Positions 1 through 64,000 of a stretch of 64,000 bases of DNA are shown here, piece after piece (positions within the stretch are counted from its first letter, which is position 1; each line of letters begins with the position of its first letter). The notes below the pieces were generated by a model that saw nothing but the letters and a program-made list of their open reading frames with translations, did not search any database and was not told the origin of the DNA. The position numbers were made by a program, and so were the translations under genes. Source of the DNA: an uncultured Gammaproteobacteria bacterium (GTDB lineage Bacteria > Pseudomonadota > Gammaproteobacteria > UBA9214); contig CAVQCA010000140.1 in assembly GCA_963710815.1 (NCBI GenBank), positions 4,801 to 68,800 of the forward strand, read 5' to 3'.

Positions 1-2704
1 CGAGTTTCTGTGCCGCCTCGATTACCGTACGGTAATCCACACCCGGCGCCGGCCCCCCGCCAACCTGACCGACCAGTTCGGACAGGAGTGAAGACACCTG
101 GCCGAAAAACGCCGAGAGTTCCGCGCTTACCTCGACCCAGCCATCGATGACGCGATTCAGCAGCGCCTCGATTGCCCAGGCGAATTCACCAATGACCATC
201 GCGCCGACCATGCGTCCGCTGCCTTTCAGGGTATGGAATGACCGGCGCACGGCGTCCAATGCCTCCCTGTTGCCGGGGTTACCCAGCCACTCGGGTACAT
301 TGACCGAGATCTTCTCCAGCTCTACGGCGGCTTCCTCCATGAAAATGTCCACGATCTCCGGGTCTGCATCGTCGCGGAGCACCGGCAACCCGGATTCCGC
401 CGTCACGTTGACTTCGCCGCTCATGGCATCAAGAACGCTCTCTTGCTCCCCGTGTGCCGTCTGTGTCTCCTCGACAACTTCCCCGGCATCCATTGAGGTC
501 GGGGTCACGACAGCTTCGCGGGCAAGACTGGAGCTCGAGGACAGGATGGAGTCCAGAAGATCGACCACCTGCACGACCAGACCGTTGACATCCGCCCGGG
601 GCGCAGGCCCTCCCTTGATCTGTTCCAGCAATTGCGCGAGGGACTCGGTCACCTGCCCCATCAAGTCCCGCTGTTGCTTGCCGCCGTCGGTCGCGCCGTC
701 AATGAACTGCCTGACGAGGCGTTCGAAGACCCAGGCAAATTCGCCCAGAGCCAGGGCGCCGACCATGCGACCGCTGCCCTTGAGGGTGTGAAATGCCCGG
801 CGGATGGTTTCCAGTTTTTCCTCGTCTCCTTCCCCCGCCATCGCCTCGGGTATGAGTTCGGCCAGCAGCGCGATTTCACCCGCAGCCTCTTCCAGGAAGA
901 TATCGAATATCTCCCTGTCTATATCCCCGGCGATGACCTGCAGGTCGGTGATTACGGGCACCTGCACCACGGATGGCTCGACGACGGGAGGGGCCGTGGC
1001 GGTCCACGCCCGATCCACGGGTGCCTGCGTACCGGCAGTCAGGGATGAATAACCGAGTTTGTCCAGACTCTGCTCGGCAACATCGAGCACCGTGTCGCCA
1101 AAGAGAGGGCCGTCCCTTAGCTCCTCGACATAGTATTCGAGGCTGCAGAAGGCATCGGCAAGTGCATCCAGTTGCCGATCATCGGGTCCCGCCGCGCCTG
1201 CGATCAACTCTTGAGAGACACAGGCACAGAGCCGGGTAACAAGCGAAGCCGCGCGCGCTTCACCTGACAGCAGCAGACCGCCGCTCACCTGATCGAGCAG
1301 CGACGGGACATCGTCAAGCACATCGCGCACACCCGGCGTCCTGATATAGCTGTCGATGTGCTCCCTGGCACCGGTCATATTGGCGACAAGCTCACGAGTG
1401 ACGGCCGCGATCCCCTCTCGGCAGGTGCTGTCCTGTGCCGTTCCCGCCCGGGAATGGTACGCATTGCCGGCGGGCAGCTCCTGCAACGCCGCCTCGACCT
1501 CGAGCAAGGCATCCGCCAGATGCAGCAGTCCGGACTCCTGTATGGATTCTTCACCATCGAGCATCGCGCGGACCACGCGTTCATGCTCTGCCAGCAGACG
1601 GGCCGCATCTTCAAGACCGATCATGCCAACGGTATTTCCCAACACATGGATGTCGTCGGCGATGCCCGCCAGGTCCGCCACTTCCGTCAACCCTGTGCGC
1701 ATGAAACCGTCGAGCCGTTCCTTGATATTCTCGATACGCTCGCCCGCCATCGCCGCCACGCTGCCGAACAGTTCCTCGTTGCACCCGGTGAGGCTCTCGG
1801 CAGCCGCGCACCGGTCTGATTCCCGCGGTGCGTAGATCTCCCTGATGTCCCCGATGCGGCCCGCCGGGGTTTCAGCCTGCAGGATCCGGAACAACAACAG
1901 CCTGAGCAAGTCATCGGGGATCGATCCTGATAACGCGGTCTCTCCGATGTCGATCAGGCGCTTGATCTGGCGGTCGATACGCCCGAACAACTGCCTGGTA
2001 TCGGGGGACGCCGGCAACGCCCCGCGCATCAGCGCCTCGGCCAGTCCAGCGCCGAACCACCACAGACGCGCCACCGATTCGCACCTGGAGGCCTGCTGGA
2101 GATTGGCAAGCACTTCATAAAGCGTGTGCAGGCCGCCGTTGTTCCTGCCCGCACGGTACCATTCCACCAGACCCGCTTGATAGCGTTGTCTATAGGTACT
2201 CGCAAGCTCCTGAACATCGGGCAGGTCATCGTGCGGCTGCGAATTGAAACAGGCGGTCGGTACGGGTATCGCCAGATCGGGGTTGAATACTGCACTCTCG
2301 GTCAGCGGTTCTTCACCACAGACGGTACGCAGGCGGTTTATGACAGGCAACAGCACGGCCAGTGCTTCGCGGCGTGCCGGGCTGAGTCGTGACAGGTAGT
2401 CCGGCAGCTGAATAAACGCCTGCACCAGAACCTCGAGGGTCGTTTCCGTCGACTCTACCCGCTTCTCTTCCAGGGCGCGAAGGGCATTCTCCATCTCCGC
2501 CGCCAGCAGGGATGCCCCGTGCAACTCGATCATTTGCAACGGTCCCCGCGCCTGATGCAGACTCTCGATGCACTCCTGCAGATGCCGCGTGTCTTCCGGC
2601 CTTCCGGCAAACTCCTCAAGACTATGGCGGGCTTGATTTAATGTCCCGGTGAGTTCGTGCCTGACCCGGTTCAGGGCGGTGTAATCTATCGCTTCGCTCA
2701 TCAT
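1..2704 (-). CDS. chpA: ChpA/PilL-like multi-Hpt chemosensory histidine kinase, N-terminal ~900 codons; gene continues past the window edge
   Basis: Minus-strand frame is open from an ATG-ATG start (complement 2699-2704, AGGA RBS upstream) to position 1. It is absent from the ORF track only because it has no in-window stop. Two Hpt motifs in the same frame were read directly: ...RRAFHTLKGSGRMVGALALGEFAW (His codon complement 788-790) and ...FHTLKGSGRMVGAMVIGEF (His codon complement 233-235). It lies immediately downstream of pilJ as in the Pseudomonas Pil-Chp operon. Confidence 0.7.
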   Translation of the reverse strand, partial: MMSEAIDYTALNRVRHELTGTLNQARHSLEEFAGRPEDTRHLQECIESLHQARGPLQMIELHGASLLAAEMENALRALEEKRVESTETTLEVLVQAFIQLPDYLSRLSPARREALAVLLPVINRLRTVCGEEPLTESAVFNPDLAIPVPTACFNSQPHDDLPDVQELASTYRQRYQAGLVEWYRAGRNNGGLHTLYEVLANLQQASRCESVARLWWFGAGLAEALMRGALPASPDTRQLFGRIDRQIKRLIDIGETALSGSIPDDLLRLLLFRILQAETPAGRIGDIREIYAPRESDRCAAAESLTGCNEELFGSVAAMAGERIENIKERLDGFMRTGLTEVADLAGIADDIHVLGNTVGMIGLEDAARLLAEHERVVRAMLDGEESIQESGLLHLADALLEVEAALQELPAGNAYHSRAGTAQDSTCREGIAAVTRELVANMTGAREHIDSYIRTPGVRDVLDDVPSLLDQVSGGLLLSGEARAASLVTRLCACVSQELIAGAAGPDDRQLDALADAFCSLEYYVEELRDGPLFGDTVLDVAEQSLDKLGYSSLTAGTQAPVDRAWTATAPPVVEPSVVQVPVITDLQVIAGDIDREIFDIFLEEAAGEIALLAELIPEAMAGEGDEEKLETIRRAFHTLKGSGRMVGALALGEFAWVFERLVRQFIDGATDGGKQQRDLMGQVTESLAQLLEQIKGGPAPRADVNGLVVQVVDLLDSILSSSSSLAREAVVTPTSMDAGEVVEETQTAHGEQESVLDAMSGEVNVTAESGLPVLRDDADPEIVDIFMEEAAVELEKISVNVPEWLGNPGNREALDAVRRSFHTLKGSGRMVGAMVIGEFAWAIEALLNRVIDGWVEVSAELSAFFGQVSSLLSELVGQVGGGPAPGVDYRTVIEAAQKL

Positions 2705-2830
2705 TTTTCCTGTCAGCACGCCGCGAGATCCCTGATCTGCAGATCACTGGCAAACCTGTTGCGTATTAACACGTAACCTCAAGGCAGGGAGGCCGCATTT
2801 CCCCTGATCAACCGCCAGGGCATCATGACG

Positions 2831-4843
2831 TCAACCGGGCAGCTTGAATCCCGCAACGGATTTGTCGAGATCCTGCGCCAGCCGGGCCAGATTACCGATG
2901 GATTGCGACGTCCGCTCCGTGCCGGCGGCGGTCTGCGTCGTCACGTCCTGGATCCCGTTCATGGTCTTGGAAATCTCCGCCGCTGCCGCCGCCTGCTGCC
3001 GGGCGGCCCCCGAGATGGTCTGAATCAATCCGGCAAGCTGCTCGGAAACGCTTTCGATCTCCTCCAGCGCACCGCCGGCATCCTCCGCCAGGCGGGTGCC
3101 GTTCACTACGCCCGAGGTGCTCTTCTCCATGGAAATGACCGCCTCATTGGTATCCGCCTGAATCGCCTTGACCAGCGCCTCGATCTGCTTGGTCGCGTTC
3201 GCGGAACGCTCCGCCAGACGCTGCACCTCATCGGCAACCACCGCGAATCCACGACCCGCCTCTCCCGCCATGGCCGCCTGGATCGAGGCATTCAGTGCCA
3301 GTATGTTGGTCTGTTCGGCGATATCGTTGATGAGTTCGACGATGTCGCCGATTTCCTGGGAACTCTCACCAAGCCGTTTGATGCGCTTGGAGGTTTCCTG
3401 GATATGCTCGCGGATCGTCCCCATGCCTTCCATGGTACGTTTCACGGCGTTGCCGCCGTTCTTGGCGATCTCGACCGACCGCATCGCCACCTTGGAAGAC
3501 TCGCTGGCATTGTCCGAGACATCATCCAGGGAGTTGGTCATGGCATTGATAGCGGAGCTGGTGTTGACGATGTCATTCGACTGCTTCTCGCTCGCCCGGG
3601 AGAGTTGCTGCGCGATCTCCTCCGTCTCGTGTACCGCGCCCGAGAGCTGCCGCGAGGTCACGTTAATGGTCTTGACCAGATCCCGCAGGGAGTCGACGGT
3701 AACATTGATCGAGTCGGCAATTGAACCGGTAAAGTCCTCGCTCACCGTGGCCCGCACCGTCAGGTCACCCTCGGCCAGATCCCCCATTTCGTCCAGCAAG
3801 CGCATGATGGCTTCCTGGTTCCGCGCATTTTCATCCTCTATGACCTTGCTGCGGCGTTTCTGGTTGCGCAGGGTCTCAAAGCCCATCCAGAACAGGATGA
3901 ACAGCGCCACCGCACCCAGCAGATAAGCCAGTTCCATGGACACGAGCCGGTTATTCGTCATTCCGACATAGGCATCCTTCAATTCATCCGTCGCATCGAA
4001 CAGCCTTTCACTCTGGAGGGAAACGGATTTTGCCGCCGCCTGCGCGCTGACCAGCTCCCTGGTCTTGGCGGTGACGGCTCCGACATTTTTACCTGCACGA
4101 GCGAACAAGGTGGCAATCTGTCGCAACTTCGCCTGCGCCGCCTTGTTAGACACCGCCTGGACGCCACTTCGGCCATTTATCATTCCGTCGAGAACGCGGC
4201 CAAACTCGGCAGTGTCTTTCGCGAAGGCAATCGCCGCTGGCTCGACGTCCTCACCGGTCATGATCCTGTTGATATTGTTCACGATGCGCTGACTGAGCAC
4301 CGATTGGCGGCTCGCCAGGCTGACCAGGGATGCACTGGCCCCGCCCTCCACAAGAATGTCGACCACATCCTCGGAGTTTTTCAGAATGGCAGGCATGACC
4401 TCATGCATCACTCCTGCCGCACCGGCCGCAGCAAGTATCAGTTCCTTGCCGTTGATTACCGCATCGACCCCGCGATTGAAGCTTGCCCAGCTCGTCTCGA
4501 ACGCCTGAAATGCACCGATCAGGGAGCTGCTTTTTATCCCGGAGCCGGGAGTGAACTCCGCGCGCTGTGCGGTCATTATGTTGACGAACCGCCCCCTTGC
4601 CTGGACAAGGTGTTCAAATGCCTGACGATCTCCGGCCGATGCGGCCTGCACATAATTCGCGATACGCTGAGACAGCACCCGTTGCTCGCCAATGGATTCC
4701 AGGTTGCGCTGATCGGTCTCGGCCTGATTGCCGACGTGCACCAGCACACCCACCATCGCACACACCGCACTCAGCATCAGGAAGGTTAGAAATCGCATCC
4801 AGTTGCCGGACCCCAACATCTTTACGTCAAACGTTCCTTTCAT
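2831..4843 (-). CDS. pilJ: Methyl-accepting chemotaxis protein of the type IV pilus chemosensory system (PilJ-like)
   Basis: 670-aa ORF with N-terminal TM, HAMP region and MCP signalling motif (ELINDIAEQTNILALNASIQAAMAGEAGRGFAVVADEVQRLAERS). Sits between pilI and chpA. Confidence 0.85.
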   Translation of the reverse strand: MKGTFDVKMLGSGNWMRFLTFLMLSAVCAMVGVLVHVGNQAETDQRNLESIGEQRVLSQRIANYVQAASAGDRQAFEHLVQARGRFVNIMTAQRAEFTPGSGIKSSSLIGAFQAFETSWASFNRGVDAVINGKELILAAAGAAGVMHEVMPAILKNSEDVVDILVEGGASASLVSLASRQSVLSQRIVNNINRIMTGEDVEPAAIAFAKDTAEFGRVLDGMINGRSGVQAVSNKAAQAKLRQIATLFARAGKNVGAVTAKTRELVSAQAAAKSVSLQSERLFDATDELKDAYVGMTNNRLVSMELAYLLGAVALFILFWMGFETLRNQKRRSKVIEDENARNQEAIMRLLDEMGDLAEGDLTVRATVSEDFTGSIADSINVTVDSLRDLVKTINVTSRQLSGAVHETEEIAQQLSRASEKQSNDIVNTSSAINAMTNSLDDVSDNASESSKVAMRSVEIAKNGGNAVKRTMEGMGTIREHIQETSKRIKRLGESSQEIGDIVELINDIAEQTNILALNASIQAAMAGEAGRGFAVVADEVQRLAERSANATKQIEALVKAIQADTNEAVISMEKSTSGVVNGTRLAEDAGGALEEIESVSEQLAGLIQTISGAARQQAAAAAEISKTMNGIQDVTTQTAAGTERTSQSIGNLARLAQDLDKSVAGFKLPG

Positions 4844-4921
4844 GGTCTGTCTCCTGACCGATCGATCTCTGATTCCGGAATGTATCCCCTGCCCACCCGA
4901 CCTTCCTCCCGTCTCGCCACC

Positions 4922-5488
4922 TCAGCCCGCGGTCTGCAGAAACTGTGGCGACTCAATCAGTTTCGAGAAACTGAAAATACCCCAATGCTCTCCATCAATG
5001 CTGAAACCCCGATGTACATAAGGCCGCAATGCCTCGTCTATCCCGCCGGGTTCAGCCACGATGGCCTCCTCGGGAAAATGCTTCAGGCCCATGACCTCAT
5101 CCACGATCAGGCCTGAATAAATCCCCCCGCACTCGGCGACCATCACCCGGGTACGCCTGTCTATCGGGGTCAGGCGGCCATGCATGAATCCGTTCATATC
5201 GATCACGGGAAGCAGTCTCCCACGTATATTCGCAATGCCCCGCACCCAGGAGCGGGTGTAGGGAATCACCGTCAGCTCCGGGTAGGTCAGTATCTCGACT
5301 ACTTCGCCCATGGCGGCGGCCATGCGGCTGTATGCAAGCCGGAAAACCACGCCGGACCACTGGCGCCTGGATTCGGTGTTTTGCGGCAGGCCGGTGGCGG
5401 AGTGCCGGCAACGATCCTCGATCTGCTTCAGGATGGATACGGGGTCGATTGACATAATGGCTGTCGATGTCCGCGCCATCAGCATCAA
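4922..5488 (-). CDS. pilI: CheW-like coupling protein (PilI-like)
   Basis: 188-aa ORF, CheW-like; stop/start overlap with pilH (5485-5488). Confidence 0.7.
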   Translation of the reverse strand: MMLMARTSTAIMSIDPVSILKQIEDRCRHSATGLPQNTESRRQWSGVVFRLAYSRMAAAMGEVVEILTYPELTVIPYTRSWVRGIANIRGRLLPVIDMNGFMHGRLTPIDRRTRVMVAECGGIYSGLIVDEVMGLKHFPEEAIVAEPGGIDEALRPYVHRGFSIDGEHWGIFSFSKLIESPQFLQTAG

Positions 5489-5850
5489 CCGGCAAGCGCT
5501 TCACTTATCAGCGACAGCAGGGCGTACTCACTGACAGGCTTGGTAAGGTAGTCACGCGCGCCCTGTCGCATCCCCCAGACGCGATCCACCTTCTGACCCT
5601 TCCTGGTCACCATGATTACCGGAATCGATGCGGTCTCCGGATTCGAGGAAAGTTCCCGGGTCGCCTGGAAACCGTCCAGTACCGGCATCACAATATCCAT
5701 CAGGATCACGTCAGGCTTCATGAGCCTTGCCACCTCGATTCCTTCACTGCCATTGCCGACGGTCATGGTCCGGTGGCCGTTCTTTTCCAGCATCTTCTGC
5801 AGTAGATGTGCATCCGTAGGTGAATCATCAACGATCATAATCTGCGCCAT
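5485..5850 (-). CDS. pilH: CheY-like response regulator receiver (PilH)
   Basis: 121 aa, receiver domain (MIVDDSPTD...PDVILMDIVMP...KP). Confidence 0.8.
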   Translation of the reverse strand: MAQIMIVDDSPTDAHLLQKMLEKNGHRTMTVGNGSEGIEVARLMKPDVILMDIVMPVLDGFQATRELSSNPETASIPVIMVTRKGQKVDRVWGMRQGARDYLTKPVSEYALLSLISEALAG

Positions 5851-5904
5851 TACTACACCCTCTTTATCTAGTCAGGCTTCCTGCCACGCGAGGCGTGGCT
5901 ACAG

Positions 5905-6324
5905 TTATGCCGTACTGCCGTCATAGCGTGCCATGACCACCAGTAAATCTTCCTTGGTAAACGGTTTGGTGACGTAATCATCCGAACCCACCACCCGGCC
6001 CCGTGCCCGGTCAAACAGACCGTCCTTGCTGGAGAGCATTACCACCGGCGTGTTTCTGAACACACGATGCCGCTTGATCAGCGCACAAGTCTGGTACCCG
6101 TCCAGTCGCGGCATCATGATGTCCAGGAAGATCAGGTCAGGCTCATAATCGGCAATCTTGCCGAGTGCCTCGAAACCGTCCATGGCGGTGATCACCTCGT
6201 AACCTTCCTTCCTGAGCAGCGTCTCCGCGGTTCGACGAATGGTCTTGCTGTCATCGATCACCATGACCCTGTACACCCGCTTGTCAGTGGCGTCATCGAC
6301 GCGGTCCAGGAGAGGTTCGATCAT
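5905..6324 (-). CDS. pilG: CheY-like response regulator receiver (PilG)
   Basis: 139 aa receiver domain; divergent from gshB as in Pseudomonas. Confidence 0.8.
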   Translation of the reverse strand: MIEPLLDRVDDATDKRVYRVMVIDDSKTIRRTAETLLRKEGYEVITAMDGFEALGKIADYEPDLIFLDIMMPRLDGYQTCALIKRHRVFRNTPVVMLSSKDGLFDRARGRVVGSDDYVTKPFTKEDLLVVMARYDGSTA

Positions 6325-6548
6325 GGTTGTTTCCTGCTGCCTTGCATGTTTCTATCCGTATGATTCCAAAGCACTTTGATTTGTTTTGCCGTGCCGGCCA
6401 TATCCCGCTGCAACTTCCGGCCCGCCCCGGGTTAGGTACGGTGGATAAATTAATTTAGTATTGCCCTTCAACTACAGCGAGTTATCGTCCAGGGAATGGC
6501 AAACTTTATTTGTCACTGCGGGTAATTCCAGACTCAAAGCGAATTCAC

Positions 6549-7499
6549 ATGACCATCAAATTAGGCGTTGTAATGGATCCCATCGGATCCATCCATGTCA
6601 GAAAAGACAGCACACTGGCCATGCTTCTGTCGGCCCAGGCACGGGGATGGGAACTTTATTACATGGAACAGGCCGACCTTTTCCTGAGGGATGGCCATTG
6701 TCATGCGGAAATGAGCCGCCTGACCGTGAGCGATGACACGCACCACTGGTTCGAGCTGCTTGAATGCCAGAGCATGCCGCTCACATTTCTGGATGTCGTG
6801 CTGATGCGCAAGGACCCGCCGGTTGACATGGAATACCTGTACTCCACCTTCCTGCTGGAACGTGCCGAGGCCGAGGGCGTAGTGGTCGTAAACCGTCCGG
6901 GCGCGCTGCGCAACGTCGGCGAAAAACTCTACACCTCCTGGTTTGCGGAATGCTGCCCCCCTACAATGGTCAGCCGTCAGATGCATCGCCTGAAGGCCTT
7001 TCTCGGGGAGTTCCGTGATATCGTCGTGAAACCGTTGAACGGCATGGGCGGGGCATCCGTATTCCGGATCCGCCATGACGACCCGAATCTCAATGTGATC
7101 CTGGAAACCATCACCGACAATGGTCACCGTTCCGCCATGGCACAGCGGTATATACCCGAGATCATCGAGGGCGACAAGCGCATCCTGATGATCGATGGCG
7201 AACCCTTTCCCTACGCACTGGCACGCATTCCTGCGCCCGGCGAGTCACGCGGCAATCTGGCTGCCGGCGGGACCGGCAAGGGTGTTGAACTCACCGAACG
7301 GGACCGGTGGATCTGCGCGCGGGTAGGCCCTGCCATGCGCGAGATGGGGTTGCTCTTTGTTGGACTGGACGTGATTGGAGACTTCCTGACAGAAATCAAT
7401 GTCACCAGCCCGACCTGTATCCGCGAACTCGATACGTTCTACAAGGCGGATATCGCCGGGCAGTTGATGGACGCCATTGGCAGACGCCTGATGGTTTGA
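6549..7499 (+). CDS. gshB: Glutathione synthetase
   Basis: ATP-grasp GshB; start chosen at in-frame ATG 6549 (MTIKLGVVMDPIGSI...) rather than the track start 6510. Confidence 0.9.
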   Translation: MTIKLGVVMDPIGSIHVRKDSTLAMLLSAQARGWELYYMEQADLFLRDGHCHAEMSRLTVSDDTHHWFELLECQSMPLTFLDVVLMRKDPPVDMEYLYSTFLLERAEAEGVVVVNRPGALRNVGEKLYTSWFAECCPPTMVSRQMHRLKAFLGEFRDIVVKPLNGMGGASVFRIRHDDPNLNVILETITDNGHRSAMAQRYIPEIIEGDKRILMIDGEPFPYALARIPAPGESRGNLAAGGTGKGVELTERDRWICARVGPAMREMGLLFVGLDVIGDFLTEINVTSPTCIRELDTFYKADIAGQLMDAIGRRLMV

Positions 7500-7613
7500 G
7501 TACCGTACGGACACACCACGCCCCTTTCCCGGCGCGAAGGAAATGGTATTCCGATCCGTCGTATAATTGTTACAATTCTCTTGATGCAAGGTCACTCAGG
7601 GTGCTAGCCGACA

Positions 7614-8120
7614 ATGTCAACGTTCTGGAACGTACAAACGCCGTTTATCATCGGATTCATTCTTTTGGTTGTGTGCGCATGGATCTACTTCCTGTGGCAA
7701 AACGCACGCAGAATGCATCAGCAGCTGCGCCAGGTCGCCCAGCAGCAAACCCTGCTCAGACATGACCAGAGCGCCCAGGACCTCTGCCGGGCCGTACACC
7801 TGCTGCAGCCGAATGCACACGCCGGTGTCGATTACCTGATCCGGCACGATAACCCGGGAGCCGCGCCCTATATAGCCGAATGGTGCGCGCATGATCCACA
7901 GCCGACAGCCGAACAGCTTCGCCAGGCGGTCGAAAAAGTCAATCAACAGAATTTTGCCGGGAATTACGCCTCCCTGCGCCGGGCGGAATACCCCGCCATA
8001 GGCGATCAGCTGGACGCCGCCTACAAGGTGCGTCTTGGAAATGACGCCGAACAGATTAGAATCGACGAGCTCATCCACAACGTCAAGGAGAAGTACCCCA
8101 AACCGATGGAAGATCTCTGA
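7614..8120 (+). CDS. Hypothetical membrane-anchored protein (N-terminal TM helix)
   Basis: 168-aa ORF in the gap between gshB and the TonB-like gene; hydrophobic N-terminus FIIGFILLVVCAWIYFLW. Confidence 0.45.
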   Translation: MSTFWNVQTPFIIGFILLVVCAWIYFLWQNARRMHQQLRQVAQQQTLLRHDQSAQDLCRAVHLLQPNAHAGVDYLIRHDNPGAAPYIAEWCAHDPQPTAEQLRQAVEKVNQQNFAGNYASLRRAEYPAIGDQLDAAYKVRLGNDAEQIRIDELIHNVKEKYPKPMEDL

Positions 8121-8226
8121 ACACACCCGCCAACCCTCATGCCAGGAAATCTCTTCGGTCATTGAACACAGGCGGGCCATCCCCTTATTTGATGGGCAGC
8201 CGGGGTCTCGGCAGCGGGTATCGTCC

Positions 8227-9084
8227 ATGCAAGAACTAACCGAGCCTCCTCTTGGAACCAGCCCGGTCACCGCGACTGACAGAATGGCGCTGGCGGTGTT
8301 CTTTGCTGTCGCCCTGCATGCCATGATCATCCTGGGAATCACCTTCGGCAGCGACATCCTGTCCCCTCCGGAAGATCACTTGCCATCCCTGGACATCTCC
8401 CTGTCCAGCCGCGAAACGCCACCACCGGAAAAGGCAGAGTACCTGGCGCAGACAAATCAGGACGGCGGCGGCAATGTCACCGAGAAGGTGCGTCCGCAGC
8501 AATCCCTTCCGGAACAGACGCCATCGGTCACCGTGCGGAAGCCAGCCAGCGCTCCTGCACAGGTGCTGACGGCGAAGCTGGCCAGCGCGAAGATCGAGCA
8601 GAAAACCGCCAGCACGCATGAAAAAGCACCCAAGGATGCTTCCGCCAGCGAAATGATCCAGCGCAGCATGGAAATGTTCGCTCTCAGCAACCAGGTTAGC
8701 GAGTCCATTCAGGCTTATGCGAACCAGCCCAAGCAAGTCTTCGTTTCGGCACGCACCCAGGAGTTCAAATACGCCAATTACATGATCGAATGGGTGAAGA
8801 AGGTTGAACGGGTCGGAAACCTGAACTACCCGGATGCCGCCCGCCGTGAAGGCATCTCCGGCAGGCTGTTGCTGGATGTGGCGCTCAATCCTGACGGTAC
8901 CGTACGCAAGATTGTCGTGTTGCGACCCTCCGGTCATACCCTCCTTGATGAAGCCGCCGTGCGAATCGTCAACCTGGCCAGCCCCTTCCTGCCTTTCCCG
9001 CCCGAGATCCGCAAGGAGGCCGACGTCCTGCACATCACCCGCACATGGGAATTCTCCACCACGCACCACCTGCAGAGCCGTTAG
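8227..9084 (+). CDS. TonB-family C-terminal domain protein
   Basis: C-terminal TonB domain (YPDAARREGISGRLLLDVALNPDGTV...). Start set at in-frame ATG 8227 (MQELTEPP...); the track start 8035 would overlap the upstream ORF. Confidence 0.7.
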   Translation: MQELTEPPLGTSPVTATDRMALAVFFAVALHAMIILGITFGSDILSPPEDHLPSLDISLSSRETPPPEKAEYLAQTNQDGGGNVTEKVRPQQSLPEQTPSVTVRKPASAPAQVLTAKLASAKIEQKTASTHEKAPKDASASEMIQRSMEMFALSNQVSESIQAYANQPKQVFVSARTQEFKYANYMIEWVKKVERVGNLNYPDAARREGISGRLLLDVALNPDGTVRKIVVLRPSGHTLLDEAAVRIVNLASPFLPFPPEIRKEADVLHITRTWEFSTTHHLQSR

Positions 9085-9102
9085 CCCCCCGGGTGGCAAG
9101 AC

Positions 9103-9702
9103 TTGATGGAGACCACCTCTCTACCGGATACTATGGGCATGGGCGCCTTTGCATCTCTCAATAACCATTTCCTCATCGCGATGCCGGGATTGACCGACCC
9201 CAGCTTTCATCACACCGCCACGCTGATCTGTGAACATAATGAAGACGGGGCGATCGGCATTGTCATTAACCGTCCCATGGGGGTCAGTCTCGGTGACATC
9301 CTTGAGCACATGAACATCAATGCAAGCTCCGGGACCATCGCCACCCGGCCCGTTTACATGGGCGGACCGGTCCAGGGAGACCGTGGTTTCGTACTTCACG
9401 AACCCCTGGGGAACTGGGATGCGACCCTCAAGGTGACGGAGGAAACGGGCGTGACATCATCCCGGGACATACTTGAAGCCATCGCCCACGGTTCAGGACC
9501 TGAAAAATCATTCATCACGCTGGGCTACGCCGGCTGGGGCCCGGGTCAACTGGAGCAGGAAATTGCCGCCAATGCCTGGTTGAGCGGACCGGCCAGCAGC
9601 CGGATTGTATTCGACATCCCCTACGAGCAACGCTGGGAAGCCGCCGCGGCACTGATCGGCGTCGACCTCAAACTGCTATCCAGCGATGCCGGCCATGCCT
9701 GA
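9103..9702 (+). CDS. yqgE: YqgE/AlgH family protein (UPF0301)
   Basis: 199 aa, YqgE/AlgH-like; gene order yqgE-ruvX as in E. coli and Pseudomonas. Confidence 0.8.
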   Translation: MMETTSLPDTMGMGAFASLNNHFLIAMPGLTDPSFHHTATLICEHNEDGAIGIVINRPMGVSLGDILEHMNINASSGTIATRPVYMGGPVQGDRGFVLHEPLGNWDATLKVTEETGVTSSRDILEAIAHGSGPEKSFITLGYAGWGPGQLEQEIAANAWLSGPASSRIVFDIPYEQRWEAAAALIGVDLKLLSSDAGHA

Positions 9703-9744
9703 GATCGGCCGACACTGTCATGCCTCCCTGGACAACCCGCCGTC

Positions 9745-10149
9745 TTGGTAACCCTGCTCGGTTTTGATTATGGACTGCAGCGCATCGGCGTCGCCGTTGG
9801 GCAGTTCATAACCGGCACTGCCACCGCACTCGCAACGGTCCGTTCACGCAACGGCATCCCCGACTGGAGCATGATCGAGGAACTCATCGAGACCTGGCAA
9901 CCGGATGCGCTGGTTGTCGGCCTGCCGCTGCATGCGGACGGCAGTGAGTCGGAGTTCACCCGTTCCGTCAAACGCTTCGTACACCAGCTCGAGGACCGGT
10001 TTAAACTACCCGTTTATCCCATGGACGAGAGATTGAGTTCACACGCCGCCGCGCAATCCAGGGCCGATGGAAATCCCGTACCGGGATCCAGGGAAATCGA
10101 TGCGCTTGCGGCGAGGGAAATCCTGCGGAGCTGGCTGGAATCGAAATGA
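9745..10149 (+). CDS. ruvX: Holliday-junction resolvase-like nuclease RuvX/YqgF
   Basis: 134 aa, LGFDYGLQRIGVAVG motif. Confidence 0.85.
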   Translation: MVTLLGFDYGLQRIGVAVGQFITGTATALATVRSRNGIPDWSMIEELIETWQPDALVVGLPLHADGSESEFTRSVKRFVHQLEDRFKLPVYPMDERLSSHAAAQSRADGNPVPGSREIDALAAREILRSWLESK

Positions 10150-10652
10150 GCGATCTGGAAAACATACCCGCCATCATCGAAGGCATGGCCCGCGACCTCA
10201 TCGACCTGCTCGGGCATACCGGACGCGACCATCCCGCCATGATCGGCATCCACACTGGCGGCGTCTGGGTGGCCGAGAAACTGCATGAACGACTCAATAT
10301 CGACGCCCCGCTAGGGAGCCTGGACATCTCCTTCTACCGCGATGATTTCACCCGTCTCGGGATGAATCCGGTGGTGCGCCCCTCCCAGCTGCCATTCAGC
10401 ATCGACGACCGCCATATCATTCTGGTCGATGACGTACTCCATACCGGGCGCACCATACGCGCCGCCATGAATGAACTCTTCGATTACGGCCGCCCCGCCT
10501 CCATACTGCTCGCCACACTGGTCGAGCGTGATGGACGTGAATTGCCGATACAGGCCAATGTGGTCGGCCGGCATGTCAGGCTGACATCCAGGGAACACAT
10601 CAAACTGCTTGGACCCGACACGTTGAAGCTGGAAATAAAGCAGATTCCATGA
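10146..10652 (+). CDS. pyrR: Bifunctional pyrimidine regulatory protein / uracil phosphoribosyltransferase PyrR
   Basis: 168 aa PRTase-type PyrR; 4-nt overlap with ruvX and pyrB. Confidence 0.85.
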
Positions 10653-11617
10653 ACAACAACCGGCAGATCGACAGGCACGGACGACTGCGCCACTTCCTCT
10701 CCATCGAGGGACTGAACCGCACGTTGCTTACCGATATCCTCGATGCCGCCGAATCCTTCTCCGGGGTGACCGAACAGACCGTCAAGAAAGTCCCGCTGCT
10801 GCGCGGAAAGACCATCGTCAATCTCTTTTTCGAGGCCAGCACGCGCACGCGAACTACCTTCGAACTCGCCGCCAAAAGGCTTTCCGCGGATATTCTCAAC
10901 ATCAACATCACCCACTCGAGTACGGTCAAGGGGGAAACGCTGCTCGACACGCTGCGCAACCTGGAGGCCATGCATGTGGATATGTTCGTGGTCCGCCATG
11001 CCGACAGCGGAGCCGCCCACTTCATCGCGGACCATGTGGCGCCGCATGTCAGCGTGATCAACGCGGGGGATGGCCGGCACTCCCACCCCACCCAGGCCTT
11101 GCTGGATATATTCACCATCCGCCGCGTCAAGGGGCCGGATTTTGGTCGCCTGCGTGTCGCCATCGTCGGGGACATCCTGCATTCGCGCGTGGCGCGCTCC
11201 CAGATCCATGCCCTGAACCTGCTGAATACCGGGGAAATACGCATCGTGGCCCCGAATACACTCATCCCGGCACATGCGGAGTCACTCGGCGTGCATGTCT
11301 TTCATGATCTGCGCGAGTGCATCAAGGACGCCGATGTCATCATCATGCTGCGATTGCAGCGCGAACGCATGCAGGGAGCCCTGTTGCCGAGCGAGCATGA
11401 ATATTACGAGCTGTTCGGGGTGACGGAGAATAAACTGGCCGTCGCCAGACCCGATGTGACAATAATGCACCCGGGACCGATCAACCGCGGCGTGGAAATG
11501 GACTCCGAGGTGGCCGACGGGCCCCGTTCGGTCATTCTCGCGCAGGTTACCCACGGAATCGCCGTGCGCATGGCGGTAATGTCCATGGCAATGCGTCACA
11601 AGGAATCTGCCACGTAA
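10649..11617 (+). CDS. pyrB: Aspartate carbamoyltransferase catalytic subunit
   Basis: 322 aa; STRTR and HPxQ motifs. Confidence 0.9.
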
Positions 11618-11624
11618 TAGCCCC

Positions 11625-12929
11625 ATGTCAACGACGGCAACCACAACCCGGAACCTGTGCCTCAAGGGAGGACGGGTGATCGATCCGGCCAACAAGGTCG
11701 ACGGCGTCATGGACGTGTACATCGCACAGGGCCGCATCGCGGCGCTGGGCCATGCGCCGGAGGGCTTCAGCGCCGCACAGGAAATCGATGCCGGCGGGCG
11801 CATCATCTGCCCGGGACTGGTGGACCTTTGTGCACGGGTGCGTGAACCGGGACAGGAACACAAGGCGACCATAGCCACGGAATCCGCGGCCGCCGCCGCC
11901 GGCGGCATCACCACGCTATGCTGCCCGCCGGATACCCATCCCGTTGTTGAAACACCGGCCGACATCGAACTGATCCGTTTGCGCGCCGAAAAGGTCGGAA
12001 AAACCCGCATCGTCACACTGGGGGCACTGACCCAGGGCCTGGACGGCGAGCGCCTGAGCGAGATGGCGGCATTGAAGCGGGCCGGCTGCGTCGGGGTCAG
12101 TAACGCCCTGCGGCCGCTCGCCAACACACTGGTTCTGCGGCGGGCGCTGGAGTATGCCGCCACCTTCGACCTGACCGTCTTTCTCCATGCCGATGACCAC
12201 TGGCTCTCAGCCAACGGCTGCGCCCACGAAGGCAGGGTCGCCACGCGCCTGGGGTTGCCAGGCATCCCGGAGGCCGCCGAAACGGCGGCCGTGGCATGCG
12301 ACCTTGCACTCATCGAACAAACCGGCATACGCGCGCATTTCTGCCGCCTGACGACCGCCCGCGCCGCGCACATGGTGGCGCGTGCCCAGTTCGACGGACT
12401 GCCGGTCACCGCGGATACCGCCATTCCCTACCTGCACCTGACGGAATTCGACATCAGCGATTTCGACAGCTGCTGTCATGTGATCCCGCCGCTGCGCACC
12501 ACGCAGGACCGTCATCAGTTGCGTGAGGCCCTGAAGCGCGGGACACTGTCGGCCCTCTGCTCGGACCATCAGCCCCATGAAGCCGACGCCAAATTGCGCT
12601 CCTTCCCGTCGACGGAACCCGGCATTTCGGGGCTGGACACCCTGTTGACGCTAGGACTGCGTCTGGTCGATGAGCATGTCATCGGTCTCGAAGATCTCAT
12701 ACACCGCCTGACCGCGGGTCCGGCAAACATCCTGGGGCTTCCCCTTGGCACGCTCTCGATGGGGGCGGCGGCGGATGTATGTATCTTCGACCCTGACATG
12801 ACCTGGCGGGTGGATACGGACACGATCAAGAGCAACGGGCACAATACCCCCTTCATGGGCTGGGAAATGAAGGGACGCGTCACGCACACGCTGCTTGCCG
12901 GAAAACTGGTGCACTGCCTTGCCGACTGA
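11625..12929 (+). CDS. pyrC': Dihydroorotase-like protein (pyrC'-type, ATCase-associated)
   Basis: 434 aa amidohydrolase directly after pyrB, as Pseudomonas PA0401. Confidence 0.75.
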   Translation: MSTTATTTRNLCLKGGRVIDPANKVDGVMDVYIAQGRIAALGHAPEGFSAAQEIDAGGRIICPGLVDLCARVREPGQEHKATIATESAAAAAGGITTLCCPPDTHPVVETPADIELIRLRAEKVGKTRIVTLGALTQGLDGERLSEMAALKRAGCVGVSNALRPLANTLVLRRALEYAATFDLTVFLHADDHWLSANGCAHEGRVATRLGLPGIPEAAETAAVACDLALIEQTGIRAHFCRLTTARAAHMVARAQFDGLPVTADTAIPYLHLTEFDISDFDSCCHVIPPLRTTQDRHQLREALKRGTLSALCSDHQPHEADAKLRSFPSTEPGISGLDTLLTLGLRLVDEHVIGLEDLIHRLTAGPANILGLPLGTLSMGAAADVCIFDPDMTWRVDTDTIKSNGHNTPFMGWEMKGRVTHTLLAGKLVHCLAD

Positions 12930-12936
12930 CCCGCCG

Positions 12937-13866
12937 ATGCCGACCGCGGACTCATCCCCCCACCCGATAGGTGCCAGACCCCATCGCAGCACGCTGTTTG
13001 TTGAAGACGCGGTCATTCTTTCCCACGAAAGTCATCCGGGAAATCAGTATGTCCTGCGGGCGGCGGCAGCCCGTTGCGCGTTGCATGCACGGCCGGGAAG
13101 CTTTGCGCATATCCAGTGCGCACCGACACTGCCCATGCGCCGGCCACTGTCAATTATGCGAGCCGATGCCGGACAGGGCTGGGTTGAATTTCTCTACAAG
13201 GACGTGGGTAGCGGTACCCACGCGCTGGCACGAAGAAAAACCGGCGAGACGATCAACCTGATCGGTCCCGTCGGAACACCGTTCAGGCCCGACCGGGCAC
13301 GCCCGCGCGCCCTGTTGCTGGGCGGCGGCGTCGGCATCCCGCCAATGGTCTTTCTGGCAGACAGCCTGCGCGCCGACAGTCACTGGCGACCGCTGGTCCT
13401 GATGGGTTCCGAGGTGCCCTTCCCCTTTCCCGCCCGACCATCGCGCATCCTGGCGCCGGGCATGGGGAACGGGGTCACCGCCGCCATGCCCTTGCTGGAC
13501 GACTGGGGCGTGCCCAGCCGGCTGTCCAGTCTGCAGGGATACGCCGGATGCTTTCAGGGTTACGTCACCGATCTGGCGCGTGGCTGGCTGGAGGCGATGA
13601 CGCATGAAGAGCGCGCCGAGGTCGGTGTTTACGCCTGCGGACCACACCCGATGCTGGGAGCCGCCGCCCGACTGGCGCGAGAATACGCACTGCCATGCCA
13701 GGTATCGCTGGAGGAATACATGGCCTGTGCCGTTGGCGGCTGCGCGGGCTGCACGGTAAAACTCACTACGCCCGCCGGCACCTCGATGAAGCGCGTTTGC
13801 GTGGACGGGCCAGTCTTTGACGCCGCGCTGATCGACTGGGGAGGGGACCCCGTATCGGAGGCTTAG
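12937..13866 (+). CDS. PyrK-like FAD/NAD(P)-binding oxidoreductase with C-terminal 2Fe-2S cysteine cluster
   Basis: Ferredoxin-reductase fold with C-terminal CAVGGCAGC motif, as in the dihydroorotate dehydrogenase electron-transfer subunit family. Start 12937 (in-frame ATG) or 12895 (track). Confidence 0.6.
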   Translation: MPTADSSPHPIGARPHRSTLFVEDAVILSHESHPGNQYVLRAAAARCALHARPGSFAHIQCAPTLPMRRPLSIMRADAGQGWVEFLYKDVGSGTHALARRKTGETINLIGPVGTPFRPDRARPRALLLGGGVGIPPMVFLADSLRADSHWRPLVLMGSEVPFPFPARPSRILAPGMGNGVTAAMPLLDDWGVPSRLSSLQGYAGCFQGYVTDLARGWLEAMTHEERAEVGVYACGPHPMLGAAARLAREYALPCQVSLEEYMACAVGGCAGCTVKLTTPAGTSMKRVCVDGPVFDAALIDWGGDPVSEA

Positions 13867-14999
13867 CCCCGCCTCAAGACATCGTCCTCCTCGATCAGCT
13901 CGATGCCATCCATCGCGGCCGCGTACTGATCGACGTCGCCCTTGTCGAGCTTGATCATGAGACGGACTTCATTGGCGGAATCCGCGTAATGCAGGGCGTC
14001 ATCGTAGGTGATCTCACCCGCCTTGAAGAGCTCGAACAGGGCCTGGTCGAAGGTAATCATGCCCTGCTGGCGTGACTGCTTCATCAGGTCCTTCAGCTTG
14101 TGCACCTCGCCCTTGCGTATGACGTCATGCACCAGCGGGGTACCCAGCAGGATTTCTATGCACACACGGCGTCCCTTGCCGTCGGCCCGGGGAATCAGTT
14201 GCTGGGCGATGAACGCTTTCAGGTTCAGGGACAGGTCCATGAACAACTGGGGCCGGCGGTCCTCGGGGAAGAAGTTGATGATGCGATCCATCGCGCCGTT
14301 GGCGTTGTTCGCATGCAGTGTCGCCAGGCAGAGGTGACCGGTCTCGGCGAAGGCGATCGCGTAGTTCATGGTTTCACGGTCACGGATCTCGCCAAGCAGG
14401 ATCACATCCGGCGCCTGGCGCAGGGTGTTCTTCAGCGCCACCTCGTAGGATTCGGTATCGATCCCCACCTCGCGCTGGCTGATGATGCAGTTCTGGTGGC
14501 TATGCACAAACTCGATCGGATCCTCGATGGTGATGATATGGCCGGAACCGTGCTTGTTGCGGTACCCGATCATGGACGCCAGTGAGGTTGACTTGCCCGT
14601 GCCGGTGGCGCCGATGAAGATGATCAGACCGCGCTTGGTCATGGACAGGTTTTTGAGGATCGGCGGCAGTTTCAGTTCCTCTATGGTCGGGATGTAGGTC
14701 TCGATGCGCCGCAGCACCACACCGATCTGGCCGCGCTGGTAGAAGGCGCTGGCACGGAAGCGACCGACGCCGGATTCACTGATCGCGAAGTTGCACTCAT
14801 GGGTCGCCTCGAACTCGTCGCGCTGCGCCGGTGTCATCATACCGGTGACGATCTCCGCGGTCTCCTCCGGTGTGAGGGACGTGGGGGTGATAGGGGCGAT
14901 GCGTCCGTCGACCTTCATGCTCGGCGGCAGACCGGCGGTGATGAAGAGGTCCGAGGACTTCTTCTGATCCATCAGCTTGAGTAGTGAAGATACGTCCAT
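13863..14999 (-). CDS. pilU: Type IV pilus retraction ATPase PilU
   Basis: 378 aa PilT-family ATPase, Walker A GATGTGKST. Confidence 0.85.
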   Translation of the reverse strand: MDVSSLLKLMDQKKSSDLFITAGLPPSMKVDGRIAPITPTSLTPEETAEIVTGMMTPAQRDEFEATHECNFAISESGVGRFRASAFYQRGQIGVVLRRIETYIPTIEELKLPPILKNLSMTKRGLIIFIGATGTGKSTSLASMIGYRNKHGSGHIITIEDPIEFVHSHQNCIISQREVGIDTESYEVALKNTLRQAPDVILLGEIRDRETMNYAIAFAETGHLCLATLHANNANGAMDRIINFFPEDRRPQLFMDLSLNLKAFIAQQLIPRADGKGRRVCIEILLGTPLVHDVIRKGEVHKLKDLMKQSRQQGMITFDQALFELFKAGEITYDDALHYADSANEVRLMIKLDKGDVDQYAAAMDGIELIEEDDVLRRG

Positions 15000-15019
15000 C
15001 GGCGTTCTCCGTGGATGAA

Positions 15020-16057
15020 TTACTGAAACGTGTCTTTCATGACAGCCTTGGCGCGCGCATCCTGTAACGTGACCAGACCGCGCGAAACCAGGTCCTTCAG
15101 GTACTGATCCATGGTGATCATCCCGTGCGCCTGCCCGGTCTGTATGGAAGAGTACATCTGCGCCACCTTGTCCTCGCGAATCAGATTGCGTACCGCAGGC
15201 GTGCCGATCATAATTTCCCAGCCCGCGATGCGGCCACCCCCGATCTTCTTCATCAGCGTCTGGGCGATCACGGCGCGCAGCGATTCGGACAGCATGGAAC
15301 GCACCATGGTCTTTTCTGCGGCAGGGAACACGTCGATGATGCGGTCTATGGTCTTCGCCGCCGAACTGGTATGCAGCGTGCCGAACACGAGGTGACCGGT
15401 CTCGGCGGCGGTCAGCGCCAGCCGGATGGTCTCCAGGTCGCGCATCTCTCCCACCAGGATGATGTCCGGATCCTCGCGCAGGGCGGAGCGCAGCGCCTCA
15501 TTGAATCCGTGGGTGTCACGGTGCACCTCGCGCTGGTTGATGAGGCATTTCTTGCTCTCATGGACAAATTCTATGGGGTCTTCGATGGTCAGGATGTGCG
15601 CAAACGCCTTGTTGTTGATGTAGTCGACCATTGCCGCAAGCGTGGTGGACTTGCCCGAGCCGGTCGGACCGGTGACCAGCACGAGGCCACGCGGATTATC
15701 CGCGATCTTCTTGAAGATGGCGGGTGTACCCAGATCTTCCAGCGCGAGAATATCCGAGGGAATGGTACGGAATACCGCACCGGCACCACGGTTCTGGTTG
15801 AAGGCATTGACACGAAAGCGGGCAAGTCCGGGTATTTCGAAGGAGAAATCGGTCTCCAGAAACTCTTCGTAGTCCTTGCGCTGCTTGTCGTTCATGATGT
15901 CGTAGACCAGACCGTGCACGGTCTTGTGGTCCAGCGCCGGAACATTGATCTTGCGAACATCACCGTCCACGCGAATCATCGGCGGAAGCCCCGCGGAAAG
16001 GTGCAGGTCCGATGCACCGTTCTTGACACTGAAGGTGAGTAATTCCGCTATATCCAT
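15020..16057 (-). CDS. pilT: Twitching motility ATPase PilT
   Basis: 345 aa, GPTGSGKSTT, strong PilT similarity. Confidence 0.9.
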   Translation of the reverse strand: MDIAELLTFSVKNGASDLHLSAGLPPMIRVDGDVRKINVPALDHKTVHGLVYDIMNDKQRKDYEEFLETDFSFEIPGLARFRVNAFNQNRGAGAVFRTIPSDILALEDLGTPAIFKKIADNPRGLVLVTGPTGSGKSTTLAAMVDYINNKAFAHILTIEDPIEFVHESKKCLINQREVHRDTHGFNEALRSALREDPDIILVGEMRDLETIRLALTAAETGHLVFGTLHTSSAAKTIDRIIDVFPAAEKTMVRSMLSESLRAVIAQTLMKKIGGGRIAGWEIMIGTPAVRNLIREDKVAQMYSSIQTGQAHGMITMDQYLKDLVSRGLVTLQDARAKAVMKDTFQ

Positions 16058-16370
16058 GCCCGCTCCATTATATTCGGTTACTGGTCACAGCATATCGACA
16101 CCGGCATTCAATACTTGACACAGACTCGATGTAATCTGGCCTCATGGCAGGGCGAACCATATGGAGAATTGCCTCTACCATGACTCATTCGCAGGGAGTA
16201 TGCCGATATGCGGCATTTTATCAAGCATAACAACGAAACCCGCACTGGAATCATCACATAGCGATCGCCTCCTGCGAACCGGACAAGACGAATGCGGCCT
16301 TTACGCGGCGCCCGGACAGGGGGGATTATGGCTTGTCCTCCCCCGCTTTCATCATGTATTGTCACTGACC

Positions 16371-17198
16371 ATGACCGAAACCACACTTGCCTTTATCGGT
16401 GGCGGCAACATGACCAGAAGCCTCATCGGAGGACTGGTTTCCGACGGCTGGAATCCCGCGCGTATACACGTCGCCGACCCGGACCCGCAGCAGCTCGAGC
16501 TTCTGGCGCGACGCTTCTCCGTCGCCACCACGGCGGACAACGGTGTCGCCGTCAACAACGCCGATGCAGTCGTGCTGGCCATCAAGCCGCAGATGGTCAG
16601 GTCCGTTTCTACTGAACTTGCCCCGATCATCAGAAAGCAGCGCCCGCTGGTCATCTCGATCGCCGCCGGTATACGGGAAACCTCGCTGCGCGGCTGGCTC
16701 GACAGGGACATCGCCATCGTACGCGCCATGCCCAATACACCGGCCATGGTACAAAGCGGCGCCACCGCGCTGTATGCGAACCCGGCTGTCAACGAGGCGC
16801 AACACAACCTCGCCGAATCCGTCCTGCGAGCCGTCGGCGTCGCGATATGGGTCGAGGATGAGTCCATGATGGATGCCGTTACCGCCCTGTCCGGCAGTGG
16901 CCCGGCCTACTTTTTCCTGCTGATGGAGGCGTTGACGTCCGCCGGCCTCCGGCTGGGTCTGCCTCGGGACACGGCCCGGCTGCTGACCCTGCAAACCGCC
17001 TTCGGCGCCGCCAAGATGGCACTGGAGAGCGTAGAGGATGCCGCCCAACTCAGGCACCGCGTGACCTCACCGGGTGGTACCACGGAACGCGCTATCGGGG
17101 TATTCCAGGAAAACAATTTCGAAGGAATTGTATTGCAGGCAATGCAGGCGGCCACCGCGCGCTCGCGCGAGCTTGCTGCCGAGTTTGGCAAGGGATGA
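16371..17198 (+). CDS. proC: Pyrroline-5-carboxylate reductase
   Basis: ProC starting at in-frame ATG 16371 (MTETTLAFIGGGNM). The track ORF from 16161 is an upstream extension. Confidence 0.85.
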   Translation: MTETTLAFIGGGNMTRSLIGGLVSDGWNPARIHVADPDPQQLELLARRFSVATTADNGVAVNNADAVVLAIKPQMVRSVSTELAPIIRKQRPLVISIAAGIRETSLRGWLDRDIAIVRAMPNTPAMVQSGATALYANPAVNEAQHNLAESVLRAVGVAIWVEDESMMDAVTALSGSGPAYFFLLMEALTSAGLRLGLPRDTARLLTLQTAFGAAKMALESVEDAAQLRHRVTSPGGTTERAIGVFQENNFEGIVLQAMQAATARSRELAAEFGKG

Positions 17199-17752
17199 TA
17201 GGCAACAGCTACTTCACCAACCCGCTGGAGTTTCTCATCAGCACCCTGTTCAGCCTTTACATACTGGCTGTCATGGTGCGTTTCCTGCTCGGAGCGGTAC
17301 GCGCCGATTTCTACAATCCCATCAGCCAGTTCCTGGTTCGCATCACCAACCCCCTGCTGGTTCCCTTGCGCAAGGCCATACCGAGCATCGGCAAGTTTGA
17401 TTCGGCGGCCATGATACTGATGATCGTACTGCAACTGGTATCCGTCACACTGGTGCTCCTGTTGCGCAAGCAGGACATATCCTCCACGATACTTGTCATC
17501 ATCACGCTCGGTGAACTGGTCTGGCTGATGATCAATGTCTTCATGTTTGCCATTATCATCCAGGTCATCGCCAGCTGGATAAACCCGGGAAGCTACAACC
17601 CTCTCACTTCACTGCTGCACAGCCTTACCAACCCGCTGCTGCGACCGATCCGGCATCTCATGCCGGCCATAGCAGGCATCGACCTGTCACCCCTGTTCGC
17701 GCTCATCGGCCTGCAGGTGCTGAGGATGCTGGTCGCACCATTACTCCTTTGA
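17195..17752 (+). CDS. yggT: YggT family membrane protein
   Basis: 185 aa, YggT repeats; 4-nt overlap with proC. Confidence 0.8.
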   Translation: MIGNSYFTNPLEFLISTLFSLYILAVMVRFLLGAVRADFYNPISQFLVRITNPLLVPLRKAIPSIGKFDSAAMILMIVLQLVSVTLVLLLRKQDISSTILVIITLGELVWLMINVFMFAIIIQVIASWINPGSYNPLTSLLHSLTNPLLRPIRHLMPAIAGIDLSPLFALIGLQVLRMLVAPLLL

Positions 17753-17758
17753 GTATCT

Positions 17759-18055
17759 GTGCCGCAACCCTGGTATCACTGGAAGGGCGATGACCTCGTC
17801 CTGGCAATCCACCTGCAGCCAGGCTCGGCTCAGGACACGCTGGCAGGCATTCACGGCGAGCGGCTGAAAGTCAAGATCACCGCGGCACCTGTGGACGGCC
17901 GCGCAAACGACCATCTGATACATTTCCTCTCACGATTGTTCGACGTACCACGCAGCCGGGTCGAACTGCTATCCGGCCACGGCAGCCGCAGAAAACGCGT
18001 ATCCATACACCGGCCGCGCAGGTTGCCTGAGGGAATCAGTGCCTCGTCGTACTGA
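17759..18055 (+). CDS. yggU: DUF167/YggU family protein
   Basis: 98 aa, follows yggT as in E. coli and Pseudomonas. Confidence 0.65.
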   Translation: MPQPWYHWKGDDLVLAIHLQPGSAQDTLAGIHGERLKVKITAAPVDGRANDHLIHFLSRLFDVPRSRVELLSGHGSRRKRVSIHRPRRLPEGISASSY

Positions 18056-18241
18056 GGCGGGAAACGGCCACATACGCGGGACGATGCACGGGGTACGCGC
18101 CTGCCGTTCCAGGCCATGTTCCGAAAGATGCTGTACCTGGCCGGATACGCCTGTTAAGTTATCATCCGGGCAACAGGCCGGGTTGCACGGGTATCGGCGG
18201 CGCCCGAACAGGCACATGAAAATCTGAGAGGAGAACAAGGA

Positions 18242-18694
18242 ATGAAACTAAAGCATATCGGGATCGCATGGCTGTCCGGGCTGGCGTTCGCTATCGCCAC
18301 ACCGGGCGTTCAGGCGGAGAATTCGCAGGATTTTGGCAACTACGTGGTCCATTACAACGCGCTCGCCACTGACCTGATCACACCCGAGGTGGCACGCGAG
18401 TACCACATCACTCGCAGCCAGAGCAACGGCATGGTAAATATCACGGTACTGAAGAAGGTGCTGGGCAGCCCCGGCCAACCGGTACACGCCCACGTCGAGA
18501 TAACGGCAACCAACCTCGCCGGCCAGACCCGAAAGATACCCATGCGCGAAGCGCGCGAAGGTAATGCCATCTACTATATCGGGGAATTCGGCGTTGCCAA
18601 CGAGGAGACCGTGAAATTCGACGTCCGGGTCCGACCCCGGGGAGCCCAGGACGAGTTCAGAGTCGAGTTCAGTCAGGACTTCTACACCCATTGA
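18242..18694 (+). CDS. Secreted DUF4426-like protein
   Basis: 150 aa with signal peptide (AIATPGVQA); position equivalent to Pseudomonas PA0388. Confidence 0.6.
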   Translation: MKLKHIGIAWLSGLAFAIATPGVQAENSQDFGNYVVHYNALATDLITPEVAREYHITRSQSNGMVNITVLKKVLGSPGQPVHAHVEITATNLAGQTRKIPMREAREGNAIYYIGEFGVANEETVKFDVRVRPRGAQDEFRVEFSQDFYTH

Positions 18695-18721
18695 TGAACT
18701 GAAAACCCCTTGCGGTTGCGG

Positions 18722-18752
18722 CGCCCGGCACGAACGAGTCCGGGCGTTTTTT
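18722..18752 (+). terminator. Rho-independent terminator after the DUF4426 gene
   Basis: GC hairpin gcccggcacgaacgagtccgggc followed by TTTTTTC. Confidence 0.55.
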
Positions 18753-18868
18753 CATTGAAAGTCAGCTACAGTCCGCCTGCCGGGAATGGATGACGGCGTT
18801 TACCCCCGTGCGCCGCACCTGACTACACCCCGCCGACCTGGCGACTAAACCCCGGGAAACACGCCACA

Positions 18869-20464
18869 TTGATCGAGAGCGAACGCACCAGACCCTCGCT
18901 GCTTCAATCGAAGATGTTCTGGGTGGGTATCCTCTATTTCGCCGAAGGATTCCCCCTGGGTGTTTTCTACGATGTCTTTCCGGTGCATTTTCGCCAGCAG
19001 GGAGTGAGCCTCGCCGGTATCGGTCTCCTCAGCCTGCTCGGACTCGCCTGGACATTGAAGTTCCTCTGGGCCCCGGCGGTGGATCATTTCCGGCATCACC
19101 GACGCTGGATGTTCGGCGCCGATATCTGCATGGCCGCCATCCTGCTGCTGTTCGCCGCGCAAACCGGATTCGGGCCGTGGGTGTGGTTTGCCATCGGCGT
19201 TTTCACCCTGCTCTCCGCCACCAACGACATCGCCATTGACGGCTACACCATCGAGATGCTCGACCGGCACGAACTGGGGCTGGCCAACGGGCTGCGCATT
19301 GCATTCTACCGCGCTGGCATGCTGGCGGCGGGCGTCATCCTGATTTGCAGCGATATGCTCGGGTGGGCGGGCGCCTATACCGCGGGAGCCGCGGTCTTCC
19401 TGCTGGCCGGGCTGATCTGCCTGAAGGCGCCACGCGAACGGTATCGCCAGGCAGACGCGGGAATCACGCCGACAGTTGAATTCAAGGCACTGCTGTCCCA
19501 TCCGCTGGCCCTTGCCGTCGTCGTGCTGTTTCTGCTGGGCGTGCTGTGGCTGATCGACCGCGCCACCGGGTGGTCCCGGACCGTCGAACATTTCTGGTGG
19601 TATATCTTCGCCGGCGCCGCGCTGCCGATCCTCTACAGCGGGAGGTATACACGCCAGACAGGACATACGGGCGCGCAGCGGCCGCCGCTCGCCGAAGGGC
19701 CGGTGTTCGGCGCCCTGCTGGAAATGCTCCGGCGACCTTCCATCCTGCCGGTCATACTGTTCATCCTCATCTTCAAACTCGGCGACAGCGCCATGGGCTT
19801 CATGATCAAGCCATTCTGGGTGGACAGCGGCTTCTCCGCCGCCCAGATCGGCCTGGTATCGGTAAACATCGGCCTGGGCCTGTCCATTGCGGGGGGTATT
19901 GTCGGCGGCTGGTTTACCGACCGGGCGGGTATCTTCAGGGGACTCTGGGTACTCGGTTTGCTGCAGGCGGTTTCCAACCTGGGTTACGCCTGGGCCGCCC
20001 ACGTCATCCCGTCAGTGCCGGCAGGTACCCCCGTCACGGCGAACCACCAGGCGCTGATGTATCTCGCCAGCGCCCTTGAATCCTTCACCGGCGGGCTCGG
20101 CACCGCCGCCTTTCTCGCCTTCCTCATGGCCATCGTCAACAAGCGTCATTCGGCCACGGAATACGCACTGCTCTCTTCCGTATTCGCCCTGAGTCGATCC
20201 GTCTCCGGCTGGGCCGGCGGATATGGCGCGGAGGCGATGGGTTATGCCGATTACTTTCTGCTGACCTTCTTTCTCGCCTTCCCGGCCTACCTGCTCCTGC
20301 CATGGGTCCGCAAGATGCTGGCGTACGCGGCCCGGCAGCCGGACGAGGAACAGGTCAACCGGGATGAGTCCCGTGAAGATAACGCCGTCGGCGCCAGGGG
20401 CGGGTTTGCAGCGGATGACGGTGACCCCGGCGCGGTCACCCCGGCGGGAACTCGTAATCCATGA
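18869..20464 (+). CDS. ampG: MFS transporter, AmpG-like muropeptide permease
   Basis: 531 aa, 12+ TM, AmpG-like N-terminus; alternative start ATG 18914. Confidence 0.65.
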   Translation: MIESERTRPSLLQSKMFWVGILYFAEGFPLGVFYDVFPVHFRQQGVSLAGIGLLSLLGLAWTLKFLWAPAVDHFRHHRRWMFGADICMAAILLLFAAQTGFGPWVWFAIGVFTLLSATNDIAIDGYTIEMLDRHELGLANGLRIAFYRAGMLAAGVILICSDMLGWAGAYTAGAAVFLLAGLICLKAPRERYRQADAGITPTVEFKALLSHPLALAVVVLFLLGVLWLIDRATGWSRTVEHFWWYIFAGAALPILYSGRYTRQTGHTGAQRPPLAEGPVFGALLEMLRRPSILPVILFILIFKLGDSAMGFMIKPFWVDSGFSAAQIGLVSVNIGLGLSIAGGIVGGWFTDRAGIFRGLWVLGLLQAVSNLGYAWAAHVIPSVPAGTPVTANHQALMYLASALESFTGGLGTAAFLAFLMAIVNKRHSATEYALLSSVFALSRSVSGWAGGYGAEAMGYADYFLLTFFLAFPAYLLLPWVRKMLAYAARQPDEEQVNRDESREDNAVGARGGFAADDGDPGAVTPAGTRNP

Positions 20465-21212
20465 TCAGCGGCGCGTGGTCGGAGAAGCGCTTCTCCTTGT
20501 AGATACGAGCACCCCGCACCCGTTCGGCCAGCCCCGGGCTGATGACCTGGTAGTCGATACGCCACCCCACGTTTTTCGCCCACGCCTGCCCGCGGTTCGA
20601 CCACCAGGTGTATTGCTCCGACTCCCGGTTCACCAGCCTGAAGGCATCCACGTAGCCGGCCGGTCCGAACAACTCGTCCATCCAGGCGCGCTCTTCCGGT
20701 AAAAAGCCGGAATTCTTCTGGTTGCCGCGCCAGTTTTTCAGATCGATCGGCTTGTGGGCAATATTCCAGTCGCCGCACAGTACATACTCGCGCCGCTTCA
20801 GACGCAGACCGCGCAGGTAGGGCATGAAACGATCGAGAAATCCGAACTTGATGGACTGGCGCTCCTCGCTGGAAGAGCCGGAGGGCAGGTACAGCGAAAT
20901 CACGCTCAGCGCCCCGTAGCGCGCCTCGATAAATCGGCCTTCGGCATCCATATCCGGCCAGCCGAGGCCGGTGATGACCCGGTCGGGCTTGCGCCGGGTG
21001 TATATGGCAACGCCGCTGTAGCCCTTCTTCTCGGCATCATGAAAATAGGCGTGCCAGCCCCGCGGCCGGAACACCGGGGCCTGCAGCTGATCCTGCTGTG
21101 CCCTGATCTCCTGCAGGCAGACCACATCCGCCCGCTGCCGTACCATCCATGAAAAGAATCCCTTCCCGGCGGCCGAGCGCAGGCCGTTTACATTGAGAGT
21201 GATGATACGCAT
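20436..21212 (-). CDS. xthA: Exodeoxyribonuclease III
   Basis: Start at MRIITLNVNGLRS (complement 21210-21212); the track start 21344 is an N-terminal extension. Convergent with ampG, 29-nt overlap. Confidence 0.85.
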   Translation of the reverse strand: MRIITLNVNGLRSAAGKGFFSWMVRQRADVVCLQEIRAQQDQLQAPVFRPRGWHAYFHDAEKKGYSGVAIYTRRKPDRVITGLGWPDMDAEGRFIEARYGALSVISLYLPSGSSSEERQSIKFGFLDRFMPYLRGLRLKRREYVLCGDWNIAHKPIDLKNWRGNQKNSGFLPEERAWMDELFGPAGYVDAFRLVNRESEQYTWWSNRGQAWAKNVGWRIDYQVISPGLAERVRGARIYKEKRFSDHAPLIMDYEFPPG

Positions 21213-21408
21213 GATTCTCCCTGATACGGTTCCGCGAGTATGATACCGTGTCGCTGCTGGTTGTCTGCCTCTCATCGTGGCAGAACGTGTGCACCGCGCC
21301 GCGGAACAGGGTAAACAGCCTGCCGGTCTCCGGTGGACCACCACGAGCGGGTACGCGAATCACACACCCTGCGCCCTACGGTAAATTACTGAACACCTTT
21401 ATCCGGCA

Positions 21409-22050
21409 ATGAAAGCTTACCAACACGAATTCATCGAATTTGCCATCGAGGCCGGCGTGCTGCGTTTCGGCGACTTCACGCTCAAATCGGGTCGCACCAG
21501 TCCGTATTTCTTCAATGCCGGCCTGTTCAACACCGGCAGGCAGCTCGCCCGGCTGGGACGCTTTTACGCACAAGCCATCGTGGACAGCCGGATCCATTTC
21601 GATGTCCTGTTTGGCCCCGCCTACAAGGGCATCCCGCTGGTGGCGGCGACCGGCATCGCGCTTGCGGACAACCACGAACGGGATGCGCCCTGGTGCTTCA
21701 ACCGCAAGGAAGCCAAGGACCATGGCGAAGGCGGGAATCTTGTCGGCGCCGGACTGTCCGGCCGGGTACTGATCATCGACGACGTCATCACGGCGGGAAC
21801 CGCCATTCGCGAATCCGTCGACATCATTCAGAACGCGGGGGCCGCACCGGCGGGCGTGGTCATCGCGCTGGATCGCCAGGAACGCGGCCGTGATGACCGT
21901 TCCGCCATTCAGGAAGCGGAGGAAACCCTGGGAATCCGGGTTGTCAGCATCGTAAAACTCGAGCACCTGGTCCGTTATCTAAAGGAAAAACCCGGGCGTG
22001 CTGAAGAGGTCGACAGGATACTCGCCTATCGTGAACAGTATGGGGTCTGA
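21409..22050 (+). CDS. pyrE: Orotate phosphoribosyltransferase
   Basis: 213 aa PyrE. Confidence 0.9.
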
Positions 22051-22420
22051 TGCCATGAAGAGATTGAGCCAGGAATAGGCTCCCAAACCCGCCGTCAGCA
22101 TCCCTAATGCCACCTCCGCCGCCCGTTCCGGCATTTTCAGGATCAGATTGGCCCCGACGATGACTCCCGGCAATCCAAAGGCCAGGATCACGGTCGCCAG
22201 TCGACGCTCCAGCGGCTCCTCTCTCAAGTGGCGTATCGTTGCGCCGATACCCAAGGCGACAGTGGCAACTTTATGGGTCGCAAGCGCGATAGCAAAGGGA
22301 AGGCCAAGGAAGATCAGCACCGGCAACTGGATGAGTCCGGCGCCCACGCCCGGAAAATGCCGAGAACAGGTTGGCCGCCAATGACACCAGAAACAGGATG
22401 GCTTGTTCCAACCCGTTCAC
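21979..22420 (-). pseudogene. TSUP/TauE-SafE-like membrane protein remnant, frameshifted and 3'-overlapping pyrE
   Basis: Track ORFs 22271..22579 (...EQAILFLVSLAANLFSAFSG) and 21979..22347 (VGAGLIQLPVLIFLGLP...) together form the TSUP motif SG-x-G-x-G but sit in different frames. Only ~145 aa are recoverable, against ~250 for the family, and the reading frame runs 72 nt into the pyrE 3' end. Confidence 0.45.
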
Positions 22421-22509
22421 CGCTTCACCCCATTTGCCGGCATACCGGGTATATACTCCCCCGTCATGGTGAAACACAATACATGCTTCGAAACAGGAAT
22501 CCTCGCAAG

Positions 22510-23136
22510 ATGAAACACTCCCTCCCCCGCCTGGCCTGTCTGATCCTGCTGCCGGCACTGCTTTCGGGTGGCAACGCATTCGCCGAACGCATCTACAAGT
22601 GGGTCGATGAAAACGGGAAGGTCCAGTACGGTGACCGGGTGCCGCCCCAGTACGCCAGCAAGGAGCGCAGCGTCATAGATGACCAGGGGCGAATCATCAA
22701 GGTCTATGCGGCGGCCAAGACACCGGAAGAGAAGGCCGCTGCCGCCGCGCTTGCGAAACAGAAGGCCGAGCAGGAGAAACTTGCCCAGCAGCAGTCGATA
22801 CGTGACCACAGCCTGCTATCGACCTATTCAAGCGAGCAGGACATGCTGATGGCGCGCGACGGCAAGGTCGCTTCCGTGGAAACGCTCATCCAGTTGACCA
22901 ACAGCCGCATCGAAGCCATGAAGAAGCGCCTTGCCGGTCTTACCGAGGATGCCGCGGAATTCGAGCGCAGCGGCAAGAAGCTCCCCGAGGGGCTGTTGAG
23001 CCAGATAAAGACTATCAGGGACCAGATTCAGCAAAACGAGGACTTCGCCAATAAAAAGCACCTCGAAAAGGAGCAGATCGCGCACCGGTTTGATGAGGAC
23101 ATCAAGCGTTACCGCGAACTGACCTCCAGGAGATGA
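22510..23136 (+). CDS. DUF4124-domain periplasmic protein
   Basis: Signal peptide (MKHSLPRLACLILLPALLSGGNAFA) then RIYKWVDENGKVQYGD motif. Start at ATG 22510; the track start 22228 lies inside the TSUP remnant. Confidence 0.6.
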   Translation: MKHSLPRLACLILLPALLSGGNAFAERIYKWVDENGKVQYGDRVPPQYASKERSVIDDQGRIIKVYAAAKTPEEKAAAAALAKQKAEQEKLAQQQSIRDHSLLSTYSSEQDMLMARDGKVASVETLIQLTNSRIEAMKKRLAGLTEDAAEFERSGKKLPEGLLSQIKTIRDQIQQNEDFANKKHLEKEQIAHRFDEDIKRYRELTSRR

Positions 23137-26755
<3,619 letters not shown>

Positions 26756-26794
26756 TACTCACGCTTATCGGCAGGCGGAGCGTCTGGTTGACGG

Positions 26795-27250
26795 TCAATG
26801 ACGACCGGTATGGCCAAAACCTCCCGTACCGCGTGCGCTGCTCGCAAACTCCTCGACCAGCTCGAAATCGGCATGCACCACCGGAACGATCACCATCTGG
26901 GCGATACGCTCGCCGGGCTGTATGGTGAAACTTTCACCACCGCGGTTCCAGCATGAAACCAGTACCTGCCCCTGGTAATCCGAATCGATCAAGCCCACCA
27001 GGTTGCCCAGCACGATGCCGTGTTTGTGGCCGAGACCGGAACGCGGTAACAGCATCGCGGCGAGCCCCGGCTCCTGGATGTAGATCGCCAGACCGGTCGG
27101 AATCAACCGGGTCTCGCCCGGCCCGATCACCAGCGGCGCATCGACACAGGCACGCATGTCCATGCCCGCGGCGCCATCGGTGGCGTAATGGGGCATGGGG
27201 AATTCGTTACCCAGACGACCATCAAGGATCTTAAGCTGAATCTTTTGCAT
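26795..27250 (-). CDS. dut: dUTP diphosphatase
   Basis: 151 aa Dut; overlaps coaBC 3' end. Confidence 0.9.
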
Positions 27251-28472
27251 GCAGTTCGATTACGGATTTCTCTTTTTGTTTGCTGTGGTAACGCGCGGAG
27301 ACCACCTCGAGCAACTGCCGCGCCAGCCGCTCCTTGCGGGTGCGCGCGAGCCGCACGCCACCCCCTTCCCAGAGGACATGCAGGTCGTTGTCCTCCGCTT
27401 CGAATCCCCGCCCCGCCCCGACCGTGTTGGCGGCGATCATGTCCAGCCCCTTGACGCGTAGTTTCTCCGCCGCATGGGCCTCGACATCCTGCGTCTCGGC
27501 GGCGAATCCGACGGTAAACGGCCCGTCGGAAATGGCGGCTACGGCGGCCAGTATATCCGGGTTGTGCTCCAGCACCAGCTTCATTTCCGCGGCGGACTTC
27601 TTGATCTTCGCGGTCGCCGCTGCGCGTGGCCGGTAGTCCGCCACCGCGGCGACCGCGATAAAGATATCGATGCCGGCGACCCGCTCCCTCACCGCGCCCA
27701 GCATCTCCTGCGCCGTCTCGACACCGATACGCTCGACCCGTGCGGGACACGGCAACGACACGGGGCCGCTGACCAGCGTGACCGTGGCGCCGGCCTCAAC
27801 GGCCGCCGCGGCCACGGCATAGCCCATCCGGCCGGAGCTGCGGTTGCCGATATAGCGCACCGGATCGATCGCCTCGCGTGTCGGTCCGGCCGTCACCAGC
27901 ACCCGGCAGCCCGCCAGGGCGCCGGTCTGATAGATGCCGGCGAGTTCCCGTGCGAGTTCTTCAGGCTCAAGCAGACGGCCGGGGCCACTTTCACCGCAGG
28001 CCTGGCTGCCATGCGCGGGACCAAAGACCCGAATGCCGCGCTGGCGCAACAGCGCGAGATTGTCCCGGGTCGCGGGATTCAGCCACATGGCGCGGTTCAT
28101 CGCCGGGGCCACGGCCAGCGGCGCCTCGCAGGCGAGACAGACGGCCGCCAGCAGGTCATTCGCACGCCCTTGCGCAAGTCGGGCGAGAAAATCCGCCGAG
28201 GCCGGCGCCACCAGCAGGACATCCGCCCAACGCGCCAGTTCGATATGCCCCATGGCGGCTTCCGCCGCTGGATCGAGCAGATCGGTGTGTACCGCATGGC
28301 CGGAAAGCGCCTGCAGCGTCAGCGGCGTAATGAACTGCGTCGCCGCGGCCGTCATTACCACGCGCACCAGCGCCCCCTGTTCGCGTAGTCGCCGTACCAG
28401 CTCAGCGCTCTTGTAGGCGGCAATGCCGCCGGTCACGCCCAGCAGGATGTGTTTTCCGGACAAGGTGCTCAT
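27231..28472 (-). CDS. coaBC: Bifunctional phosphopantothenoylcysteine decarboxylase / phosphopantothenate-cysteine ligase
   Basis: Start at in-frame ATG ([21 protein letters not shown], complement 28470-28472); the track start 28541 is a 23-aa extension. Confidence 0.85.
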
Positions 28473-28597
28473 GAAGCGGGAGTTTATCAAATGGCGGGCG
28501 ACAACGGGCCCGATCCGTCGACAAGAGGATGCAATCCCCAAGTGACACTGCCCCAGGAGATTTCCTGATCGAATGACACTAGGTTAAGGCCAAGCCC

Positions 28598-28670
28598 GAT
28601 AAATAGCCACGGAAGCACGCGGAAGACACGGGAAAAAGATCCTGTATTCCGTGTTGTACCGTGTGATTTC
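28598..28670. repeat. Imperfect palindromic intergenic repeat, copy A (GATAAATAGCCACGGAAGCAC...)
   Basis: gataaatagccacggaagcacgcggaagacacgggaaaaagatcctgtattccgtgttgtaccgtgtgatttc; cacggaa/ttccgtg arms. Homologous to copy B at 48504-48590. Confidence 0.45.
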
Positions 28671-28917
28671 TTGGCGACAGGGGTGTGATTAGGCTTAACT
28701 GGTGCTATTCATTTCCTGATTATCTCTGAAATTCAGCCACGACGTGGCCGGCAGATGCGAAACCTGCCTCCCTCGTTGGCAACCCGCAGGGCAGCACCGC
28801 ATCCGCGGTGACAGGCATTATTTGCCCTCTTCACCACTTTGCGGTTATTTTTGTTCCGGGGCATACGCGCGCCCCCCGGAACACCCGAATACCGGCATTG
28901 ACGACAGGGAGGTTGTC

Positions 28918-29595
28918 ATGGGAACCATCAGGGATTGGCCGGCCGGTGAACGGCCGCGCGAGAAACTGCTCGCTCACGGAGCGCAGGCGCTCTCGGATGC
29001 GGAGCTGCTGGCGATCTTCCTGCGCACGGGGGTGAGCGGCAAGACCGCCGTGGACCTGGCGCGGGAGTTGCTGCAGACTTATGGTGGACTGCGCCCGTTG
29101 CTGGAGGCGGATCGTCGGAGCTTATGCACCATGCACGGACTGGGCATCGCAAAATACGCCCAGTTGCAGGCCGTGCTGGAGATGGCGCGGCGGCATCTGG
29201 CCGAGCAGTTGCAGCGCGCCGACCCGCTGGAGAATCCCGAGGTCACCCGCCGCTACCTCGCCAGCCGGCTGCGCCACCTGCCGCATGAAATCTTCGCCTG
29301 CCTGTTTCTCGATAACCGCCACCGGGTGATCAGCTACGAGGAGCTGTTCCGCGGCACCATCGACGGCGCCAGCGTGCACCCGCGCGAAGTCGTCAAGCGC
29401 GCCCTGCATCACAACGCGGCGGCCCTCATTCTCGCCCACAACCACCCCTCCGGCGTGGCTGAACCCAGCCGCGCGGACATGCAGCTCACGCGCCGCCTGG
29501 TCGACGCCCTGGCGCTGGTGGATATCCGCGTGCTGGATCACTTCATCATCGGGGATGGTGACGGCGTATCGCTGGCCGAATCGGGACTTCTTTGA
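28918..29595 (+). CDS. radC: RadC-family JAB-domain protein (UPF0758)
   Basis: Start at ATG 28918 ([18 protein letters not shown]...); HNHPSG JAMM motif. The last 7 codons lie inside the RIT left terminal repeat. Confidence 0.8.
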
Positions 29596-29601
29596 TATGT
29601 G
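29575..29601. repeat. RIT left terminal inverted repeat (overlaps radC 3' end)
   Basis: 27/27 match to the reverse complement of 32997-33023. Confidence 0.75.
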
Positions 29602-29714
29602 GAGTGCGGATGATGGCGCTGCAGCGTGAGGCCATCATCCGCCCTTTGTACTCCACATAGGTTTTCGCGTCTGACATAGTGTTCTGCCCCCCAACTACGA
29701 CTGTGGAGGGCACC

Positions 29715-30944
29715 ATGAACATTGATCTACGTCCCAGCACACGCCGGATGATCGAAGAGTCCCCGGCGGAGAATGAGGCCATCGCTTTCATCGAGTGGCT
29801 TCGCACCGAGCGCTACACTGACTACACCATCGACTGCCATATTCGACGGCTGCTGTTCGTAATGCCGCGGCTGTGGTCCGGCTCTTCGCCGCCGGTTCTC
29901 CGGGAAGCCGACCTCCTGGTCGTGTTTGGCCGCGAACACCATCCCCGCTCGCGATTCCATGTTTTCGCCGGCACCCGGCGCGTCTACACCCGTTATCTGC
30001 GCGCGCAGGGACGCCTGGCGCCCGAGCCCGCCCCACCCTCTGAGGATATTATTCTTCAGTATGATCAGTATCTTACAGATGTTCGCGGTCTATCTGTTTC
30101 GACCCGCACTCACCATATCATCACTTTGCGCAGGCTGTTGGCGCACGTTCTGAGCCCACGGCGATCCCTGCAGAGGCTCTCACGCAACAATCTCGAGCGT
30201 TTCATCCTCGAGCGCAGCCGGAAGGTCTCCCGTCACTCCCTGCAGCACGAGGTCGCGCACCTGAGGGCGTTCTTGCGCTATGCGTATGATGCAGGTCTGG
30301 TGCACGAGCGCCTCGACGAGCTCGACACGCCGCGCACCTATCGCGACGAGCTACCGCCGCGAGCGCTACCCTGGCCGAGTGTGCTGCAGCTGCTCCGATC
30401 CATCGACCGCACCAGCCGCGGCGGATGGCGCGACCTGTGCCTCCTGCATCTGATTGCCTACTACGGGCTGCGTCCGAGTGAGGTGATCGCGCTGCGCCTT
30501 GACTCGATCGACTGGGAGCAAGAACTCCTTCACGTCTATCAGTCCAAGACGCGCTCGCCACTGACGCTTCCGCTCGACGCGCACACGCTGCAGCTGCTGC
30601 GTGACTACTTGCAGCACGGCCGCGCCGGCTGCGCCAGCGCCTCGTCGATGCTCTTCCTGCGGGCGCGCTGTCCATACATCCCGCTCGAACGCACTGCCGT
30701 CGGAGACATTTTCCGCAAGCGCATGCGCGAGGCAGGACTGCCGGACTGCGCCAAGCACGTATACCGGCTGCGACACACGTTCGCGATGCGCTTGCTCAGC
30801 CGCGGTGTGGGTATGAAGGCGATCGGAGACGTTCTCGGGCATCACAGCTTCTACGGCACAAGTGCCTACTTGAGACTCGATGTGGCCATGCTGCGTAGTG
30901 TTGCTCTCCCAGTTCCGTGCGCGGTGGGAGGGAGCCATGTGTAA
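29715..30944 (+). CDS. ritA: Tyrosine recombinase, RIT subunit A
   Basis: 409 aa from ATG 29715 (GGAGGG RBS); C-terminal catalytic domain with R..HxxR..Y (HTFAMRLLSRGV...YLRLD). Confidence 0.8.
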   Translation: MNIDLRPSTRRMIEESPAENEAIAFIEWLRTERYTDYTIDCHIRRLLFVMPRLWSGSSPPVLREADLLVVFGREHHPRSRFHVFAGTRRVYTRYLRAQGRLAPEPAPPSEDIILQYDQYLTDVRGLSVSTRTHHIITLRRLLAHVLSPRRSLQRLSRNNLERFILERSRKVSRHSLQHEVAHLRAFLRYAYDAGLVHERLDELDTPRTYRDELPPRALPWPSVLQLLRSIDRTSRGGWRDLCLLHLIAYYGLRPSEVIALRLDSIDWEQELLHVYQSKTRSPLTLPLDAHTLQLLRDYLQHGRAGCASASSMLFLRARCPYIPLERTAVGDIFRKRMREAGLPDCAKHVYRLRHTFAMRLLSRGVGMKAIGDVLGHHSFYGTSAYLRLDVAMLRSVALPVPCAVGGSHV

Positions 30945-31908
30945 GCCATCTCCGCTGCATCGCTTTGACGCTGCCGTGCAGGCGTACATCTCGAGTCGGC
31001 GCGCTCTCGGGCGTGCCATCCGGGTCGACGAGTACGTGCTGCACCGCCTGCGGGCCTGTCTCGCACAGGCTGGCTACTCCGACCTCGACGCCCAGAGCTT
31101 CGAGCATTGGCGCCGCCAGCTCCACCACTGCGCCCACAACACCCAGGTCGACTGGGCGATGATGATTTATCGGTTCTGCCGCTACCGTCGGCGTCGCGAG
31201 AACCGATGCTTTCTGCCTCAGCGCGGGACGCTCGGGCGCCATCGGCCGTATCCGCTACCCACGCCGATTGAGGCTGACCAGGTCTGGCAACTACTCGACT
31301 TCATCGACCGCCGTCCGTCAAGTGCCGGTCGTGCCCTGCCACACGCCGTCCACCGTATCGCCATCGTGCTGATGTACACGGCGGGCCTTCGTCGCGGCGA
31401 GGTGGCCCGACTGCGTATGGAGGACGTCGATACAGAGACGGGCGTCCTGCGGATCCGGGGTTCAAAGTTCCACAAGTCCCGGTGGGTACCTCTCTCCCCG
31501 AGCGCCACCCGAGAGCTGCGCGTGTACCTGCGCGTCAGGGCAGCGTTCGTTCCGCGCACCGAGCACAACGCGATGCTGCTCTGCAGGTGCGCCGCGCGTG
31601 GCTACACCGCTGAAGGACTGAGCAAGGCGATACGCGATGTAATGCGCCGCTCAGGCATCTGGACGAATGCCCCGCGCGTGCCACGTGTACACGACTTTCG
31701 CCACGCTTTTGCGGTGGAGGCGCTGCGCCGCTGGTACGAGGAGGGTCGTGACGTACAGTCCGAGCTTCCCAAGCTCTCGATGTACATGGGGCACGTATCG
31801 ATCGCTTCGACCACCTATTACCTACGCTTCATGCCGGCGGTAGTCGCCCTTGCGAGCCAGCGTTTCGCCAGCTCGTGCGTAGAACTGATTGACGGAGGTG
31901 CTGCATGA
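30937..31908 (+). CDS. ritB: Tyrosine recombinase, RIT subunit B
   Basis: 323 aa from ATG 30937 (GGGAGGGAG RBS), overlapping the ritA stop (ATGTGTAA); RHAFAVEALRR...YMGH catalytic residues. Confidence 0.8.
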   Translation: MCKPSPLHRFDAAVQAYISSRRALGRAIRVDEYVLHRLRACLAQAGYSDLDAQSFEHWRRQLHHCAHNTQVDWAMMIYRFCRYRRRRENRCFLPQRGTLGRHRPYPLPTPIEADQVWQLLDFIDRRPSSAGRALPHAVHRIAIVLMYTAGLRRGEVARLRMEDVDTETGVLRIRGSKFHKSRWVPLSPSATRELRVYLRVRAAFVPRTEHNAMLLCRCAARGYTAEGLSKAIRDVMRRSGIWTNAPRVPRVHDFRHAFAVEALRRWYEEGRDVQSELPKLSMYMGHVSIASTTYYLRFMPAVVALASQRFASSCVELIDGGAA

Positions 31909-32936
31909 GTCGCAAGAACCCTACGGCCTTGGGCCGCGATCTGGTCACGTTCTTCGAGGATTTCCTCCCCGTCCAGCGGGGCCTAAGCCCCCACACGATC
32001 CGCAGCTACCGCGACGCGTTGCTGCTTCTTCTACGCTTCACGGCGCGGGAGCTGCACCGCACGGTGGACCGTCTGGACGTGCCGGATCTCACCGTAGAAC
32101 GCATCACACGCTTCCTTGCCGCGCTCGAAGCCGAGCGCCACAACAGCATCGCCACCCGTAATGCGCGACTCGGAGCGATCCACGTCTTTGCACGCTACCT
32201 CGCCGGGCAGTGCCCAGAGCATTTGGGCACCCTGCAGCGGATCATCGGCATGCCGTTCAAGCGAGGGGCGGTAGAGGCTCCGATCGAATATCTTGATCGT
32301 GCCGAGCTCGACGCGCTGCTCAAGAGCATTGATCGTTCAACGGAACTCGGCCGGCGCGACTACGCGCTTTTTGCGTTCATGTTCAACACCGGCGCCCGAG
32401 TCCAGGAAGCGCTCAATGTCCGCGTTGCCGACGTGCGCCTCGAGGCTCCGCCGCAGGTACGGCTGCTCGGCAAGGGTCGCAAGGCACGGACCTGTCCGCT
32501 GTGGCCGGCAACGGCACGCCTCCTGCGCGACCTGATCGCCGAACGAAGTGGCTTTGTCGACGAGTCGGCCTCTCCGCTCGTCTTCACGAACGCCCGCGGG
32601 GCGCCCCTGACGCGCTACGGCGTGTGCTACCTTCTACGGCGCTACGTGCAGAAGGCGTCGCAAGTCGCACCATCCCTCAAGAGCAAGAAGCTTCACCCGC
32701 ACTCGATCCGGCACAGCACGGCGGTGGCGCTGCTCAAGTCCGGCGTCGACTTCGCAACCATCAGTCATTGGCTCGGCCACGCAGGCCTGAACACGACCAT
32801 GCGTTATGCCCGCGCCGATCTCGATCTCAAGCGCCAGGCTCTCGCTCAAGTGTTCCCGGACGCCGTGGCCCCACCGCCCGGCGGGCGACTGCTGCTGGAC
32901 GGCTCCGACCTCGCCGGCTGGCTGCGCAAGCTCTGA
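31905..32936 (+). CDS. ritC: Tyrosine recombinase, RIT subunit C
   Basis: 343 aa; ATGA overlap with the ritB stop; XerC/D-like (RHSTAVALLKSGVD...HAGLNTTMRYA). Confidence 0.8.
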   Translation: MSRKNPTALGRDLVTFFEDFLPVQRGLSPHTIRSYRDALLLLLRFTARELHRTVDRLDVPDLTVERITRFLAALEAERHNSIATRNARLGAIHVFARYLAGQCPEHLGTLQRIIGMPFKRGAVEAPIEYLDRAELDALLKSIDRSTELGRRDYALFAFMFNTGARVQEALNVRVADVRLEAPPQVRLLGKGRKARTCPLWPATARLLRDLIAERSGFVDESASPLVFTNARGAPLTRYGVCYLLRRYVQKASQVAPSLKSKKLHPHSIRHSTAVALLKSGVDFATISHWLGHAGLNTTMRYARADLDLKRQALAQVFPDAVAPPPGGRLLLDGSDLAGWLRKL

Positions 32937-32996
32937 AATATGTGGAGGCCTCCCGCGCGAAAACGCGGGAGGCCTGTGCATGATGATGCACTACTT

Positions 32997-33023
32997 CACA
33001 TATCAAAGAAGTCCCGATTCGGC
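32997..33023. repeat. RIT right terminal inverted repeat
   Basis: Exact reverse complement of 29575-29601. Confidence 0.75.
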
Positions 33024-33026
33024 GAA

Positions 33027-33046
33027 AAATGGTGAGCTCACCATTT
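33027..33046. repeat. 20-bp perfect palindrome AAATGGTGAGCTCACCATTT abutting the RIT right end
   Basis: Self-complementary 20-mer, 3 bp outside IR-R and ~50 bp downstream of the susA remnant on the minus strand. Confidence 0.6.
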
Positions 33047-33089
33047 GCTGGCCGAACGGGGCTGCCTGTAAACGACGAGCATGCCGGTT

Positions 33090-35720
33090 ATGGCAGAAAA
33101 ATCCTCACCGGCCATCTCACCACCCGATGGCGGCGAACGGAACCGAGCAGACCTCCCGCAGCGATTTCCGGGTCCGCACCGGTCGACGGCAAACAGGATG
33201 GTGCCAGTAGCGGGATACAGACAGTATTCGAACCTGCCGTCAGACAAATCCAGGGCCGTCAGTTCCGCATGTCCCCGGCCAGCGGCCGGTATTGCAGGCC
33301 ATAGAACATTTCCAGGTAGCGCCGTGGTCTCCGCGCGGTCAAGATTCGTGACATAACGCCAGAAGCCGTAGACCCTGGAGAGCGTCATGAGACGTTCCGC
33401 GTAACCCTTCCAGGTGTAGCGCTCCTCGACACGGGCCAGTCCGCCCCGGCTGATACGGTCCCATTCAAGCGGGTCCTGGCGGCAGCGGACGAAGAAATCC
33501 GCCAGACGCTCGGCGGCGCGGTCGCCGTGGTTGGGATCGATGTGAAAACCCGAGACATTGTCGTCGAATGATCTCCAGTGGTCCGCCGAAGCAGGTCGCG
33601 AAGGTGGGCAGTCCGGAGCTCATGGCCTCGATCACCGTCAGTCCGAAGGCCTCGAACAGCGCCGGCTGGACGAAGGCGCCGCGGTGATCGGCAACGCACG
33701 CGGTACAGCTCGCCGGCGAACGCCTTTCTCCAGGTGCATCCCCAGCCAGCGCACCTGGCCATCGAGGCCGTATTCGTCCATGAGCCCGTGCATGCGACTC
33801 GAGTCTGTTCACGCTCCTCGGCGTCGTTCGGAACGCGCCGGATCGACGTGCCCCGCCACCACCAGCAGATTGGCTGGCCTCACGCAGGGCCTCCGATTCG
33901 GCCGTACCACTGCACCAGACCGGTGATGTTCTTGATCAGGATCCATGCGCGCCATGGTGAAGATCAGCGGCTTGTCGCGCTCGGCCAGCCGCCGCGGATA
34001 TCCCGGCCCCGTCCTCGCTGCCGAAGAGCAGCTCGCTCGAAATCCCGGCAAGGTGCGTCAGGCGCCTCTCGCTATCGGTCGGCTGGGAAATAGACCTCGG
34101 GGTCGGCGCCGGGCGAGACGATATTGAACTTCGGGATCGAAGACATCGATGCCGTAGCACCACGCGGTAAAGCCCCGGCAGGGTATAAGCGGAATTGTAC
34201 GCCTCGTACTGGCCGACGCTGTCCCCGGTGCCGGCGATCTCCTGGTAGGTGGAGGTGATGATGAAGTCCGCCATATTCATGGCGATCAGGTCGGCGGTAA
34301 ACTGGCTGGAGAAGTGGTAGCTGCGCCTCGTTGTCTCGCCAGTAGAGGTCGGAGTACAGGTACTTGGTCTTCTCCAGCGCGTGGGCGATGTTGCACTGGG
34401 TCACGCCGAGCCGTGCGCGACATCAGCGAAGCCACCAGGTTGCCGTCGGAGTAGTTGCCGATGATAAGGTCGGGCCGATCGCCCAGTTCCGCCAGCACCT
34501 CCCGCTCGGCATCGCTGGCGAAGCGCTCCAGGTAGGGCCAGATCTCGAAGCGCGAGATCCATTGCGGCACCACCTCGCCGGCCTCGTTGCGAAAGGGTAC
34601 ACGCAGGATGCGGGCGTTGTGGGTGCCGGTGATCGGCTCGAGGCGCTGGTCACAGGACGTCCCCTCGGCCTCGGGGATCAGGCGCGTCACCACCAGGATC
34701 TGCGGCTCGATTTCGAGGCCCTGCTCGCTCACGCGCTGACGCATCTCGCGCTCCAGGGCGCGCACCTGGTCGAGGATGTAGACCACCTGGCCACCGGTGT
34801 CCGGGCGGCCCAGCACGTCGGACTGGCCGAACCAGCCGTGCGGGGACAGGATGACGATGGAGAAGATCATCGGGATGCGTGCCAGGAAGGCCTCCAGGTT
34901 GCCCGGCGAGGGGGCCTCCAGAATATCGAGCAGCAATTGCATGGTCTCGATCATGCCTTGCGCGTCCCGACCCCAGCCGGGTTCGAAGCCCATGGTGCGC
35001 AGCGCCGGACCAATCTCGTCCCAATCGGCCGACGGGTCCTGGCCGTGCAGGTAATCGTCGGCCTCACGCAGCGCCGAACGCAGTCCGCCGACATCGCGCA
35101 GGGTCTCGTTCAGCATCAACTGCTGCTGCCGGTAGCTGTGTACGCTGAGAAAATCCAGCAGATGCTTGTCACCCTTGCCGAGCTCCTCGAACAGCCGGCT
35201 GGACAGGCGCCGGTTGAGAAACTCCACGCCGCGCCCGATGGAGCGCGATTCGTGCATCTTGGCGAACTCCCGGCTGAACGGCTCGAGATCGATCTCGAGT
35301 ACGAACCGGTCCGGGTTGCGTTCGCCGTTGACCAGGTGCTCCTTGAAGTGCAGAAATTCCTCGACGGGGATCTCATCGAGTGACATCGTCTCGACATGAA
35401 TACGCAGATAGCTCCAGCGTCCAACCCGAACCCGCAGCGCCAGGTAAACCCAGGAAGCATCGACCGCGGCCTCCTGGGCCCACATCATCACCTTGCCCAA
35501 CGGGGTAGCTCTCAGACATTCGCCGTCGGGCTCCGCGCACAGGGCGGCGAGCATATCCTGGATGTCGCTGCGCAGCAGGAACGTCCGCTCCAGCCCCTGC
35601 AGACGATGCATCACCCGGTGTGCCTGGCTGCGCTGTGTTTGCAGGAAATCCTTCAGGGAACCAATCAGCTCGTTGTCCAGTGTCACCCGAGTCTCCAGGC
35701 ATCGATATGGTGATGGTAGA
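33090..35720 (-). pseudogene. susA: Sucrose synthase (GT4), disrupted by multiple frameshifts
   Basis: The N-terminal ~480 aa are intact in track ORF 34286..35809 (..ILSPHGWFGQSDVLGRPDTGGQVVYILDQVRALE..IIGNYSDGNLVAS). The remainder is scattered over at least 6 further frame segments carrying successive sucrose-synthase motifs: ..[19 protein letters not shown] (34072..34404); [32 protein letters not shown] (33936..34280); [16 protein letters not shown] (34072..34404); [24 protein letters not shown] (33809..34051); [33 protein letters not shown] (33465..33812); [17 protein letters not shown] (33038..33388). Confidence 0.65.
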
Positions 35721-36579
35721 ACCCGGGATCCGCGACCGTGGCCCCGCGCACCCCGACGATTGCGGAGGCAAAGTTCTGCGCCCGTTCGAGCGTCAGAGGC
35801 AGCGGCCACCCGCGTGTGAGGCCCACTAGCATTACGCTGGCGAAGGCATCGCCGGCGCCGACGGTGTCCATCACCGCCACGCGTCCCGACGGCGCGACGG
35901 CGGCTTCCTCACCCGCGGTGCTGACCAGCACCGCACCGGCCGCACCCCGCGTCACGATCAGCAGCTCCAGCGCATGCGCCTCCAGCACCTCGCGCATGGC
36001 GCGTCCGGGATCCGTTGCCTGCGGGCGCAGCTGCGCCAGTTCGTCATCGTTGAGCTTCACCCAATCCGCCGCGTCCAGGCACCCGCGCACCGTATCGAGC
36101 GACCACCAGGGGCTGCGCATGTTCACGTCCAGAAATACCCTGCCGCCGGTCTCCTGCCTCAGCCGTTCCAGCGCCTTCCGCGAGTCTTCGCGGCGCAGGG
36201 CAAGGCTGCCATGGTAGAGCACGGCTTCACCGGCCACAGGGGGCAGGGCGCCGGCATCGATAAAATCGTAGGCCTGTCCCGGGAGGATATCGAATCGCGG
36301 CTGGCCGGCATCGAGGGTGATCTCCACCCTGCCGGTGGGGTGGCGGGCATCGAACTGCAGGCCCGAGGTATCCATGCCCCATTCCTGCATGGCGTCAAGG
36401 ATGCGCCGTCCGAGGGTGTCTTCGCCGACGCGCGATACGAACAGCGGAGACATTCCGAAGGCCTGGAGGTGCCAGGCAACATTGAACGGCGCGCCGCCCA
36501 GGACAACGCTCCCGTCGGGAAAACAATCGTAGAGCACCTCTCCGAATATCACGATGCTGTGATCTGACCCCGCCGTCAT
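35683..36579 (-). CDS. frk: Fructokinase (PfkB family sugar kinase)
   Basis: 298 aa, PfkB signatures (IFGEVLYDCF..GGAPFNVA...DTVGAGDAF). Confidence 0.8.
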   Translation of the reverse strand: MTAGSDHSIVIFGEVLYDCFPDGSVVLGGAPFNVAWHLQAFGMSPLFVSRVGEDTLGRRILDAMQEWGMDTSGLQFDARHPTGRVEITLDAGQPRFDILPGQAYDFIDAGALPPVAGEAVLYHGSLALRREDSRKALERLRQETGGRVFLDVNMRSPWWSLDTVRGCLDAADWVKLNDDELAQLRPQATDPGRAMREVLEAHALELLIVTRGAAGAVLVSTAGEEAAVAPSGRVAVMDTVGAGDAFASVMLVGLTRGWPLPLTLERAQNFASAIVGVRGATVADPGFYHHHIDAWRLG

Positions 36580-36790
36580 GGTGTGCTCCCGGCCCCATCC
36601 TGACCGGCCCGTTCCAGGGTCCGGTGCAGGTAATGGATCAGCACACCGGCGCCGTAATTGCCGTTCACGCCAGGGAAACCGTCCTGCCGGACACCTTTAT
36701 CGTGTCGCTGCCGTCGAAGGCGACACTCGCGGCCGCGCGCACTTCCGCAGTCTGGATACGAACACGCCCGTGCAGACAGCAACCGCCCGC

Positions 36791-38935
36791 TCATGCCTCC
36801 GGCACTCCGCAGCTCGAGAAGAACTGGTAGTGCTCGACGGCCTCGAGGATGCCGGCGGCATAGGGCTGGGTGGCGAAATAGATGGTCTTCGTCTCGGTGA
36901 GATTCGACAGCTCCTCGTGGTGCCGGTTTGCCACCACCACGGCCATGGTGTTGCCGCGCATCATGTCCTCATCGGTGCCTGAACCCCCGGCGGCGAGGAT
37001 GTTTTCCAGCGGGATGTCCCAGCGGTTGGCGACCCAGCGCAGGGCGAACCCCTTGGAGGCCCGCGCCGGTACCACGTCCAGGAACTGGCCGAAGGAGAGA
37101 AACATGTTGACCGTCTGCTCATGCTGATGCATCAGACTGATGAGTTCGTCGAGGCTCGGCGCGATGCGCGGGTCGATATAGTAGCTCAGCTTGTAGCGGC
37201 TCTGCTCCGTTTTCGCCTGCAGCCCCAGCCCCGGGGTCTCCGCGAGCAGGCGGGTGACCGCCTTTGGGTTCCACTGATGATCGATGTGCTCGGTCCAGGC
37301 ACGGTCCTCGGTCAGCCGCGGGGCATAGTGGATCTGTGTTCCCAGGCTGGTAATGAGGATGTCCGGTTGCGGTATACCGTACTGACGCATGACGCGCAGC
37401 GCCGAATCGAGGCGTCGTCCGGTGGCGATGCCGAAGGTGGTGCATTTGCGGTAGAGCCGGATCACGGCGATAAAATCCGCCAGCGAGGCGGGATCTCCCA
37501 GCAGGTTCTGGTCGAGATCCGTGAAGATCGCGCGGTCATGATAGAGCCTGACACTTGGCGGCACGGGTGCGCGTGGAGGAATCCTGGCCACCTCCAGCAG
37601 GGGTCGCAACTCTTGCAGGTACTTTTCGACGTGCGCCTCCCAGGAATAATGCCGGCGTACCCCCTCGAGCCCGTTCCCGGACAGTTCACGCCAGATCCCG
37701 CTGTCCCCCAGTACCTTGAGCAGTGCCTCGGCCATGGCCGCCTTGTCGAGCGGGTCGACCAGGTAGCCGTTGCGGCAGTTGCCGATGATGTCCTGCGGCC
37801 CGCCATCGGACGTCGCCACGACCGGCAGGCCGCTGGAGGCGGCCTCGAGCAGGGTGAGGCCGAAGGGTTCCGTCAGGGCCGGATTGACGAACACCCCGCC
37901 CAGGCTCGCCGCCAGGCGGTACAGGAGGGGGACATCATCGGACTGGTGGTGCTTGGGATAGGCTACGCGGCCATAGAGGTCATACTGGTCGATGGTGAGG
38001 AGGATCCCGGTCAGCACTTCCTGGGCGCCTGTTTCCATGTCACGGATCTCGTCGCGATTGCCGGCGATGATGACCAGGTTCGCCGCCTGCTGCAGCGCGG
38101 GCGATTCCCCGTAGGCCTCGACCAGGGTGGCGATGTTCTTGCGGGCATCGGGACGCGACAGCGCCAGTATAAAGGGTTTGTCCGGTTCACTGAGAAATCG
38201 CGCCAGTTCCCGGCGTATCCGCGAGCAGGGCTCCGCCTCTTGCGCGGGGTGGAATCGTTTCAGGTCGACGCCGGGGGGGATGACCGCCATGCGTTCCGGC
38301 TGGTAATGGTTATAGAGCCCGTATTGTTCCTCGATCTCCTGATTGGTACTGGTCACCACCAGTTCCGCCGTGCCGAGGATGTCCTCCTCGATTTCGATGC
38401 GCCGCGTCATGTGGTAGCGCTGTTCGATCATCTCGCGCGACAGTCCGCTCGCCAGCAGGCGCCGGCGCTTCACCCGACCGAGCGAGTGCCCGGTATGCAC
38501 CAGCGGCACACCCAGCAAGTGGGACAGGCGGATGCCGACATACCCACCGTCTGCGTAGTGGCTGTGAATGATGTCCGGCGTACGACCATGCTCCCTCAGA
38601 TAGCTCGTGGCATTGTCGGCAAAATTGTCGAGGCTGTCCCACAGCTGCTCCTTGGGAATGTAGCCCTCGTCTCCGCAGTCGATGCGCACGATCCGCACCT
38701 TTTCGGACAGCGGCTCTTCCCTGAGGGCATAATTCGTGCTCAACCCCGGGTCAACGACCCGCCGGGTCATGATATCCACGTGGGCAACACCGGCACTTTT
38801 CCCGAGGGCGCGGGCAAGTTCCACCACGTATTGGGTCTGGCCGCCGGTATCGGCATCCCGGCCGAGTTCAAGGTCATGCCCGCGAATCAGACCGTGGACA
38901 CTGATGAGAAGTATGTAGATCCTGTCTGCTGCCAT
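36791..38935 (-). CDS. sps: Sucrose-phosphate synthase with C-terminal sucrose-phosphatase-like (HAD) domain
   Basis: ~714 aa; GT4 SPS motifs (ILLISVHGLIRG..DTGGQTQYVVELARAL...EPFGLTLLEAASSGLPVVAT) then a HAD-like C-terminal domain. Start at in-frame ATG 38935 (MAADRIYILLISVHG); track start 38968. Confidence 0.8.
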   Translation of the reverse strand: MAADRIYILLISVHGLIRGHDLELGRDADTGGQTQYVVELARALGKSAGVAHVDIMTRRVVDPGLSTNYALREEPLSEKVRIVRIDCGDEGYIPKEQLWDSLDNFADNATSYLREHGRTPDIIHSHYADGGYVGIRLSHLLGVPLVHTGHSLGRVKRRRLLASGLSREMIEQRYHMTRRIEIEEDILGTAELVVTSTNQEIEEQYGLYNHYQPERMAVIPPGVDLKRFHPAQEAEPCSRIRRELARFLSEPDKPFILALSRPDARKNIATLVEAYGESPALQQAANLVIIAGNRDEIRDMETGAQEVLTGILLTIDQYDLYGRVAYPKHHQSDDVPLLYRLAASLGGVFVNPALTEPFGLTLLEAASSGLPVVATSDGGPQDIIGNCRNGYLVDPLDKAAMAEALLKVLGDSGIWRELSGNGLEGVRRHYSWEAHVEKYLQELRPLLEVARIPPRAPVPPSVRLYHDRAIFTDLDQNLLGDPASLADFIAVIRLYRKCTTFGIATGRRLDSALRVMRQYGIPQPDILITSLGTQIHYAPRLTEDRAWTEHIDHQWNPKAVTRLLAETPGLGLQAKTEQSRYKLSYYIDPRIAPSLDELISLMHQHEQTVNMFLSFGQFLDVVPARASKGFALRWVANRWDIPLENILAAGGSGTDEDMMRGNTMAVVVANRHHEELSNLTETKTIYFATQPYAAGILEAVEHYQFFSSCGVPEA

Positions 38936-39159
38936 AATGGAGATCCCTGTCCAGAACCGGTCACGCAATTCTACCCGGGTGGACGCATGAGGGCCACCAC
39001 CGTAACAAAATACTACTTAATAATCAATGTTATATATTTTCAACCAAACAGGCCGGCCTGATCGGGACCAGCACGTTGACTTGCAGGCGGCACGTCAAAC
39101 TGCTATAAAGCGCCCTCCCTCGCGGGGGAGTTTCCGTTAAACCATCAGGAATTTCAGCA

Positions 39160-39396
39160 ATGTCCAGAGTATGCCAGGTCACGGGGAAACGGCCGATGTA
39201 CGGCAATAACGTATCCCATGCCAATAACAAGACGCGGCGGCGTTTCCTGCCCAATCTGCATGAACACCGTTTCTGGGTGGACGGTGAGAAGCGCTGGGTG
39301 ACGTTGCGCGTTTCCGGCAAGGGCATGCGCATCATCGACAAACGGGGCATCGACGCGGTGCTGGCGGACATCCGCGCCCGCGGCGTAAAGGTCTAG
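39160..39396 (+). CDS. rpmB: 50S ribosomal protein L28
   Basis: 78 aa, [29 protein letters not shown]. Confidence 0.9.
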
Positions 39397-39415
39397 AACG
39401 ATCCAGGAGTCTCCC

Positions 39416-39571
39416 ATGCGTGACAAGATCAAACTCATCTCCAGCGCCGGCACCGGCCATTACTACACCACGACCAAGAACAAGCGCACCATGCCGGAAA
39501 AAATGGAAATCAAGAAATTCGATCCGGTGGTCCGCAAGCACGTGATCTACAAGGAAGGCAAGATCAAGTGA
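39416..39571 (+). CDS. rpmG: 50S ribosomal protein L33
   Basis: 51-aa ORF ([51 protein letters not shown]) read directly. Not in the track because it is under 60 aa. Confidence 0.85.
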
Positions 39572-39593
39572 CCGGTCGACGCACCGACCGCCA

Positions 39594-39627
39594 ATAAAAA
39601 AACCCGGCTTTGCCGGGTTTTTTATTG
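39594..39627. terminator. Bidirectional rho-independent terminator (rpmG / desaturase)
   Basis: AAAAAAACCCGGCTTTGCCGGGTTTTTTATT: GC stem flanked by A-run and T-run, serving convergent genes. Confidence 0.7.
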
Positions 39628-39670
39628 GCCTCGCCGCGCCCCGAGGGAGGCAGTGGGGCAATCACCCCTG

Positions 39671-40891
39671 TCAGGCCGTCTTGACGCTGTAACCGCGCAG
39701 GCGCCCGGCAAACTCCCGCAGAGAGGAAATCCCCGTGGCCTCGGCCTGCAGGCACCACTCCTGCAGCGCCTTGATCAGGCTCTCCTGGCTGGTCGTCTTG
39801 CGGGCCCAGATCGCCTGCAGCTGCTGCCGGTACTGGTAGACGGTCCGCAGGGTGTTGAACTGGGCAAGCAGGCCATCCAGGCGGTGGCGGGCAACCTCGT
39901 CAACCGGCGAGGGCTCGCGGATCAACAACGCGCGCATGCGCCTGAGCGTCCCGCCGCTGCAGGAGCCTTCCGCCTGCCGGCATTCCTGTTTCAGCACGGG
40001 CAGCATGACTTCGCGGGCATAATTGGCCATGACGTGCATGCGATTGAGCACCACGGCGCGCACGGTATCCATGTCGATGCTGTGCTTTCCGGCGATGATG
40101 ACCGGCCGCGGGAGGACCTTCTTGACCCTGGCCAGGCCCAGCAATGACAGCAGGCGGATCCACAACCAGCCCAGGTCGAACTCCCACCACTTGCAGGAGA
40201 ACCGCGCCGAGGCCGGGAAGGCATGATGGTTGGCATGCAGTTCCTCGCCGCCGATGATGATGGCCAGCGGCGTGATGTTGCGCGAGGCATCCGGGGTCTC
40301 GAAATTGCGGTAACCCCACCAGTGGCCCACACCGTTGATCACACCGGCTGCCCAGAAGGGAATCCATACCATCTGCACCGCAAAGAGCACCAGGCCGAGG
40401 CTGCCGAACAGCACGACATCCAGCAACAGCATCAGCGTGACGCCCAACCCGGGGAAGCGGGCATAGACATGGCGCTCCACCCAGTCGGCCGGGGTGAGGT
40501 GCCCGTAGTGTTCGAGCGTCTCCTCGTTGGTGGCTTCCTTCCGGTAAAGTTCCGAACCCTCCCACATCACCTTGCGGATGCCGAGCACCTGGGGGCTGTG
40601 CGGATCCTCCGGGGTCTCGCATTTCGCGTGATGCTTGCGATGCACGGCGACCCATTCGCGCGTCACCATGCCGGTGGTCATCCACAGCCAGAAGCGGAAG
40701 AAATGGCTGATCACGGGATGCAGGTCAAGTGCGCGATGCGCCTGGTGCCGGTGCAGATAGATGGTGACGCCGGCGATGGTCACCTGGGTCAGTACCAGCC
40801 CCGTGAGGGTGACTCCGACCCATGACAGATGGGTAAATCCGCCGTTACTCAGGAATTCAAAAAGGGTATCAAGCATGCCGTTTAGCCTCAA
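39671..40891 (-). CDS. Membrane fatty-acid desaturase (DesA-like, three histidine boxes)
   Basis: 406 aa; HRHQAH, HRKHH and HANHH boxes; multiple TM segments. Confidence 0.75.
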   Translation of the reverse strand: MRLNGMLDTLFEFLSNGGFTHLSWVGVTLTGLVLTQVTIAGVTIYLHRHQAHRALDLHPVISHFFRFWLWMTTGMVTREWVAVHRKHHAKCETPEDPHSPQVLGIRKVMWEGSELYRKEATNEETLEHYGHLTPADWVERHVYARFPGLGVTLMLLLDVVLFGSLGLVLFAVQMVWIPFWAAGVINGVGHWWGYRNFETPDASRNITPLAIIIGGEELHANHHAFPASARFSCKWWEFDLGWLWIRLLSLLGLARVKKVLPRPVIIAGKHSIDMDTVRAVVLNRMHVMANYAREVMLPVLKQECRQAEGSCSGGTLRRMRALLIREPSPVDEVARHRLDGLLAQFNTLRTVYQYRQQLQAIWARKTTSQESLIKALQEWCLQAEATGISSLREFAGRLRGYSVKTA

Positions 40892-41152
40892 AAAATTTAT
40901 CCGGACAACGTCCGTTCACGATGACGTCTTTCCCGCACCGTCAGGCCTCCTGTCAATGATTGCATGAAATGTCAAATGCCATTCGCAGGTACACGTCTGC
41001 GTCTGCAACAAATGCAGATTTTCCGGGAGTCTGTCGGATTTGTGCGATCGAAGCGAGCCTGCGCCAATGGGCTGTGTGCTAATTGGGCCGTCGCGGAATC
41101 TGAAGTTATTGTGAAGGACCACTGGCGCATAGTGTATCACGATACGTGACCG

Positions 41153-43114
41153 TTAGCGCTCGACCTCGAGCTGCAGATTTCCCGTTTCGTCCACGCGGCA
41201 ACGCCAGCCGGCGGGCAGATAGGTGGTCGCGACGGTTTCGGTGATCAGGGCCGGGCCGGTGACGAGCTGTGCGCTTTGCAAGTGCTCGCGCCGCCACACC
41301 GGCACGTCATCCGCATAACCGGCCAGTCGGGCATACTGCGGTCCCACGGCGCCCCCGGTCCGCTCTGCCAGCTTCGGCAGGGTGATGTCGGGCGGCCGTC
41401 CGTGCAGGCTGGCGCGGATATTGACCAGCTCGACCGGCGTGCCCAGCCGGTGACCATAACGCCGTTCATGCTCCTCATGGAAGGCCTCTCGAGTCCGCCC
41501 CACATCCCTCCAGGGCAGGGTAAGCGTAGCGGTCTGTCCCTGGTAGCGGAGATCGACCTTGAAATCAGCGTCGATGTCCGCGGCCGCGACACCTTCTGCG
41601 AACAATTCCCGCCGGCCCCGCTCCGCCAGGGACTGCAACTCCTCCCGCAACGGCCCTTCATCGGCTTCCGCCAGTAATCCGGCGCGGGTGCGCGACAACT
41701 GCCGCGCGCGCGGGGCCACCAGCATGCCGAGGGCGGAAAGCACGCCGGCGTGCACCGGCACCAGGGCACGATGCATGCCGAGGGCCTCGGCAAGGGCGCA
41801 CACGTGCAGGCCGCCGGCCCCGCCGAAGGAGACCAGCACGTGCTCGCGCGGGTCCACGCCGCGCTGCACCGAGATCACCCGCAGCGCCTGGACCATATGC
41901 TCATTGGCAATCCGGATGATGCCCGCGGCGGCTTCCTCCACGCCCAGGCCGAGTCGCGCGGCGATGGCCGCGACGGCTCGCACTGCGGCGGGCGTATCAA
42001 GCGTCATGGCGCCACCCAGGAAGGCCTCCGGGCGCAGCCGTCCAAGCACCAGGTTGGCATCGGTCACCGTCGCGGCCGTGCCGCCCTGCCCGTAGCAGGC
42101 CGGACCCGGTGCTGCACCCGCCGATTCGGGTCCCACCTGCAGCAGGCCGCCGCTGTCGACCATGGCAATGGAGCCGCCGCCCGCACCGATGGTATGCATG
42201 TCCACCATGGGCACCGCCACCGGCCAGGGACCGATGCGGCCCTCGGAGGTCAACCGAATGTCGCCCTCGATCAGGGCCACGTCGGTCGAGGTCCCACCCA
42301 TGTCGAAGGTCAGCAAGCGGGACTCGCCGGCCTGCCGGGCGATAAAGCGCGCGCCCATCAGGCCGCCGGCCGGACCGGAAAGCAGCAGGTGCACCGCCTT
42401 GCGGCCGGCCTGCTCCGCGCCGACCGTGCCGCCGGAACTCTGCATGACGGCGACCGTCGCAGGCCGCAGGGCCCGGCCGAGACGTTCGAGGTAACCCGCC
42501 ACCAGCGGACCGACCCAGGCGGTGAGCCAGGTGGCGATGCCGCGTTCGTACTCCCGGTATTCCGGCAGAACCTCGGAGGAAAGCGCGACGAACAGACCCT
42601 CGGGCAGCCACGAGGCAATCGTGCGTTCATCCGTATCGTCGAGAAAGGAGTACAACAGATTGATTGCCACCGCTGCGGGCTGCAGCTCGGCGACCTGCCG
42701 CAGGATCGCCTCCCGATCCGCCGCATCCAGCGCCCCGACCCGCATCCCGTCGGCGCCGAGGCGAGCACCTACCTCCAGGCACAACGCGCGCGGCACCGGC
42801 GGGGGCTGTGGCTCGGGCTGCAGATCGTAGAGTTCGCGGCGCGCCTGGCGCCCGAGGGTGAGCACGTCACGCAAGCCGCGGTTGGCGATGTAGACGGTGC
42901 GCACCCCCTTGCGCTCCAGCACGGCATTGGTGGCCACGGTCGAGCCATGCACGACCCGCAGTCCCGGCAGGCTCAGTCCGAGATCGCGAATACCCCGCAG
43001 GATCGCTTCCTCCGGGGCCTGCGGCGTGGACAACACCTTGTGCACCCGCAGCGCCCGCCCGTCGAGAAGCACGAAATCGGTAAACGTCCCGCCGGTGTCA
43101 ACTCCCAGCCACAT
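41153..43114 (-). CDS. Hydantoinase A / oxoprolinase family protein (HyuA-like), no adjacent B subunit
   Basis: 653 aa, N-terminus MWLGVDTGGTFTDFVLL typical of the hydantoinase_A/ROK-like ATPase fold. Confidence 0.75.
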   Translation of the reverse strand: MWLGVDTGGTFTDFVLLDGRALRVHKVLSTPQAPEEAILRGIRDLGLSLPGLRVVHGSTVATNAVLERKGVRTVYIANRGLRDVLTLGRQARRELYDLQPEPQPPPVPRALCLEVGARLGADGMRVGALDAADREAILRQVAELQPAAVAINLLYSFLDDTDERTIASWLPEGLFVALSSEVLPEYREYERGIATWLTAWVGPLVAGYLERLGRALRPATVAVMQSSGGTVGAEQAGRKAVHLLLSGPAGGLMGARFIARQAGESRLLTFDMGGTSTDVALIEGDIRLTSEGRIGPWPVAVPMVDMHTIGAGGGSIAMVDSGGLLQVGPESAGAAPGPACYGQGGTAATVTDANLVLGRLRPEAFLGGAMTLDTPAAVRAVAAIAARLGLGVEEAAAGIIRIANEHMVQALRVISVQRGVDPREHVLVSFGGAGGLHVCALAEALGMHRALVPVHAGVLSALGMLVAPRARQLSRTRAGLLAEADEGPLREELQSLAERGRRELFAEGVAAADIDADFKVDLRYQGQTATLTLPWRDVGRTREAFHEEHERRYGHRLGTPVELVNIRASLHGRPPDITLPKLAERTGGAVGPQYARLAGYADDVPVWRREHLQSAQLVTGPALITETVATTYLPAGWRCRVDETGNLQLEVER

Positions 43115-43339
43115 GATTATTACCGATTACCGCTAGAGGCGTTTCCGGAGGCCGCCCTTCTCCACCGTGGCTGGATTTCAGGGGTAAACGGGTGATTGTT
43201 TTTCCCGGAGGTGAACCTTTCCGGCAGTGCAGGATCGGATGTGGCTGGCGGCGTCGACGGCATGGTGAATCCACTTAACAATGGGCGAACCGGGAGTATA
43301 ATCCGCGCCTCGTGCTAGTCTATCGGATCGTCTGTTCCC

Positions 43340-44293
43340 ATGCAGAAGGACACGCTGGTACACGTAGAACACCTGACCCGCCACTACGGCCACATCCTGG
43401 CCGTCGATGACGTGAGCTTCGATCTGGCCAAGGGCGATGTGCTGGGGTTTCTCGGACCCAACGGGGCGGGCAAGACCACCACCATGCAGGTCATCACCGG
43501 CAACCTCGCGCCCGGCGCCGGGCGGATCACGGTACACGGCATCGACTTGCTCGATGAACCCAGGCGCGCCAAGCGCGAGATCGGCTATCTGCCCGAGCAG
43601 CCGCCGCTCTACCGTGAACTAACCGTGGATGAATACCTTCTCTACTGCGCCAGGTTGCACCGCATCCCCCGCGAACGCGTCCGCAAAGCCATCAATACCG
43701 CCAAGGAGCGCTGCGGCCTGAACGAGGTCAGCCAGCGCCTGATCGGCAACCTCTCCAAGGGTTACCAGCAGCGCGTCGGCATCGCCCAGGCGATCATCCA
43801 TACACCCGCGGTGGTAATCCTAGATGAACCTACCGTCGGCCTCGACCCGATACAGATCCGCGAGATCCGCGCCCTGATACGCGAGCTGGGCAAGGAGCAC
43901 GGTATCATCCTCTCCACCCATATACTGCCCGAGGTCCAGGCCACCTGTAACCGGGTGCAGATCATCCACCAGGGGCGGCTGGTGTTCTCGGACAGCATCG
44001 CCGGTCTCGAGCAGCAGCTGAAGGCAACCAGCCTGATTGCCTCATTTCACGCTTCCCCGGACATGGAGGCACTGGCGAGGGTGCCGGGCGTCAACCGCGC
44101 GGAAGCACTCCCCGATAATCGGGCGCGCATCCATTTCACCGACACGAACCCCGCCGAAGCCTTGATAGAACAGGCGGTTGCCGGCGGCTGGCGACTGCAT
44201 GAACTCAGCGCCGAACGGCGCACACTGGAACAGATCTTCATCGACCTGACCTGTTCCGAACCGCACGCCGACCAGCCCGGGGAGGCCGCATGA
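43340..44293 (+). CDS. ABC transporter ATP-binding protein (GldA-like)
   Basis: Walker A GPNGAGKTT, signature LSKGYQQRV, Walker B ILDEPT. Confidence 0.85.
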   Translation: MQKDTLVHVEHLTRHYGHILAVDDVSFDLAKGDVLGFLGPNGAGKTTTMQVITGNLAPGAGRITVHGIDLLDEPRRAKREIGYLPEQPPLYRELTVDEYLLYCARLHRIPRERVRKAINTAKERCGLNEVSQRLIGNLSKGYQQRVGIAQAIIHTPAVVILDEPTVGLDPIQIREIRALIRELGKEHGIILSTHILPEVQATCNRVQIIHQGRLVFSDSIAGLEQQLKATSLIASFHASPDMEALARVPGVNRAEALPDNRARIHFTDTNPAEALIEQAVAGGWRLHELSAERRTLEQIFIDLTCSEPHADQPGEAA

Positions 44294-45045
44294 TGATCTT
44301 CACCATCGCCGCGCGCGAGCTGCGCGGCCTGTTCCTGTCCCCACTCGCCTGGGCGGTGCTGGCCGTGGTGCAGTTCATCCTGGCTTTCATCTTCCTGTCA
44401 CTGGTTGACAACTACCTCGCCTGGCAGCCACAACTGGCGGCCATCGAAGGCGTGGGCGGCGTCACGGACCTGATCGTCGCACCCGTGTTCGCCGACGCCG
44501 CCATTGTGCTGTTGCTGGTGGCGCCGCTGATGACCATGCGCGTGCTGAGTGAGGAACGGCGCAACCGCACCCTCAGCCTGCTGTTCTCGGCGCCGGTCTC
44601 CATGACGGAGATCGTCATCGGCAAATACCTCGGTGTGCTCGCCTTTTTTCTTATCCTGCTGGCCCTGCTGGCCCTGATGCCACTGTCCCTGCTGGCCGGC
44701 ACCGATCTCGATCTGGGCAAGCTCGCCGCCGGCCTGCTGGGTCTTGCCCTGTTGCTGGCGGCGTTTACCGCCATCGGACTGTTCATGTCGTCGCTGACCG
44801 AACAGCCGACCATCGCCGCCATCGGCACCTTCGGACTGTTGCTGCTCCTGTGGATCATCAACTGGGCCGGCAACAGCGGGAACCATGCAAGCGGCCTGTT
44901 CGCCTACCTGTCCATGCAGCGTCACTCGGAGATGTTGCGTTCGGGCCTGGTCAACAGCACCGACATAGCGTATTACCTGCTGGTCATCATCCTGTTCCTG
45001 GTCCTCAGCATCCGCCGCCTGGATGCCGACCGTCTGTCCCACTGA
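44290..45045 (+). CDS. ABC-2 type permease (GldF-like)
   Basis: 251 aa, 6 TM; overlaps upstream ATPase stop. Confidence 0.7.
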   Translation: MMIFTIAARELRGLFLSPLAWAVLAVVQFILAFIFLSLVDNYLAWQPQLAAIEGVGGVTDLIVAPVFADAAIVLLLVAPLMTMRVLSEERRNRTLSLLFSAPVSMTEIVIGKYLGVLAFFLILLALLALMPLSLLAGTDLDLGKLAAGLLGLALLLAAFTAIGLFMSSLTEQPTIAAIGTFGLLLLLWIINWAGNSGNHASGLFAYLSMQRHSEMLRSGLVNSTDIAYYLLVIILFLVLSIRRLDADRLSH

Positions 45046-45067
45046 CGCCGGGAGCCTGTCCTAGCCC

Positions 45068-46441
45068 ATGCAAATCACACCTCGTTCACGACTTGTGCTG
45101 CGCCTGCAAGGCTGGGTATTCGTCGTGCTGTTCACCGCCATCGTCGGGCTGCTTGCCTGGCTCAGCACCCTGTATGTCTACCAGGCGGACTGGACAGCCG
45201 GCGGGCGCAATACGGTCTCGGTAGACACCCGCAGGCTGCTCGCGGAAATGACCGAACCGGTCACCATCACGGCCTACGCGCGTGAAGACGAACTTCTGCG
45301 CAAGCAGATAAAGTATTTCGTCGGCAAGTATCAGCGTTTCAAGCCCGACATCACGCTGGAATTCGTCAACCCCGATACGGCGCCCGAGCGAGTACGCACC
45401 GAAGGCATCACGGTCGACGGCGAACTGCTCGTCGGCTACCAGGGCCATAGCGAACACGTCCAGACGTTGACCGAGCGAAAACTGACCAACGCCCTGCTGC
45501 GTCTTACCCGTCAGAACACACGCTGGATCGTGTTTCTGACCGGCCATGGCGAGCGTGACCCGCACGGCAAGGCCAATGCCGACCTCGGCGCCTTCGGCAA
45601 GGAGCTGGAACACAACGGCCTCAAGGTGCAAACGATCAACCTGGCCGAGAACGCCATTCCGAAAAACACCAGCCTGCTGGTCATCGCCAGTCCGCGCGTC
45701 AACCTCCTGCCGGGCGAGGTGAAACTGCTGCGCGATTACGTTACGCGGGGCGGCAACCTGCTGTGGCTGGCGGAACCCGGCAAACCGGCCGGTCTCGGGG
45801 CACTGGCCGAACAGCTCGACGTGGCGTTCCTGCCCGGCGTGGTCGTAGACGCCACCACCCAGGCGTTCGGCATCAACGACCCTTCCTTCGCCATCGTGAC
45901 CTCCTACCCCAATCATGAAGTCACGCGCGAACTGAACGCCGTCACCGTATTCCCCGAAGCCGCCGCGCTGGAGATACATGAGGACAAGCACTGGAAGGCG
46001 ACCCCGATTCTCACTACGCTCAAGCGTTCCTGGACCGAGCTCGGCGAACTGAAGGGCGAGATCCAGTTCGATGCAAACACCGACGAACGCGCCGGGCCGC
46101 TCGACATCGGCGTGGCGCTCACCTCCACCACCCCGGCCGGGGAGCCGGGGCCTTCCGGCGCGCCACCGCACGAACAGCGCATCATCGTGACGGGTGACGG
46201 CGACTTCCTGTCCAACACCTATCTCGGCAACGCCGGCAACCTCGATCTCGGCATGAACATGGTCCACTGGCTGAGCCACGATGACGCCTTCGTCGACATC
46301 CGGGTGAAAGCGGCGCCCGATACCACCCTGGAGCTGGGCCGGATCTCCCAGGCCGTCATCGGCCTCGGTGCCCTGATCGGCATGCCGCTCCTGCTGATGA
46401 CCGCCGGCCTGGTGATCTGGCTGCGCCGCCGGCGACGCTGA
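45068..46441 (+). CDS. GldG-like ABC-transporter auxiliary protein
   Basis: 457 aa with N- and C-terminal TM anchors and a large periplasmic domain, following the GldA/GldF-like pair. Confidence 0.6.
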   Translation: MQITPRSRLVLRLQGWVFVVLFTAIVGLLAWLSTLYVYQADWTAGGRNTVSVDTRRLLAEMTEPVTITAYAREDELLRKQIKYFVGKYQRFKPDITLEFVNPDTAPERVRTEGITVDGELLVGYQGHSEHVQTLTERKLTNALLRLTRQNTRWIVFLTGHGERDPHGKANADLGAFGKELEHNGLKVQTINLAENAIPKNTSLLVIASPRVNLLPGEVKLLRDYVTRGGNLLWLAEPGKPAGLGALAEQLDVAFLPGVVVDATTQAFGINDPSFAIVTSYPNHEVTRELNAVTVFPEAAALEIHEDKHWKATPILTTLKRSWTELGELKGEIQFDANTDERAGPLDIGVALTSTTPAGEPGPSGAPPHEQRIIVTGDGDFLSNTYLGNAGNLDLGMNMVHWLSHDDAFVDIRVKAAPDTTLELGRISQAVIGLGALIGMPLLLMTAGLVIWLRRRRR

Positions 46442-47379
46442 TGTCGACACGCACCCTGCTCAACCTGGGATTGCTGGTCGCCGCCGTCACGCTGGCGCTG
46501 GTGGCCTGGTTCAAACCCGGCGTGAAACCCGTGGATGCGCCCCGACCGATCATCACCCGGCTCACACCGGAACAGGTGAAGAGCATCGTCGTGGAGCGAA
46601 TCAGCCACGACCCGCTCAAGTTCGGCAAACGTAACGGCCGCTGGTTCCTGACGGCCGAAGACAGGGAACTGCCCGCCGCGGACTTCCAGGTGCGGGCCCT
46701 GCTGCGCCTGCTGCAGGCTACGGCATCACGTCACTATCCGGCCGGATCCCTCGACCTCGCCTCACTGGGACTGCAGCCGCCGCAGGTGCATTTGACCATG
46801 GATGAGGTCGACATCAGCCTCGGCAACACGGAATCGCTGGACCAGCAGCGTTACGTCCAGGTCGACGACACCGTGTATCTGCTCGACGACCAGTATCAGC
46901 ACCTGGTCAACGCCGACTGGCCGAGCTTCGTCAGTCGCCGGCTGCTGGAGGGGCGCGGCGCCATCACCCGGATAGCGTTGCCGGGCATGACCCTGGCCAA
47001 CGGCGACGATGGCCACTGGCGGCTCACCCCTCTGCAGGAAGGGCTCAGCGCCGACGCGTTGCAGACCTTCGTCGAGAACTGGCAGAACGCCACCGCCCTG
47101 CTGGCGCGCCGCTACGAGGGCGGCGCGGCCGGTGCGACGGTCACCGTGCAAACCCGCGACAGTGATCAGCCGCTGATACTGCGCATCGTCTCGCGCAAAC
47201 CGGACCTCGTCCTCGCCCGCCCCGACTGGGGTATCCAGTACCAGATGCCCCTCTCGGAGGAAGACAGCCTGTTTACCCTGCCGAAAGTGGCCCCCGGGCC
47301 CGCCGCGGAAACCCCCGCCGCTCCGACGACATCCGCTACACAACCGCAGGCTGAATCGTCCCCCGCACAGCACCCGTAA
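46441..47379 (+). CDS. DUF4340-like protein (GldG-associated)
   Basis: 312 aa, N-terminal TM, start overlaps the upstream stop (ATGA); Pro/Ala/Thr-rich C-terminal tail. Confidence 0.5.
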   Translation: MSTRTLLNLGLLVAAVTLALVAWFKPGVKPVDAPRPIITRLTPEQVKSIVVERISHDPLKFGKRNGRWFLTAEDRELPAADFQVRALLRLLQATASRHYPAGSLDLASLGLQPPQVHLTMDEVDISLGNTESLDQQRYVQVDDTVYLLDDQYQHLVNADWPSFVSRRLLEGRGAITRIALPGMTLANGDDGHWRLTPLQEGLSADALQTFVENWQNATALLARRYEGGAAGATVTVQTRDSDQPLILRIVSRKPDLVLARPDWGIQYQMPLSEEDSLFTLPKVAPGPAAETPAAPTTSATQPQAESSPAQHP

Positions 47380-47584
47380 ACAGTGCAACCCTGCGCACTT
47401 GTCCGAACCGACCATGGTCACGACGCCGGAAGCCGGGTCGCGCCTGTCGCGACCATCGACCTGAGGGACGTGGCCGGCGAGCGTACCGGGATGAATTCAC
47501 AGCGTGTCACGGCAGGCACGACCCGTGCATCGGCCCGTTACGGGCTGGAAGCAACATTCGCGGCTTCCCCTGTATCATGATCCA

Positions 47585-48400
47585 ATGCCTGAACTGCCGG
47601 AAGTCGAAACCACCCGCCGCGGCATCGCCCCGCACATCACCGGTCTGACCGTGGCGCGCCTCCTGGTGCGTGAACCGCGGCTGCGCTGGCCTGTGTCGCG
47701 CGAACTGATCGAGGGGCTTCCGGGCCGGACTATCGAGGCCGTCGGTCGCCGCGGCAAGTACCTGCTGCTGGAAACCGCCGCCGGCACCGTTCTCGTACAC
47801 CTCGGCATGTCCGGGAGCCTGCGTATTATCGAGGCCGTCACCCCGCCCGCACCGCACGACCATGTCGATGTCGTCTTCACCGACGGGCGCGCCCTGCGCC
47901 TGCGGGACCCGCGGCGTTTCGGCAGCCTGCTGTGGACCACACGAGCGCCCGAAGAGCACCCGCTGCTGCGCGATCTCGGTCCGGAACCGCTGGACGGGGA
48001 TTTCAGCGGCAATTATCTGTTCGGTGTCTCACGCGGGCGGCGGGTTGCGGTGAAGCACTTCCTCATGAACAGCCACGTCGTGGCCGGTATCGGCAACATC
48101 TACGCCAGCGAGGCGCTGTTTCTCGCCGGCGTTCATCCCCAGCGCGCCGCCGGGCGCATCGGACGCGAGCGCTATGACAGGCTTGCCGCCGCTATCCAGC
48201 GGGTGCTCACCGATTCCATTACCGCCGGCGGCACCACGCTGCGCGACTTCACCAACAGCGTCGGCGAACCGGGTTACTTCGGCATTCACCTGCACGTTTA
48301 CGGGCGCGGCGGAAAACCCTGCCCCCATTGCCGGCAACCCGTCCGCGAAATTCGCCAGGGCCAGCGTTCGACGTTCTATTGCGCGGCATGCCAAAGATAA
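47585..48400 (+). CDS. mutM: Formamidopyrimidine-DNA glycosylase
   Basis: Start MPELPEVETTRRG (catalytic N-terminal Pro) and C-terminal zinc finger CPHCRQPV...CAACQ. The track ORF from 47504 is an extension. Confidence 0.9.
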   Translation: MPELPEVETTRRGIAPHITGLTVARLLVREPRLRWPVSRELIEGLPGRTIEAVGRRGKYLLLETAAGTVLVHLGMSGSLRIIEAVTPPAPHDHVDVVFTDGRALRLRDPRRFGSLLWTTRAPEEHPLLRDLGPEPLDGDFSGNYLFGVSRGRRVAVKHFLMNSHVVAGIGNIYASEALFLAGVHPQRAAGRIGRERYDRLAAAIQRVLTDSITAGGTTLRDFTNSVGEPGYFGIHLHVYGRGGKPCPHCRQPVREIRQGQRSTFYCAACQR

Positions 48401-48503
48401 TCTGGCTGTACACTCTTCGGAAAGCGACTCCGCGAGCACGATTCTATCTGGAGCAGAGCGAGAGCCTGCCAGGAGGAATGGCTCTTACTTAAGTACAAAT
48501 CGT

Positions 48504-48590
48504 GATAAATAGCCATGGAATCCACGGAAAACACAGAAATTATCTGTGAATATTCCATGTTTTTCCGTGTGCTTCCGTGGCCATTTATTT
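48504..48590. repeat. Imperfect palindromic intergenic repeat, copy B
   Basis: gataaatagccatggaatccacggaaaacacag...ctgtgaatattccatgtttttccgtgtgcttccgtggccatttat; ~36-bp arms. The right arm's reverse complement closely matches copy A at 28598-28640. Confidence 0.45.
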
Positions 48591-48884
48591 TTTTATGAGG
48601 AAATCAAACCGCGTCCCTGAGCGAGTTCCCCCCGGGACTGACGGCAATCACCACCCGATCATGAAAGACGTGCCGGGCCGGACGACGCCCCCCGCAAACT
48701 CCGGTCATATCGTGATTCCCCTTGCATAGCGACGCGTCACAAGGGCGGCTCCGGCTGACTTCTGACCCGATAAACGCGCCTCCCGCCTGCCTCAGCCACG
48801 AGGAGTTGATTTGAATCAAAAAACTTATATATCAGATTATGATAATATTACCAACGTCAGAATTTCAACCCGGGAGGCAGGCAG

Positions 48885-49202
48885 ATGACAAACGAGGGCA
48901 AGCTCAGCAAGCTACTGAAAACCGCAAGGGACCAGCAGGAAGTCGAGGACTGGATACTCTCACTGACGCCCCTGGGGGTGGCATTCGTTTTCTTCTTCAT
49001 CTTCCTGTTACCCATGGACATTCCTCGCAAGGATGTTGTCCTTGTTGTCGGCACCGCGGCGGGCTTTACCGGCCTGCAAAGCTACTGGATCTTCCGGGGC
49101 TGGCGTAAAAATCACGCCCTCACCATCCTGCTGGGACTGCTCGGCATCGCCCTCGCGCTCGCGCTGGTATGGCTGTATCTGTCTCTGGGTGTGCAGCCCT
49201 GA
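48885..49202 (+). CDS. Small two-TM membrane protein
   Basis: 105 aa; AT-rich promoter-like region and GGGAGG RBS upstream; two hydrophobic helices. Confidence 0.45.
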   Translation: MTNEGKLSKLLKTARDQQEVEDWILSLTPLGVAFVFFFIFLLPMDIPRKDVVLVVGTAAGFTGLQSYWIFRGWRKNHALTILLGLLGIALALALVWLYLSLGVQP

Positions 49203-49355
49203 CGGTCCCGCTATCACGCGCTATCGCTGCCGCCGTCATTAAACCTGTGTAATGCATTGTCCTGCCCGGTAGACGTACCGTGGCGGCGGCAGGCCCTTTC
49301 AATGGCCGGGCATTCAGGCTAGGCTGATCCATCCGCGCCCGTCTTTCAATTCGTC

Positions 49356-50021
49356 ATGGACATACCAGCCGGCCTGCTGCCCCAGAACGTTCTGTGGTCC
49401 GCGTGGGTCCTCTACAGCCTCCTGCTGATCAGCGCCCTGCTGACCGCGCCCTGGTCGAAGCTCTCAGACAACGAGGCCTCGCATGTCTATTTCGGGGCGG
49501 TGGCCGTCGCGTGTGTATTGTGGACACTGCGTGCCGGCATCGCGCCAGGGTATAACTATCACCTTCTCGGAGTGACTTCACTGTGCCTGATGTTCGACTG
49601 GCAGTTCGCCCTGCTGGCGGCGAGCCTGGTCCTGCTGGTTACGACCTGGAAGGGTCCGGCCGGCGGGGAGGCGTTTGCCCTGAATGCCCTGATGATGGGC
49701 GCCCTGCCGGTGCTGTCCACCCGTGTCCTGTTGTATGCAAGCCAGCGCCGTTTGACGCATAATTTCTTTGTCTACATCTTCGTGAATGCCTTTTTCGCCG
49801 GAGCGCTGGGTATACTGCTGTGCGGTCTTGCCGCCTCAGCCGTACATGCCCTGGCGGAGGGAGATACCGTGAACCAGACCCGGGAGGACTATCTGCTGTT
49901 CATCCCGCTGCTGATGTTCGGAGAGGCCTTTCTCAACGGCATGGCCATGACACTGCTGGTGGCTTACCGGCCACGGTGGGTATCAACGTTCCACGATCAC
50001 TGGTACCTTGATGGCAAATAG
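49356..50021 (+). CDS. Polytopic membrane protein (5-6 TM), unknown function
   Basis: 221 aa, hydrophobic throughout; 14-nt overlap with the next ORF suggests translational coupling. Confidence 0.5.
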   Translation: MDIPAGLLPQNVLWSAWVLYSLLLISALLTAPWSKLSDNEASHVYFGAVAVACVLWTLRAGIAPGYNYHLLGVTSLCLMFDWQFALLAASLVLLVTTWKGPAGGEAFALNALMMGALPVLSTRVLLYASQRRLTHNFFVYIFVNAFFAGALGILLCGLAASAVHALAEGDTVNQTREDYLLFIPLLMFGEAFLNGMAMTLLVAYRPRWVSTFHDHWYLDGK

Positions 50022-50814
50022 ATTGCACAGGCTTATGAAAAGATTCAATGGTTCCCAACTCTTACTGGTGGCCACCGTCATCGCGCTGGCATTGCTTGGG
50101 GGGAGGTACCTCCTGTCGCTGCGGCATTCAATGCAGCCGGCCATTGCCGGGGCGTGGAATAATATCGAGGCAGGGCGTTACGTAACCGGCCTGCTGCAAC
50201 ATTACGGGGACAACGCGGCCTTCGGTTTCGACCAGGAACCCTACAGCAGCGAACCCCTGCGTCACTACATCTACGATTATTTCCCCCTGAAATACCCCGA
50301 CGGGGAGCGCCACCTGGTGGTCGCCTATACCAAGCCCGAACCTTTCGACTGCCGGTCCTGCGCGCCGAGACTGAGCCTGGTGGAGTTCGTACCGGTGGCT
50401 GACGGCTGGAAAATCGGGGTAAGCAGCATCGGGAAGATCGCGGCGGGAAGCTGGGGCAGTCCGCCGTACAGCGTTGGCACCATGGAACTGGGACCCGGGA
50501 AATTTGGCGTCGTGATCGAAAACAGTGGCGACCAGCGGGGGGCGTGGGAATCCTCCCTCGACATCTATACGGCGTTAGACGGCGACTACCGCAAGGTAGC
50601 CACCATCGTCACCGAACGGCACGGCTATCAGTATAAAGCCCAGGGACTGGCGACCGGCTCCTGGCAGATGGGCACCCTGCCGCAAACCAGTGCAGGCTAT
50701 TACGACATCCTGGTCAAGCGAACCAACAACACTTCCGAAACGCCGGCGTCGGCCGATCCTGCGGACAACCAGCGCTACCGCTTCGACGGGGAACGCTATT
50801 CCCCCGTATCCTGA
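50008..50814 (+). CDS. Membrane-anchored hypothetical protein with periplasmic domain (CxxC pair)
   Basis: 268 aa; N-terminal TM (LLLVATVIALALLGG), FDCRSCAPR motif; no recognisable family. Confidence 0.45.
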   Translation: MMANRLHRLMKRFNGSQLLLVATVIALALLGGRYLLSLRHSMQPAIAGAWNNIEAGRYVTGLLQHYGDNAAFGFDQEPYSSEPLRHYIYDYFPLKYPDGERHLVVAYTKPEPFDCRSCAPRLSLVEFVPVADGWKIGVSSIGKIAAGSWGSPPYSVGTMELGPGKFGVVIENSGDQRGAWESSLDIYTALDGDYRKVATIVTERHGYQYKAQGLATGSWQMGTLPQTSAGYYDILVKRTNNTSETPASADPADNQRYRFDGERYSPVS

Positions 50815-51968
50815 GGCTCGACACAGAACCGGGTGATCAGTCCGCGCAGCAGCGCGGCCATGGGCTCAATGCGATCCAGCGCCAGGTACTCGTCGGGCTG
50901 GTGGGCCTGGTCGATGTCGCCGGGTCCGAGGATGATACTGTCCATGCCGAGGGCATTGAGGTAGGGGCCCTCGGTGCAAAAGGCGACCGCCTCGGCGGGA
51001 TGACCGGTGAGCTTCTCGGCCGCGCGCACGATCGCCGAATCGGCCGGGGTGTAAAGCGGGGGCGTGCCGTCGATGAGCGAGCGGCGCTCCACACGCAGGG
51101 CGCCGTCGGGTAACAGCGCGGCAAGGCGTGCATCGATAGCCTGGCGCAGCGCATCGTGGTCCATGCCTGGCAGCGTCCGCAGGTCGAAATGCAGCTCGCA
51201 ATGCGCACAGATGCGATTGGGATTATCCCCGCCATGGATGGAGCCGGGATTGAGCGTCGGCACCGGCACGGCGAAACGCGGATCAGTGTGATTTGCCTGC
51301 AATTCCCCGCGCCAGGCGAGCAGATCCCCGAGCACCTTGTGCATGCCCTCCAGCGCGCTGGCACCGAGCCGCGGATCGCTGGAATGTCCCGCGTGGCCGA
51401 AGACGTGGAGGGCCTCCATAATGATGCCCTTGTGCATGTGCACCGGACGCAGTCCGGTCGGCTCACCGATCACCGCGTAACGCGCCCGGGGCCGGCCGAG
51501 CGCCACCAGATCCTTGGCGCCGTCCATGGAGCTTTCCTCGTCGGCGGTGGCAAGCATGATCAGCGGGGCCCGCAGTGTTTCGGCCCGGCAGTGACGCGCG
51601 GCTTCGATGGCCAGGGCGAAAAAGGCCTTCATGTCGGAGGTGCCCAGCCCGTACAGCCGGTTGTCGGCCTCGGTCAACCGGAACGGGTCAAAGCGCCAGC
51701 GCCCCTCGTCGTAGGGCACCGTGTCCGTATGGCCGGCCAGCACCAGCCCCCCTGATCCGCGACCGAGGGTGGCGATCAGGTTGGTCTTGCCGGGCTGGCG
51801 GGTGAGCGGCAGGATTTCGACGGCGAACCCCAGGCCCTCCAGCCAGCCGGCCAGCAGGTCGATGACTTCCCGGTTGCTCTGGTCGAACGCGGGGCTGACG
51901 CTGCTGACCGACGGTGCGCCGACCAGTTGTTGCATCATCTCCCGCAGTGGGGGAACGGCGTGTTTCAT
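50796..51968 (-). CDS. argE: Acetylornithine deacetylase (M20 peptidase family)
   Basis: ArgE-like (..GHTDTVP..ADEE..HGGDNPN..). Start set at MKHAVPPLREMMQQL; track start 52004. Confidence 0.75.
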   Translation of the reverse strand: MKHAVPPLREMMQQLVGAPSVSSVSPAFDQSNREVIDLLAGWLEGLGFAVEILPLTRQPGKTNLIATLGRGSGGLVLAGHTDTVPYDEGRWRFDPFRLTEADNRLYGLGTSDMKAFFALAIEAARHCRAETLRAPLIMLATADEESSMDGAKDLVALGRPRARYAVIGEPTGLRPVHMHKGIIMEALHVFGHAGHSSDPRLGASALEGMHKVLGDLLAWRGELQANHTDPRFAVPVPTLNPGSIHGGDNPNRICAHCELHFDLRTLPGMDHDALRQAIDARLAALLPDGALRVERRSLIDGTPPLYTPADSAIVRAAEKLTGHPAEAVAFCTEGPYLNALGMDSIILGPGDIDQAHQPDEYLALDRIEPMAALLRGLITRFCVEPQDTGE

Positions 51969-52179
51969 ACCATCATTGTGAGCCGTTTCCGGCGCGCCCG
52001 ACAAGTGTAATTATTACGCTGTCGGCGGGCGACGACGGGATTCATGGACACGGGGGTTGCGGGCTGTACGGCCTCGCGCTGGCGGCATATCATCGCGGCT
52101 TCGGCGTGGAACGCCATGTCAGCGGGAAAGGGGCAATGTTGTTCGATTCGGTGCACCGCGCAAGGCGGAGAAAACAGGA

Positions 52180-53653
52180 ATGACCCAGCAGCTGATCGTG
52201 TCGGAAAACAGGAAAGACCTCGATTTCATGGAGATCGGCTGCCCCGTGGTGCACATGGACGACTATCTCACCGGGCAGGAGTACTTCAAGCTGAAGGGCG
52301 TGCAGGTGATCAATCTGTGCCGCAGCTATCGCTATCTCAGCGTGGGCTACTACACCTCACTGCTGGCCGAGGCGCGCCATCACCGCATCATTCCGACCGT
52401 CAAGACCATGATGGATCTCAGCAGCAAGGCGATGTACAGCCTCGAGGTCGATCAATCTCGATGAGGTGGTGCAGAAGAGCCTGCGCAAGCATCGCAAGGA
52501 CAGTATCGAGTCCTTGTTCGAAATGGATGTGTTTTTCGGGCGCTGCCGCTACCCGGGCCTGACGGATCTCGCCAGCCAGATCTTCGAGACCTTCCCCTGC
52601 CCGCTGCTGCGCGTCATGTTCCGGCGCCAGGAGAACTGGCATATGGAATCCATCAAGCCGCTCTCTGTCAACAAGCTGGACAGCTACAACCAGAAGTTCT
52701 TTATCGAGGCGTTGTCGTCCTACCTGCAACGCCGCTGGCGACTGCCGCGCACCCGCAGCCTGGCGCGCTACGATCTCGCCATCCTGCACAACCCGGACGA
52801 TGCCCTCCCGCCCTCCGACGAAAAGGCGCTCAACGCGTTCATCAAGGCCGGCAAGACCCTGGACGTCGACGTCGAACTGATCGACCGCAGCGATTACTCG
52901 CGGCTGGCGGAATACGATGCGCTGTTCATCCGCGAAACCACCCGCATCAACCACTACACCTATCGCTTCGCCAAGAAGGCCGAGAGCGAGGGCATGGTGG
53001 TGATCGACGATCCCCAGTCCATCCTGCGCTGCACCAACAAGGTCTACCTCGCCGAACTGCTGCGCGCGCATCGCGTGCCCACTCCCAGGACCGTCATCCT
53101 CGGCAAGCGCGACCTGAAGGCCGCGGAGAAGGCCATCGGCTACCCGATGGTGCTCAAGGTGCCGGACGGATCGTTCTCGCAGGGCGTGTACAAGGCGGAG
53201 AATCCCGAACAGATGCAGGAGTACACGGAGCTGCTGTTCAAAACCTCGGAACTGATCCTGGCCCAGGAGTTCCTGTACACCGAGTTCGACTGGCGCATCG
53301 GCATCCTCAATCGCGAACCGCTCTACGCCTCGCAGTATTTCATGTCACGCAAGCACTGGCAGATCGTGCACTACGGCGACGAAGGCAAGGTCGAAATGGG
53401 CGGCTGGAAAACCTGGGCGGTGGAGGACGTCCCCGGGGACGTCGTCACCATGGCGCTGAAAGCGGCAGACCCGATCGGCTACGGCTTCTATGGCGTCGAC
53501 CTCAAGCAGACGCCGAATGGCATCTACGTCATCGAGGTCAACGATAACCCCAGCATCGAGTCCCGGGTCGAGGACAAGGTCCTCAAGGACGAACTTTACC
53601 TGCGGATTATGAAGGAATTCGTGCGTCGTATCGACAAGCGCCGCATGGCGTGA
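52180..53653 (+). pseudogene. RimK-like ATP-grasp ligase family protein (~490 aa), split by a 1-nt frameshift at ~52455-52466
   Basis: N-terminal 95 aa (MTQQLIVSENRKDLDFMEIGCPVVHMDDYLTG...) end at a TGA at 52462-52464. The C-terminal 395 aa ATP-grasp portion (...GYPMVLKVPDGSFSQGVYK...) continues in the +1 frame from 52466. The junction ctcgaggtcgatcaatctcgatgaggtg reads LEVD|QSR* in one frame and NLDEVVQKSL in the other. Confidence 0.55.
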
Positions 53654-53740
53654 GCGTTACCCGCAGCGGCGACAAGCGCTTGCCGCGCGGAGTTCAGTCG
53701 TTTGGCGAGCCGGACCTGCGCCGCACCGATGCCGCGCGGG

Positions 53741-55903
<2,163 letters not shown>

Positions 55904-55929
55904 AGTTGCTATCAGGAAAGACACTAAAT

Positions 55930-57011
<1,082 letters not shown>

Positions 57012-57355
57012 TGCGCCGGGATCATGCGCATTCCCGTCCCTCAGGTCAAACGCAAACATCGGCCTGTCCCCGTGACTCTGCAGAGCTGGACGCCTGAGGT
57101 AATCAGGGCGTTTATCCTGTCAGCCGCGAGGAAACCCTTTGTCTGGAACGGTCGGGGAAAAACCCCTGGAGGTCGGGCTAGTAAAGCGGGCAGGAGGAGC
57201 CAGGCGGGACATGCCGATGACCATCCCTTGAGGCGTGCCGTTCGCATCCTTGCAAATGACGCTCCCGCCCGACCCCTCCTGCCCTGTTCGCCACGCCGGG
57301 AGGGCTACCCGGAAGCCCGAAGATCACATTCCCTGACTCCGCGGCAAGCCTGGAG

Positions 57356-58021
57356 TCACGCCCTGGAGATACACCGCCTGCGCGTCATGGTACACATGCC
57401 GACGATACCGGACAGAAACAGAGCCAGGGCCGGTGGCAGGGGCACGGCGTTCACCGGCACGTTGCCGGGTGTGGGCGTGTCGAGCACAGCGAAATCGCTG
57501 AGATTGTCGTTGCTGTCCACCAGGGGATCGAGGCGGGCGAGACTGCTGCCTGCCGGTGCATCCGGGGCCGGGGCGCCCTCACCGGCGAACACACCGCCGG
57601 TGAAATCGCCGTAACCGAGGGCATCGAGCGCGCCGTTAACGTCACGCAATACGATGGAATCCGGTCCGTTCTGGAAATCCATCTGCACCACCAGGTCGGC
57701 ATCGCCGATCAACGAGGTCCCGTCGCCGCTGTCATCGGCGACCACGAAAACCCCGTCGCCGGGAATCGCGCCGGACAACGGCAGCGTCAGGTACACACTG
57801 CCATCGGAGCCATTGACGCCCTCGAGCGACAGGCCGGCGAGTGATGTTCCCGGTGTTCCGTACAACTCGACAAAGACACTGCCGTTGTCGGTGCCGGCGG
57901 CATCATACAGCGCCTCGGAGATGACGGTGGCGGCATGAACGCTCGAGGCCATGACGGCCCCGGCGAGACCCAGCACGCAGACTGGCATACGAATAAGCGT
58001 CCTTTCCCTGGACATAAGCAC
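57356..58021 (-). CDS. Lamin-tail-domain (LTD) protein with PEP-CTERM-like C-terminal sorting signal
   Basis: Signal peptide; LTD-like core (ATVISEALYDAAGTDNGSVFVELYG); C-terminus VPLPPALALFLSGIVGMC-TMTRRR matches a VPxP + TM + basic-cluster PEP-CTERM layout. Confidence 0.5.
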   Translation of the reverse strand: MLMSRERTLIRMPVCVLGLAGAVMASSVHAATVISEALYDAAGTDNGSVFVELYGTPGTSLAGLSLEGVNGSDGSVYLTLPLSGAIPGDGVFVVADDSGDGTSLIGDADLVVQMDFQNGPDSIVLRDVNGALDALGYGDFTGGVFAGEGAPAPDAPAGSSLARLDPLVDSNDNLSDFAVLDTPTPGNVPVNAVPLPPALALFLSGIVGMCTMTRRRCISRA

Positions 58022-58200
58022 CTCCCTGTGAACTCTGGTTCGATTGACTTGAGCGGATATCCTCGTCCCTGTCCGTCACGGATATCCTGAGGCACAGGAT
58101 AGGCATGCAGGCCCGTGCCGGCTGTCAGTCAGCGCCGACCGGGTTTGTACGATACGGGGTGCAGGTATTGTGAGAGGGTTCGATTCCGGTTAACCGGTTT

Positions 58201-59529
58201 TCATTGATCCCCGCCCACGATGACGGTCGCCATCACGTCGGGATGGACATGGCGCCGGAACGCATCACGAATCTGCCCGCGCGTCACGGCCATGACCTTG
58301 TCGTTGAAGGTTTCCAGGTAATCCAGCGGCAGTCCGTAGAAACCGATGACCGCGAGGTACTGGATAATCTTGCTGTTGCTGTCGATGCGCAGGGCAAAAC
58401 TGCCGGTGATATTCTTCCTGGCCGCGACCAGTTCCTCTTCCGTGGGACCCTGATCATGAAAACGCTGCAGTGTCTCGCGCAATACCCGCAGCGCCTCGTC
58501 GGTCTGGTCATTGCGCGTCTGCAGGCTGAGGGTGAACGGACCGGCCCGGGCCATGGGTGAGAACGCACTGTAGACGCTGTAGGAGAGGCCCCGTTTCTCG
58601 CGGACCTGTTCATTGAGCCGTGACACCAGACCGCCGCCGCCCAGGACATGATTGCCCACATAGAGGGGAAAGAAATCCGGGTCGGTGCGACTGATGCCTA
58701 TCGCTCCCATGAGTACATGGGTTTGCGTGGAGGGATGGAAGATGCGCTCCTCGCTCGCTTTCACCAGCGGCGGCACCGGCGGCAGCGGCGCGACGGGCCG
58801 GCCGGCCGGCAGGCTGGCGGACAACCGCCGGGCAAGCCGCTCGGCGCCCGCGCGGTCGATATCCCCCACGATGGCAATCGTCGCATTATTCGCCACGTAA
58901 TATCTTGCATAGAAGGCCCTGATATCCGCGCGCGTAATGCGCTTCAGGCTGACCTCGGTGCCAAGGGGGCGAATGGCGTACGGATGCTGCCCGTAGAGCG
59001 CCTGATAATAATGATATTCCGCAATATCGCCCGGCTTCTGATCGCTGCGGCGCAGCGCCACCAGGGTGCGTTCACGTTCCCGGTCGATATCGCGTGGATT
59101 GAAATCCGGCCGGCTCAGCACCTTGACCATCAGTTCGACGGCGGGCTCGAAATGCGCCGGGTCGTTCAGGCTGCGTAGCGACACCCAGGCCATGTCACGC
59201 AGGGAGCCGGTGCCGAGCACTGCACCCAGTCCATCAAGCCCCTCGGCAATGGCGTCGGCGGACATGCCGGCGGCTCCCTTGTCCAGCAGGCCGCTGGTAA
59301 GCCCTGCCAGACCCGGCAAGTAGTCATCACGGGCGCTGCCGGCGTTGAACACCACCCGTACATCCACTATTGGCAGTTCCGGTGCCGGTACGAAATACAC
59401 CTGCGCGCCATTCAGCGTCGTCCAGTGCTGGATCGCCGGGATGGCCTGCGCGACACCGGCCGCGAACTGGGAGGCGAGCAGCAGGAGGGCGCCCATCCAG
59501 CCAATCCCCTTCGACTGATCAGCGGACAT
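58201..59529 (-). CDS. M16 family peptidase, non-catalytic partner subunit (no HxxEH)
   Basis: ~440 aa with signal peptide, insulinase-like fold, lacking the inverted zinc motif. Start uncertain (59529/59574), slightly overlapping the upstream M16 gene. Confidence 0.6.
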   Translation of the reverse strand: MSADQSKGIGWMGALLLLASQFAAGVAQAIPAIQHWTTLNGAQVYFVPAPELPIVDVRVVFNAGSARDDYLPGLAGLTSGLLDKGAAGMSADAIAEGLDGLGAVLGTGSLRDMAWVSLRSLNDPAHFEPAVELMVKVLSRPDFNPRDIDRERERTLVALRRSDQKPGDIAEYHYYQALYGQHPYAIRPLGTEVSLKRITRADIRAFYARYYVANNATIAIVGDIDRAGAERLARRLSASLPAGRPVAPLPPVPPLVKASEERIFHPSTQTHVLMGAIGISRTDPDFFPLYVGNHVLGGGGLVSRLNEQVREKRGLSYSVYSAFSPMARAGPFTLSLQTRNDQTDEALRVLRETLQRFHDQGPTEEELVAARKNITGSFALRIDSNSKIIQYLAVIGFYGLPLDYLETFNDKVMAVTRGQIRDAFRRHVHPDVMATVIVGGDQ

Positions 59530-60889
59530 GGGCCTGGTCTCCCGGCAGCGAAGATTGCGGTTTGCGCCCGGCATCCATGGGAAGCGGTTTCAGCACGGCG
59601 ACGGTCTGTCGTTGCGCTACCAGATATTTACGCGCCACCGCCTGGACCTGTGCGGCGGTAACGGCATTGATCCGCACGACGTATTCATCCATTAACGACC
59701 AGTCGAGCCCGACCGCTTCCAGCTGACCGATCTGCATGGCCTGATTCATGATTGAATCCTTCTGGAACACGTCACTCGCCACCACCTGCGCCTTGACCCG
59801 CGCCAGTTCCTCCCCGGTCACGGGCGTCTCCTGCAGCTGTTTCACCTGCTCCTGCAGCGCCGCCTCCAGCGTCGGAATGCCAGTCGAGTTCGCCGGCGTG
59901 CCGTCCAGCAGGAACAGGCTCGACTGGCGGCTGTACAGGCTGTAACCTGCGCCGGCGCTCGCGGCCACCTGTGCGCCGCGCACCAGATTGCGGGTCAGCC
60001 GCGCGCTGTCCCCGCCGTCCAGTATCCCGGATAACACCTCGAGGGCATAAGGCTCCCACTCGTCGCTGGCGGTTTTCAGCACCGGCACCTTGTAACCGAT
60101 CACCAGGTAAGGCACCTCGGCCGGCACTTCGACTGTGATGCGGCGTGGTCCGTCCTGTTCGGGTTCCAGACGGGGCTTGGGCGGGATGATGGTTTCGGGC
60201 TTGAGCGGTTCGAAATATTTTTTTGCCAGTTTCAGCACCTTATCTGGCGCCACGTCGCCGACGACCACGACCACCGCATTGTTCGGCGCGTACCAGCGCC
60301 TGTACCAGCCCTGCAGGTCATCCAGACGCATGTTCTCCAGGTCGTTCATCCAGCCGATGGTCGGAATTCGGTAGGAACTGGTGGTGAAGGCGGTGGCGGC
60401 GAACTGTTCGTAGGTCAGCGAGGTAGGCTGGTCCTCGGTACGCAGCCGTCGCTCTTCCATCACCACCTTGCGTTCCTTGTCGTATTCCTTTTGCTGCAAC
60501 AGCAGGTTACGCATACGGTCCGATTCCAGCTCGAAGCTCACCGGCAGCCGACTCTTTTCCAGGCGCTGGTAATAGGCGGTGTAGTCCTGGCTGGTAAAGG
60601 CGTTTTCATCCCCGCCGTTCTCGGCGATGATGCGGGAAAACTCTCCCGGACCATGGTCTTTGGTGCCCTTGAACATCATGTGTTCCAGCAGGTGCGAGAG
60701 ACCGGTGATGCCGCCATGCTCGTAGCTGGAGCCGACCTTGTACCACACCTGGGATACCACCACCGGGGCACGGTGATCTTCCTTCACAACCAGCTTGAGC
60801 CCGTTGTCAAGCCGATATTCATGGACCACCCCTGCCGCAAAGGCGGCATGACAGCAGGCCAGCAGCATGGCCGGCAAAACAAGACGCAT
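59519..60889 (-). CDS. M16 family zinc peptidase (HxxEH present)
   Basis: 456 aa; signal peptide; HLLEHMMFKGT zinc-binding motif. Confidence 0.75.
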   Translation of the reverse strand: MRLVLPAMLLACCHAAFAAGVVHEYRLDNGLKLVVKEDHRAPVVVSQVWYKVGSSYEHGGITGLSHLLEHMMFKGTKDHGPGEFSRIIAENGGDENAFTSQDYTAYYQRLEKSRLPVSFELESDRMRNLLLQQKEYDKERKVVMEERRLRTEDQPTSLTYEQFAATAFTTSSYRIPTIGWMNDLENMRLDDLQGWYRRWYAPNNAVVVVVGDVAPDKVLKLAKKYFEPLKPETIIPPKPRLEPEQDGPRRITVEVPAEVPYLVIGYKVPVLKTASDEWEPYALEVLSGILDGGDSARLTRNLVRGAQVAASAGAGYSLYSRQSSLFLLDGTPANSTGIPTLEAALQEQVKQLQETPVTGEELARVKAQVVASDVFQKDSIMNQAMQIGQLEAVGLDWSLMDEYVVRINAVTAAQVQAVARKYLVAQRQTVAVLKPLPMDAGRKPQSSLPGDQAHVR

Positions 60890-60994
60890 TGATTCTCTCC
60901 GTGTGTTCGCCTGTTAACCCGCACGGGCCGGGAGTGGTAGGATACACGCCTCTCGGGGTCCTGTCCCCGCCATGCAATTACTGACAGCGCACAC

Positions 60995-61972
60995 ATGCTC
61001 GGTTTCCGGAAGAACACGACTGCCGCCGACCCGGACACGCCAAAGAAGACCGGCCTGTTCGCCCGCCTGAAGTCCGGCCTGGCCCGCACCCGCCACAGTC
61101 TGACCGAGGGCGTGGCCTCGCTGGTGTTGGGCAGCAAGGCCATCGATGCCGAACTGCTGGAGGAGATCGAGACCACCCTGCTGGTTGCCGACGTCGGTGT
61201 CGAGGCCACCCGTGAAATCATCGATGACCTCACGGCGCGCGCCTCGCGCAAGGAACTGGACAACGCCGGAGCGCTGATGGACGCCTTGCGCGAGGACATG
61301 CGGGCCATCCTCGAGCCCGTCAGCGTGCCGCTGTCGATACCACCGGATACGCGTCCCTTCGTGATTCTCATGGTCGGTATCAACGGCGCCGGCAAGACCA
61401 CCACCATCGGCAAACTGGCCCATCGCCTGCGCCAGGACGGCCTCAAGGTCATGCTGGCCGCCGGGGACACCTTCCGCGCGGCCGCCGTGGAGCAGTTGCA
61501 GACCTGGGGAGAACGCAACGACGTGCCGGTCATCGCGCAGCGACCGGGCGCCGATGCGGCCTCCGTAATCTACGATGCCCTGGAGGCCGCGAGGGCGCGC
61601 GGCATCGATGTGCTGATCGCCGATACCGCAGGGCGCCTGCACACTCAGTCGAATCTGATGGAAGAGCTCAGGAAGATCCGGCGCGTGCTGGGCAAGCTCG
61701 ATGCGGACGCCCCCCACGAGGTGATGCTGGTGGTGGACGCCGGCACCGGACAGAACGCACTCAACCAGGCCCGGCAATTTCACGAGGTGGTCGGACTCTC
61801 CGGCATCGCGATGACCAAGCTCGACGGCACCGCCAAGGGCGGCATCATCTTTGCGATCGCGAAGCAACTGGGCTTCCCGATCCGCTTCATCGGCGTCGGT
61901 GAAGGCATCGAGAACCTGCGCGAATTCAACGCCGCGGAATTTGTCGATGCACTGTTCGAAACGGATGAATAA
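60995..61972 (+). CDS. ftsY: Signal recognition particle receptor FtsY
   Basis: SRP GTPase NG domain (GVNGAGKTTTIGKLA...DTAGR...TKLDG). Confidence 0.9.
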   Translation: MLGFRKNTTAADPDTPKKTGLFARLKSGLARTRHSLTEGVASLVLGSKAIDAELLEEIETTLLVADVGVEATREIIDDLTARASRKELDNAGALMDALREDMRAILEPVSVPLSIPPDTRPFVILMVGINGAGKTTTIGKLAHRLRQDGLKVMLAAGDTFRAAAVEQLQTWGERNDVPVIAQRPGADAASVIYDALEAARARGIDVLIADTAGRLHTQSNLMEELRKIRRVLGKLDADAPHEVMLVVDAGTGQNALNQARQFHEVVGLSGIAMTKLDGTAKGGIIFAIAKQLGFPIRFIGVGEGIENLREFNAAEFVDALFETDE

Positions 61973-61978
61973 AAAAGG

Positions 61979-62057
61979 ATTCACCGCAGAGACGCAAAGA
62001 ACGCAAAGTTGTTAAATTGTTTTTACAAATAAGTTTCTTTGCGAACTTTGCGGTGAA
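61979..62057. repeat. Second inverted pair of the GCAAAG-rich repeat, forming a ~25-bp-arm hairpin between ftsY and ftsE
   Basis: gattcaccgcagagacgcaaagaacgcaaag (61979-62009) and ctttgcgaactttgcggtgaat (62036-62057). Confidence 0.5.
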
Positions 62058-62108
62058 TATTGTGTTGATGCATGACTCAATTACCTGCCCTTCGGGACTG
62101 ACCACGCA

Positions 62109-62774
62109 ATGATCCAGTTCGACAACGTCAGCAAGCGCTACCCGGGCGGCTTCGAGGCACTGAGCAACGTCAGTTTCCACCTCGAGGCAGGCACCATGAC
62201 CTTTCTCACCGGGCATTCGGGCGCCGGCAAGAGCACCCTGCTGAAACTGATCGCCGTGATCGAAAAGGCCACCAGCGGCCAGGTCCTCGTCGACGGGCAG
62301 AATGTCGCGCGCCTCGGCCGGTACGGCATCCCCTTCCTGCGCCGCAAGATCGGCTTCATCTTTCAGGATCATCACCTGCTGTTCGACCGTACCGTGTTCG
62401 ACAACGTCGCCCTGCCGCTGATCATCGCCGGCTACCGGCACCAGGAAATCGGCCGCCGGGTGCGCGCCGCGCTGGACAAGGTCGGCCTGCTCGGCAAGGA
62501 GCGTCTCTATCCCATCACCCTCTCCGGGGGCGAGCAGCAGCGGGTCGGCATCGCCCGTGCCGTGGTCAACAAGCCGCTGCTGCTGCTGGCCGACGAGCCA
62601 ACCGGCAACCTCGATCCCGAACTCTCGCGCGAGGTCATGGACCTGTTTGCCCTGTTCAACCGGGTGGGTGTCAGTGTCCTTATCGCCAGTCATGACCTCG
62701 CCCTGATCAACCAGTTCAACACCCCGGTCATCACACTGGACCACGGGCGCGTGGCGGTCCGCGTGGCGGCATGA
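62109..62774 (+). CDS. ftsE: Cell-division ABC transporter ATP-binding protein FtsE
   Basis: 221 aa, Walker [10 protein letters not shown], signature LSGGEQQRV. Confidence 0.9.
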
Positions 62775-63757
62775 GACGAACGGGTGCAAACCGGCGCCGG
62801 GCGGCGCACGCAACGGGAGAAACCCTGAAGCGGATGCTGGCACCGGGCACGCTGACGACGCGCCATGCGCAAGTGGCCCTCGACAGCCTCGGCCGCCTGT
62901 ACCGTAACCGCCTGGCCACGCTGATGACCGTCATGGTGATCGGCATCGCGCTCGCCCTGCCCGCAGGTCTGTATCTGCTGCTTGCCAACCTCGACCGGCT
63001 CAGCGGCTCCTGGGAAGGACAGGTCAGCCTGTCGGTGTTTCTGAAGGACACGTTCAAGGGAGATGCCGCCCGCAAGGTGGCGAACCAGGTGCGCACCTGG
63101 CCGGAGGTCGCCGCGGTCAGGCTGATCACGCCGGAGCAGGCACTGGAGGAGTTCAGCCGGCGCTCCGGCTTTGCCGACGTACTCGCGGCCCTGGACGAGA
63201 ACCCCCTGCCAGCGGTACTGGTGGTGACGCCGGGCGCGAATCACACGGACCCGGCGTCGGCCGCCGCGCTGAAGAAAAAATTGCGCATGCTGCCGGAAAC
63301 CGACATGGTCGAGCTTGATCTGCAGTGGGTCAGGCGACTGGCGGCCATCCTGGACACCGCCCGGCGCGCCGTGCTGCTGGTAAGCGCCTTGCTGGCGCTC
63401 GCCGTGCTGCTGATGGTGGGCAACACCATCCGGCTGGAGATCCAGAACCGGCGTGAGGAAATCCTGGTGACCAAACTGATCGGGGCCACCAACGGGTTCG
63501 TTCGGCGGCCGTTTCTCTACAGCGGCGTCTGGTACGGCGTACTGGGCGCAGCGGTTGCCTGGGTGGTGGTGGAACTGGGTTTTTACCTGCTGGAGACTCC
63601 GGTACACCACCTGGTCGGTCTGTACGAGGGGAACTTTGAACTGTACACCCGGCCCTGGCAGCTCCTGCTGGCATTGCTGGGCGGGGGCGTCACCCTGGGC
63701 CTGGTCGGCTCCTGGCTGGCCGTCGGCCGGCATCTCGGCGCGGTCGAACCACGTTAG
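62771..63757 (+). CDS. ftsX: Cell-division ABC transporter permease FtsX
   Basis: 328 aa, 4 TM with large periplasmic loop; ATGA overlap with ftsE. Confidence 0.85.
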   Translation: MRRTGANRRRAAHATGETLKRMLAPGTLTTRHAQVALDSLGRLYRNRLATLMTVMVIGIALALPAGLYLLLANLDRLSGSWEGQVSLSVFLKDTFKGDAARKVANQVRTWPEVAAVRLITPEQALEEFSRRSGFADVLAALDENPLPAVLVVTPGANHTDPASAAALKKKLRMLPETDMVELDLQWVRRLAAILDTARRAVLLVSALLALAVLLMVGNTIRLEIQNRREEILVTKLIGATNGFVRRPFLYSGVWYGVLGAAVAWVVVELGFYLLETPVHHLVGLYEGNFELYTRPWQLLLALLGGGVTLGLVGSWLAVGRHLGAVEPR

Positions 63758-63793
63758 CCCGCACCCGGGTATTTGCCGGATCGCCGATTTTCC

Positions 63794-63822
63794 GGAACCT
63801 TTTCGACATATTGGCACTCTGA
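63794..63822 (+). promoter_or_regulatory. Candidate sigma-E (RpoE)-type promoter upstream of rpoH
   Basis: GGAACCT - 17 nt - TCTGA, resembling the sigma-E consensus GGAACTT-N16-TCTGA/TCAAA, ~50 nt upstream of the rpoH ATG. This matches the position of the sigma-E-dependent rpoH P3 promoter in E. coli. Confidence 0.35.
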
Positions 63823-63869
63823 AAGTGGGAGTGCTAGGATAACCACAGACGAAAACGAGTGTCAGGCTT

Positions 63870-64000
63870 ATGAGAAAAATTTTAGCCAATATAAATCAAT
63901 CAGTTGAAATCGCATTGCCGATGCCGGCAGGCAACCTCGAGCAATACATTCAGGCGGCCTTCAGTGTCCCCGTGCTGAGCATCGAGGAGGAGCGACGGCT
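63870..64000 (+). CDS. rpoH: RNA polymerase sigma-32 factor, N-terminal fragment (continues beyond window)
   Basis: MRKILANINQSVEIALPMPAGNLEQYIQAAFSVPVLSIEEERRL: typical RpoH N-terminus. ftsYEX-rpoH order is conserved. Confidence 0.85.
   Translation, partial: MRKILANINQSVEIALPMPAGNLEQYIQAAFSVPVLSIEEERR

Follow-up and report, generated by a model that had tools for sequence, protein, structure and literature searches.

Probable integration of an intact three-recombinase (RIT) element into the last codons of radC

The window, as we call the whole 64-kb stretch of DNA analyzed here, was found to carry what is very probably an intact mobile element with three recombinase genes (RIT element), integrated precisely in the last codons of radC. 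The inserted DNA, 3476 bp in length, was delimited by alignment to the element-free contig L105, and the flanks of the window joined colinearly at GCTGGCCGAA/CGGGGC in this empty-site comparison. Related loci further suggest that, for the RIT clade represented here, integration is likely to be site-specific and directed at the Phe/Leu-Ala-Glu codons among the last codons of genes in the radC family. All of the evidence is comparative and comes mostly from metagenome assemblies. The features of the locus are listed in Table 1.

Table 1. Coordinates of radC, the RIT element, and its end structures in the window
Feature	Position	Strand	Remarks
radC, 225 aa	28918–29595	+	Pfam RadC (JAB) and UPF0758_N; last 5 codons including the stop element-derived
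Left junction attL, exchange region GCTGGCCGAA	29571–29580	+	Direct repeat of 33047–33056; present once in the empty site
Inverted repeat, left arm	29575–29605	+	Perfect at 29575–29601; radC-tail mimic and first ATATGTGGAG box; conserved in all relatives
RIT element, inserted DNA	29581–33056	+	Window 29301–29580 and 33057–33500 colinear with RIT-free L105 (RadC 98% identical)
Left end module	29595–29659	+	Inverted 10-mers ATATGTGGAG / CTCCACATA around hairpin 29606–29617 / 29631–29642
ritA, 409-aa tyrosine recombinase	29715–30944	+	Candidate catalytic R253, K278, Y350-x-x-R353, H376, Y385
ritB, 323 aa	30937–31908	+	Candidate catalytic R152, K177, H252-x-x-R255, H286, Y295; 8-bp overlap with ritA
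ritC, 343 aa	31905–32936	+	Candidate catalytic R165, K189/192, H266-x-x-R269, H292, Y301; 4-bp overlap with ritB
Right end module	32938–33003	+	ATATGTGGAG / CTTCACATAT around G+C-rich hairpin 32947–32957 / 32964–32974, and small hairpin 32976–32991
Inverted repeat, right arm	32993–33023	−	Intact inverted element-borne radC-tail mimic, a putative unused attachment site
Conserved palindrome TTCGGCGAAAAATGGTGAG / CTCACCATTTGCTGGCCGAA	33017–33056		Centre 33036/33037; outer arm runs up to attR, the right junction; found at 36 distinct flanks in relatives
Displaced native radC tail CGGGGCTGCCTGTAA (RGCL-stop)	33057–33071	+	Matches AERGCL of the nine closest RadC orthologues and the empty site

The three recombinase genes were adjacent and co-oriented, and their products matched Pfam Phage_integrase (PF00589) with E-values of 8e-25, 6.5e-22, and 2.7e-30. 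The ritA/ritB overlap was ATGTGTAA (30937–30944) and the ritB/ritC overlap was ATGA (31905–31908), both within the 4–8 bp given for these junctions in RIT elements (PMC3414803). Alignment to XerA and XerD placed R, K, H/Y-x-x-R, H, and Y in RitA, RitB, and RitC. In RitA, Y350 replaced the usual first His of H-x-x-R, and KHVY was kept in 112 of 120 homologues. RitA was the longest of the trio and had an extended N-terminal part, and RitC had a C-terminal extension, as described for these proteins in PMC8138268. Plasmid-borne RitA homologues in PLSDB were 44–50% identical. The complete trio of intact genes and the two translational overlaps, which a preliminary description of this DNA had reported, were confirmed. 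As in other RIT elements, the unit was about 3.5 kb long with a 27/31-bp inverted repeat and nested palindromes at both ends.

The 27-mer GCCGAATCGGGACTTCTTTGATATGTG occurred twice in the 64 kb, at 29575–29601 on the forward strand and at 32997–33023 on the reverse strand, on either side of the recombinase genes as first described. None appeared in 100 shuffles with up to three mismatches permitted. The repeat extended to 31 nt at 97% identity, and each of the related copies examined had it at its two ends, a comparison that the preliminary description had proposed. That description had also taken the two repeats as the termini of an element at 29575–33023, whereas the empty site set the right limit at 33056 and added 33 bp on that side. 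The earlier limits correspond to a classical transposon, whose 27-bp repeats would be equivalent termini and whose target would have resembled, or been duplicated from, one of them. Such a reading agrees with the perfect inverted repeat at both ends and with the 28–34-bp terminal inverted repeats given for RIT elements in the literature. However, it is very improbable, given that the boundary lies at 33056, that 29–36 independent flanks have a conserved palindrome and a displaced host tail beyond the right repeat, that the junctions share a direct repeat with no target duplication flanking the inverted ends, and that the left repeat combines host and element DNA.

The left repeat consisted of host radC through GCTGGCCGAA, followed by the element-derived TCGGGACTTCTTTGA (29581–29595), which encodes SGLL and the stop codon. 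The radC stop fell inside this repeat as claimed previously; the repeat supplied 6 codons and the stop (AESGLL-stop), not the 7 codons and stop counted at first. Because the element brings the mimic tail SGLL-stop, radC stays full length, and the gene had 225 codons for amino acids with or without the element. The native tail, RGCL-stop, was stranded at the far junction. A tail of LLAERGCL-stop was predicted from the window and was afterwards found as the true C-terminus of the nine closest orthologues. Among the 120 closest RadC clusters, 117 ended in AE[RKC]G.. and the other three in AESG... A shared junction segment, its single copy in the empty site, and the restored reading frame, which are the features of a site-specific integrative element with gene-end replacement, were all seen here. 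Since element-free radC genes end differently, a point on which a check had been suggested, the alignments indicate that the inverted repeat is borne by the element and is not a coincidental target duplication. They likewise indicate that the two repeats are not equivalent: the left one is a hybrid host/element junction, and the right one lies within the element and repeats its attachment site, intact, in inverted orientation.

Two empty sites were available, L105 and L106, with RadC 98% and 91% identical, respectively. In L106, the gene order was dut-coaBC-radC facing an intact sucrose synthase gene. The sucrose synthase gene beside the right end in the window was a pseudogene with at least seven stops or frameshifts past about residue 424, consistent with its earlier description as decaying. 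The genes rpmB and rpmG were located at 39160–39571, 6 kb away, past a sucrose gene cluster that was also present in the element-free L106. As this cluster lies between them, the element is not directly between radC and rpmB, and the proposed insertion context of radC and rpmB-rpmG did not hold. The conserved palindrome at the right junction was also considered as the host radC terminator; this was rejected, as it was missing at L105 and L106 and moved with the element into unrelated contexts.

The survey of flanks covered elements whose RitB was at least 70% identical. About 70 distinct flanks were obtained, of which 31 were radC 3′ ends (13 on the ritA side and 16–18 on the ritC side), 36 were the palindrome followed by a displaced AERGxx-stop tail, and 3 were neither (L032, L046, and L090). 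Reading on from the outer arm gave AERG(L/W/C)(L/I/V/M)-stop in 29 distinct palindrome flanks. Chromosomes, a conjugative-element context, and a Salmonella island all harboured such elements, and the radC paralogues used were the 225-aa chromosomal gene, 160-aa genes next to TrwC/TrwB (L001), and a yeeS-like gene in the Salmonella island (L110). Within one sample series, elements 97–99% identical to each other were located at two radC loci. Some relatives contained passenger genes, and one carrier was a culturable Salmonella isolate (GCA_042912005.1). The empty sites, the same element at different radC loci, and the dozens of independent contexts are comparative evidence that the element moves as a unit. 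The CTG/TTG Leu codon was host-specific at both junctions, and element-specific bases started at or after the Ala-Glu codons; these positions bracket the exchange region within about 10 bp over the Leu/Phe-Ala-Glu codons (GCTGGCCGAA in the window), the finest resolution that they allow. The family consensus of this stretch was a near-palindromic 9-mer, TTCGNCGAA.

Exceptions were the palindrome on both sides in L030 and L033 and radC on both sides in L025, which under site-specific integration into radC require secondary recombination or assembly chimeras. Metagenome assemblers can make inverted-repeat chimeras, and L025, L030, L033, and L099 may be such cases. The chance that the inverted repeat and the radC fusion in general arose from mis-assembly is, however, negligible: over 40 independent assemblies, which come from different projects and include an isolate genome, share the same junctions, and the displaced tail matches the orthologues of its own lineage.

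The exact-protein look-up of RitC yielded no record, and a megablast search of the element against PLSDB and a distant blastn search against 5,426 E. coli genomes yielded no match. The PLSDB protein search yielded only homologues below 60% identity, none of which belonged to the radC-targeting clade. Names of the cluster members revealed no link to Cupriavidus or Bordetella. The RitA scan of genome contigs gave only nine loci; one of them, L024, turned out to be a housekeeping gene, xerD from Jeotgalicoccus, and was set aside.

Just inside the far junction lies the second, inverted copy of the site, and the inner half of the palindrome links this copy to the junction. In the proposed mechanism, the ends of a circularized element would join into a palindrome of about 90 bp with two inverted radC-tail mimics, and the recombinases would exchange either mimic with a chromosomal or plasmid radC tail. 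Exchange of either mimic would yield relatives in either orientation, always flanked by radC at one end and by the palindrome and displaced tail at the other. Recombination between attL and attR would regenerate the native radC precisely. No excised circle or joined-ends junction was found among all the related loci collected, and so the circular intermediate is one that we infer; a search of IMG/VR for the palindrome also gave no match. Relative to the consensus, the outer palindrome arm in the window had 1 extra nt, a difference not expected from a strictly conservative exchange.

The two orientations among relatives can also be read in another way, in which they would be switch states and not independent insertions: the recombinases would recombine the left junction with the internal inverted site after integration and so invert the 3.4-kb core without moving it, possibly beside integration. 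Orthologous radC/sucrose-synthase loci with opposite core orientation (the window versus L006 and L010) are consistent with this, as are the 27–44 bp of identity between the two sites, including the near-palindromic 9-mer, the many assemblies that break at the repeats (L016 equals window 29602–32996, and many contigs are 3.33–3.45 kb), and contig L025 with the same radC arm at both ends. However, the two lineages compared were only about 90% identical, so that independent insertions are equally possible, and multi-copy repeats also cause contig breaks. In addition, no gene or promoter was obviously switched, since radC has an identical tail in either state. Inversion in place is possible but appears less likely than not to explain the locus.

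Nested palindromes were present at each end, as noted before. On the left, TATGTGGAGT (29596–29605) and ACTCCACATA (29650–29659) enclosed the module's hairpin, and on the right, ATATGTGGAG (32938–32947) and CTTCACATAT (32994–33003) enclosed the G+C-rich hairpin. The structure of the left module was conserved with compensatory changes, and subclades had swapped the hairpin for an unrelated one. A terminator and promoter scan identified neither an intrinsic terminator at the end hairpins nor a sigma-70-like promoter. The four ATATGTGGAG boxes and the intervening hairpins probably serve as binding sites for the recombinases or have an architectural role.

This architecture raises the question of a single-stranded substrate, in which the palindrome of about 90 bp in a single-stranded copy would fold into a duplex site, undergo one strand exchange with radC, and be completed by replication, in the manner of CTX phage at dif or of integron attC sites. 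The integrated product predicted in this way, with two inverted sites kept at one end, equals the observed one, but double-strand integration yields the same product and the two are not discriminated. The end modules have conserved inverse boxes around variable, always pairing centres, as in attC sites. The abundance of G-U type pairs in the left hairpin hints that one strand folds, and a mobilome study (PMC5737581) described nuclease-protected RIT DNA that lacked detectable circle junctions and proposed hairpin forms. On the other hand, the covariation was modest, with 4 compensatory pairs per module, and no function generating single strands was seen in the element. We regard this route as doubtful. 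A tentative combination of these ideas, to which we give slightly more weight while still considering it unlikely, is that the clade does without ordinary double-stranded circles, that the perfect palindrome of the joined ends forms one duplex mimic of the radC tail by single-strand or cruciform folding, that a heteromeric RitABC complex recombines this mimic with radC, and that the integrated core flips via the same sites. If so, RIT elements would be the third case of tyrosine recombination on a hairpin substrate, after CTX-type phages and integron cassettes, and the undetected circle junctions would be explained.

RIT elements have been catalogued since 2009, and a 2023 comparison of tyrosine-recombinase transposons lists target specificity, empty site, and movement as not tested for them. 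The locus and its relatives provide a falsifiable model that specifies the target Phe/Leu-Ala-Glu-Arg-Gly codons of radC, the junctions, the predicted joined-end palindrome, and the precise-excision product. The radC family includes a near-universal chromosomal gene and is also located in transfer-proximal regions of conjugative elements and islands; because it occurs in both settings, a single site may offer the element a refuge as well as passage from cell to cell.

The closest known RIT elements, compared by description, are ritA2B2C2 of Cupriavidus metallidurans CH34, in island CMGI-2/Tn6054 ('RIT6'), and Bordetella petrii Bpet1498-1500. They share with the window element the A-B-C order, 4–8-bp overlaps, a length of about 3.5 kb, a 28–34-bp inverted repeat overlapping palindromes, and insertion in radC. 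In the reports on them, the insertion was interpreted as inactivating radC, and neither the boundaries nor the target site nor an empty site was given, whereas radC in the window is full length through the element-encoded tail. The preliminary statement that RIT elements are mechanistically uncharacterized is fair, but RIT insertion inside radC of integrative conjugative elements had already been noted for two elements in 2010–2012 (PMC2864759; PMC3414803). The far boundary, the palindrome, the displaced tail, the two orientations, and the use of chromosomal housekeeping radC go beyond those two papers, and Ricker et al. (2013) may already describe the radC target.

Elements of the Tn554 family, which insert at att554 in Staphylococcus radC, likewise use tyrosine recombinases with high specificity for the 3′ region of radC, and the junction bases of Tn554 vary with the history of the element. 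They differ in having two recombinases and TnpC, no inverted repeats, Firmicute hosts, and a truncated radC, and only the radC target is shared; the window element has three recombinases, inverted repeats, and no TnpC-like ORF.

Integrases that target tRNA and tmRNA genes perform a conservative exchange in the gene end, supply a substitute end, and displace the original to the far junction, following attP/attB logic. The window element resembles such gene-end-replacing integrative elements in its substitute end and in the displaced original at the far junction. They have one integrase, a single attP, and one orientation, whereas three recombinases and two attP-like sites in inverted orientation are present in the window element. 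In its two inverted sites that could fold into one duplex, and in its conserved inverse boxes around a variable pairing centre, it resembles the attP(+) hairpin of CTX phage and the attC sites of integrons; the recombinases and the site sequences differ from those systems.

At the far junction of the Recombinase-In-Trio (RIT) element in the window, CTCACCATTTGCTGGCCGAA/CGGGGCTGCCTGTAA encodes ...LLAERGCL-stop. This displaced tail was treated as a prediction of the native RadC end of the lineage and then checked against RadC orthologues, a comparison of radC 3' ends that the preliminary description had proposed. All nine of the closest orthologues (87–98% identical) ended in SLAERGC(L/M), as against AESGLL-stop in the window radC; in the closest RadC clusters, an AE(R/K/C)G.. 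end was found in 117/120 and an AESG.. end in 3/120. Two of these orthologues led to element-free loci, L105 (RadC 98% identical to that of the window) and L106 (91%), which provided the empty sites sought in relatives. L106 has the same neighbourhood as the window: dut, coaBC, and radC, followed by a convergent intact 802-aa sucrose synthase gene, PfkB, and SPS. Because the window flanks are colinear with L105, with the junction at 29580/33057, the inserted DNA was delimited as 29581–33056 (3476 bp). The direct repeat GCTGGCCGAA borders the insertion and is present as a single copy in L105, and the palindrome preceding the displaced tail belongs to the element because it is absent from the empty sites. 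The right edge previously placed at 33023 was 33 bp short of that given by the empty-site alignment. We consider it highly probable that the window element is a site-specific integrant with boundaries 29581–33056.

Much of the reported anatomy was borne out (table below). Three overlapping, co-oriented recombinase ORFs lie between the repeat arms, with overlaps of ATGTGTAA (first/second) and ATGA (second/third), and each element end carries nested palindromes. The perfect 27-bp inverted repeat GCCGAATCGGGACTTCTTTGATATGTG occurs at its two positions and nowhere else in the window (0 in 100 shuffles), and an extended repeat of 31 nt is 97% identical. The left copy does contain the radC terminus, with six codons and the stop (AESGLL-stop) rather than the seven claimed. 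The proposed insertion directly between radC and rpmB-rpmG did not hold, as rpmB/rpmG lie past a 6-kb sucrose gene cluster. The neighbouring sucrose synthase gene, described as decaying, is a genuine pseudogene, in which the first ~424 residues are intact and in frame and are followed by at least seven stops or frame changes, with repeated switching between two frames. The gene is intact (801–802 aa) in the element-free L106 and in the RIT-bearing locus L006, and the PfkB and SPS genes adjoining the pseudogene in the window are apparently intact.

Features of the window and of related loci, with positions in the respective sequence
Locus	Feature	Position	Remarks
Window	radC	28918–29595	ends within left repeat arm; RadC JAB and UPF0758_N domains
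Window	inserted DNA	29581–33056	
Window	flanks colinear with L105	29301–29580; 33057–33500	
Window	direct repeat	29571–29580; 33047–33056	
Window	27-bp repeat	29575–29601; 32997–33023	second copy inverted
Window	nested-palindrome modules	29595–29659; 32938–33003	
Window	ritA	29715–30944	Phage_integrase; candidate catalytic residues R253, K278, Y350, R353, H376, Y385
Window	RitA residues 350–353	30762–30773	H-x-x-R motif
Window	ritB	30937–31908	Phage_integrase; candidate catalytic residues R152, K177, H252, R255, H286, Y295
Window	ritC	31905–32936	Phage_integrase; candidate catalytic residues R165, K189/192, H266, R269, H292, Y301
Window	sucrose synthase pseudogene	33262–35686 (-)	
Window	rpmB/rpmG	39160–39571	
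L110	RIT locus	4729–8158	Salmonella enterica GCA_042912005.1
L046	extra DNA locus	5600–8054	
L099	inverted duplications	173–666; 4136–4631	280 nt (94%) and 170 nt (84%)
L023	displaced tail and degenerate box	~8351 (-)	

The candidate catalytic residues were placed by alignment to XerA and XerD. The first position of the H-x-x-R motif of tyrosine recombinases is normally His. RitA has Tyr at this position, and the substitution is conserved, with KHVY in 112/120 homologues.

The relationship between the two repeats was only partly as described. The right repeat is an inverted copy of the element site in the left one, but part of the left repeat is host sequence and the element continues past the right repeat. 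The left repeat is a hybrid junction, composed of host radC up to GAA followed by the element-supplied radC end (the tail mimic, SGLL-stop) and the first ATATGTGGAG box, and the right repeat as an inverted, intact copy of the same element site. Beyond the right repeat lie, in order, the inner palindrome arm, the outer arm, and the stranded native radC tail. The outer arm is the left half of the attachment site actually used. Read outward, it continues in frame as ...F-A-E-R-G-(L/W/C)-(L/I/V/M)-stop (29 distinct flanks). When 33056 is joined to 29581, as in a circle, the junction reads CACCATTT..GCCGAA-TCGGGACTTCTTTGATATGTGGAG and recreates the site that is also present, inverted, within the element.

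RitA homologues form more than 100 clusters (76–93% identity), and their contexts were collected through exact-protein look-up and by scanning genome and metagenome collections. As anticipated, related copies carry the same end sequence, GAA/TCGGGACTTCTTTGA-TATGTGGAG, read inward from every end. One outside flank is a radC 3' end (...VLDH...SFAE/SGLL-stop) and the opposite one is the conserved palindrome GGCGAAAAATGGTGAGC·GCTCACCATTTTTCGCC. After duplicate removal, ~70 flanks were classifiable, 31 as radC, 36 as palindrome, and 3 as neither. Since 13 flanks have radC on the side of ritA and 16–18 have it on that of ritC, both orientations are common; the palindrome was always across the element from radC. 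The radC genes used were the chromosomal 225-aa gene adjoining coaBC (window and the related locus L005), 160-aa paralogues (one of which, in L001, adjoins TrwC/TrwB, the genes for a relaxase and a coupling protein), and a yeeS-like gene of 159 aa in a CP4-type island of Salmonella enterica (L110), between an anti-restriction gene and yeeT/cbeA/cbtA. The displaced tail in L110 is FAEKGWL-stop, and its culturable host makes experiments possible.

Several relatives showed further arrangements. In L046, L042, L044, and L049–L053, 4.2–5.8 kb separate the end sites, and additional DNA follows ritC before the far end is reached; in L046, this DNA codes for an MFS transporter and for an FMN reductase. 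RITs of this clade are therefore able to carry passenger genes. In L023, next to the displaced tail past the palindrome comes TATGAGGAG, which matches the element box in degenerate form; this suggests that the target of the insertion was the tail mimic left by an earlier element, since decayed; if so, the regenerated radC tail would stay a target. Distant RITs (RitB 31–49% identical) were not beside radC, with the sole exception of L099 (RitB 32% identical), which is flanked by inverted duplications containing radC 3' fragments directed away from the element. Either L099 is associated with radC in another way, or it is a chimera assembled from two strains.

Junctions were compared in loci having both of them. 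In the window, L037, L039, L051, and L070, both junctions have host-type bases of the Leu codon (CTG/TTG vs TTC/TTT of the element), and element-type bases at the radC-side junction start at the Ala or Glu codon (GCG in L051; GAA vs host GAG in L037). The exchange therefore occurs within ~10 bp over (F/L)-A-E, a region centred on the 9-mer TTCGNCGAA, which is palindromic save for the middle base. Such mixed parentage would be expected of a heteroduplex overlap region, and these alignments bracket the exchange to ~10 bp rather than to cleavage points. The outer palindrome arm in the window is 1 nt longer than the consensus.

Joining the ends of a consensus element would give a perfect ~90-bp palindrome that contains two inverted radC-tail mimics (FFAESGLL-stop). 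Exchange of either mimic with radC would give exactly the two orientations that occur, and in each case the palindrome and the displaced tail would be on the distal side. We lean towards this joined-end, two-site mechanism of movement; no joined-end sequence was found in the relatives' loci or IMG/VR. Separately, L030 and L033 have the palindrome at both sides and L025 has radC at both sides, neither of which is predicted from a single insertion, and the two flanks of L030 derive from downstream of different radC genes. These arrangements point to inter-copy recombination, in-place inversion in mixed populations, or assembly chimeras.

One sample series contained elements 97–99% identical in two places, a chromosomal radC and a 164-aa paralogue of radC; together with the empty sites, these copies are evidence for element mobility. 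At orthologous radC/sucrose-synthase loci, the core is in opposite orientations in the window and in L006 and L010. The core was also found as a separate contig of 3.33–3.45 kb in many assemblies, as would be expected if there were several copies or if the core inverted in place. One such contig, L016 (3395 bp; MAG 'uncultured Chromatiaceae bacterium' SRP214966_co3_44), corresponds to window 29602–32996 with 99.8% identity and covers exactly the stretch between the two perfect repeats, suggesting that the repeats break the assembly graph.

Each element end consists of ATATGTGGAG, a 40–50 nt hairpin, and CTCCACATA. Compensatory changes affect four base pairs per module in the main subclade, and the hairpins of other subclades are unrelated in sequence and still pair, so that pairing rather than sequence is under selection. 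We infer that the hairpins are probably recombinase-binding or architectural sites; possibly, they also insulate the rit genes from radC read-through. A simple scan gave no intrinsic terminator call for them.

RITs were described in 2009–2013. The window copy is a typical, intact, cargo-free RIT of a clade that had already been linked to radC anecdotally. In the CH34 genome paper, ritA2B2C2 'apparently inactivates' radC, as does the Bordetella petrii trio (PMC2864759). Van Houdt et al. (2012) mentioned a RIT6 within the Tn6054 radC ('data not shown') and reported a 28–29-bp inverted repeat with overlapping palindromes (PMC3414803). In the literature searched, the RIT-radC link was found only in the 2010 and 2012 papers. 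In a 2017 mobilome study, RIT DNA was protected from nuclease, circle junctions were not seen, and palindromes of 47–51 bp were noted (PMC5737581); in a 2023 table, the target specificity, empty site, and movement of RITs were entered as not tested. To these, the present analysis adds exact boundaries, a stranded native tail and matching empty sites, a tail-replacement logic in which radC is not truncated, a hidden third half-site and palindrome, and a both-orientation rule over dozens of loci, and with this element the movement of RITs can be tested directly. Another element, Tn554 of staphylococci, has its target in the 3' part of radC too; because Tn554 differs from RITs in structure, the common target was regarded as a parallel rather than as a sign of membership.
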